Shown here one piece after another: positions 1 through 64,000 of a stretch of 64,000 bases of DNA (position 1 is the stretch's first letter; every line of letters starts with the position of its first letter). The DNA comes from Rickettsiales bacterium. GTDB taxonomy: Bacteria > Pseudomonadota > Alphaproteobacteria > Rickettsiales > BLZN01. Location of the stretch: NCBI GenBank assembly GCA_014132315.1, contig BLZN01000136.1, forward strand, positions 10,654 through 74,653, read 5' to 3'. Below the pieces are notes generated by a model. It worked only from the letters and a program-made list of their open reading frames with translations, did no database searches and was not told where the DNA came from. A program made the translations under genes and the position numbers.

Positions 1-109
1 CATAGCTTTATATGCTTGACGGAGGTATCTAATTATTTTTAGCCAATCCTTAGTATCTAGCATTATTGCACTAATTGTCAAGACCACCAGCAGTTCTGCA
101 AGCGAGAAA

Positions 110-3100
110 CTAAGCATTATTTAAACTTTTTAGTTTGTTTACAATTATCGTGATTATGTTAATATCTATATTATTAATATTTCTTATATTACTAATAAAA
201 TCTTTGTAATGTTTTAAAGGCTTTCTCACACTCTTACACCATTTTTCTATTATTTCTGTACAAGGCTCATCCCCTTCGATGAATTTTGCCACTTTTTTTG
301 CCAAATACATTTGTTGGTCATATAGCTCTTCGGTGACCGTTTTTAGCGCGAACTTTGACCAATATTTTTTTTTGCCGGCATCATGTCTAATCTGCGATTT
401 TATTTTAGTTATATGTAATTTTTCTCCCAACAAAAAATATATTTTGGCGATCGTGATTATATCATGATTTGTTTCTTGTGCAACTTTGGCAACGCTCAAT
501 GCTGCCTCGAGCAGCTCTAACATTGCTATTTTTATGGCTAATTCATGCTTGAGGTTGTATGTGATTAATTTTTTAATTTTGCTGTTGATCATTTGCTGCA
601 GCGGCTTTGTCATCAGGCTCTGGAGGTTATCAAAAAATTTAGACATCGATACCGATAGCTCTTTGATTGCCTTGCCTATGTGTATCGGCTGTGTGTAATG
701 TCTCAGCAGCCAATACATAGAGTTTTCTGTGAGCTGCTGCGCTTCATTCAGCACCTCTGCCTTGACCTTGTTGGGCACTTTTCTTTCGGCATCTTCGATC
801 CCGTACCACACATCCTTTAGATTGAAGGAATCTCGGATGACTATATATGCCCTGAGTACATCACAGTAGAGCATGCCGGTGCTGTCTACAATATCAAAGA
901 TTGAATTCATGCCCGCTCGGTTGATAACGCTGTTTGTAACGTAAGTGGCGATAATTTCTCGCCTCAGGGGGTGATTTTGTATTTCTTTGCTGAACTTATC
1001 CCGCAGTATTTTGGGAAAATAAGACGTAAGATATCTATTAAAATAATCTTCATCTGGCAACTTGGAATTAATCAGCTCATTATACAAAGTCATTTTGCTA
1101 TAGGCCAGCAGCACCGCAAGCTCAGACCTGCTCAGACCTATTCCCCTGGCCAGCATATCCTCGATTGCTTTGTCGCTTGGCAGGTTTTCTACCTCACGAT
1201 TCAAGAGCCCTTGCTTTTCTAGTTTTCCCATGAGTCTTTTGTGCTGCTCCAGCGTGTCAGCGGCATTTATTTGCGCCACAGAGATGGCGATGTTCTGCAG
1301 TTTATTGTCGAGGAGGACCAAGTCAGTGACTTCTTTTTGCATGTTGAGCAATATTTTATTGCGTTCCTCCAGGGAAATTTTGCCCAGCTCCATTGCTCTG
1401 CTAAGCGCTATCTTAATATTAACCTCTCTATCTGAGCAGCTGACCCCAGAAGAATTATCGACAAAATCTGTGTTTATAATGCCGCCTTTGCGGGCATATT
1501 CTATCCTGCCCAGCTGGGTAAGTCCCAAATTTCCTCCTTCTGCGATGATTTTTGCCCTGGCTTCGCTGCCGTTTATTCTGATAGCATCATTGGATTTATC
1601 CTGTACCATTTCATGAGTTTCTTTATTAGACTTGATGAAAGTTCCTATGCCGCCGCTCCACAGCAGATCCACTGGCGCTTTTAATATTGCTTTTATCAGT
1701 CCGGCGGTTGATAGTATATCTTCCTTAATTTCCAGAATTTTTTTGATTTGAGGAGAGATCTTGATATGTTTACTGCTTCTATTAAAGATCCCGCCTCCTT
1801 CAGATATATGGTCTCTGTTGTAATCAGTCCAGGTAGATTTTGGTTTTTTGAATAGCCTTTTGCGCTCTAGGTAGCTGTTAGCTGGATCAGGATCAGGATC
1901 AATAAAAATGTGCTGATGATTAAATGCAGCAACCAGCTTTATTTTATCTGACAGCAGCATCCCGTTGCCAAACACATCTCCTGCCATATCACCAATGCCA
2001 ACTGCAGTGAAGCTTTCTTCCCTGATGTCTTTGCCCAGTTTATTAAAATGATATTCCACCGATATCCATGCGCCACGCGCAGTGATGCCGAGCTTTTTGT
2101 GGTCATAGCCGGCCGAGCCTCCAGAAGCAAAGGCATCTCCTAGCCAGAAATTATATTCTTTGGCGATCTCATTGGCATAGTCAGAGAAAGTCGCGGTGCC
2201 CTTGTCTGCTGCTGCTACCAGATATGGATCTTCTTTATCGTAGCAAATCACTTGTCTTGGCTTGGATATTTTATCATTGATAATATTGTCTGTGACATCC
2301 AAGATGCCCTGCAGAAAAGTCCTATAAGATCTAAGCCCATCTTTTATTTTGTCGTTTTCTTTGTTTGATTTTTTGGTTATAAAGCAACCTTTTGCACCCA
2401 CTGGGACTATCAGAGTATTTTTTGTCATCTGAGCTTTCATCAGTCCTAGGACCTCTGTGCGAAAATCTTCTATTCTATCTGACCATCTTATGCCCCCACG
2501 TGCCACTTCACCACCACGCAAATGAATCCCTTCTGTGTGCGCAGAATATACAAAAACTTCAGCAAATGGACGGGGTAGAGGGATAGAAGGTATAAGGTCA
2601 GCTTTTATTTTAAACGATATATAAGGTTTATTTTTGCCTTTTAGCTCTCCTGTGGTGTGTTTTTGGTAATAATTTGTTCTTGATATGGCTTTGATGATGT
2701 TAATCAGGCCTCTTATGATAGTGTCTTCGGAGATATTTTCTACTTCAAGTAATACATTTTCTATTTTGTCGATGTAAGTTTTGGCCAGTCTTTTTCGATC
2801 GATTCTTTTTATATTTCTAGTGTCAATTATCCTATCTCTATCCTTTCTTTCTTCTATCTCCAAATAATCTCCTGCTAATTTAGGGCTAAATTTAGTGTGG
2901 AATAATTTAACTAGCAGAACCGCAATCTCAGAGTGCTTGGCGAGTACATCCTGTATATAATTTTGGCTATATCTAAATTCTATTTGCCGCAGATACCTGC
3001 TCCATGCCCTAATCAGGGTTATATCCCGCCAGGATAGACCCGTTAAAATAATTAGTTTGTTGAAGCCGTCATTTTCTATATCGCTGTTTAATATCTTGAT

Positions 3101-4987
3101 CAGAGCCTCCTCAAATACTTCTTTTATTTCGCTAAGATCAATGGATTGCGTGTTTAATATCTCCAGATATAGATGATGAATCCAGCCAGTTTTTTCTTGC
3201 AAATTTATTTTATATCTATGGTGGGTCAGCACGCGGGTAGACATATTCTCGATAATCGGAATAGCTTTTGACAAGGTGAGGCTTTCCTGATCTACGATAT
3301 AGATTTTCAGCTGCAGTCTGTTGCCGCATTCTTTGGGCAAGCTATATAGCGCTGCGACTTTTGCATTCCGCTTCATCGCCTCTTCTATTCTTAGGATATC
3401 ATGGTATGCATGCTTGACGCTGAATTCTTCTCTGTAGCTGGGCAGGAAGGCTGTTTTATGCTTGCGGAACATAGCATCGCTTTGCTCTTTGCTGAGCTGC
3501 TCTTTTAGTATCCACTGCAGCTCATCTACCCAAATTTGCGACAAGCTGACCGTTTTTTTCTCCAGGGCCTTGATGTCTATTTTGGGAAGTGTCTCGGGGT
3601 TAGTTTTATACAGGAGCTGCAGCCTGGCCAGGTCCAGCTCTCCTATCACTATATGCTTATCAACTAATCTGCCCAGAAATGCCTCGGTCAGCATATCTTC
3701 TATTTTATTTTGGAGTGCCGTGCTGAATTTGGCCTGAGGAATATATATGATGCAGCTGACAAAGCGTTTTGTGGGGTCTACCCTCACAAAAAAAAGCTCG
3801 CGGGACTGGGTGGGTAGCTTTAAAATATTCATGCAGCAGTTAAACAAATATTGCTCTGAGCTTTGAAATAGCTCATCACGCGGAAAAGCCCGCAAAATTG
3901 CCGCGATTTCTTTGTTGATGTGATTGCCAACGCTAGCGCCTGCAAGTTCCTCCACAGCTAGCACTTTTTTTCTAATGATTGGTATGAGCTTTGCATCTTG
4001 ATAATATACCACTGAGGTGAATAAACCGAAAAAGCAGTACTGCCCAGTGATCTCTTTATTCTCATCCATTATTTTTATGCATATGCAGTCCATATGCGCA
4101 AGCCGGTGTACAACCGACACATAGTCTGACTTAGTAATTTCTATTAACTTTGGGCTCACGATGAAGTCATTGATATTGTTGGGCGGCAAGCCCGATATTT
4201 GACCATGCAATCTGTTTTGTCTTGCTATGCCAAGCAGAGTTTTGCTGTTGACCGCGGTCTCTACCTTGTTTTTTTTTTTGGTAAAGCTATATTCTTCATA
4301 TCCCAAAAAAACGAAATTATCGCTTCTCAACCATTCCAAAAACTTATAACTTTCTTTTATTTCTTCTTCGAGAAAGAATCCGTATAATTGGCCGACTTTA
4401 AGCATTGTATAGCTTACCTTATTTACCATTTTTTGCCAATCACTTACACATATTTTAACTGTGCTTAGTGTTTTGTTTATTTCTTGCTTTATGGCTTGGC
4501 ATCGCTTTTTGCTGCCTATTTTGGAGATTGAGAGGTGTACTAGTGCTTCTTTGCGGAATTTATTGTCATTATATACTCCGGGTGCACCAATGCTGATTAC
4601 GCTGCCCCGGTCGTTGCGTATTGTAGTGATTAGTGCATGAACATTGATATATATGGTAAGATTATTTTTTTTTAGCAATTCTATTACTGAATCTAGGATA
4701 AATGGCGTGTCGCTTGCTATAATCTCGATTATAGTGAACTGAGGCTGTCCTGTTTCTTTGCTTGTGTTAAAAACTTTAATTTTCCTGTCGCGTCTCCCCA
4801 AATCTTGTGTGAACTGATAGCAGCTATCAACGATATTAAATAGCTGCTCTGCCTCTATATTTGCAATTTCTGCTGTGATTAAGGAGGAATGGAAATGCTG
4901 TATGAAATTTTCTAAGTTATCTGATAATAAGCCTTTTTCCTTGGCTATATTTATGATGGATTTTATAATTGATTCTTTTTCCTTCAT
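110..4987 (-). CDS. gdh: NAD-specific glutamate dehydrogenase, giant (~180 kDa) bacterial class
   Basis: Uninterrupted 1625-aa ORF. Core strings GGIRWSDRIEDFRTEVLGLMKAQMTKN, AAADKGTATFSDYAN and GGSAGYDHKKLGITARGAW are typical of the large NAD-GDH family. Confidence 0.9.
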   Translation of the reverse strand: MKEKESIIKSIINIAKEKGLLSDNLENFIQHFHSSLITAEIANIEAEQLFNIVDSCYQFTQDLGRRDRKIKVFNTSKETGQPQFTIIEIIASDTPFILDSVIELLKKNNLTIYINVHALITTIRNDRGSVISIGAPGVYNDNKFRKEALVHLSISKIGSKKRCQAIKQEINKTLSTVKICVSDWQKMVNKVSYTMLKVGQLYGFFLEEEIKESYKFLEWLRSDNFVFLGYEEYSFTKKKNKVETAVNSKTLLGIARQNRLHGQISGLPPNNINDFIVSPKLIEITKSDYVSVVHRLAHMDCICIKIMDENKEITGQYCFFGLFTSVVYYQDAKLIPIIRKKVLAVEELAGASVGNHINKEIAAILRAFPRDELFQSSEQYLFNCCMNILKLPTQSRELFFVRVDPTKRFVSCIIYIPQAKFSTALQNKIEDMLTEAFLGRLVDKHIVIGELDLARLQLLYKTNPETLPKIDIKALEKKTVSLSQIWVDELQWILKEQLSKEQSDAMFRKHKTAFLPSYREEFSVKHAYHDILRIEEAMKRNAKVAALYSLPKECGNRLQLKIYIVDQESLTLSKAIPIIENMSTRVLTHHRYKINLQEKTGWIHHLYLEILNTQSIDLSEIKEVFEEALIKILNSDIENDGFNKLIILTGLSWRDITLIRAWSRYLRQIEFRYSQNYIQDVLAKHSEIAVLLVKLFHTKFSPKLAGDYLEIEERKDRDRIIDTRNIKRIDRKRLAKTYIDKIENVLLEVENISEDTIIRGLINIIKAISRTNYYQKHTTGELKGKNKPYISFKIKADLIPSIPLPRPFAEVFVYSAHTEGIHLRGGEVARGGIRWSDRIEDFRTEVLGLMKAQMTKNTLIVPVGAKGCFITKKSNKENDKIKDGLRSYRTFLQGILDVTDNIINDKISKPRQVICYDKEDPYLVAAADKGTATFSDYANEIAKEYNFWLGDAFASGGSAGYDHKKLGITARGAWISVEYHFNKLGKDIREESFTAVGIGDMAGDVFGNGMLLSDKIKLVAAFNHQHIFIDPDPDPANSYLERKRLFKKPKSTWTDYNRDHISEGGGIFNRSSKHIKISPQIKKILEIKEDILSTAGLIKAILKAPVDLLWSGGIGTFIKSNKETHEMVQDKSNDAIRINGSEARAKIIAEGGNLGLTQLGRIEYARKGGIINTDFVDNSSGVSCSDREVNIKIALSRAMELGKISLEERNKILLNMQKEVTDLVLLDNKLQNIAISVAQINAADTLEQHKRLMGKLEKQGLLNREVENLPSDKAIEDMLARGIGLSRSELAVLLAYSKMTLYNELINSKLPDEDYFNRYLTSYFPKILRDKFSKEIQNHPLRREIIATYVTNSVINRAGMNSIFDIVDSTGMLYCDVLRAYIVIRDSFNLKDVWYGIEDAERKVPNKVKAEVLNEAQQLTENSMYWLLRHYTQPIHIGKAIKELSVSMSKFFDNLQSLMTKPLQQMINSKIKKLITYNLKHELAIKIAMLELLEAALSVAKVAQETNHDIITIAKIYFLLGEKLHITKIKSQIRHDAGKKKYWSKFALKTVTEELYDQQMYLAKKVAKFIEGDEPCTEIIEKWCKSVRKPLKHYKDFISNIRNINNIDINIITIIVNKLKSLNNA

Positions 4988-5217
4988 GATGCTATAAGCT
5001 TAACTTAGCTATGGCTAGTCTTTGCATCGTTAAGCACTCCATATATTTTTGATATATTGTTCATAAGGCTTTATTTATTTGCTATTATTATGAATAATAT
5101 TTACTACTAAGTGGTTAATGCAGTTAGTCCTATATGGATTATTTTTTTCTATTGATTATAAGATTGCATAGCGCTCTTCAGTGTGATATAGCCATATTAT
5201 CTATTTTCTCAGGTTAA

Positions 5218-6273
<1,056 letters not shown>

Positions 6274-6397
6274 ATTCTTAACTATTACTCGGTTCATTGA
6301 CTTAAAGTTGCTTACAGCAGAATAATTTATTATACATTATGTATGCATAATATTTTTGCTAGAATGAGCACGCTTTTTGCGAATTTACTTGGTTTTT

Positions 6398-7630
6398 ATG
6401 TCTAAAGTTATAACTTTTGGTTGCCGTCTTAATGCATATGAAAGTGAATCAATAAAGAAAATAACCCGTGATCTCAAAAATACTATTATAGTAAATACTT
6501 GCTCGGTTACAAAGGAGGCGGAAAGACAGGCACAGCAGGCAATTCGCAAGATTTATCGTCAAAATCCAGATGCAAGTATAGTTGTAGTTGGCTGTGCGGC
6601 TCAGATCCATCCTGATACATATTCCAAGATGCAGGGGGTGCGCAAGGTTCTGGGAAATATTGAGAAATTAAGGCTCGAGAGCTATCTGACTGAGGAAAAG
6701 GTGTTGGTTGGTGATATTGCTTCTGCGAAGAGAAATCGCGTGCAGCTGGTCAGTGAATTTGAGGGCAGGGCCAGGGCTTTTGTGGAAATCCAGAATGGGT
6801 GCAATCATCGCTGCACTTTCTGCAATATTCCCTATGCTAGGGGAAATAATCGCTCTGTGCCGATTGATGAGATCATAGAACAGGTTAAAATATTAGTGGA
6901 TAGGGGATATAAGGAAGTGGTGTTTACTGGGGTTGACATAAGTGATTTTGGTGCTGACCTGCCCGGAAGACCTACTTTAGCACAACTAGTACGCAGATTA
7001 CTCATGCTGGTGCCTGAGCTGCCGAGGCTGCGTCTTTCTTCGATTGACGTTGCAGAAATTGATCAAGATCTGATGAACATCATAGCAACGGAGTGCCGAC
7101 TGATGCCGCATCTGCACCTTAGCCTGCAATCAGGGAACAACCTGATACTCAAGAGGATGAAGAGAAGACATACCCGGGAGCAGGTGCTGGATTTTTGCCT
7201 GAAGATAAGGTCGCTGAGGCCTGAGATTGCTCTGGGAGCGGACGTTATTGCGGGTTTTCCTACTGAAACTGAGACGATGTTTATGGACAGTTACAATTTG
7301 ATCAAAGAGCTGAACATTGTTTATCTGCATGTTTTTCCTTATTCCATCCGGGAAGAGACCCCCGCTGCTAGAATGCCTCAGGTTCCTAATGCACTCAAAA
7401 AAGACAGGGTAAAAAAATTGTTAGAGCTTTGCAGGCAAAACAAAAGCAGCTTTTATCACTCGTTGATCGGTAGCATGCAGAGCATCGTGGTTGAAAAAAG
7501 CGACAGAGGGACAGCAGAAAATTTTGCCAGCGTTAAACTGTCTCAGTCCGCAAAAATTGGCAGTATTTTGAATGTGAAAATTTTAGACGCTGATTGTGAT
7601 GGTCTGGCTGCTGAGCTTCACATAGCTTAA
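6398..7630 (+). CDS. mtaB: Radical-SAM tRNA methylthiotransferase (MtaB/MiaB family)
   Basis: N-terminal MTTase string ITFGCRLNAYESE and radical-SAM cluster CNHRCTFCNIPYARG. I place the start at ATG 6398 rather than the track's TTG 6377. Confidence 0.85.
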   Translation: MSKVITFGCRLNAYESESIKKITRDLKNTIIVNTCSVTKEAERQAQQAIRKIYRQNPDASIVVVGCAAQIHPDTYSKMQGVRKVLGNIEKLRLESYLTEEKVLVGDIASAKRNRVQLVSEFEGRARAFVEIQNGCNHRCTFCNIPYARGNNRSVPIDEIIEQVKILVDRGYKEVVFTGVDISDFGADLPGRPTLAQLVRRLLMLVPELPRLRLSSIDVAEIDQDLMNIIATECRLMPHLHLSLQSGNNLILKRMKRRHTREQVLDFCLKIRSLRPEIALGADVIAGFPTETETMFMDSYNLIKELNIVYLHVFPYSIREETPAARMPQVPNALKKDRVKKLLELCRQNKSSFYHSLIGSMQSIVVEKSDRGTAENFASVKLSQSAKIGSILNVKILDADCDGLAAELHIA

Positions 7631-7947
7631 TTCCATAGCTTCTCAAGCTGATAATATTCTCTAACTGGGGTGCGAAATATATGCACCACCACCTCTCTTA
7701 TGTCGATCGCAACCCAGTTGCCATCTTCTAGGCCTGTGATTGTGAAGTTTTTATATCTAGCCTGCAGGAGTGATTTTTTCAAGTTCCTAGCTATGCTGAT
7801 TACTTGTTTTTCAACACTGGCTGAGCATATCACAAAATATTTTGCTATGTCGCTTTTGTCTTTGAGGTCAATTATTGATATGTCTTGCGCTTTGTGCTTT
7901 TCTAAAGTTTCTTGAGTAATCTGGAGCAGCTCTTTTATCTTTTCCAT
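7627..7947 (-). CDS. rsfS: Ribosome silencing factor RsfS (iojap-like)
   Basis: 106 aa with DLKDKSDIAKYFVICSASV...WVAIDIREVVVHIF...YYQLEKLW. Overlaps the upstream nadD by 13 nt, the usual nadD-rsfS pairing. Confidence 0.85.
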   Translation of the reverse strand: MEKIKELLQITQETLEKHKAQDISIIDLKDKSDIAKYFVICSASVEKQVISIARNLKKSLLQARYKNFTITGLEDGNWVAIDIREVVVHIFRTPVREYYQLEKLWN

Positions 7948-8516
7948 GTGCTTCTAATTGAGACTGATGAAGTATATATTCGCCTGATTCTGAATAAATG
8001 CCAGCCAGATTTTTTATGCAACAACATTCTAGCATTTATTGCCCTATTTGTAAAGATCGCAGCTTTGCTGTTTGTGGCTTTATATTTTGCCTTTCCTCTG
8101 TCGAAAGCCAGAATTGGCGTTGATTTTGCTATGTCTTGCCATCTCTTCCAGTTGTGGAATTGCAACAAATTATCTATTCCCATTAGCCAAATAAATTTGT
8201 AGTTAGGAAATCTTTTTTTGAGTGCGTATATAGTATTTACTGTGTAGCAACTCCTGAGTTTTTTCTCAACGTCTGTCACCACAATCCTGCTGTTTTTAGA
8301 TAGGCTGATGGCCAATTTTTTGCGCCGGAATATATCAAGCTCTGCTGGCTCTGGTTTTAGTGGATTCTGCGGGGTAATCAGCCACCAAATTTGATTAAGA
8401 TTCAGCTTCTTGATTGCTTGCAGGGAGATCTCTAAATGACCTACATGCGGAGGATCAAAAGACCCTCCAAGCAGACCTATTTTCAGTCTAGAATTAGTCT
8501 TTATTAGACTTAGCAT
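7935..8516 (-). CDS. nadD: Nicotinate-nucleotide adenylyltransferase
   Basis: 193 aa. Nucleotidyltransferase motif GLLGGSFDPPHVGH near the N-terminus. Confidence 0.85.
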   Translation of the reverse strand: MLSLIKTNSRLKIGLLGGSFDPPHVGHLEISLQAIKKLNLNQIWWLITPQNPLKPEPAELDIFRRKKLAISLSKNSRIVVTDVEKKLRSCYTVNTIYALKKRFPNYKFIWLMGIDNLLQFHNWKRWQDIAKSTPILAFDRGKAKYKATNSKAAIFTNRAINARMLLHKKSGWHLFRIRRIYTSSVSIRSTWKR

Positions 8517-8608
8517 TAATTGGCAATTAGATTTTACATACAGATTTCCTTTGCCATTTTGGCATATCTAATGTAAATTGTATCTTAAATTATTCATAGT
8601 ACCCGTTT

Positions 8609-9865
8609 ATGAAAAGACGTGTAGTTTTTATTTCCATGCTAGGCAATGCTCTGGAATGGTACGATTATTCTTTATATGGTCATTTTGCCGTAATCATAAG
8701 CAAATTATTTTTCCCTTCTGGCAATCAGTTTTTGTCGCTGATTAGCACCTTTGCTGTGTTTGCTTGCGGTTTCTTGGCCAGACCTTTGGGTGGAATTGTG
8801 TTTGGCTATGTAGGTGATAAATATGGCAGGCGGCTTTCTTTGGCGAGCGCAATCTTGATGATGGCAGTGCCAACTGCGCTCATAGGGCTGCTGCCGAGCT
8901 ACGAGGCCATAGGGGTAGCTGCCCCGATATCACTGGTCATAATACGTCTCCTGCAGGGTCTTTCCATGGGTGGGGCTTTTAGCGGCACGATGATCTTTAC
9001 GGTGGAACATGCTAGGCCGGGCAGCAGGGGCCTTGTTGGCAGTGCATCAGTTTGTAGCTTGGGAATAGGGTTTTTGTTGGGCTCGAGCGTTGCTAGTATC
9101 TGCTCCCTTTTCATTCCTGATGAGGCTTTTCTCAGCTGGGGCTGGAGGCTTCCATTCATATTCAGCATTTTATTTAGTTTTGTTGCTTTTTATATTAACA
9201 GTCATACCAGTGAGAGCGAAATATATGCTAATCATAAAGCAAGTTCAGATTCTACAAGCACTCCAATTGTCGAGGCATTCAAGAATTATAAGCTGCCGAT
9301 GCTGATGGCGCTTAATGTATATCTTACCATCACAGTGCCTTTTTATACTTATTCTGTTTTTGTGAATAATTTTATCGCTAATATCCTGCATCAGGGCCTT
9401 GATCATGGCCTTATTGTTAATATTTCCGGAATGGTTACTTTGGCAATAATCGCGCCGGTTGCTGCATATGTCTCAGATAAGATTGGCAGGAGGCCGGTCT
9501 TAATTTTTGCCTGTATTGCTCTTTTGTTGTTCACTTATCCTTATTTCAAGTTGCTATCAACTGGCGATATTGTTTTGCAGATTGCAGCCCAGATTATTTT
9601 TGCTTTTATTCATGCCATATACTTTGGTCCTGTGCCTGCTGTTTTAGTAGAGCTCTTTCCCACCAAAGTGCGCTATACTGGCATGTCCGTTTCTTATAAT
9701 CTGAGTGTTGCTCTTTTTGGTGGCACGTTGCCTATGGTTGCTATATGGCTGATTTATATAACCAAAAGCAACCTGGCGGTCTCTTATTATATCATGGCGG
9801 TAGTTTTATGCACCTTGGCGACTCTTGTTTTCACGCCCGAGACCCATAAGAGAGACCTGAGATAA
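8609..9865 (+). CDS. MFS transporter, ProP-like (proline/betaine family)
   Basis: 418 aa and about 12 hydrophobic segments. Contains LEWYDYSLYGHFA and the sugar-transporter-like loop GDKYGRR / SDKIGRRP. Confidence 0.8.
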   Translation: MKRRVVFISMLGNALEWYDYSLYGHFAVIISKLFFPSGNQFLSLISTFAVFACGFLARPLGGIVFGYVGDKYGRRLSLASAILMMAVPTALIGLLPSYEAIGVAAPISLVIIRLLQGLSMGGAFSGTMIFTVEHARPGSRGLVGSASVCSLGIGFLLGSSVASICSLFIPDEAFLSWGWRLPFIFSILFSFVAFYINSHTSESEIYANHKASSDSTSTPIVEAFKNYKLPMLMALNVYLTITVPFYTYSVFVNNFIANILHQGLDHGLIVNISGMVTLAIIAPVAAYVSDKIGRRPVLIFACIALLLFTYPYFKLLSTGDIVLQIAAQIIFAFIHAIYFGPVPAVLVELFPTKVRYTGMSVSYNLSVALFGGTLPMVAIWLIYITKSNLAVSYYIMAVVLCTLATLVFTPETHKRDLR

Positions 9866-9870
9866 TAAAA

Positions 9871-10332
9871 ATGAACACCAAGCCTAAAATCATAGTAATT
9901 AATGGCCCTAATCTTAATCTGCTGGGCACCAGAAAACAGAAAATATATGGCGTTCAGACTTTAGTAGAAATAGAGGCTAAGTGCAGAGATGAGGCAAGTA
10001 ATCTAAGCATTGCGCTTGATTTTTTTCAGAGTAATTCCGAAGGAGAGATTGTGACAAAAATTCAACAGTCTCCGGACAATTATCAAGGGATTATAATCAA
10101 TGCCGCTGCATATTCTCATAGCTCTATTGCGATACTAGACGCATTAGAGGTATTAGAAGCGGCAGATTTACCTATAATTGAGGTGCATCTGTCCAATATT
10201 TATGCTCGTGAGGAATTCAGAAGAAAATCCCTCATCTCCTCCATTGCTAGCGGAGTAATCTGTGGCTTTGGGGGCATGGGATATTTGCTGGCTCTGAAGG
10301 CAATTGCGAAAATTTTGCATAGCAGGGCCTAG
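9871..10332 (+). CDS. aroQ: 3-dehydroquinate dehydratase, type II
   Basis: 153 aa. Contains INGPNLNLLGTR...IYG, FFQSNSEGEIV, IINAAAYSHSSIAI and IEVHLSNIYAREEFR. Confidence 0.9.
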   Translation: MNTKPKIIVINGPNLNLLGTRKQKIYGVQTLVEIEAKCRDEASNLSIALDFFQSNSEGEIVTKIQQSPDNYQGIIINAAAYSHSSIAILDALEVLEAADLPIIEVHLSNIYAREEFRRKSLISSIASGVICGFGGMGYLLALKAIAKILHSRA

Positions 10333-10370
10333 TTATTTTTAGAAATTTAGCTTCATTGAGTCTCATAGAT

Positions 10371-11681
10371 TTAGCTATATTTTCCTGTTAGTCTAGACAA
10401 AATCTTTTCTTTGCCGATCAGTGGCAGCATCCTTGCTAATTCTGGCCCCTGCTCCTGTCCTGTTATGGCTTGGCGCAGCGGCAAGAAGAGACCCCGGCCT
10501 TTTCTCTGGGTTTTTGCTTGCAAGGATTTTGTCCACACATCCCATGTATTCTTATCAACTTCCCCCTCTGGGAAAAGTGCTTTTGCAGTCTCTATAAATT
10601 CTTTATCCTCAATTATAGGTGCTATTTTTTCTTTGCAGATCTCCCGCCATTTTTTGGCATCGGAAAACTTCTCAATATTACCGCGCACGGCATACCAAAA
10701 ATCCTCATCCTCTATTTGCATCGATTTTAGGCGGGATTTTGCGTGCTTGAAATCTAAATTATGCAAAAATTCTTTGTTTAATAACCTTAATTTATCTATG
10801 TCAAACAGCGTGGTGGCTTTGCTAAATTTTGTTATATCAAAATTTTTGATTAGCTCATCCATATTGAAATATGGTTTTATATTGTCCGATGTGCCGATTT
10901 TTGCCAGGTAGCTGCTTATCGTCATTGGTTCTATTTCTTGCTCAAGCAACGACGAAATCGCAAGATCACCCAGACGCTTAGAAATTTTTCCCTGATGGTG
11001 CATCAGCGGCAGATGCGCAAATTCCATTCTGCTGGCGCTCTGCAGAGCCTGAGAAAGCTGAATCTGGATCGCGGTATTAGTCAGGTGGTCCTCGCCGCGG
11101 ATTATGTGCGTGACGCCGAATTCTATATCGTCCACCACAGAGGGCAGCATATAAGTTAGGGTGCCGTTGGTGCGGATTATGATCGGGTCGCCAAGGTTTT
11201 TCGCCAAGAATTTTATCGGTCCTTTGATGAGGTCGTGCCAGCAGATTTCTTCTTCTGTGTTTATTTTAAAACGCCAGTGTGGCTCTCTGTTGTCTCTTGG
11301 TACCTGCATCTTGAGAGCAGCACGGTCATATATTGGCGGCAGGCCTCTGCTTAGCTGCTCTCTGCGTTTTAATTCCAGTTCTTCTGGAGTTTCATAGCAC
11401 GGATAAAGGCGATTTTGCTCTTTTAGCTGTGCAATTGCCCGATTATAATTTTCTAAATGCTCGGATTGCCTAGCAAAAATATCATAATCCAGGCGCAGCC
11501 TTTCTAAATCCCGGAGGATTTGGTCTTCATATTCCTTGCTGCATCGCTGCTGGTCTGTGTCGTCTATTCTAAGCATGAATTTGCCCCTGCTAGAGCGGGC
11601 AAATAGCCAGTTTATGAGAGCTGTCCTGATGTTGCCAACGTGTAGGTTACCAGTTGGGCTGGGAGCAAATCTAGCAAGCAT
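10371..11681 (-). CDS. gltX: Glutamyl-tRNA synthetase
   Basis: 436 aa. Class-I start RFAPSPTGNLHVGNIRTAL, then IIRGEDHLTNT and KISKR (KMSKS-like). Confidence 0.85.
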   Translation of the reverse strand: MLARFAPSPTGNLHVGNIRTALINWLFARSSRGKFMLRIDDTDQQRCSKEYEDQILRDLERLRLDYDIFARQSEHLENYNRAIAQLKEQNRLYPCYETPEELELKRREQLSRGLPPIYDRAALKMQVPRDNREPHWRFKINTEEEICWHDLIKGPIKFLAKNLGDPIIIRTNGTLTYMLPSVVDDIEFGVTHIIRGEDHLTNTAIQIQLSQALQSASRMEFAHLPLMHHQGKISKRLGDLAISSLLEQEIEPMTISSYLAKIGTSDNIKPYFNMDELIKNFDITKFSKATTLFDIDKLRLLNKEFLHNLDFKHAKSRLKSMQIEDEDFWYAVRGNIEKFSDAKKWREICKEKIAPIIEDKEFIETAKALFPEGEVDKNTWDVWTKSLQAKTQRKGRGLFLPLRQAITGQEQGPELARMLPLIGKEKILSRLTGKYS

Positions 11682-11803
11682 AAATTAATATTTATTATTT
11701 AATACTTATTTTATATATAGGCTAAGCTTATTATTTATAGCAAAAATTTACAAGCCCCAATTGCGCGTCTTTGTTTTATCCACTGCTCCCATTTACTCTC
11801 ATT

Positions 11804-21754: not shown

Positions 21755-22996
21755 ATGAGAAGAGTAGTTGTAACTGGCATTGGCTTGGTAACACCGCTAT
21801 CTGCCTTTACTGAAAAGGGTTGGCAGAGAATTATTGCAGGAGAATCCGGGGTGAGCAACATTTCTAGTTTTCCTGTAGATGACTTACCCTGCAAGATTGC
21901 CGCGCAGCTTTCCTCCAAAGATGGGGATTTTGACGCTAACGATTGGGTGTCCACACGAGATCAAAGAAAACTAGATAGCTTTACGATATATGGTCTGGCT
22001 GCTACCAAGCAAGCCCTTGACGATGCTGGATGGGCGCCTAGCGACGATAAATCATTAGAGAGCACAGGTGTGATTATCGGTTCTGGAATTGGCGGGCTAA
22101 TCAGCATTGAAAAGAATGCCTTGTCGCTGCAAAGTGAAGGCTTTAAAAAAGTCAGCCCATTCTTTATTCCTGCGAGTCTGATAAATTTACTGTCTGGCCA
22201 TGTTGCTATGAGGTATGGCTTCAGGGGGCCGAATCATTCCGTGGTAACTGCTTGTGCCACTGGTGCCCACGCAATTGGCGATGCTGCCTGCATAATTCAG
22301 CGAGGTGATGCAGATGTTATGATCGCTGGCGGAGCTGAAGCTCCTTTGTGCAGGATCGGGGTAGCAGGATTTGCTAGGATGGGAGCATTGTCGACTCATT
22401 TTAATGACAGGCCTGAGGCAGCTTCCAGGCCTTGGGATCAGGACAGGGACGGCTTTGTTATGGGTGAGGGAGCGGGAGTTTTGGTGCTGGAGGAATATGA
22501 GCATGCGAGGGGGCGTTCGGCAAATATTTATGGTGAAATTTTAGGATATGGTTTATCTGGTGACGCGCATCACATTACCGCCCCTCATCCTGAAGGAAGA
22601 GGGGCGGTTTTAGCCATGCGCATGGCCCTGAGGCAGGCCAAGATTGACCAAGTCGATTATATCAATGCACATGGTACTTCAACTCCTGCGGGCGATGAAA
22701 TTGAGCTGAAGGCTGTAATGGAGGTATTTGATGGCAAAATCACCATGTCTTCAACCAAGTCTTGCACCGGGCATTTGTTGGGGGCAGCTGGCAGCGTGGA
22801 GGCTATTTTGTGTTTATTGGCCATGCGCGATGGGGCTGTTCCCCCGACAATAAATTTGGATAACCCCGTTGATCACCATGACAGAGTAAATTTGGTTGCA
22901 AATTCTGCACAAGAAAAAAAGATGAAAATTGCCATGTCTAACTCATTTGGTTTTGGCGGAACTAATGTATCTTTAGTTTTTTGCAGAGTCACTTGA
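21755..22996 (+). CDS. fabF: 3-oxoacyl-ACP synthase II
   Basis: 413 aa. Active-site VVTACATGAHAIGDA, plus NAHGTSTPAGD and NSFGFGGTN. Starts 3 nt after acpP. Confidence 0.95.
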   Translation: MRRVVVTGIGLVTPLSAFTEKGWQRIIAGESGVSNISSFPVDDLPCKIAAQLSSKDGDFDANDWVSTRDQRKLDSFTIYGLAATKQALDDAGWAPSDDKSLESTGVIIGSGIGGLISIEKNALSLQSEGFKKVSPFFIPASLINLLSGHVAMRYGFRGPNHSVVTACATGAHAIGDAACIIQRGDADVMIAGGAEAPLCRIGVAGFARMGALSTHFNDRPEAASRPWDQDRDGFVMGEGAGVLVLEEYEHARGRSANIYGEILGYGLSGDAHHITAPHPEGRGAVLAMRMALRQAKIDQVDYINAHGTSTPAGDEIELKAVMEVFDGKITMSSTKSCTGHLLGAAGSVEAILCLLAMRDGAVPPTINLDNPVDHHDRVNLVANSAQEKKMKIAMSNSFGFGGTNVSLVFCRVT

Positions 22997-23326
22997 ATAA
23001 AATTTTCATATTTCTAGCATTAACCTTTATGTCTATAGACATAAAAGATAAATAGAGCATTTTCTGGGCTGCTTGCAAGAGTCCGCTTAAAAAATCACCC
23101 TGTCTTAAAGTTTGATTCTAGCAGCATATGTCGCGTGCTACTAGATTAGCCTTAAGCTTTATATTAATATTTTAAGTATAAGAAGAGCAGGGAGTAGCAA
23201 GGCAATAGCTCTGATATACTTTGCTGATGCGCTTTAGGCTGCGGCATATCTGCTATTTGTTCCGTAAATACTATTGAATGCCACATATCTTAAGCCGATA
23301 TTTATATTTTATTAACAAAACAATCA

Positions 23327-25054
23327 CTACATTTTTTCCAGTGGCGCTATGTTAAGCAAATTTAGTCCGCAGCATATTATGTTTTTTATTGCGCTCACTA
23401 GCGATAATCTGGCTATTGTTAGAGGAATATCATCTAAAAAAATGAATTTTTTTAGCTCGCTGTCTTTGCCGCTGTTCCATAGGGAGTGGAACTGTGATGC
23501 AACTTCATATAGATAAAAGACCAGCTTATGGGCCTCGTAGGACAGCGCTACTTTCTCAACCAAATGCGGAAAATAAGCCAAAATCTTGATTATCGAAAGT
23601 TCTCCTGGCAATGACAGTAGGCTGAGCTCTGCATCTGATAAATCAGATTCCCCCACATATTCCCTGGTTTTGCTTATTACCGAGCTTGCACGCGCGCAAG
23701 CATATTGAATATAAAATACGATATTTTCTTTTGATTGCTCCTTGGTTTTTTCTATATCGAAATTAATCACCATGTCGTTTTTGCAGAGCAGCATGATGAT
23801 CCTCAGAGAATCTTTATCCACAAGCTCCAGCACATCCTGCACGGTGAGGAGCTTTCCAGCTCTTTTTGACATCTTGATTGCAATATTGTTTTTATACAGA
23901 TTCACAATATCGTGAAATAGGATGTCTATCCTTGCATTGCCACCGCTGAGGGCAGCAACTGCCGCTTGCATGCGTTTTTTATAGCCGCCGTGATCCTTGC
24001 CAATTTCCAATATCATGTGGCTAAATCCTCTTTTCATTTTGTCCAGATGATAAGCGATATCAGAAGCAAAATAAGTCCAGCTGCCGTCTGATTTCTGCAG
24101 CGGTCTGTCTATGTCGTCGCCATAATCAGTGGAGCGAAACAGCACCTGCTCCCTTGGTTCCCAGTCTTCCGGAAGTTTTCCCTTGGGGGCAGGCAACTTT
24201 CCTTCGTATATCAGCCCTTTGCTCCGCAATATTGCCAGTGATTCATCCAGCCTACCTGAATTATGCATATCAGATTCGCTTACAAAGAGATCAAAATCCA
24301 CCCCCAAATCTCCGAGATCCTGCTTTATCATCTTTATGATAGCCTCTACGGCATATTTTTTTATTATCCCCAGCCATTTTTTCTTCTCCATGGAGGCATC
24401 AGGATATTTTGCTGCCAGCTCCTTTGCTATTTTTGTTATATATTCTCCTGGATAGGCAATTGGCTCGTTTATTTTCCTTCCCAGACATTCTAGATAGCGC
24501 ATGTGCACTGACCCGGCCAGCTCATCAATCTGCTTGCCTGCATCGTTTATGTAATATTCCTTGGTGATTTGATGGCCGGTTTTTTTTAATACTCTGGCCA
24601 GAACATCACCTATTATCGCTCCTCTTGCGTTGCCCAGGTGTAGAGGGCCGGTGGGGTTTGCCGAGACAAATTCCAGATTAATTTTCTTGCCATTGCCCAA
24701 GTTTGAATTGCCGAATTCTAGTTTTTTTTGATTTATGTTCTTGATTGTATTCTGCCATATATAATCTTTAATTATGATATTAATAAACGGCGGTGACGCA
24801 ATGCTGACCGACTTTATGTAATCAACTTTTGCAAGCCTTGCGGCAATTAAATCAGCAATCTCTACTGCATTTTTGTTGGTTTGTGGCGCGATTATCATGG
24901 CTGCGTTGGACGCGATATCACCATGTAGCTTATTTTTTGGTATCTCTGCATTTATTTTTTCAAGCCTGATGTTTTGTGGTAAAGCTGAAACTTCAATCAA
25001 ATATCCTATTTGGATAATTATTTCTTTTTTTACTGATTCATATATATTGTCCAT
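23327..25054 (-). CDS. argS: Arginyl-tRNA synthetase
   Basis: 575 aa. Contains EFVSANPTGPLHLGNARG and KMSKRAGK. Confidence 0.95.
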   Translation of the reverse strand: MDNIYESVKKEIIIQIGYLIEVSALPQNIRLEKINAEIPKNKLHGDIASNAAMIIAPQTNKNAVEIADLIAARLAKVDYIKSVSIASPPFINIIIKDYIWQNTIKNINQKKLEFGNSNLGNGKKINLEFVSANPTGPLHLGNARGAIIGDVLARVLKKTGHQITKEYYINDAGKQIDELAGSVHMRYLECLGRKINEPIAYPGEYITKIAKELAAKYPDASMEKKKWLGIIKKYAVEAIIKMIKQDLGDLGVDFDLFVSESDMHNSGRLDESLAILRSKGLIYEGKLPAPKGKLPEDWEPREQVLFRSTDYGDDIDRPLQKSDGSWTYFASDIAYHLDKMKRGFSHMILEIGKDHGGYKKRMQAAVAALSGGNARIDILFHDIVNLYKNNIAIKMSKRAGKLLTVQDVLELVDKDSLRIIMLLCKNDMVINFDIEKTKEQSKENIVFYIQYACARASSVISKTREYVGESDLSDAELSLLSLPGELSIIKILAYFPHLVEKVALSYEAHKLVFYLYEVASQFHSLWNSGKDSELKKFIFLDDIPLTIARLSLVSAIKNIICCGLNLLNIAPLEKM

Positions 25055-25190
25055 ATTTATTGCAACTTAGGATAGTATTTATATATTATAGTTACTGCGC
25101 TTAATACGTCTATTTATACTGCAAAAGTTGTTGATGTTTTAATATTAAGCTAAACAAATTAGATTTATGATTTCAAATTTGGGGCTATAT

Positions 25191-25754
25191 CTAGTTTGAG
25201 CTATTCAATTCCGCTTTAAGATCATATATATTTTCTTTATTATCTAATTTTTCTAGAATTTTTATGACCTTTTCCGGCGTCAAATTCTCAAAATAAAATT
25301 CATTTATTTGGATCACTGGTGCATTTACGCATGCACCCAGACACTCTACCTCCACTAAAGTAAATTTTTTATCCGCAGTGGTTTCTCCCACGTCAATTGC
25401 CAGCTTTTTTCTACATGCACCCAGACATTTTTCGCTTCCTCGCAGCCAGCACGGAGTGGTGCGACATACTTGCACCAGATATTTCCCAGTAGGGCTGAGG
25501 TTAAACATGCTGTAGAAAGTAGCGACTTCATATACCTTCATATTAGGCATGCTCAGCGTTTCTGCGACGCAATCCATCGCTGCTTTGGGGAGCCATCCAC
25601 CCGCTTGTTTTTGTGCCAGGCTGAGCAGAGCAAGCACCGCGCTGGCCTGTTTGCCTTCCGGATACTTACTAATTTCTGTTTGTGCAAGCTTGAGATTTTC
25701 CTCCGTAAAGGCAAATTCTTTTGGGCCTAAAAGTTTTAATCTCCTTTTGGTCAT
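25191..25754 (-). CDS. nuoE: NADH-quinone oxidoreductase subunit E
   Basis: Contains [11 protein letters not shown] and [11 protein letters not shown] (2Fe-2S ligands). I place the start at MTKRR (ATG 25754), which forms an ATGA overlap with the nuoD stop. The track's 42-aa extension is unlikely. Confidence 0.9.
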
Positions 25755-26932
25755 CTGTCTATCTCGCCAAAAACTATGTCTATAGAGCCAATGATAGCAG
25801 TGACATCGGCAAGCATGTGGCCTTTTGCCATGTGGTTTAGCGCCTGCAGATGGGCAAATCCTGGTGCCCTGATTCTGCATCTATAGGGTTTGTTGGTTCC
25901 ATCTGAGACTAGATATACCCCGAATTCTCCTTTGGGGGCCTCGACTGCCGCATACACTTCTCCTGATTGCACGTGATAGCCCTCGGAATATAGCTTAAAA
26001 TGGTGGATTAAGGCCTCCATCGACCTCTTCATCTCTTTTCTGGGTGGGGGCGAAATCTTACGATCCGCAGTCTTGACCGGTCCTTCAGGCAGTTTTTCCA
26101 GGCATTGCCTGATGATTTTCACCGACTGCCGCATCTCCTCCATTCTAACCAGATATCGGTCGTAGCAGTCTCCATTTTTGCCGATTGGAATGTCGAAGTC
26201 CAGCTCACCATAAACCTCACACGGCTGGCTTTTTCGCAAATCCCAGGCCACCCCGGACGCACGCAGCATTGGGCCACTGAAACCCCAGTCCATCGCATCT
26301 TCTTTGGAGACCTTGCCGATGTCCACCAGGCGTTGCTTCCAGATGCGATTCTCAGTTAGCAGAGAATCAACTTCATCTATGTGCTTGGGAAATGTCTCGA
26401 TGAATTTCATTATGTCCTCCGGCAGATCTTTTGGGACATCTGCCGCTAATCCCCCTGGCCTGATATAGGCAGCATGAAAACGAGCTCCGGACGCACGCTC
26501 ATAAAATTCGAGTATTTTTTCTCGCTCTTCAAACAGCCACAGCAGCGGCGTCATCGCGCCTACATCCAGAGCTTGCGAGGAGATATTCAGCAGATGGTTA
26601 AGTATCCTGGTTAGTTCAGAAAAAAGCACCCTGAGATATTGCGCTCTGACTGGTACTTCACATTTGAGTAATTTTTCCACCGCCAAGCTATATGCATGCT
26701 CCTGTGACATTGGCGAAACATAGTCCAGGCGATCGAAGTAAGGCAAAGCCTGCAGATAGTTTTTATATTCTATCAGTTTTTCCGTGCCCCGATGCAAAAA
26801 CCCGATATGTGGGTCAGCTTTTTCTATGGCCTCGCCATCCATCTCCAGAACCAACCTCAAAACCCCGTGTGCTGCGGGATGCTGCGGCCCAAAATTAAGG
26901 TTCATTGTTGTTTTTTTGCTATTTTTTTTCAT
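25751..26932 (-). CDS. nuoD: NADH-quinone oxidoreductase subunit D
   Basis: 393 aa. Contains [22 protein letters not shown] and [11 protein letters not shown]. Confidence 0.95.
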
Positions 26933-27082
26933 GGCTTATCCACTGGATCTTCCTATGTTACAACATTGCTACATTTTGGCAAACTATTTGTATTGTTACA
27001 TAATGATATTATTATTAATTTTATTAATTTTAGTATATATCAAATAAGCCTGCTGATTTTTGTTAAGCATTCGGTGGAATTT

Positions 27083-28240
27083 TCAGCCGACTAAGTCTAA
27101 GATTATTCCATTAAGCAGCATGAAGCCCTTTTTGGTTGTCTTGATGGATTGGCTGTCAGAGGCCACAAGCCCTTCTCTTTCTAGTTTTTTGACATTATGC
27201 ATGTTGATCGATTCCTCCAGCATAGCGCCACTTTTTGCATAAAAATCTTGCTTATTGATGCCCTCCCTGAGGCGCATCCCCATCATAATATATTCAGTGA
27301 TCAGCTCTTGCTGGCTGAGTGTTTTGATTATTTGTATGCCGCTGTTCTGCTTGATAACTTTTTGCAGCCAGTGTTCTGGTTTATATGCCATGGTGATGGC
27401 AAAATGTTTGCCGGCATATATCCTGCTATGTGCCCCTGGCCCAATGCCAATATAATCGCAGTAGCGCCAATATTGCAGATTGTGCTGGCATTCTTTGCCG
27501 GGCCTGGAGTGGTTCGAAACCTCATAGGCCGCCATCCCGACTGAATCCATGATTTCTTGCGTCAGACAAAAAAGATCTGCCCCCAGATCATCGCTCGGCA
27601 TCTTGAGTTTTCCCTGCTTGTGATATTGATGAAACTTTGTCCCAGGCTCGATCGTGAGCTGATAAAGTGATATATGGTCCCTAACCAAATTCAGCGCATA
27701 TCTGAGCTCCCGTTCCCACTGCTCTTTAGTTTGTCCCGGAGTGGCATAAATCAAGTCAAATGAATATCTGGAGAAAAATTTGGCCGCGATCTCGATAGCT
27801 TTTATGGCCTCTTTGCTGTTATGATTTCTTCCCAGGAGCTTTAGTCTGCTTGCCTCCAATGACTGTACTCCTACTGAAACTCTATTGATGCCGATATCGC
27901 TGAATTCCTTAAATTTTTTAGCATCAGCAGAATTTGGGTTGGCCTCTAGAGTGATTTCGGCATCGCTTTTTACTGTATAAAATCTATATATTGTTTTTAT
28001 GATTTTTTCTGCTATTTTAGTTGGCATAGTGCTGGGGGTGCCACCACCGAAATATACGGTTTTGATAGGTCGATTGCCTATAAAGGACGTAAAATTACTG
28101 ATTTCTTTTAGGTATGCATCTTCCCATTTTTGGTATTCTATTTTGTCACTTACATGGCTATTAAAATCGCAATATGGACATTTTGCAGTGCAGAATGGCC
28201 AATGTATATATATGCTGACTGCTGATGTGCCATGTTTCAT
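27083..28240 (-). CDS. hemW: Radical-SAM heme chaperone / oxygen-independent coproporphyrinogen oxidase-like HemW
   Basis: 385 aa. Contains YIHWPFCTAKCPYCDF (CxxxCxxC), YFGGGTPS and SLYQLTIEPGT. Confidence 0.85.
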   Translation of the reverse strand: MKHGTSAVSIYIHWPFCTAKCPYCDFNSHVSDKIEYQKWEDAYLKEISNFTSFIGNRPIKTVYFGGGTPSTMPTKIAEKIIKTIYRFYTVKSDAEITLEANPNSADAKKFKEFSDIGINRVSVGVQSLEASRLKLLGRNHNSKEAIKAIEIAAKFFSRYSFDLIYATPGQTKEQWERELRYALNLVRDHISLYQLTIEPGTKFHQYHKQGKLKMPSDDLGADLFCLTQEIMDSVGMAAYEVSNHSRPGKECQHNLQYWRYCDYIGIGPGAHSRIYAGKHFAITMAYKPEHWLQKVIKQNSGIQIIKTLSQQELITEYIMMGMRLREGINKQDFYAKSGAMLEESINMHNVKKLEREGLVASDSQSIKTTKKGFMLLNGIILDLVG

Positions 28241-28282
28241 TGGGCGCCTAGGTTTAAATGGAGTTAAATAGGGTTATTTTAT

Positions 28283-29227
28283 ATGAGCAAAGGACTAGCA
28301 GGCAAATTTATTGTTGCACTAACTTGCGCTCCGCAAGGATGGCTGAGAGCAGGACACGGATTTTTCTCAATAATGGAAGGAATGTTGAGCCTGCCGATAA
28401 AATTTCTGCAGGGCGGTTTCCAGTGGCTTGTGCAGGGCAAAACCCATCCAAATCTTTTCTCCGCAGCAAAAAGCAAGGTAACAAAAGGATGTAGCGAAAT
28501 CAGAAACAACTGGATACAGTTATTAGAATTAGCGATGTTTGTGGGCATGCTGCTCATGTTTGCCATGCCGATATCTCTTATTCTTGGCTGCGGCATGGTT
28601 GTTGCCATGTGTTTTGTGGTGAGGGGTATTTTTCAGGTGCCTTGCCCAAAAGAAGTTTTATATGAGCAGCCGCCGCTAGGCACCGAGCAAAAGAAAACCC
28701 CAGGGTGTCTTGATCTGCTCAACAGTATCATATGCGCACCTGTCTCTTTGCTCCGGGGCATTGTAGAGCTTGTCTCAAGCTTGGTTTATGCAATCAAAGC
28801 AGCGCTATTCTATCTAGTTGCCAATAAATCCAGCTCTGAATATCACCAGTCTAGCGAAAACTGTATTAAATTTTCTGCTTATTATGCAATCAGCAGCTTG
28901 AATAAAATTATTAGCAGTGTCGCTGCGCTGTTGCTATTTTTGCCTATGAAGATATTGAGTTGGTTTGCGCCGGAGAGAGCTGAGCAGATTTTTGGCTTTT
29001 TTCAAGAAAGCAGCAAGTCTCTTGCTGAGGCAGCAAAGGCGAAAATTGCAGAGTCTCCTTCGGTTGGCTGCTGCAGCAGTGACACAAAGCAGGAGGCTGC
29101 TCAACATAAACAGTTTGCCGGCGATAGCGATAAAACATGTGCCGCTATGGATACGAATATATCTGAGACTAGCACCACTAGATCTTGTGGGTCAAAATGC
29201 GAAGAACAGCAATGGCAACTGCTCTGA
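28283..29227 (+). CDS. Orphan polytopic membrane protein with Cys/Ser-rich acidic tail
   Basis: 314-aa ORF between hemW and nuoH. Hydrophobic runs LAMFVGMLLMFAMPISLILGCGMVVAMCFVV and SSVAALLLFLPMKILSWF. I recognise no family motif. Confidence 0.55.
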   Translation: MSKGLAGKFIVALTCAPQGWLRAGHGFFSIMEGMLSLPIKFLQGGFQWLVQGKTHPNLFSAAKSKVTKGCSEIRNNWIQLLELAMFVGMLLMFAMPISLILGCGMVVAMCFVVRGIFQVPCPKEVLYEQPPLGTEQKKTPGCLDLLNSIICAPVSLLRGIVELVSSLVYAIKAALFYLVANKSSSEYHQSSENCIKFSAYYAISSLNKIISSVAALLLFLPMKILSWFAPERAEQIFGFFQESSKSLAEAAKAKIAESPSVGCCSSDTKQEAAQHKQFAGDSDKTCAAMDTNISETSTTRSCGSKCEEQQWQLL

Positions 29228-29364
29228 GTCTTCCTCTGCTGAAGATACTGTGGATAAATGCCGTAATGTTAGTATTAGTAATGATAATGCGTGTTGCTTG
29301 GTTCGTTGACCGTTGTTTTAGCTAAATGGTATAGTTATATTTATCTTAGAGTGATGAGTGACAT

Positions 29365-30435
29365 ATGGCTGATATTTTAAGTGCTATTTATACTTTTGCT
29401 ACCAAGATGCTGCAAGACACCGCAGAGCTTCGCGGCATTTTATTTAGCATAATTTCTGTTACAATTCCGCTTTTGCTGGCAGTGGCATATTTAACTTATT
29501 TTGAAAGAAAAATTATTGCGGCCATGCAGATCAGGCAGGGCCCCAGCTTGGTTGGGCCTTTTGGCCTATTGCAGCCTTTTGCAGATGCAATTAAATTAAT
29601 GTCGAAGGAGAATATTATACCCGCTAAAGCTAATAAATTAATTTTTTTTAAAGCCCCGATATTAACTTTTGTTTTGGCGCTCATAGGCTGGGCAGTGATT
29701 CCTTTTGGTGCACATACCGAGATAAATGCAGCTGGCAATACGGTGATAATCCCCAAAGTTATTGCCAACATAAACCTAGGGGTTTTATATTTACTTGCTA
29801 TTTCTTCCATGGGGGTTTATGGGATTATCATGGCGGGCTGGGCCAGCAATTCCAAATATGCCTTTCTCGGGGCGATTCGCTCTGCTGCACAGATGATTTC
29901 TTATGAAATCCCGATTGGTTTGATTATCATAGCCGTTTTGCTGATGGCTGGGTCGCTTAACCTGACTGATATTGTCCTTGCACAAGTTTCTATGCCCTGG
30001 TGGCAGAAGCTGCTGATGGTGCCTATGGCGGTGATTTTTTTTATATCAATTCTTGCCGAGACAAACCGACATCCATTTGATCTGCCAGAGGCTGAGTCAG
30101 AGCTGGTGGCGGGTTATAACGTTGAATATTCATCCATACCTTTCGCGCTATTTTTCTTGGGAGAATATGCAAATATGATCTTGATGAGCGCCGTGATGAG
30201 CATTCTGTTTTTGGGTGGGTGGTATCCGCCACTGGATATTGGTATTTTATATAAAATACCGGGCTTGTTTTGGTTGATCCTGAAAATTTGTTTTATTTTA
30301 TTTATGTTTATTTGGGTGAGGGCCACTTTGCCGCGTTATCGTTATGATCAGCTGATGAGCCTGGGTTGGAAAATTTTCATCCCAATCACTTTATTTTCCG
30401 TAAGCATTATAGCTGGGCAAGCAGTATACTGGTAA
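29365..30435 (+). CDS. nuoH: NADH-quinone oxidoreductase subunit H
   Basis: 356 aa polytopic protein. Contains [51 protein letters not shown] and RYRYDQLM. Confidence 0.95.
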
Positions 30436-30822
30436 TTCCGGAAGCGGACCACCCTTGTTTGTTATGGAATTCCATCTGTCCTTATCCAGACTTTGAATCG
30501 ATATTATTTCAATAGATCCGATAGGTTCATAACATAATACGTAGTAGTACTGTAAGTAATCATTCCAAACACTCTCTGCTGCACTATGGCTGTCCTTCCC
30601 AGTCCTCACGCAATTCAATATTCTTTTTGTAGCATTAAAATTTTCACCTCCATACTTCTTATTATATTCATCTTTTTTGAATGAGAAGAATTCATCCATA
30701 TATGTTGTTTTGGGTACAGGGCGCTTAAATTTTTCACTCAACCTTGAAGTTATTGAACGAAGATCTTCTTTATATAATGAGCCACTATTGAATTCAGGAT
30801 CGTGAATGCATTCAAAATACAT
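30391..30822 (-). CDS. AT-rich orphan ORF between nuoH and nuoI
   Basis: 143-aa ORF. Its last 15 codons are antisense to the nuoH 3' end. A very AT-rich 200-bp divergent promoter region lies upstream. I recognise no motif. Confidence 0.4.
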
Positions 30823-31023
30823 TTGGAAATACCAAAAAGCATATCTAATATTTCTTTATATAATTCTTGCATGAATACTAATTATAATGTTTTTTACAAA
30901 TATATATATAATATTTAAATTTTAATGTCAAGATTTTTATTGTTAATTATAATTCAGTTATTATTATTGTTTATGTATAGTAACTTTGAATTAGAAATTT
31001 AATTTGATAGTATATATTTTGTT

Positions 31024-31518
31024 ATGTTTAGATATTTTCGCAGATTTTTTGTATTTTGTTTTTTGTTAGAGATAATCAAAGGGCTTGCTATTACCCTAAA
31101 AATAGCGATATTTAGACGCAAAGCCACCCTGCGTTATCCCTATCAGAAGGGCAAGATCAGCTCTCGTTTCAGAGGCGAGCATGCGCTCAGGCGCTATCCC
31201 AATGGAGAGGAACGCTGCATAGCTTGCAAGCTATGCGAGGCTATTTGTCCTGCACAGGCAATCACCATCGAGGCGGAGGAGCGCTCTGACGGCAGCAGGC
31301 GCACCACCAGATATGATATTGACATGACTAAATGTATTTATTGCGGCCTTTGCCAGGAGGCTTGCCCGGTTGATGCTATAGTTGAGGGGCCAAATTTCGA
31401 ATATGCCACTGAGACACATGAAGAGTTGCTCTATGACAAGCAGAAGCTGCTGGAGAATGGAGATCGTTGGGAGAAGGAAATTGAATTGATGCTCAAGAAA
31501 AATGCAGATTGTTGCTAA
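31024..31518 (+). CDS. nuoI: NADH-quinone oxidoreductase subunit I
   Basis: 164 aa. Two 4Fe-4S motifs, [12 protein letters not shown] and [12 protein letters not shown]. Confidence 0.95.
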
Positions 31519-31951
31519 ATATTACCTCTGGACCAAGGCGTTCCATGTTATTTTTGTGATTTCATGGATGGCTGGTATGCTTTATTTACCAAGGCTTTAT
31601 GTGTATCATGCTGAGACTGTCTTGGGATCAGAGATAGATGAAAAATTCCAGATTATGGAAAGAAGATTGTTGAGAATTATCATAAACCCTGCGATGATAT
31701 TGTCGCTGCTTACTGGGCTGATTTTAATTGCAATCACCAAGGCTGGAGCGCCCGGGACTGGCCTGTGGATGCACATCAAGCTTTTGTTTGTGGTGGCTTT
31801 ATTGCTAAACCATATGTTGCTTAGCTACTACAGGAAGCGGTTTGTTGCAGGCTTGAATAAAAAATCTGCAAATTTTTTCCGTTTCTTGAATGAAGCCGGT
31901 ACTTTGTGTATGATTGTGATTGTCATAATGGTAATAGTGAGGCCTTTTTAA
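31502..31951 (+). CDS. hemJ: Protoporphyrinogen IX oxidase HemJ-type membrane protein
   Basis: 149 aa. Contains [25 protein letters not shown] and four TM segments. Overlaps the nuoI end by 17 nt. Confidence 0.8.
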
Positions 31952-32682
31952 TGTTTGGCTTGAATGGGATGAAAGCTTTGGTAATAGGGGCTACCGGAGG
32001 TATAGGAAGTGCTATTGCGCGTTCTTTGCATGCGCACGGGGCTGAGCTTGTGGTTTCGGGGAGAAATGAGCTGAGGCTTGTGGAGCTTGCCAAGGAGCTC
32101 GAAGGTAAGGCGCATCCAATCACTTGCGATATCGCCAAGATCAAAGAGGCTGAGCAGCTTGTAAAAACCGCGTATGAGTTGATGTCTGGGCTTGACGTAT
32201 TGGTCTATTGCGCTGGTATAGTGCGAGACAAATTACTGCTGCGTATGTCTTATGAAGAGTGGCAGGAAGTGATCGATGCCAATGTTGCTGCCGCTTTTGT
32301 GGCAAATAAATGTGCCTGTGGGATAATGGTCAAGCGCAAATTCGGCCGCATTATCAATATTGGCTCGGTGGTTGGGGCGCTTGGCAATCCTGGACAGACA
32401 AACTATGCTGCTTCCAAAGCAGCAATGGTTGGCATGATTAAGAGCATAGCCAAGGAATACGCAACACGTGGCATCACTGCTAACTGTGTGGCGCCGGGTT
32501 TTATAGACACGCCAATGGTTGCAGGGCTCAGCAGCAAGCGCACGGAGGAGGCGCTGCGGCAAATACCCATGGGCCGCTATGGCAAGCCAGAAGAAGTGGC
32601 CTCTGTTGTTACGTTTTTGGCAAGCAGAGAATCTAGCTATCTCACTGGCCAAGCCATAAATGTTGATGGTGGCATAACGTAG
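31951..32682 (+). CDS. fabG: 3-oxoacyl-ACP reductase
   Basis: Contains ALVIGATGGIGSAIA, NIGSVVG, NYAASKAAMVGM and GQAINVDGG. ATG 31951 forms a TAATG overlap with the hemJ stop. The track's earlier start is unlikely. Confidence 0.9.
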   Translation: MFGLNGMKALVIGATGGIGSAIARSLHAHGAELVVSGRNELRLVELAKELEGKAHPITCDIAKIKEAEQLVKTAYELMSGLDVLVYCAGIVRDKLLLRMSYEEWQEVIDANVAAAFVANKCACGIMVKRKFGRIINIGSVVGALGNPGQTNYAASKAAMVGMIKSIAKEYATRGITANCVAPGFIDTPMVAGLSSKRTEEALRQIPMGRYGKPEEVASVVTFLASRESSYLTGQAINVDGGIT

Positions 32683-32713
32683 TTTTTGGGTATGCCATGA
32701 AACATGAAAATCC

Positions 32714-41828: not shown

Positions 41829-43733
41829 CTAGGCTTCCTGTGGCTCTTCTGGTATATCCATGTTGTTATTTTTTTCTGGGCCAGCAAAGGAAGATTTTTT
41901 TGATGGTCTCATATTATCATCTTCATCCTTATCGATTTTTTCTCCAGCAAGCAGACGCTTCATTTCATCTCCGGTCAGGGTCTCGTATTTCAGCAGGGCC
42001 TGAGCCAGCTTATGCAGATCTTCTATATTTTCAGCCAGCATCTTTCTAGCATTTTCATATCCTGCCATCACTATTATTTTAATTTCATTATCAATCTTAT
42101 TCTGCACATCATCTGATGTGCCCTGCCCCTCTGCTTTGTGCAACGCGGTGCTGTTTTCTTCGCTGCCATAGTATAGCGGCCCTATTTTTTCGCTCATGCC
42201 CCATTTCATAACCATTGATTTAGCCAGCTCGGTAGCTTGTTTGATATCAGAGGACGCTCCGCTTGTCACTTTATCAGGGCCAAAGATTATTTCCTCTGCC
42301 AGGCGCCCTCCCATAGCAACCGTTATATCAGCTATGATCTGTTCCCTAGTAACCGATACTTTGTCATCCTCAGGCAGGCGCATAACCAGCCCCAGCGCAT
42401 GCCCACGCGGGATGATGGTGGCTTTATAGACCGGGTCTGAGCCCTTGATATTAAGTGCAATGAGCGCATGTCCTGCCTCGTGATAGGCAGTCAGCTTTCG
42501 CTCCTCTTCTTTCATGGTGAGGGATTTTCTTTCCGCGCCCATCATTACTTTATCCTTGGCGTGCTCCAGCTCTTCCATGGTCACCACTTTTTTATCTTTT
42601 CTCGCTGCCACGAGCGCTGCTTCATTGATTAGGTTGGCCAAATCAGCCCCGGAAAATCCTGGAGTTGCCCTGGCTATATTACGCAGCACGACATTAGGGG
42701 CTAGGGATATATTTCGTGCATGCACATTCAATATCTCGTCTCTGCCTTTTATGTCAGGCATGGGCACGTGTATTCTTCTGTCGAACCTGCCAGGCCGCAG
42801 CAGCGCGCTATCCAGCACGTCCGGTCTGTTGGTTGCAGCGATTATTATCACCCCCTCATTTGTCTCGAAGCCATCCATCTCAACTAGTAGTTGGTTCAGC
42901 GTTTGCTCTCTTTCGTCGTTTCCTCCACCGACTCCAGATCCACGGTGCCTACCCACTGCATCTATCTCATCGATAAATATTATGCACGGGGCATGTTTTT
43001 TGCCCTGCTCGAACATATCGCGCACTCTGCTCGCACCGACTCCCACAAACATCTCGACGAAATCCGAACCCGAAATACTAAAGAAAGGAACTTTTGCTTC
43101 TCCTGCGATTGCCTTGGCCAGCAAAGTTTTTCCTGTGCCCGGGCCGCCAATCAACAGGCATCCTTTTGGGATCTTGCCCCCTAATGCCTGAAACTTCGCG
43201 GGATTCTTCAAAAAATCTACTACCTCGCCCAGCTCTTCCTTTGCTTCCCCTATGCCCGCCACATCTTTAAAAGTTACCTTGACTGAGCTTTCGGCATACA
43301 TTTTAATTTTGGACCTGCCAAAACCTAGGGCTTTATTGCCACCAACCTGGGCTTGCTTTAAGAAAAATATCCACACACCCACCAGCAGCAAGAGCGGCAG
43401 CCATGAAATCAGTATACTAACTATAATGCCGAATAATGATTCGTTCGAGCCTACATTTATCTGGACTTTATTTGCTCGCAAGGTGTCTACAAGATTGCCA
43501 TACTGCATTGCATTGGTCTTGAAGCCCGACCCATCCGTCATCAATCCTTTTATTTCCCGGCCCTGGATCGTTACTTTTGATATCTGACCAGACTCTACTG
43601 CATCTAGAAAATCAGAAAATGCCAAATTTACGTTGTTTCTATAATATATTCTGCCGCTGAAATAATCATAAATAAGCATAGATCCTAAAAAAATAGCAAT
43701 CCATATAACGATTTTTTGTATAAAATTTTTCAT
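41829..43733 (-). CDS. ftsH: ATP-dependent zinc metalloprotease FtsH
   Basis: 634 aa. Walker [14 protein letters not shown], Walker [13 protein letters not shown] region [19 protein letters not shown], zinc site HEAGHAL. Confidence 0.97.
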
Positions 43734-43936
43734 TTTCTTTCCCTTTGCTCTTTATTATTCCTTGACAGTCTTTTATATTCCATGCCACCTATTAAACCTA
43801 TATAGGAGTAAAGAATTTACTAACCGATTTAGATTTACTATCCGCATCCTCTCATAAGATATTTAGCTTCTATTTATTATTTATGTATCTATCGTAGGAT
43901 TTTTTTCAAGTGCATAAGCTCAACCTCGTTCCTAGC

Positions 43937-44989
43937 TTATTCCAGTGCATTGCTTAATTCCATCAGTGCTGATCCAGTGGTTATAATTTTTGCTTTGCTC
44001 GGAAGACCTGTTACCCAGAATCCCTCGCTTTCCTCATCAACTATCTCTACTGGACAAAATAAAACTTTATCCTCATCACTGATTATTTTAACCCCAATTG
44101 CACCTTGCTGGCTTAAGGATAAGGCAGAGGCAGGTATTAGGTGGGATAATTTTATGCTGCTTGGAATAGTGACCTGGGCAGTGATGCCTAATATATTATT
44201 ATTTTCGATGCCGGCGAGAGAAGACTCGATTTCTACTAAAAAAGTCCTGGTATCATTGCTGGCAACGGTTCCAATAAAGCTTACCATCCCTTCTGTTTTA
44301 ACTCCGTTGGCGAGCTCAATGGTGGCTTTCTGGCCCAGCTTGATGTCCTGCACTTCTTTTGCCGAAGCATGTGCTACTGCTAAAAATGTGCTCTGCCCAA
44401 TTATATTGGATATTAAGGTTGAATTTGCATGTATCAGACTCCCTTCCTTGACCAATATTTTATCAATCAATCCATCGCAAGGTGCATAAACAGTGGTGTT
44501 GTTCATTTCAATCTCTGCCTGCTTTAGGTTTTTGATTGCAGATTTCAAACTAGCATCGCTTGCCATGATTTCCAGGTCAGTTATATATTCTTCTTCATGC
44601 AGGTTTTTGTTTTTACTGTGTTCCAGCTGGGCATGCTCTAAGCCAGCCAGCGCTGTCTGCAGTGTTTCCTCTTGCGCTTTTGGGTCTATATTAAGTATTG
44701 GGTCGCCTTTGCTGATTTTGCTACCTTCTTTTGCTGCGATGTTTATGACCCTGCCTGAGCCTTCGGCAAATATTTTGATTTTTTTGGTGGGCTCTGTAAA
44801 GCCGCTCAGAGTTATTTTTATTGAGTGCATCTCTCCTTGGATTTCCTCTATTTTTGGCTGCATGATGTGCTGATCTTGAAGATCGGAGCGATCTGTTTCA
44901 TTTCCTTTTTTGAAGATCCAGATTATGAGCAGCAGCGCCAGCAAGGCCAGTGGCAGAATATATTTTTTTTCAAACCTGAGGAGTTTCAT
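43937..44989 (-). CDS. Efflux transporter periplasmic adaptor (membrane-fusion protein family)
   Basis: 350 aa. N-terminal anchor, lipoyl-like hairpin GRVINIAAKEGSKISKGDPILNID ... VYAPCDGLIDKILVKEGSLI, and a coiled-coil insert. No pump gene is adjacent. Confidence 0.75.
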   Translation of the reverse strand: MKLLRFEKKYILPLALLALLLIIWIFKKGNETDRSDLQDQHIMQPKIEEIQGEMHSIKITLSGFTEPTKKIKIFAEGSGRVINIAAKEGSKISKGDPILNIDPKAQEETLQTALAGLEHAQLEHSKNKNLHEEEYITDLEIMASDASLKSAIKNLKQAEIEMNNTTVYAPCDGLIDKILVKEGSLIHANSTLISNIIGQSTFLAVAHASAKEVQDIKLGQKATIELANGVKTEGMVSFIGTVASNDTRTFLVEIESSLAGIENNNILGITAQVTIPSSIKLSHLIPASALSLSQQGAIGVKIISDEDKVLFCPVEIVDEESEGFWVTGLPSKAKIITTGSALMELSNALE

Positions 44990-45119
44990 GTGGTTCTAGC
45001 GAAATATAATTATCGAACTCAACTATAGGCCACCTAAATATTTTTATCAATATTCATCTTGCGCTTGATCTGTGCATGTATATTGCTATTTTAAATTATA
45101 GCCTTAACCAAGATGAAAA

Positions 45120-46181
45120 ATGTTTATGCCCAGTATTTTCGATATTATTAAGAAGTTATTAGTTTTCTTGTCCGTGTTTGCTTGCGGCACGCTGATTGGG
45201 ATGCTGTTCTTTGAGTCTCTCGGTGCTATTGCCTTGGGCGTCGGTCTTGCTGTTCTTGTCACTGCTGTCTTTTATGGTTATGGCTTTATAAAAAATATTA
45301 TCAACGGAGAGTCTGAGCCGGAACGCCAAAAAGGCCGCGACAAAAGCGGAGGTTTGCTGAATAAGCTTGGAAAGTTCGCTTTTGGCCAGGATCCCAAGAC
45401 TAAGGCCCTTGATAATTTGAGAAACAATATCGCAGATACGAAAAAGAGCACTGTTCGTATTTTGAAGGATCAGGCAAAAAGAATCTATGAGGAGCATGAA
45501 AAAGACTTTAAGCAAAACAAAGCAGAATTTTCCGCTATATTTTGGAGTGCCTGTCAAGATAAAGAGAGCTGGAAGGGGAAAATATGTAGGTTGCTGCCTA
45601 ATCGGTTGAGGCTGGGGTTTTGCTTTGATAAAAAACATAAAGATTTTTTGGCGAAATGGAAAGACCTACGCAAAATTTTCTTGAGGGAGCTTAAGCTTTA
45701 TTTAGACACCAAGCAAAAGACAATAATCATGGAGGTGGATAGCGAGCTAGAAAAACTTTATCATAGCAAGGAGGTGGAACTTCAGTCTAAGCGAGCTAGA
45801 TCTAGTTCAGGCAGCTCCTCTGGCCAGGAGGAAAGTGTGGCAGATGTTTATGCTGATAGTCTTCGTGATACTGCTCTATCTATAATCGGTGGGCCTAAAT
45901 GTTCAAAGCTATTTGATGATAAAGAATCTAAAGCAGATTTTAGAAACCGCATAAGAGAAGCTTGTAGGGGTATTATTGCTGAGTTGAAAGAATCTTATGG
46001 TGCTATTGAACCAGAAAAAGTTCGATTAGAGTTCAAGCCTGTCTTGGAAAGCAGCTCGGTTATGAATTATTTCAAAAACCTCAGAAAAGCTGATAATACA
46101 CAAGTTAATGTTCCTGGCCGTAGCTTTGTTACAGCGAAAGCTATGCCAAATTGCAGTGGCCGTGCTGCTGTCAAAAGCTAA
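45120..46181 (+). CDS. Orphan protein with N-terminal bilobed hydrophobic hairpin and charged coiled-coil body (Inc-like)
   Basis: 353 aa. LLVFLSVFACGTLIGMLFF-ES-LGAIALGVGLAVLVTAVFYGYGFI, then a K/E-rich sequence with SSSGSSSGQEES. Confidence 0.6.
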   Translation: MFMPSIFDIIKKLLVFLSVFACGTLIGMLFFESLGAIALGVGLAVLVTAVFYGYGFIKNIINGESEPERQKGRDKSGGLLNKLGKFAFGQDPKTKALDNLRNNIADTKKSTVRILKDQAKRIYEEHEKDFKQNKAEFSAIFWSACQDKESWKGKICRLLPNRLRLGFCFDKKHKDFLAKWKDLRKIFLRELKLYLDTKQKTIIMEVDSELEKLYHSKEVELQSKRARSSSGSSSGQEESVADVYADSLRDTALSIIGGPKCSKLFDDKESKADFRNRIREACRGIIAELKESYGAIEPEKVRLEFKPVLESSSVMNYFKNLRKADNTQVNVPGRSFVTAKAMPNCSGRAAVKS

Positions 46182-46228
46182 TTTAGTCACTTAGTTTGAT
46201 GCTGGGTGATGCTGTGTGTCGCCTTATC

Positions 46229-47278
46229 TCATATCCCTTTAAAGTCAATTCTTGGGTCAACTATTGCATATAATATGTCATTAATCATATTAATTATTAA
46301 AGCTATGAGCGTAGATATAAATAAAATCCCAAATATTATGGGGTAATCTCGATTCATCACTGCCTCGAAACTCAAAAGACCTATGCCATCTAAAGAAAAG
46401 ATTGTTTCTATAAGCAATGATCCACTCAACAGGGTTCTTGAGAGCATTTCTGAAAAAGTCGCAATAACTACTAGTATTGCATTGCGGAAAGCGTGTCTAT
46501 AAAGTATTTGTTTTTGGTTTAGGCCTTTACTTCTTGCAGTGATTATATACTGCTTGCTGATTTCTTCCATGAAGGAATTTTTGCATAACATAGCCAATAT
46601 AACCACGCCACTGACTGAATATGAAATCACTGGCAGGGTGATATGGTGAAGCAAATCAAATATTTTTCCTATGCCAGACAACTCTTCCCAATTATTAGAT
46701 ACTAGGCCCCTCAGAGGAAATATATGTAGGGTGCTGGCGAATATAATCAGCAATAATATGGCCAGAATAAACCCTGGTACTGCATATAGCAAACTTATTA
46801 TGATACTGGTACATGCATCGAATTTAGAACCATTCCGCATTGCTTTCATGATGCCTAGAGGAATAGAGAGAAGATAAACAATAATCGTGCTCAATATTCC
46901 CAAAGACAGCGACACCGGGAGTTTTTCTTTTATCAGGGCGGTTACTTTTTTGTCGAGGAAGAAACTATTACCGAAATCTAGCCTTGCGTAGCTGCGAATC
47001 ATTAGCCAAAAACGCTCCATTATTGGCCTGTCAAAGCCATAGCTTTTTTCTATTTCCTTTAATATGGCCTGGTTATCTGCTATATTTGCATGATTTGGCA
47101 TGTTGATGACCTCCGAGCGGCCACCAAGTATATTTTCAGATGCCCCTAGGGTTAGATTATGAATCATCTGCTCCACCGGCCCTCCTGGTGCTGATTGGAC
47201 AATAATGAAATTTAAGACCATGATGCCAAGCAGGGTAGGAAGCACCAGCAGTGTCCTATAAGCAATATATTTTAACAT
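46229..47278 (-). CDS. ABC transporter permease, oligopeptide/YejB-like
   Basis: 349 aa. Starts MLKYIAYRTLLVLPTLLGIMVLNFIIVQSAPGGPVEQ and has a BPD-transport core with ARSKGL...HAFRNA. Confidence 0.8.
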   Translation of the reverse strand: MLKYIAYRTLLVLPTLLGIMVLNFIIVQSAPGGPVEQMIHNLTLGASENILGGRSEVINMPNHANIADNQAILKEIEKSYGFDRPIMERFWLMIRSYARLDFGNSFFLDKKVTALIKEKLPVSLSLGILSTIIVYLLSIPLGIMKAMRNGSKFDACTSIIISLLYAVPGFILAILLLIIFASTLHIFPLRGLVSNNWEELSGIGKIFDLLHHITLPVISYSVSGVVILAMLCKNSFMEEISKQYIITARSKGLNQKQILYRHAFRNAILVVIATFSEMLSRTLLSGSLLIETIFSLDGIGLLSFEAVMNRDYPIIFGILFISTLIALIINMINDILYAIVDPRIDFKGI

Positions 47279-47667
47279 ACTTTTTTGGATTTACTGATGT
47301 AATTTAGCATAATTTAGCATAAATTTGCTTTTATTAGGAGAATTTAATGAGATTAATGTGCATCACTACAAATCCGGAGTTAGCTGAAAAACTAGCCCAT
47401 TTTTAAGCATAATCAAACAGGAATTGGCTGTATTTATTAATATTTTAAATATAGATGATATTTTCAATATTTGTCAGGTTGTTGATGCGTAGATCAACAA
47501 AGTTGCTGTTGATGAGGCGGTGCTAGTAGCCAAAGTAGCAGATAGCTTGATAGCGAAGGCATTACAAATACTCAAGCCTTATTGCTGTGGTATCATTATT
47601 TTTCTATCAGCTGAGGAAGGGGATAAGGGACTTGTTGATTGGATAAATGAGATATACGGAGTATGAT

Positions 47668-47877
47668 TTATTCATCTAAATCGGTCACATCCTCTTCCGC
47701 AATAACTTTTTCTACCTTAAATTTGGCATTATCCAGAATTTGTTTACAATCCTTTTTTAGTTTGTTGCCATGTGTGAACAATTTTATTTTTTCTTCCAAA
47801 GGCATCGTCTCGTCTTCTAATTTCTGTATAATTTCTTCTAGCTCCTTGATGCCTTGTTCGAATGTTATTTTTTTCAT
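47668..47877 (-). CDS. xseB: Exodeoxyribonuclease VII small subunit
   Basis: MKKITFEQGIKELEEIIQKLEDETMPLEE... Start taken at ATG 47877 rather than the track's upstream extension. Confidence 0.85.
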   Translation of the reverse strand: MKKITFEQGIKELEEIIQKLEDETMPLEEKIKLFTHGNKLKKDCKQILDNAKFKVEKVIAEEDVTDLDE

Positions 47878-47922
47878 GTGATATAATGGTATAATAATAT
47901 AAGGTGTTACTGAAGGTTGATT

Positions 47923-48219
47923 ATGTTTGATTTTTTGAATCAAAAGCAAGCTAAAATTTATTGCCCTGCCAAAACTGCAACTCAGTCTGGCAAGCGAAAC
48001 ACCAAATCTTGGCTCTTAGAATTCGAGCAAGAGAGCAGCAGATTTGAAGAGCCTATTATGGGTTGGACTGCATCTCGAGATACTGTTCAGCAGCTGAGGT
48101 TGTCATTTGCTAGCCTAGAGGCAGCAATAAGTTATGCAAAACAAAATAGCATAAATTACCAGCTAATACAACCAAAACAAAATAAGCTCGTTAAAGAAAG
48201 TCATATAAAAATTTTGTAG
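47923..48219 (+). CDS. ETC complex I subunit conserved-region protein (NDUFS4-like)
   Basis: AKIYCPAKTATQSGKRNTKSWLLEFE...EPIMGWTASRDT matches the alphaproteobacterial NDUFS4 homologue pattern. Confidence 0.8.
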   Translation: MFDFLNQKQAKIYCPAKTATQSGKRNTKSWLLEFEQESSRFEEPIMGWTASRDTVQQLRLSFASLEAAISYAKQNSINYQLIQPKQNKLVKESHIKIL

Positions 48220-48271
48220 ATGGTCAGTTTTGATTTATTATATATACTGTGTTTAAATTTTAGGTAGAAAA

Positions 48272-49300
48272 TTGCGCTTTGTTGATGAAGCAAAGATTTT
48301 TGTCAAAGCCGGCAGTGGCGGTAATGGCTGCGTTAGCTTCAGGCGAGAAAAATTTATCGAGTTTGGCGGCCCTGACGGCGGAAATGGCGGCAGGGGAGGG
48401 GATTTGATCGTTAAATCAGAGTCCAACCTCAATACCTTGGTGGATTTTCGTTACCAGAGGCATTACCACGCTAAAAGAGGAGGGGATGGCAGCGGCAAAA
48501 ACAAATCTGGTGCCAGTGGCGATAGCTTGACAATTAAAGTGCCAGTTGGCACGCAAATTTTTGCTGAAGACGTGCTTTTGGCGGATTTGAGCGGCCCTAC
48601 CAGCGAATTTTTGCTTGCTAAAGGCGGTAGCGGCGGACTGGGGAATACTAATTTTAAATCCTCTGTTATGAAAACACCGCGCAAGGCAACCAAGGGTCAG
48701 CCTGGCGAGTCCTTATGGGTTAACTTAAAACTAAAATTGCTCTCTGATGTTGGGCTGATAGGGATGCCGAATTCCGGCAAATCAACTTTTCTTGCTGCTT
48801 GCACCAGAGCTAAACCCAAAATAGCTGCATATCCTTTTAGCACTCTAACGCCCAAGCTTGGAGTGGCCAATGACTTTGTCATAGCTGATATTCCGGGGCT
48901 AATCACCGGCGCTTCTCTTGGAGTTGGCCTGGGGCATAAATTTTTGCAGCATATAGAGCGCTGTAATGTAATGCTTCATTTGATTGACTCCACCCAAGAA
49001 GATGTAGTGCAGGCCTATCTGATCATTCACAATGAGCTGCTGCAATATAATAAAGCGCTGCTTGACAAACCTGAAATTATTGCCCTGAATAAATGCGATC
49101 TTCTGTCGAGACATGACATCCAGCAGAAGGTCATGGCGCTGGAGCATTATGCCGGCAAAAAAATCTATAAGATTTCTGGCACCAAACGAGAGGGAATAGA
49201 GGAATTATTGCAGAAAGTTAACTCAATAATCTCCCACAAAGCTACCTCTAATAAAAGTCAGTCAGACCAGCCTTATGTTCCTCGGGGAGTATATTCTTAA
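48272..49300 (+). CDS. obg: GTPase Obg/CgtA
   Basis: Contains FVDEAKIFVKAGSGGNGCVSFRREKF, Gly-rich Obg fold, G1 GMPNSGKST, G3 DIPGL and G4 NKCD. Confidence 0.95.
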   Translation: MRFVDEAKIFVKAGSGGNGCVSFRREKFIEFGGPDGGNGGRGGDLIVKSESNLNTLVDFRYQRHYHAKRGGDGSGKNKSGASGDSLTIKVPVGTQIFAEDVLLADLSGPTSEFLLAKGGSGGLGNTNFKSSVMKTPRKATKGQPGESLWVNLKLKLLSDVGLIGMPNSGKSTFLAACTRAKPKIAAYPFSTLTPKLGVANDFVIADIPGLITGASLGVGLGHKFLQHIERCNVMLHLIDSTQEDVVQAYLIIHNELLQYNKALLDKPEIIALNKCDLLSRHDIQQKVMALEHYAGKKIYKISGTKREGIEELLQKVNSIISHKATSNKSQSDQPYVPRGVYS

Positions 49301-49327
49301 ATCATTAAACTTCCAACTCCTTAAAAT

Positions 49328-50539
49328 TTATATCGCTGCTGTCTCTAACTTGAATTTTTCTAATGCAGAGACCAGGGAATCTTTTAGTGCTGCTATCATT
49401 TGCTCAGTATGCAGGGGGGTTGGGGTAATCCGCAATCTTTCTGTGCCTCTGGGCACGGTCGGATAATTTATATATTGGATAAAAATTTTGTGGTGCTCTA
49501 ATAAATCCTCCGAGATTCTCCGGCATATCACTGGATCACCGATTATCACCGGGATGATGTGAGTTAAGGTTGGTTTAATCGGAATAGCAGCATCCATGAG
49601 GGCAGATTTTACTTGTACAACCACTTTTTTTTGCTGGGTTCTTTCTGTTTGGCTGGTTTTTAAATGCTCTATGCTGCTTCTTGCTGCAGCTGCCAGCGAT
49701 GGGGGCAGGGCGGTAGTGAATATGAAGCTTGAGCTGTAGCTGCGCACCACGTCTATAATTACCTCTGATGATGCAATATATCCTCCCATCGCTCCAAATG
49801 CTTTAGCTAGGGTACCCTGTATTATCGTGATTTTGCCTGCCAGCTGCATCTGCTCGCTGATGCCCCCCCCTCTTGGGCCGTAGATTCCCGCTGAATGCAC
49901 CTCATCTATCATGGTGATTGCCTGATATTTTTCCGCTAAATCGCAGATTTCCTTCACCGGAGATATATCTCCATCCATGGAATATACTGATTCAAACACA
50001 ATAATTTTAGGTCGGTTTATGTCAACTTGTTGCAGCAGTTGCTCCAGGTGTTTCGAGTCGTTGTGGCGAAAAATAAATTTGTCTCTTCGGCCGATTTTGA
50101 TCCCTTCGATTATGGATGCGTGGTTATATTCATCAGAGAAAATCGCCATCTCCGGCATGACTGCTGCAAGCGCACTCAAGGTAGAGTAATTGGCCATATA
50201 GCCACAGACAAACGCCAATGCTTTGGGTTTTTGGTGCAGGTCTGCTATTGATTCTTCCAGCCTTACCACCTCGTCATTGGTGCCTGATATATTTCTCGTG
50301 CCGCCAGACCCAACGCCCATTTTGCTTGCTGCAGCGCGCATTGCCTCTATCACTTGGGGCTGTTGTCCCATGCCAAGATAATCGTTGCTGCACCATATTG
50401 TGATTTTTTCTTGCTGCTCGGTTGTGATCGCGGTCGGAAATTGCCCTGCTATGCGAGTAAGCGTAGTAAAATTCCTATATCTTCCTTCTGATTTTACCGT
50501 GTCTATTGCTTGTCTGAATATTTTGTCGTAATCTATCAC
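49328..50539 (-). CDS. hemA: 5-aminolevulinate synthase
   Basis: 403 aa. Contains [24 protein letters not shown] and a PLP-lysine region GTLAKAFG. Confidence 0.9.
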
Positions 50540-50874
50540 GGCTTAGTAATATAATATTTATTGCTAGGTTTAACATTTTGTGTTGCGAAATTCAATATAA
50601 TAATGCTAAAGCTTGTATATACAGGGCATCAGACCTAGTCAGAGACCTAGAATTATAGTGATTTGATTATTATTTGTTAGAGTATACAAAGAGTTCTGTG
50701 GTCTACAATATAATAAAATATGAAAAATTAAAATTTTTAAGGTGAGTTAAAATATTAGCCATAGTATATCTAGATAATACTATATATCCTAAGCTTTAAA
50801 GGTGCCGAATAAGAAAAAATATATAAGTAGAGTTCTGCTGAAAGTGATAATGTTGATATATATCTTTCATATTG

Positions 50875-51774
50875 ATGGATCTGAACCGTGTTACGCTATT
50901 ACAACATTGCAAATATGGACCAGAAATGTTCATTAGAACATCTTTTGCATGTACTTTGGTTTCACTATTTCTAACTATTTTTATAGTTTTTGCTTTTTTA
51001 GGTAAAACTATCGAGTTTTTTAGCCAAGTTTCGCCAGCAAATTTTTTCCTGTGCCTGGAGTGGAGTCCCTACGACTATAACAAATTTGGATTTCTGCCTC
51101 TTCTTGTAGGCACGCTAATGATCACTTTTATTGCACTTCTGTTTGCCACGCCCATCGCTGCTCTATCGGCGATTTACTTGGCTGAGTATTCAAAATTTAG
51201 CGGCGTTTTGAGGTATATAATTGAGTTATTTGCGGGGATACCAACCATTGTTTATGGATATTTTGCCGTCATAAGCATAGCCCCTTTGCTTCATAAAAGC
51301 GCCGCTTATTTCGGCTGGAAGATTGCTTATGAAAGCTCCTTGGTTGCTGGCATGGCAATGGGAATTATGGTGCTGCCGCTCGTGATTTCTCTGTTTTATA
51401 GCGCACTAAAAGCGATACCCGAAGAATTAAAGCTAGGATCAATGGCCCTAGGAGCCACAAAGGCTGAGACCATAAGAAATATCGTGATACCCACAGCTAT
51501 GCCCGGTATTATCAGCGCGATCTTGCTCGCTTTTTCGCGTGTCCTTGGTGAGACCATCATAGCAGTTATGGCGGCTGGTCTTGCAGCTCATATCACTCTG
51601 AATCCTTTGATGAGCAATAGCACCATAACTGTGCAAATCATCCGACTTTTATTGGGTGATCAGAGCTTTGATAGCGTGCAGACTTTGGTTGCCTATGCGC
51701 TTGGTTTGATGTTATTTATTGTGATTTTGGCTTTAAACTTTTTTGCGCTATCTATTAAAACCAAGCTGGATTAA
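50875..51774 (+). CDS. pstC: Phosphate ABC transporter permease PstC-like
   Basis: Contains WSPYDYNKFGFLPLLVGTL, AIYLAEY and the EAA-type loop GSMALGATKAETIRNIVIPTAMPGI. No pstS/A/B gene is adjacent. Confidence 0.75.
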   Translation: MDLNRVTLLQHCKYGPEMFIRTSFACTLVSLFLTIFIVFAFLGKTIEFFSQVSPANFFLCLEWSPYDYNKFGFLPLLVGTLMITFIALLFATPIAALSAIYLAEYSKFSGVLRYIIELFAGIPTIVYGYFAVISIAPLLHKSAAYFGWKIAYESSLVAGMAMGIMVLPLVISLFYSALKAIPEELKLGSMALGATKAETIRNIVIPTAMPGIISAILLAFSRVLGETIIAVMAAGLAAHITLNPLMSNSTITVQIIRLLLGDQSFDSVQTLVAYALGLMLFIVILALNFFALSIKTKLD

Positions 51775-51779
51775 TTTAG

Positions 51780-52397
51780 ATGTATATTTCTAACAACTGC
51801 ACATTGTCGAAACTCATTGCTGCAATCAACGCAGGTGAGGTGGTTGTTTTGCCTACTGATACCATTTATGCGCTTGCTGCAGATGCCAGTAACAAAAAAG
51901 CAATTGACAAAATATATCGAATTAAACGGAGAAAAAGGAATAAACCTCTGGCAGTGTTGGTGGATAGCGTTAAAACTGCTAGCAAAATTGCGTACGTTAG
52001 CCAAAAAGCTGCAGCGATACTACATAGCTCTGATTTAGCTCCCATAACTCTAGTATTGCCATATAAATTTAATAGATTAATCGCACCTAACTTAAGCTAT
52101 AAAATAAATTCTATTGGCCTGAGACTTCCTAACGATAAATTCATTTTAAAATTATTACGTAGCTTGAAACGCCCATTAGCTGCAACTAGTATTAATATAT
52201 CGGGTTATCAACATATAGATGATATCTCTAGAATACCTTATTTTATTAAAGAGCAGATTAAAGTTGTTGTTAAAGGAAGGGGGGCTACAGGCGTTCCTTC
52301 TACTATAGTGAGTATTAGTCGATCAAGCTTTAATATAATTAGGGAAGGGCAAGTAACAGGAAGAAAATTACTTCACTATTCTAATATGTTTTCCTAA
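51780..52397 (+). CDS. tsaC: L-threonylcarbamoyladenylate synthase (YrdC/TsaC family)
   Basis: 205 aa. Contains VVLPTDTIYALAADASN, IYRIKRRKRNKPLAVLV, PLAATSINISG and GVPSTIV. Confidence 0.85.
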   Translation: MYISNNCTLSKLIAAINAGEVVVLPTDTIYALAADASNKKAIDKIYRIKRRKRNKPLAVLVDSVKTASKIAYVSQKAAAILHSSDLAPITLVLPYKFNRLIAPNLSYKINSIGLRLPNDKFILKLLRSLKRPLAATSINISGYQHIDDISRIPYFIKEQIKVVVKGRGATGVPSTIVSISRSSFNIIREGQVTGRKLLHYSNMFS

Positions 52398-52486
52398 AAG
52401 GAAGAGAAGTAGCAGCGCAGATTTAGATAAAACTGGCATAAAGTTAACTATAAATAAGTTAAGATTAGCTAGTTCATTTAACCTAA

Positions 52487-53986
<1,500 letters not shown>

Positions 53987-54088
53987 TGAAAGTGCTATAT
54001 ACCTGAAGTCAAGTATATAGGCTTCCTGCACTGCTACTTCTCTTACTTTTAAGAAACTTACTTTTCAAACAACTTTAAATATGTCTGA

Positions 54089-54117
54089 ATTTTATATACA
54101 CTTGCAATACTTGTCAA
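54089..54117 (-). promoter_or_regulatory. Candidate 16S rRNA promoter
   Basis: Minus strand TTGACA-N17-TAAAAT about 100 nt upstream of the mature 16S 5' end. Hand-identified only. Confidence 0.4.
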
Positions 54118-54172
54118 TATGATAATTGGCTTATTTACAATAACTTTTTTGTATATATAATTATTTGAGTTT

Positions 54173-54246
54173 TGGGGTGTAGCCAAGCGGTAAGGCAACG
54201 GTTTTTGGTATCGTGACCGAAGGTTCGAATCCTTCCACCCCAGCCA
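54173..54246 (+). tRNA. tRNA-Gln (anticodon TTG)
   Basis: 74 nt. Acceptor TGGGGTG/CACCCCA, D arm GCCA-AGCGGTAA-GGC, anticodon stem ACGGT/ATCGT with loop TTTTGGT, T arm GAAGG-TTCGAAT-CCTTC. CCA is encoded. Confidence 0.9.
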
Positions 54247-54634
54247 GTCTTTGCTAATTCCTTATAAGCCTTGCTTAGCCTCATTTTTGGAGGCTCTGAA
54301 ATTTCTAACTGGCTACCCTCTTAAATTTAAAAACTATTTATTACCAATGACTTATTTGGTTCCCGAATTCTGATTGGGTGCGTTCATTGCATCCTCCTTA
54401 ATTTGAAATTCCAGCACAATTTTTGATAGCCCTATAAGGTTTTTGCGCTTTCTTATGCTTTTTGTGGTGAACATCCAAATAGTTTTATAAAAGCACCGGC
54501 TGTTTGGTTTTGAAGCTCGTCCCTATCCATTCTTTTCAGGAATGCTTCTTTTTCCGCTATATCAGAATCCATGATTGTTTGAAGTTCGGGTTGATTAAGT
54601 TTTTTACTATCTTTTTAAGGGTAGATTGCCAATT

Positions 54635-54976
54635 TCACCACGCCTTTGTGCAGCCACAGCTAAACTCAAGGCAAATGATCTTCCATAGCAGCCCCTTTGC
54701 TCTTGCCCAAATAAGGCTCCGTTCCTTAGCATCCACTCTCCATTCAAGCGTTTTTTTCATCTTGGATATATCGGGAGCAGGTGATCTGTAAACAAGCAGG
54801 GTGGATTCTCGCTCATCCAGCTCTTCTTGAGAATACAGAATATCAGGCCAGGCGTTGAAATAGCCTTTTACTTTTGCCGATGGCAAATGCTTGATAGTCT
54901 GTATTGCTTTTTGGAAAGCATAAGCAACTTCGTCTGCATCGCATCCAACAGTTATGGATTGGTTTTTATTAGTCAT
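54635..54976 (-). CDS. Phage-type small protein with degenerate C-terminal HTH, probably truncated by a frameshift
   Basis: Strong SD (AAGGAGG) 6 nt upstream. ...PDISKMKKTLEWRVDAKERSLIWARAKGLLWKIICLEF then runs out of frame where relatives carry an HTH. Family assignment is from memory of methylase-adjacent phage proteins. Confidence 0.45.
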   Translation of the reverse strand: MTNKNQSITVGCDADEVAYAFQKAIQTIKHLPSAKVKGYFNAWPDILYSQEELDERESTLLVYRSPAPDISKMKKTLEWRVDAKERSLIWARAKGLLWKIICLEFSCGCTKAW

Positions 54977-55140
54977 ATTAAGCCTCCTTGTTTTGGTTGG
55001 CGGAGACCGAGTGTTATGTCTTGTCTGGCTTAGAATATGCCCAAAATGGGTGTTTATAGGCTTTGTAGCAAAAAACCAGAGGAGGCTTATATTTATACAA
55101 ATACAGCTTCTTTTTCACTCTCATTGCACCTCTGATCAGA

Positions 55141-55950
55141 TCACTGACTACGTTCTAAATTTATTGAAAACACAGCTTCAGATGTAGCAACTCTTTTTGA
55201 GCTATCACCAGCGAACTTGCTATGTCTACTCATAGAACTATAGTTTCCTACTCCTTCATATAATTCATGAATGCTTGGATGATCTGCATTAGTGATAACG
55301 ATAAAAACACTCCTGTCTTTTGCCTGTTTTACAGCCTCTGCTAGTCTGACTTGGCCATACCTGCTGAATATATTTTATTGTATTTAACAAATCCATTGTA
55401 ATTATGTTTCGCCGTGTATGGTGGATCTATCAACAGAAAATTATCTTCATCCGTTTTGTCCATAGTTTCTTCAAAGTCTGCGCTTCTAATTTCTGCATTC
55501 TCCAGAATTTTTACAATTTCAGAAAAGCTTCCACCTTTAAAAATTACCCTGTCTTTTGTTCCAATTGGAACGCTGAAACCTCCCTTCATATTAACCCTGT
55601 AAAGCTCATTCCAACATGTTCTGTTTAAATGCGAGAATTATACTGCTTTGTTAACGTCATTGCGGTATTTTCTTGCCCTTATTTCGTAATAATAATCTTT
55701 GTTATGTTTTTTCTGATGCTCTTCTGTGATTTTATAAAGGTCATCAGGATAATCTTTCATAACATTACAGAGAGATATCAAATCATTATTTACATCTGAC
55801 AAAACGCCATGTTTTAGCTTTAAGCGAAAGAAGGCAGCACTGCTGTTCAAAAAAGCTCATAATAGCTTTTATGATCTTTCGGAATCGGCAGTAAGCTTTG
55901 CTGTACAGGCCATCTTTTACCACCTGCCCATTTTAAGAAAGGGGATGCCA
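55141..55950 (-). pseudogene. Dam-type N6-adenine DNA methyltransferase, multiple lesions
   Basis: MASPFLKWAGGKRW...YYELF* (stop); FFRLKLKHGVLSDVNNDLISLCNVM...; NRTCWNELYRVNMKGGFSVPIG; FLLIDPPYTAKHNYNGF (DPPY); VFIVITNADHPSIHELY. At least three frame breaks. Confidence 0.8.
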
Positions 55951-57770
55951 TAGCCGGTTACTTCTATCTAGTTTAGGAATAAGTTCTGAATTGAGCCGGT
56001 CTACAAATTCAAGCTCTTCATCTGTATATGTTCTTAAGGAGCTTGGATGTGCTGCGATTTTTCTTAAATCATTGAATTTACCTATCCGGCCGGCGCAGTA
56101 TTTCTTATCCTTTTGCTCTTCCGGCATAGGTAGGCTGAAAGTATTTTTAAAATAGCATCCAGTTATTCTTTTGCTGAATAATTTCTTTTAGAACCATGAT
56201 GCCCAAATAAGCTTTTTTTGTTTCATGCGCTTTGAGGAATTTTCCTGTTGTTTTTTGTAAGCATGCGCTTTGATCGCTTTTTTCTCAATCCCGTTCTGCC
56301 AATAAGCTGCATCTCCAGAAGGCAACATTTGTCTTCCATGGACAACTTTTAGGGCATCTATAATAAAACCTATCATTTTCCGGGGTGTTTCCATGATAAA
56401 ATTGCTGGCTTCTCTAGTTGTTTCAGAACTTCTTTTTTTAGATATTCCTTAAACTCATCAGAGCCAAAATCACTTATTTGATCATGGATAATCTCATATA
56501 AATTGCATGTGTATTCCTTTACGCCGCCTTCACAAAACTTGCACGAGATTTTTCCCTTTATATCTTCATCGCTAGCTTTTTTTACGTACTCAAAAATCGG
56601 TCTTGCAACGCGCGCAACTTCTTTATCAATTTCCTCAGGTGACAGCTGCATGAAATCGAGTGCTTTTCTAAGTTCTAAGTATGTAATAATTTCATGCAAC
56701 AGCATTAGCTGTGCTTGAATGCCGGGATTTGTACATATAGCCATCTTTTCCATCTTCCCGCTGTTTGGGATGCGCCTGCATAATACGTTCAAAATAGCTA
56801 TTTAGTATAATTCGTGCCCGTTCGATTGTTTTTTCATCAGTTGCATCACATAAGCGCCTTTTAATAAGTTGACCATTCACGATTTTTCCCAGAAGGTCAG
56901 GGCCCATAAAACTATTAACAGCTTCTGATATCGTAAGATTTTGATATTTTTCTGCAGGTATATCCGTAACACCAAGCCTTCTAAAAAGAGAGCCGGCTTT
57001 GTCATTACTCAACACTCTTACCAAAGCAGAAGCCAAAGCATTGAGAGCTGTTTTTCAGATCTTTGTCTCCTAGATTAAGATCAGCAAGCAATGCTACTAA
57101 TAAACTTTTAGGAACGCTTCTTGCTTATGGTTAATATTAATGAAGAGATTTGCCTCTTTAATGGTATTCATTTTATCAAATGCCAAAACACATAAGCTTT
57201 GATCTAAAAAATTATCATCTATTTTAGAGTATCCATACAGTCGGTGTTGGCCGTCAATGACTCAAGCAGAACAATACTTCGAAGGAAGTGTTGTACAGCC
57301 AAATTTTATATTTTGATCCGTATTTTCCTTATTAGAGATCAAATCAAATTTTGGGTGTTTCATGAATTTCATGATCAAGTTTGTTAGAAAGAGACCTCCA
57401 TTTTCTATGTATTTTCCTATTTCTTTTAACCTTCTTGGAGAAATCATGCGTTGATAAGTTGGGCGCCCTTCAGGATTGTTCAAAGCATGATGATTGACGT
57501 ATGATATCTTTAATAATTGCCGAGGAGCTACAACAAAGCTGTGAAAGGTTTCACCAAAAATTTTGCCGTGTACAGCTGGGATTTTGTAGTTTTCATAATA
57601 GGGATTTTTTGATCACGCAGCAAATCGTCAAGTAACTGAAATTTTCCAGCAGAGCCCATATGCTTAATGAACATTTCATAATATTGAAGTGCATTCTCAG
57701 CTAGAATGACAATATTCCGTTCAGAAGCTCTATGAATGTCGGACTCTGACCAAATAATATTGTTGTCCAC
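55933..57770 (-). pseudogene. DGQHR-domain (ParB/DndB-like) protein with C-terminal Rx4H HEPN-like region, disrupted
   Basis: GRPTYQRMISPRRLKEIGKYIENGGLFLTN...SA*VIDGQHRLYGYS (in-frame TGA; DGQHR codons at 57241-57255), then several frameshifts. The tail is KFNDLRKIAAHPSSLRTYTDEELEFV. Confidence 0.75.
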
Positions 57771-57853
57771 ATAAGCCCATATAATTTTATTTTTCTACCA
57801 AAGCGATCAAAAATGGATTTTCTGATGTAATCTTATAGAAGAATTTTTGTTAA

Positions 57854-58135
57854 TTATAGGTAGTATTCGTTTACGTAAAACCCTATCTCTATCATATATG
57901 GCAGATCGTTTATTTCACAATAATTAGTACTCATTGTTTCATATACAACTTTACTAGTATTAGTCGTAAAGTAATGACCATCGTCAGTAAATCCACGGGT
58001 AAATTCACAAGGAGCTTCATAACCTTTGTACATTTCATCGATCTTGGGTTTGACTATCGCACTGATATCAAAATGCCCCTTTGTAGAATTACAAAAACCC
58101 ATTTGTTTTTCAGTTCTTGATGTTTTATTTGGCAT
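57854..58135 (-). CDS. Intact 93-aa orphan ORF inside the decayed island
   Basis: Uninterrupted ORF with a strong SD (AGGGAGGAC) 5-8 nt upstream of the ATG. I recognise no motif. Confidence 0.5.
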   Translation of the reverse strand: MPNKTSRTEKQMGFCNSTKGHFDISAIVKPKIDEMYKGYEAPCEFTRGFTDDGHYFTTNTSKVVYETMSTNYCEINDLPYMIEIGFYVNEYYL

Positions 58136-58258
58136 TTTTTAGTCCTCCCTTTTTGTTGTGTTATTTTTTTAATCCAAAATAGCTATAAACTCCTAAATTT
58201 TGTCCAAGCCACCCACTACTTTGGTGAAAGTTAATATATTATATTTTTAGGAGTTGTG

Positions 58259-58770
58259 TCAAGCAATGGTCTCCGGTATATCTTTTTGAAGAGCTTGTCT
58301 TACTCCTTTTTCTTTTAGCTTACATTCAACAACAAAAGCTGTTTTCTGATCACAGGAAAATACATCTATTTGCTTCTTGCTAGTCTTTCCATGCTTTTTA
58401 TCGAGCTTAATGACAAAGTTTTCGCTGTTGAGGTTTTTCCGTATCCCATTTTATGAAGTAAGCACCAAAAATGATCTTCGAGCAGAACATCGTGTGACTT
58501 TGGTGTCTTCATACCTGTTTTGGTTTTTCTTTGAATTTCCCAGCCATTTTCTTCGCATTCCGGAACGCCGGCCTTGTGAATACTTTTCTCAATAAATTTT
58601 TTGTTTTTTACACGATATAGCTTTTTCTGCTCTTGAGTTCCGACAGATAAAGGAGAGAAAAACTTTTTATTACTTTCTTTGTATATATCGATGCTTATTT
58701 GACCGGGATTCAACTCAGGTATTTTTGTAAAATTATTTTTTTGTTAACTATCCGGTTTGATTTTACTCAT
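58259..58770 (-). pseudogene. PD-(D/E)xK restriction-endonuclease-like gene, disrupted
   Basis: MSKIKPDS* (in-frame TAA at 58744-58746), then ...LLEDHFWCLLHKMG, a frameshift, then ...KKQIDVFSCDQKTAFVVECK (D...ExK core), truncated soon after. Confidence 0.6.
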
Positions 58771-59107
58771 AAACTATAAAATCTTATAGTTAAAAGTTGC
58801 AGAAGACTCAGGCTTTTTAAATGTGTGCGCTAATCAATTTAAATCCTGAAACCAGGCTCAAACTTATTTTTTTTAAATAGGTCGCCCAAACTGGTATTGT
58901 AAGTTCCTGAGCCCGTATTGGCAAGTGATTCCTGAGCCAGTATAGCTGGATTTTTCTGACCAAGAATCTCTACATCGCTTTATTTATGGGACTTCCAGTG
59001 GAAGCCGACAATCAACATATACCTTTCTTTTGAGGCTCTGAAATAGTCCGGTAAAGACAGCAATATCTTCATTTATGAATTTTTTCATAGCTTGTTTAAT
59101 AATTTTT

Positions 59108-61222
59108 CTAGTGTGATGGCAGATCACTCTTATTAGTATTGCGCATCTCTTTAGAGCTGCCTATGCGCCCTGCCCATGATTTTTCTGGCGGTGTCTCTGA
59201 GTCTGAGTGCATTTTTTGTGTTTCTGGAATTGGTGTTGCCTCTTCCGCAGGATCATTTTGCTGTTCCTTGTCCGGATGCTCAACATGTGTCTGTTTCAGT
59301 CCAAGCATTTCACTTAATATTTCTGAATCTAGGTATGAAACCTCCCCCAGTGATACGCTGTGAGCCAATTCAGGACGAGATTTAAATTCAAATTTTATAG
59401 CGAGATTTATTAAAAAATTTTTGATTATCTCGATCCAAGAAGGCTTCGGCAACAAACCATTCTCTTTTAATGCATCGGTACCGCAAAATATAGCTAGTTT
59501 TACAGCATTTAGCGCATTATGCTCAATATTCATCAGTGGCACTCCTGCCATGTTCCTGGTCTTTAGCAGGCTTTGAATAGCCGTCTGATGCTCTTCTGAG
59601 TCTAGACCTAGAATAAATTTTTGTGTGTCTATATTATATGCAATTTTTATTGAATCGAGCAGCTGGCGTATTTGCTCATCTAGCACACCCAGATTTGCCG
59701 ACAGCTCCTGTGGTGTTTTCTGTTTTGCCAGGGTCAAGATATTTGTTACTTGCTTTTCTAGTCTTTTTATGGCTGATAATTCCCGCTCATCCTTTGTTAG
59801 ATATTGCCTTTCGAGCTCAGCAACAGAGTCTTGAGTATTCCTAATGTCGGCTTTTATTGCTTTTTCAAGCCACGATTTGCTCTGCTCCTCTTGTTCGCTT
59901 GATAATCCATATAATCCACATAATGCTGACAATTTCACCTGCTGTTTTTCAAGTTTTTGTAGCTTGTTCTCTATTTCCATTGCTGCATTTTCTATCTCCT
60001 CAAGCTCTCTGATTAAATTTTCTTTAAGATCCTGATGTTTTTCCTTAGGCTTCTCAGGCTCCTCGCCTTCCTTGTCCTCTAAAATTTTCAGTCGGCTTCT
60101 ATATTCCATAGCTCGCGCTGATAAGGGGGCAATTTGCCGCTCTTTTGTTGCTATCTCCCTCTCTTTTCTTTGTATGCGCTCATTATAATCTACTAATATT
60201 ACATCTTTTATATATTCTTTGCTTCCTTCGCTATCAAATTCTTGCAATGGTGCCGTCATTTTTATTTCCCAGTCCTCGTGTTCCTTGTAGAGCTTTTGCA
60301 GTTCACGTTCTAATTGCTTTTTATTGTCCTCCAATATTTCTATTTCGCTTTCAATTTTCCTTAATTCCGATTTGTTTTTTTGGATTTCTTCGTTCTCTTT
60401 CTTGGTCTCATACTTCTCTATCTCTCTACTATCAGTGTCTCGAGACATTCCTCGTCTTAAATCTCGCGCTTTGCTCAGCAGGCTCTCTGAGCTTCCCTTC
60501 AAAGCTTCGTATGCATCATCGTAGATCTGCCCTTTTATTGCTTTTTCTATGACCTCATTAACAGTTGACTGCGCTGAAATACTATCAACACCGAGCACTC
60601 TTGCTTTAAATTTCGCTATTGCCTCTTCTGATAGCAGCTTAGAGATCTCCTCCGGTGCTAAGCTGGAGATTCCGGGTAGAATATTTTCGCTGAAGCTATA
60701 TTCTGTATATTCTGGCTGCTTTTCTTCTGGGTTAACCTGATATTCTTTGCCATAAAGGGCTGTAAGCATTAATTTAGCTGTGTTATTGAGCTTGAACTTG
60801 CCGGAGATCCTGTCTTTAAAGTTGCGCTCCTTTCTGTCTTTCATTCGAGCTAGCTTGCACAGCTCCTTCCAGGCTTTTTTTTCTTTTATTTCTATGCCAG
60901 TAACAATTTGCCAATATTCATCAATTTTAACTTCTAAGATTTCTGCTATATGCTTATTAATAAATCCTAATATTTCCCTATCTAGATGATCAAAATATTT
61001 TTCTTCGAGAGCTTTTTTGTCTGTCACCGGCTGATCAGAGTCTAGCTCTTCTTGTATTAGCTTTTGCGCTGAGATATTTAATATCTGTTGCGTTACATAG
61101 CTTAAAGAGTCATCCCCTTGGATTATTTCATTAAACTTTCTGTCTCTTTCAGAGATCTTTTGCCTGCCTTCGAATGCCAGCCTATAAGCTGTCTCCTCTA
61201 ATGTAATTTTAGGACCATCCAT
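59108..61222 (-). CDS. Large acidic coiled-coil orphan protein
   Basis: 704-aa uninterrupted ORF with long E/K/Q-rich heptad-like tracts (e.g. KNKSELRKIESEIEILEDNKKQLERELQKLYKEHEDWE). No TM segment and no enzymatic motif that I recognise. Confidence 0.6.
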   Translation of the reverse strand: MDGPKITLEETAYRLAFEGRQKISERDRKFNEIIQGDDSLSYVTQQILNISAQKLIQEELDSDQPVTDKKALEEKYFDHLDREILGFINKHIAEILEVKIDEYWQIVTGIEIKEKKAWKELCKLARMKDRKERNFKDRISGKFKLNNTAKLMLTALYGKEYQVNPEEKQPEYTEYSFSENILPGISSLAPEEISKLLSEEAIAKFKARVLGVDSISAQSTVNEVIEKAIKGQIYDDAYEALKGSSESLLSKARDLRRGMSRDTDSREIEKYETKKENEEIQKNKSELRKIESEIEILEDNKKQLERELQKLYKEHEDWEIKMTAPLQEFDSEGSKEYIKDVILVDYNERIQRKEREIATKERQIAPLSARAMEYRSRLKILEDKEGEEPEKPKEKHQDLKENLIRELEEIENAAMEIENKLQKLEKQQVKLSALCGLYGLSSEQEEQSKSWLEKAIKADIRNTQDSVAELERQYLTKDERELSAIKRLEKQVTNILTLAKQKTPQELSANLGVLDEQIRQLLDSIKIAYNIDTQKFILGLDSEEHQTAIQSLLKTRNMAGVPLMNIEHNALNAVKLAIFCGTDALKENGLLPKPSWIEIIKNFLINLAIKFEFKSRPELAHSVSLGEVSYLDSEILSEMLGLKQTHVEHPDKEQQNDPAEEATPIPETQKMHSDSETPPEKSWAGRIGSSKEMRNTNKSDLPSH

Positions 61223-61347
61223 ATTTCCTCTGAAAATAATGAGTTATATTTATTTAAATTTTAATAAAAAGAAATAAAATATTCCTTAAAAATCCTCTTA
61301 TTGTATGATAGACTTTTATGTTGATTATATATAGGTATGCAGCAAGA

Positions 61348-62214
61348 ATGAAAATTTATCATGCGCTCCTAGCAACCCTTGTAGCTTTTTTATGGGGATT
61401 TAATTTCGTTGCAGCCAAGATATTATGTGCTGAAATACCCGTATTTTTCTGGCTTACTTTGAGATATTTGATGGTGACCGTGGTGCTGGCGCCAATCTAT
61501 CCCAAACCTCCCGTCTCGATTAAATCTATATTAATGATGAGCCTGGTGTTTGGCGCACTAAACTCCGGCATGCGCTTTGTTGGCATGCGCTTAGGTCTAG
61601 ATGTATCTTTGGCTGTTGTGGTTGATAAGTTAAGCGTGCCGCTTTCCGTGTTATTAAGCCTGATGTTTTTGGGCGAAAAAGTTCGTTGGCGGACAATACT
61701 CGGAATTATTATCTCCTTATCTGGAATCTTAGTGCTGACAAAAACACCGGCAGCGATTAGTAGCTTTTTGGGTTTTTTGCTGGTCGCGCTAGGGGCGCTT
61801 GCTTGGGCGATATATAATCTGCAAGTTAAGATAGCAACGCCTAAGAACAGCAATGCTCTGCTGGCTTGGGTGAGTTTGGTGGCCTCATTAATGCTTGGAT
61901 TGATGTCTGCAGCCTTTGAGCAAGGACAATTCAAAGCTATATCAGATGCCAGCTTCGCCGCTCATTTGGCCTTGCTTTACACTGGTTTGGGCTCAATATT
62001 GCTGGGTCATTGCGTTTGGTATTATCTGCTTTCGCAATATAGCCTGGGCAGCGTGGCGCCATTCTCTTTGCTAGAGCCAATCTTTGGCATAGCAAGCGCG
62101 GTAATTATTCTAAATGAGAGGCCGGAACTACAGATGTTAATAGGCTCTGCCATTACCATTATGGGCGTTGCCATAATTGTTATCAGAAGACCTCAGCACG
62201 CAAGAACACGCTAA
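61348..62214 (+). CDS. EamA/DMT-superfamily transporter
   Basis: About 10 TM segments in two EamA halves. Starts MKIYHALLATLVAFLWGFNFVAAK. ATG 61348 preferred over the track start. Confidence 0.75.
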   Translation: MKIYHALLATLVAFLWGFNFVAAKILCAEIPVFFWLTLRYLMVTVVLAPIYPKPPVSIKSILMMSLVFGALNSGMRFVGMRLGLDVSLAVVVDKLSVPLSVLLSLMFLGEKVRWRTILGIIISLSGILVLTKTPAAISSFLGFLLVALGALAWAIYNLQVKIATPKNSNALLAWVSLVASLMLGLMSAAFEQGQFKAISDASFAAHLALLYTGLGSILLGHCVWYYLLSQYSLGSVAPFSLLEPIFGIASAVIILNERPELQMLIGSAITIMGVAIIVIRRPQHARTR

Positions 62215-62259
62215 CTAACGCTAATTTTTATATCAATTCTTTATATTATAAATCAAGTA

Positions 62260-63480
62260 TTATATTAACATACTAACTGGATTCTCGATATATTCTTTAA
62301 AAATTTTCATAAAATTGGCACCTATCGCGCCGTCGATTATGCGGTGGTCGCAAGATAAGGTAGCGGTCATTAGCATAGCGACCTCTATTTTTTCTCCCCT
62401 GGCCACCGGCCTTTTCTCACCCTTGCCTATGGCCAGAATGGCTGATTGCGGGGGGTTTATAATCGCAATAAAGCTCTTGATGCCATACATTCCGAGGTTT
62501 GATACGGTGAAGCTCCCGCCTTCAAATTCCTCCGGGGTTAATTTATTTTCCTGTGCCTTGCTAGCTAGGTGCTTGATTTCGCTTGAGATCTGTGAAATAG
62601 ATTTCTGGTCGGCGTTTTTGACTATGGGGGTGATCAGGCCATCTTCAATCGCCACGGCAAACGAGATATCAATGGCGTTGTTTTGCATGATCTGTTCCTC
62701 GCCCCATGAACAGTTCATCTCCGGCAGCCTAGCGATGCTTAGTGCTGCAGCCTTGATTATCAGGTCATTTACGGTGATTTTGTGCTCACCATTTTCATTG
62801 ATCGCAGATTTTAATTTGAGCAAACTATCAATCTCGCAGTCGATTGTTAGATAAAAATGGGGTATATTTTGCGTTGACTCAAGCAGTCTCTTGGCGATTG
62901 CCTTGCGCATTTTGCTAATCTCCTGCCCCGCAACCTCCCTTTTCTCTGCTTGGATTGGCATTTGCGACATTATATCATCCTTAACAATCCTGCCATAAGG
63001 GCCGCTGCCAGATATTTTGCTAAGATCTATATTCTGCTGTGCCGCGATACGTCTTGCCAGCGGGCTTGCTTTGATGCTCCTCATCTCAGGAGGCTTATTG
63101 TTGCTTTTGTTGCCCTTATCAGGATCGATCGCAGCGGTTTTGGTTTCGGCTTGTGCAGCGCTTTGCTCCTGAGCAGCGGTCTGTGGTAATTCTTGAGATT
63201 CTTGAGTATCATCCTCCGCGATGTCTGCCTTTGTTTCTCCTTCTTCCAGCATAATTCCTATAGGCTTACCAACCGGAACATTTTCAGTGCCTGCAGGCAC
63301 GGTTATCTTGGCCAGGGTGCCTTCATCTGCTGCTTCTAGGGGCATCACCGCCTTGTCTGTTTCGATGTCTAGAATTTCCATGCCACTAGAAATAACATCG
63401 CCTTCCTTAATTTTCCATTCAACTATTTTACCTGATTTCATGGTGGGAGACAGTGCAGGCATAAGTATTTTTATTGGCAT
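62260..63480 (-). CDS. pdhC: Pyruvate dehydrogenase E2, dihydrolipoamide acetyltransferase
   Basis: 406 aa. Lipoyl domain MPIKILMPALSPTMKSGKIVEW...IETDKA, E3-binding ASPLARRIA and catalytic DHRIIDGA. Confidence 0.9.
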   Translation of the reverse strand: MPIKILMPALSPTMKSGKIVEWKIKEGDVISSGMEILDIETDKAVMPLEAADEGTLAKITVPAGTENVPVGKPIGIMLEEGETKADIAEDDTQESQELPQTAAQEQSAAQAETKTAAIDPDKGNKSNNKPPEMRSIKASPLARRIAAQQNIDLSKISGSGPYGRIVKDDIMSQMPIQAEKREVAGQEISKMRKAIAKRLLESTQNIPHFYLTIDCEIDSLLKLKSAINENGEHKITVNDLIIKAAALSIARLPEMNCSWGEEQIMQNNAIDISFAVAIEDGLITPIVKNADQKSISQISSEIKHLASKAQENKLTPEEFEGGSFTVSNLGMYGIKSFIAIINPPQSAILAIGKGEKRPVARGEKIEVAMLMTATLSCDHRIIDGAIGANFMKIFKEYIENPVSMLI

Positions 63481-63671
63481 ATTTTCCTCATTGCTATTTT
63501 AGATTATTTTGCATTTTACAAATTTTTATTATTTTTATACAACTCTTAAACATAAAAGAAGATTTGTATTTTATATAGCATTTAGTATCTTTTTTTAATA
63601 GATTTTTGTTCTGATTTTAGCTAAATTTATTGTTCTGCTCTAAATTAGCATCAAAAGGAGAATTCAGGTTT

Positions 63672-64000: not shown

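Follow-up and report, generated by a model that had tools for sequence, protein, structure and literature searches.

Probable fossil of a mobile, restriction-modification-like cassette (nuclease fusion plus Dam-type methylase) beside tRNA-Gln in a Rickettsiales genome

Here, we report a decayed locus in the window (the whole stretch of DNA analyzed, 64,000 nucleotides, to which all coordinates refer). Taking the explanation as a whole, we consider it likely that window 54.25 to 58.7 kb consists of horizontally acquired DNA, now decayed, beside tRNA-Gln, and that the locus is the fossil of a mobile, restriction-modification (R-M)-like cassette of two genes, one for a large nuclease fusion and one for a Dam-type methylase. 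The window copy is non-functional. A preliminary description had proposed a fossil, methylation-linked, multi-nuclease defense operon of four or five separate genes; the decay and the link to methylation held up, and the gene number did not. The features of the segment are as follows.

54173..54246, plus strand: tRNA-Gln (UUG) (ARAGORN; Rfam tRNA, 60.7 bits)
54590..54976, minus strand: DUF6362/phrog_6836 phage-type gene remnant (Pfam PF19889, 3.4e-17; PHROG, 5e-18)
55141..55951, minus strand: Dam-family (D12 class) N6-adenine DNA methyltransferase pseudogene (Pfam PF02086, 121.6 bits; PADLOC MTase_II, 9e-75)
55933..57845, minus strand: fusion gene, 3' part, codons 153 to ~780 (tblastn; alignment to P0001; Pfam DndB, PADLOC DpdB, and, on an intact homologue, NCBIfam TIGR03187)
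57846..58261, minus strand: 416-bp insert, 31% GC (P0001 alignment contiguous on both sides)
57854..58135, minus strand: orphan 93-aa open reading frame (ORF) (GFZ86324.1, RLOatenuis_6570; ORF list)
58262..58713, minus strand: fusion gene, 5' part, codons 1 to 152 (tblastn; frameshift-aware alignment to P0001)

Gene content of the decayed segment

The nuclease and DGQHR parts, initially described as separate genes, form a single gene of ~780 codons (tblastn; frameshift-aware alignment to the intact 781-aa homologue P0001). Window positions 58713-58262 aligned to P0001 residues 1 to 152 and positions 57845-55966 to residues 153 to 778; the best match of the fusion protein (E = 1e-195) was well past chance, and the repaired protein was 67% identical to P0001 (512 of 765 aligned residues). 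The 5' part, with a possible start at a TTG (58713), encodes the N-terminal region and the PD-(D/E)xK core (LLED..., QIDVFSCD, VVECK) and carries a single frameshift (codon 94, 58438). The 3' part encodes, in order, the end of the PD-(D/E)xK domain, a DGQHR/DndB-like ParB-fold domain, a helical region, and a C-terminal Rx4H (HEPN-like) domain with the motif RKIAAH. It is broken by two stops (TAA at codon 154, 57835; TGA at W345, 57264, directly before VIDGQHRLYGYS, as first described) and by frameshifts at codons 169, 238, 393, 415, 521, 621, 695, and 716, bringing the fusion gene to 9 frameshifts and 2 in-frame stops.

The methylase pseudogene (motifs FLKWAGGKRW, CWNELYRVN, and DPPY) shares positions 55933-55951 with the reading frame of the fusion gene, an overlap already noted, and was 61% identical to the intact partner gene at locus L001 (frameshift-aware alignment). 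At least three lesions had been proposed and exactly three were found (frameshift at codon 33, 55854; TAA at codon 105, 55640; frameshift at codon 194, 55372), all of which (3/3) are common to a sister strain (L087; 95.8% nucleotide identity, independent metagenome assembly).

Fusion-gene codons 152 and 153 are separated by the 416-bp insert, which the sister strain also has (93.5% identity); one continuous alignment with 416 bp inserted therefore reduces the cassette from the four or five genes proposed to two. The sole flank repeat of the insert is weak and imperfect (ATTGCT/ATTCTT), and we found no terminal inverted repeats, no second copy within the window, no Rfam match, and no blastn match to plasmids and phages. 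The 93-aa ORF inside the insert is of intact length, as reported earlier, and had been taken for an operon member. It had only a self-match among 1.84e9 representative proteins, no match in Pfam, PADLOC, or PHROG, and no homologue at related loci (0/80). It differs from its sister-strain copy by 18 nonsynonymous and 2 synonymous differences (omega, ~2.2) and evolves free of purifying selection; it does not belong to the cassette.

The host genome is that of a coral-associated Rickettsiales. Its tRNA-Gln gene, which has 0 mismatches to that of the sister strain (100% identity), bounds the decayed segment on the left. The GC content of the segment is 34 to 38%, versus ~41% for the genome, and neither an integrase gene nor a tRNA-derived direct repeat was found there as an island mark. 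The small phage-type remnant, formerly read as a helix-turn-helix (HTH) member of the operon, is present as DUF6362. Its ORF (54976-54635, minus strand) is ended early by a TGA, with PHROG homology running on beyond the stop, and it is frameshifted in the sister strain. No DUF6362 homologue accompanied the cassette at any of the related loci (0/80), and the remnant lies outside the cassette.

Intact relatives, gene pairing, and mobility

Intact syntenic relatives had been expected to be recoverable, and intact copies of the cassette were found in at least 519 other bacterial species genomes. All of the homologues among the matches listed (at least 120) are single proteins spanning both the nuclease and the DGQHR parts (624 to 997 aa, mostly ~782 aa), with lengths of 776 to 842 aa for intact homologues. 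P0015 (624 aa), the one shorter relative checked, was called from a downstream start, and upstream of that start its open frame extends no further than residue 92; it has lost its N terminus rather than been split into two genes.

Synteny was assessed at 80 species-level loci, 5 of which were too short to judge. An N6-adenine methylase gene was adjacent at 74 of the 75 informative loci: Dam lay directly downstream on the same strand at 65/80 loci and directly upstream at 4/80, a divergent D12 or MT-A70 methylase ORF lay downstream at 5/80, and 1/80 had no methylase. Stop/start overlaps of 1 to 4 nt between the two genes are frequent, the nuclease distances are correlated with those of the methylases (r = 0.54; Mantel, 0/999), and clustering of all flanking ORFs gave no third conserved neighbor. 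Resolvase or recombinase genes adjoin intact copies, and some copies are on IMG/VR viral contigs. Plasmids pNL1 and Agrobacterium S7/73 encode relatives (33% identity) that have no methylase neighbor; next to these are a GHKL ATPase, a radical SAM protein, and a short DGQHR protein. The association of the large protein with Dam is thus not strict.

These relatives make a former operon of separate PD-(D/E)xK nuclease, small protein, DGQHR-HEPN, Dam, and HTH genes, as first modeled, very improbable. Its five stretches do follow one another closely, all head to tail on the minus strand, and the 93-aa ORF has an upstream GGGAGG (a Shine-Dalgarno-like motif) and is open in both strains. Against this stand the single ORF for nuclease and DGQHR in every intact relative, the truncation of P0015, the contiguity of the window alignment over the insert from codon 152 to 153, the absence of the 93-aa ORF and of DUF6362 from all 80 related loci, and the want of homologues and omega of ~2 of the former. 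The expected co-occurrence of neighbors in other genomes was found for the fusion gene with an adenine methylase and failed for three of the five proposed parts, for which the four- or five-gene operon is already refuted. Extremely improbable, in turn, is an intact, working type II R-M system whose frame breaks arose as errors of sequencing or assembly. A-runs contain or adjoin several of the frameshifts, and the genome derives from MDA-amplified single cells; however, it was sequenced by Illumina to 876× depth, three substitution-type stops and a 416-bp insert are not explicable by homopolymer errors, and the flanking genes (200 to 1,600 codons) are uninterrupted. The insert and 11 of the lesions recur in the independently assembled sister strain, which also has private ones, so the pseudogenes are genuine and old. 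Of the 24 indels in the 20.5-kb alignment of the two strains, about 20 are located in the 4.9-kb segment. In this lineage, the 416-bp insertion, stops, and frameshifts had killed the two-gene cassette before the two sampled strains diverged, and it has drifted neutrally since.

Domains of the fusion protein and known systems

Conservation was read from an alignment of 112 homologues (~57% mean identity). In the PD-(D/E)xK domain, E131, C132, and K133 are invariant and D118 is at least 90% conserved; among 20 members, profiles matched Hjc in 17 and Card1_endonuc in 16, the latter with Pfam scores (19.7 to 22.7) below the gathering threshold of 26.4. The best PDB matches of the AlphaFold model (pLDDT, 84.6) were Cdn1, VC1899, Card1, and Can2 (Foldseek with the N-terminal nuclease domain, E = 4e-4 to 4e-3, probability 1.0), a likeness at fold level only; unlike the CARF-nuclease effectors Card1, Can2, and Cdn1, the fusion protein has no CARF sensor domain. 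The central domain retains the DGQHR motif and scored 165 bits against NCBIfam TIGR03187 (cut-off, 58.85; intact homologue), 56 bits against PF14072, and 4.6e-26 against PADLOC DpdB over ~320 residues, whereas the DndB and DpdB equivalog models stayed far under their cut-offs (27.8 versus 328 and 85.7 versus 300). In the C-terminal domain, R746 is invariant and H751 is at least 90% conserved (112 homologues). HEPN_Swt1 matched 9/20 members (best, 1.2e-4; pNL1 relative, 7.9e-4) and Abi_2 6/20, sub-threshold AbiD matches also recur, and HEPN scores were under the Pfam gathering score in every member tested; a PDB search with the domain model (pLDDT, 90.6) gave no significant match. From its motif and these profiles, the all-helical Rx4H domain is probably a Swt1/Abi2-type HEPN, as had been supposed for the Rx4H tail.

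The cassette resembles type II R-M systems with Dam-family (D12, alpha-class) methylases (DpnII/MboI type) as a tightly coupled pair of nuclease and N6-adenine methylase genes, with a PD-(D/E)xK-fold nuclease and a mobile, patchy distribution across phyla. In contrast to theirs, its nuclease is ~780 aa long and has extra DGQHR ParB-fold NTPase-like and HEPN-like domains, which suggests an NTP-dependent or multi-pronged action. In its central domain, the fusion protein shares membership of the DGQHR/ParB-Srx family with DndB (phosphorothioation) and DpdB (7-deazaguanine), but it has an added N-terminal nuclease, a C-terminal Rx4H domain, and a methylase partner, and no dndCDE or dpdA neighbors of intact cassettes were found by flanking ORF clustering. 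SspE, GmrSD, and BrxU likewise combine a DGQ(H/Q)R ParB-fold (DUF262) NTPase and a DNA nuclease in one chain for modification-linked defense (PMC4619093; PMC10164549); their nuclease is a C-terminal HNH/DUF1524 domain, whereas that of the cassette is an N-terminal PD-(D/E)xK domain. Those proteins sense or target modified DNA (type IV-like or phosphorothioate sensing), whereas the pairing of the fusion protein with its own methylase implies that unmodified DNA is attacked.

PADLOC gave no system name for the cassette, in line with the earlier statement that the combination is unnamed; we found no paper on the fusion-protein family and no experimental study in the literature, and no source in the protein database names the fusion protein a restriction enzyme. 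The ancestor had been suggested to be possibly undescribed; the domain fusion itself is not wholly so: "ParB fused to Swt1-like HEPN" (Saro_3948) is a table entry in Anantharaman et al. 2013 (PMC3710099), and ParB/DGQHR fusions to PD-(D/E)xK and HEPN domains are noted in PMC3632139. Plasmid pNL1 of Novosphingobium aromaticivorans encodes a 769-aa protein from the branch that differs from the window cassette in having no Dam neighbor. This protein is 33.6% identical to P0001, over 94% of the length of P0001, and is probably the catalogued Saro_3948; the fusion had therefore been noticed before.

Proposed working of the intact cassette

Whereas the decay, the single-gene structure of the fusion, and the conserved pairing of the two genes are demonstrated, we infer that the intact cassette worked by restriction. 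Gene 1 would encode a ~780-aa protein with an N-terminal PD-(D/E)xK (restriction-endonuclease-fold) domain, a central DGQHR ParB/Srx-fold domain (DndB/DpdB type), and a C-terminal HEPN-like domain, and gene 2, translationally coupled to it, a Dam-family N6-adenine DNA methyltransferase. The methylase would mark host DNA, and the PD-(D/E)xK domain would attack unmarked incoming DNA. By analogy with its relatives DpdB, a DNA-stimulated ATPase, and SspE, whose NTPase activity requires the same motif (PMC10164549), the DGQHR domain may license or position cleavage, acting as a DNA-stimulated NTPase or clamp. The HEPN-like domain could be either a back-up RNase or a dimerization element. Counted against the R-M reading is that the closest named relatives of the central domain, DndB and DpdB, serve modification rather than restriction in their own systems.

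An ancestor that did not restrict, in which the large DGQHR protein assisted or regulated the methylase and its nuclease fold served only for DNA binding or access, is unlikely. Such a role would suit the nearest named families, since DpdB is an ATPase needed for modification and without nuclease activity (PMC10164549) and DndB reportedly regulates transcription (PMC4507180; PMC10853773). The conserved PD-(D/E)xK residues, however, argue for a working nuclease, and the DndB and DpdB equivalog scores also tell against a helper. So does the partner: Dam-family methylases elsewhere work alone, and three unrelated or divergent adenine methylase types have been swapped in with the large protein retained, as is typical of mark-dependent restriction partners. 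Quite unlikely, too, is a cassette that was mainly an abortive-infection or addiction module, its HEPN-like RNase or its nuclease killing the cell upon methylation failure or phage interference rather than cutting incoming DNA at defined sites. The conserved Rx4H motif and the repeated sub-threshold Swt1-HEPN, Abi_2, and AbiD matches point that way, and a role as second-line suicide effectors has been proposed for HEPN domains that are fused to R-M nucleases (PMC3710099; PMC3632139), but no significant PDB match backs the HEPN fold. Abortive infection is compatible with R-M and does not exclude it.

Structure and decay of the cassette

The decayed locus beside tRNA-Gln very probably comprised a single fusion gene followed by a second gene, that is, a two-gene cassette. 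The preliminary description had assigned the PD-(D/E)xK nuclease and the DGQHR protein to separate genes; intact relatives, tblastn, and frameshift-aware alignment place them in one. With its DGQHR gene as the query, 450 relatives were found, and the best 120 of these were mostly single proteins of ~782 aa, ~200 aa longer than the query, whose N-terminal 150 to 170 residues corresponded to the supposed nuclease gene. The best relative, P0001 (781 aa, used as alignment reference and for residue numbering), matched the locus in three parts (tblastn), and the features of the locus and its flank were as follows.

58713-58441, minus strand: fusion gene, P0001 residues 1 to 93
58438-58262, minus strand: fusion gene, P0001 residues 94 to 152
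57854-58135: 93-aa open reading frame (ORF), open, within an insert
~57845 down to 55966, minus strand: fusion gene, P0001 residues 153 onward
55951-55141, minus strand: Dam pseudogene, frameshifts at codons 33 and 194, TAA at codon 105
54590-54976, minus strand: DUF6362 (phrog_6836) gene beside the cassette, cut short by TGA
54173-54246, plus strand: tRNA-Gln
52486-53986, minus strand: 16S rRNA gene, complete

Frameshift-aware protein-to-DNA alignment of the fusion gene against P0001, with the intervening DNA removed, gave 512 identical residues out of 765 aligned (67%) and placed frameshifts at codons 94, 169, 238, 393, 415, 521, 621, 695, and 716 and stops at codon 154 (TAA) and W345 (TGA). 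Three-frame translation of the minus strand recovered all the motifs quoted in the preliminary description (IDVFSCD...VVECK, the Rx4H motif as RKIAAH, KWAGGKRW within FLKWAGGKRW, NELYRVN, and DPPY), with VIDGQHRLYGYS immediately behind the TGA in the DGQHR region. The window copy retains QIDVF and VVECK of the PD-(D/E)xK core, and RKIAAH is its Rx4-6H motif. A profile scan of the window matched the DGQHR/DndB-like region to PADLOC DpdB (4.5e-10); the raw concatenated frames, in which VIDGQHRLYGYS is kept, scored only 24.1 bits for the DGQHR family. The reconstructed second gene was a D12/Dam methylase (PF02086, 121.6 bits versus a cutoff of 22; PADLOC MTase_II, 9e-75), sharing 61% identity with the intact methylase gene paired with P0001 (TIGR00571, 240.5 bits versus a cutoff of 114.85). 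Its N-terminal SAM-binding motif FLKWAGGKRW and catalytic IDPPYT are kept in the window frames, and its reading frame is interrupted by two frameshifts and one TAA, all common to a sister strain.

The sister-strain contig (L087), from an independent ENA metagenome assembly, is colinear with window positions 41842-62336 (95.8% identity, just 24 gap openings), and ~20 of the 24 gaps fall within 54.3 to 58.3 kb. In the fusion gene, both strains carry the frameshift at codon 94, TAA 154, the frameshift at 169, TGA 345, the frameshift at about codon 394, and the frameshifts at 695 and 716, and the insert is also present in both; each strain has private stops and frameshifts besides. The common lesions and insert indicate that the cassette had been inactivated before the two strains diverged and that its decay since then has been neutral. 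Sequencing error as the origin of the frame breaks was ruled out by the same lesions in the independent assembly, by read depth, and by uninterrupted ORFs (up to 1625 codons) in the rest of the window, whose proteins carry locus tags RLOatenuis_65xx; the source is single-cell genome SESOKO1 from the coral Acropora tenuis (Illumina MiSeq, 876× coverage, SPAdes assembly; PMC7686419). The cassette genes in the window are almost certainly pseudogenes, and the window copy is a nonfunctional fossil.

The fusion gene is split between codons 152 and 153 by a pure insertion of 416 bp (58261-57846; GC content, 31%) holding the 93-aa ORF, which, as first described, is intact, being open in both strains, and has a GGGAGG motif on its 5' side. 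Between the strains it shows 18 nonsynonymous versus 2 synonymous changes (omega, ~2.2; neighboring housekeeping genes, 0.09 to 0.38). Its proposed role as a component of the system did not hold up: it occurs in 0 of 80 related loci, an exhaustive HMMER search of 1.84 billion representative proteins found no homologue but itself, and PADLOC, Pfam, and PHROG scans gave no match to it, nor to the small frames at 54250-54640. The insert with its ORF is not part of the cassette. It has no second copy within the window, no inverted termini that could be found, no Rfam match, and no plasmid or phage similarity, so readings of it as a MITE, intron, or IS element are unsupported; its flanks share only a weak, imperfect repeat (ATTGCT/ATTCTT).

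The small phage-type remnant was confirmed as DUF6362 (profile scan, 3.4e-17 at 54635-54976); in the sister strain the gene is frameshifted. A tie between this gene and the cassette was rejected, with DUF6362 in 0 of 80 related loci. Since it is itself decayed, the whole 54.25- to 59.1-kb segment looks like decayed foreign DNA. Of the marks of a tRNA-linked integrative island, neither an integrase nor a directly repeated tRNA 3' end was found: the 54.2- to 59.1-kb interval has no integrase-like ORF, sequence repeating the tRNA-Gln 3' end nowhere exceeds 11 nt in the window, and neither an integrase gene nor an att repeat remains in the 54.25- to 59.1-kb segment.

Intact cassettes in other genomes

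With one genome scanned per GTDB species, at least 519 relatives were confirmed, from which 80 loci were retrieved. In the neighborhoods of intact homologues, the large gene is followed directly by a D12 methylase gene: Dam lies just downstream on the same strand in 65 of the 80 loci and just upstream in 4, while 5 were too short to tell and 6 had no Dam match. Three of these 6 have a downstream ORF of 375 to 390 aa beginning MKYMGSK or MKYMGHK (one tested, PF02086, 4.8e-15), two have a downstream DPPW ORF (one tested, MT-A70, 2.9e-27), and one has no methylase ORF either. Intact syntenic homologues of the DGQHR protein, as sought in the preliminary description, thus adjoin an adenine methylase ORF in 74 of 75 informative loci, the linkage of nuclease gene and cognate DNA methylase gene that marks restriction-modification (R-M) systems. 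Co-occurrence of four or five neighbors was not borne out; clustering of all flanking ORFs left just this gene pair conserved, and the remaining recurrent clusters were antisense shadow ORFs inside the large gene. The preliminary observations stood for the motifs, the methylase, and the broken frames, and failed for the gene count; the interpretation was supported as to a methylation-linked fossil with recoverable intact relatives and not as to its extra members.

Nuclease and methylase genes mostly overlap by 1 to 4 nt (stop/start), and their pairwise distances correlate (r = 0.54; reached by 0 of 999 permutations). Shorter relatives were considered as naturally split genes; in the one checked, P0015 (624 aa), the start was called downstream and the upstream frame is open only to residue 92, so the protein is truncated, not split. 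The P0015 locus also holds an MT-A70 gene.

The family spans more than 10 phyla and at least 519 species, with hosts among Pseudomonadota, Acidobacteriota, Planctomycetota, Verrucomicrobiota, Thermodesulfobacteriota, Nitrospirota, Coriobacteriia, Melainabacteria, and others. Some intact copies are flanked by resolvase or recombinase genes, and a few lie in IMG/VR contigs. Together with the pairing and the spread, these flanks and viral copies are characteristic of a mobile, two-gene cassette of the R-M type. Intact copies occur in the cultured hosts Pararhizobium polonicum F5.1, Pseudovibrio axinellae DSM 24994, Stenotrophomonas daejeonensis JCM 16244, Lysobacter cavernae KCTC 42875, and Gimibacter soli.

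Two plasmid loci, on pNL1 (NC_009426.1, 118123-130342) and on a plasmid of Agrobacterium sp. S7/73, encode relatives of the large protein that are 33% identical. In place of a Dam methylase, their neighbors are a conserved set of three, namely, a short DGQHR protein of 335 aa, a radical SAM protein of 537 aa, and a GHKL/HATPase_c_3 ATPase of 507 aa. The trio with the same effector may be a different, putative DNA-modification or defense module.

Domains and possible function of the fusion protein

The DGQHR domain of P0001 was recognized by TIGR03187 (165.4 bits versus a cutoff of 58.85) and PF14072 (56.3 versus 29.1 bits), and its central domain (residues 238 to 564) by PADLOC DpdB (4.6e-26). 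The protein is nevertheless not DndB (TIGR03233, 27.8 bits versus a cutoff of 328), which has dndCDE neighbors, whereas the only conserved neighbor in the 80 loci is the methylase; nor is it DpdB (NF041060, 85.7 bits versus a cutoff of 300), and no dpdA or dpdC neighbors were found. In the PD-(D/E)xK domain, E131, C132, and K133 are invariant and D118 and E81 at least 90% conserved (112 sequences). The best PDB matches of the AlphaFold model (pLDDT, 84.6) were Cdn1, VC1899, Card1, Can2, AF1548, and McrC, the first four with a probability of 1.0. Profile matches to Hjc (17 of 20 members; best E, 0.0015) and Card1_endonuc (16 of 20; best, 5.1e-5) were all below the Pfam gathering score, the highest Card1_endonuc score among the matches listed being 22.7 bits (cutoff, 26.4).

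In the C-terminal Rx4H motif, R746 is invariant and H751 at least 90% conserved (112 homologues). Subthreshold matches recur to HEPN_Swt1 (9 of 20 members; best, 1.2e-4; pNL1 relative, 7.9e-4) and Abi_2 (6 of 20), with PADLOC AbiD at 0.009. Residues 612 to 781, modeled separately, are confidently all-helical (pLDDT, 90.6); Foldseek found no significant PDB match for this domain, and profiles of the family as a whole and of the domain retrieved nothing meaningful from the PDB sequences. The recurrent subthreshold matches with no structural match make HEPN a probable assignment only.

DpdB is a DNA-stimulated, homodimeric ATPase, the NTPase activity of SspE needs its DGQ(H/Q)R motif, and ParB proteins are CTP-gated DNA clamps (PMC10164549). 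ParB/DGQHR fusions to PD-(D/E)xK and HEPN domains in R-M contexts were noted earlier, with HEPN proposed as a second-line suicide RNase (PMC3632139, PMC3710099). In the mechanism we propose, the methylase would mark self DNA, the fusion protein would load on DNA via its nucleotide-gated DGQHR domain, the PD-(D/E)xK domain would cut unmarked DNA, and the HEPN-like domain would be a backup or a mediator of assembly. The exchange of Dam for other adenine methylase types with the large protein kept fits a mark-dependent nuclease. Two points weigh against a simple R-M reading: DndB and DpdB act on the modification side of their own systems, and the plasmid branch is paired with the non-methylase trio. 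On sequence and gene context, an R-M-type function of the ancestor is somewhat favored, and the combined explanation, a fossil of a mobile R-M-type cassette, is likely. A bolder version, a new R-M class in which a ParB-type nucleotide switch, not a helicase/translocase, would couple detection of unmethylated DNA to cleavage, with an HEPN RNase as suicide backup, is rather unlikely and is offered tentatively.

PADLOC (2023) recognizes just the methylase, plus the DpdB-like match, and source databases label the large protein "DGQHR domain-containing protein," "DndB," or hypothetical; no tool applied to the family labels it a defense system. No description of the cassette was found in the papers screened that mention DGQHR or in a 2024 reappraisal of Dnd systems, nor any experimental report for the family on methylation-sensitive cleavage or phage or plasmid protection. 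The domain fusion itself is already catalogued; the nearest mention is the table entry "ParB (Saro_3948)" under Swt1-like HEPN fusions (PMC3710099). Read as R-M-type, the family has a nuclease architecture new among the restriction enzymes studied, a chain of PD-(D/E)xK nuclease, DndB/DpdB-like NTPase, and probable HEPN. The locus would then record the acquisition and later loss of such a mobile cassette by an obligate coral-associated Rickettsiales lineage. The dead relic matters little for its own genome and points to a widespread, compact two-gene module missing from PADLOC. The cultured hosts make this module directly testable, and a test of an intact copy would reveal the role of DGQHR when it belongs to the restricting part of a modification system.

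Surroundings of the locus

The window has a GC content of ~41%, and its intact genes are tightly packed. The 16S rRNA gene is solitary, with no 23S, 5S, or spacer tRNAs adjoining; a split rRNA operon is usual in Rickettsiales. The tRNA-Gln gene follows after ~190 bp, in the opposite orientation. No ORF of at least 150 aa is present in 32800-34800, 36300-37700, 40200-41100, or 47300-48270 of the otherwise gene-dense window, and an Rfam scan at the gathering threshold found nothing in these stretches, which may hold further pseudogenes or noncoding RNA.

An EamA-family transporter is a single 298-aa ORF at 61318-62214; in its place, the sister-strain contig (19560-20427) has two called ORFs of 156 and 145 aa, reflecting either ongoing gene decay there or an error of the low-coverage (3.85×) assembly. 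A 704-aa ORF (GFZ86352.1; 59108-61222, minus strand) has no PHROG match and contains many charged, coiled-coil-like stretches. Its divergence between the two strains is rapid (omega, ~0.88, versus 0.09 to 0.38 in neighbors), and its sister-strain counterpart has 723 aa; the product may act in host interaction or as an effector.
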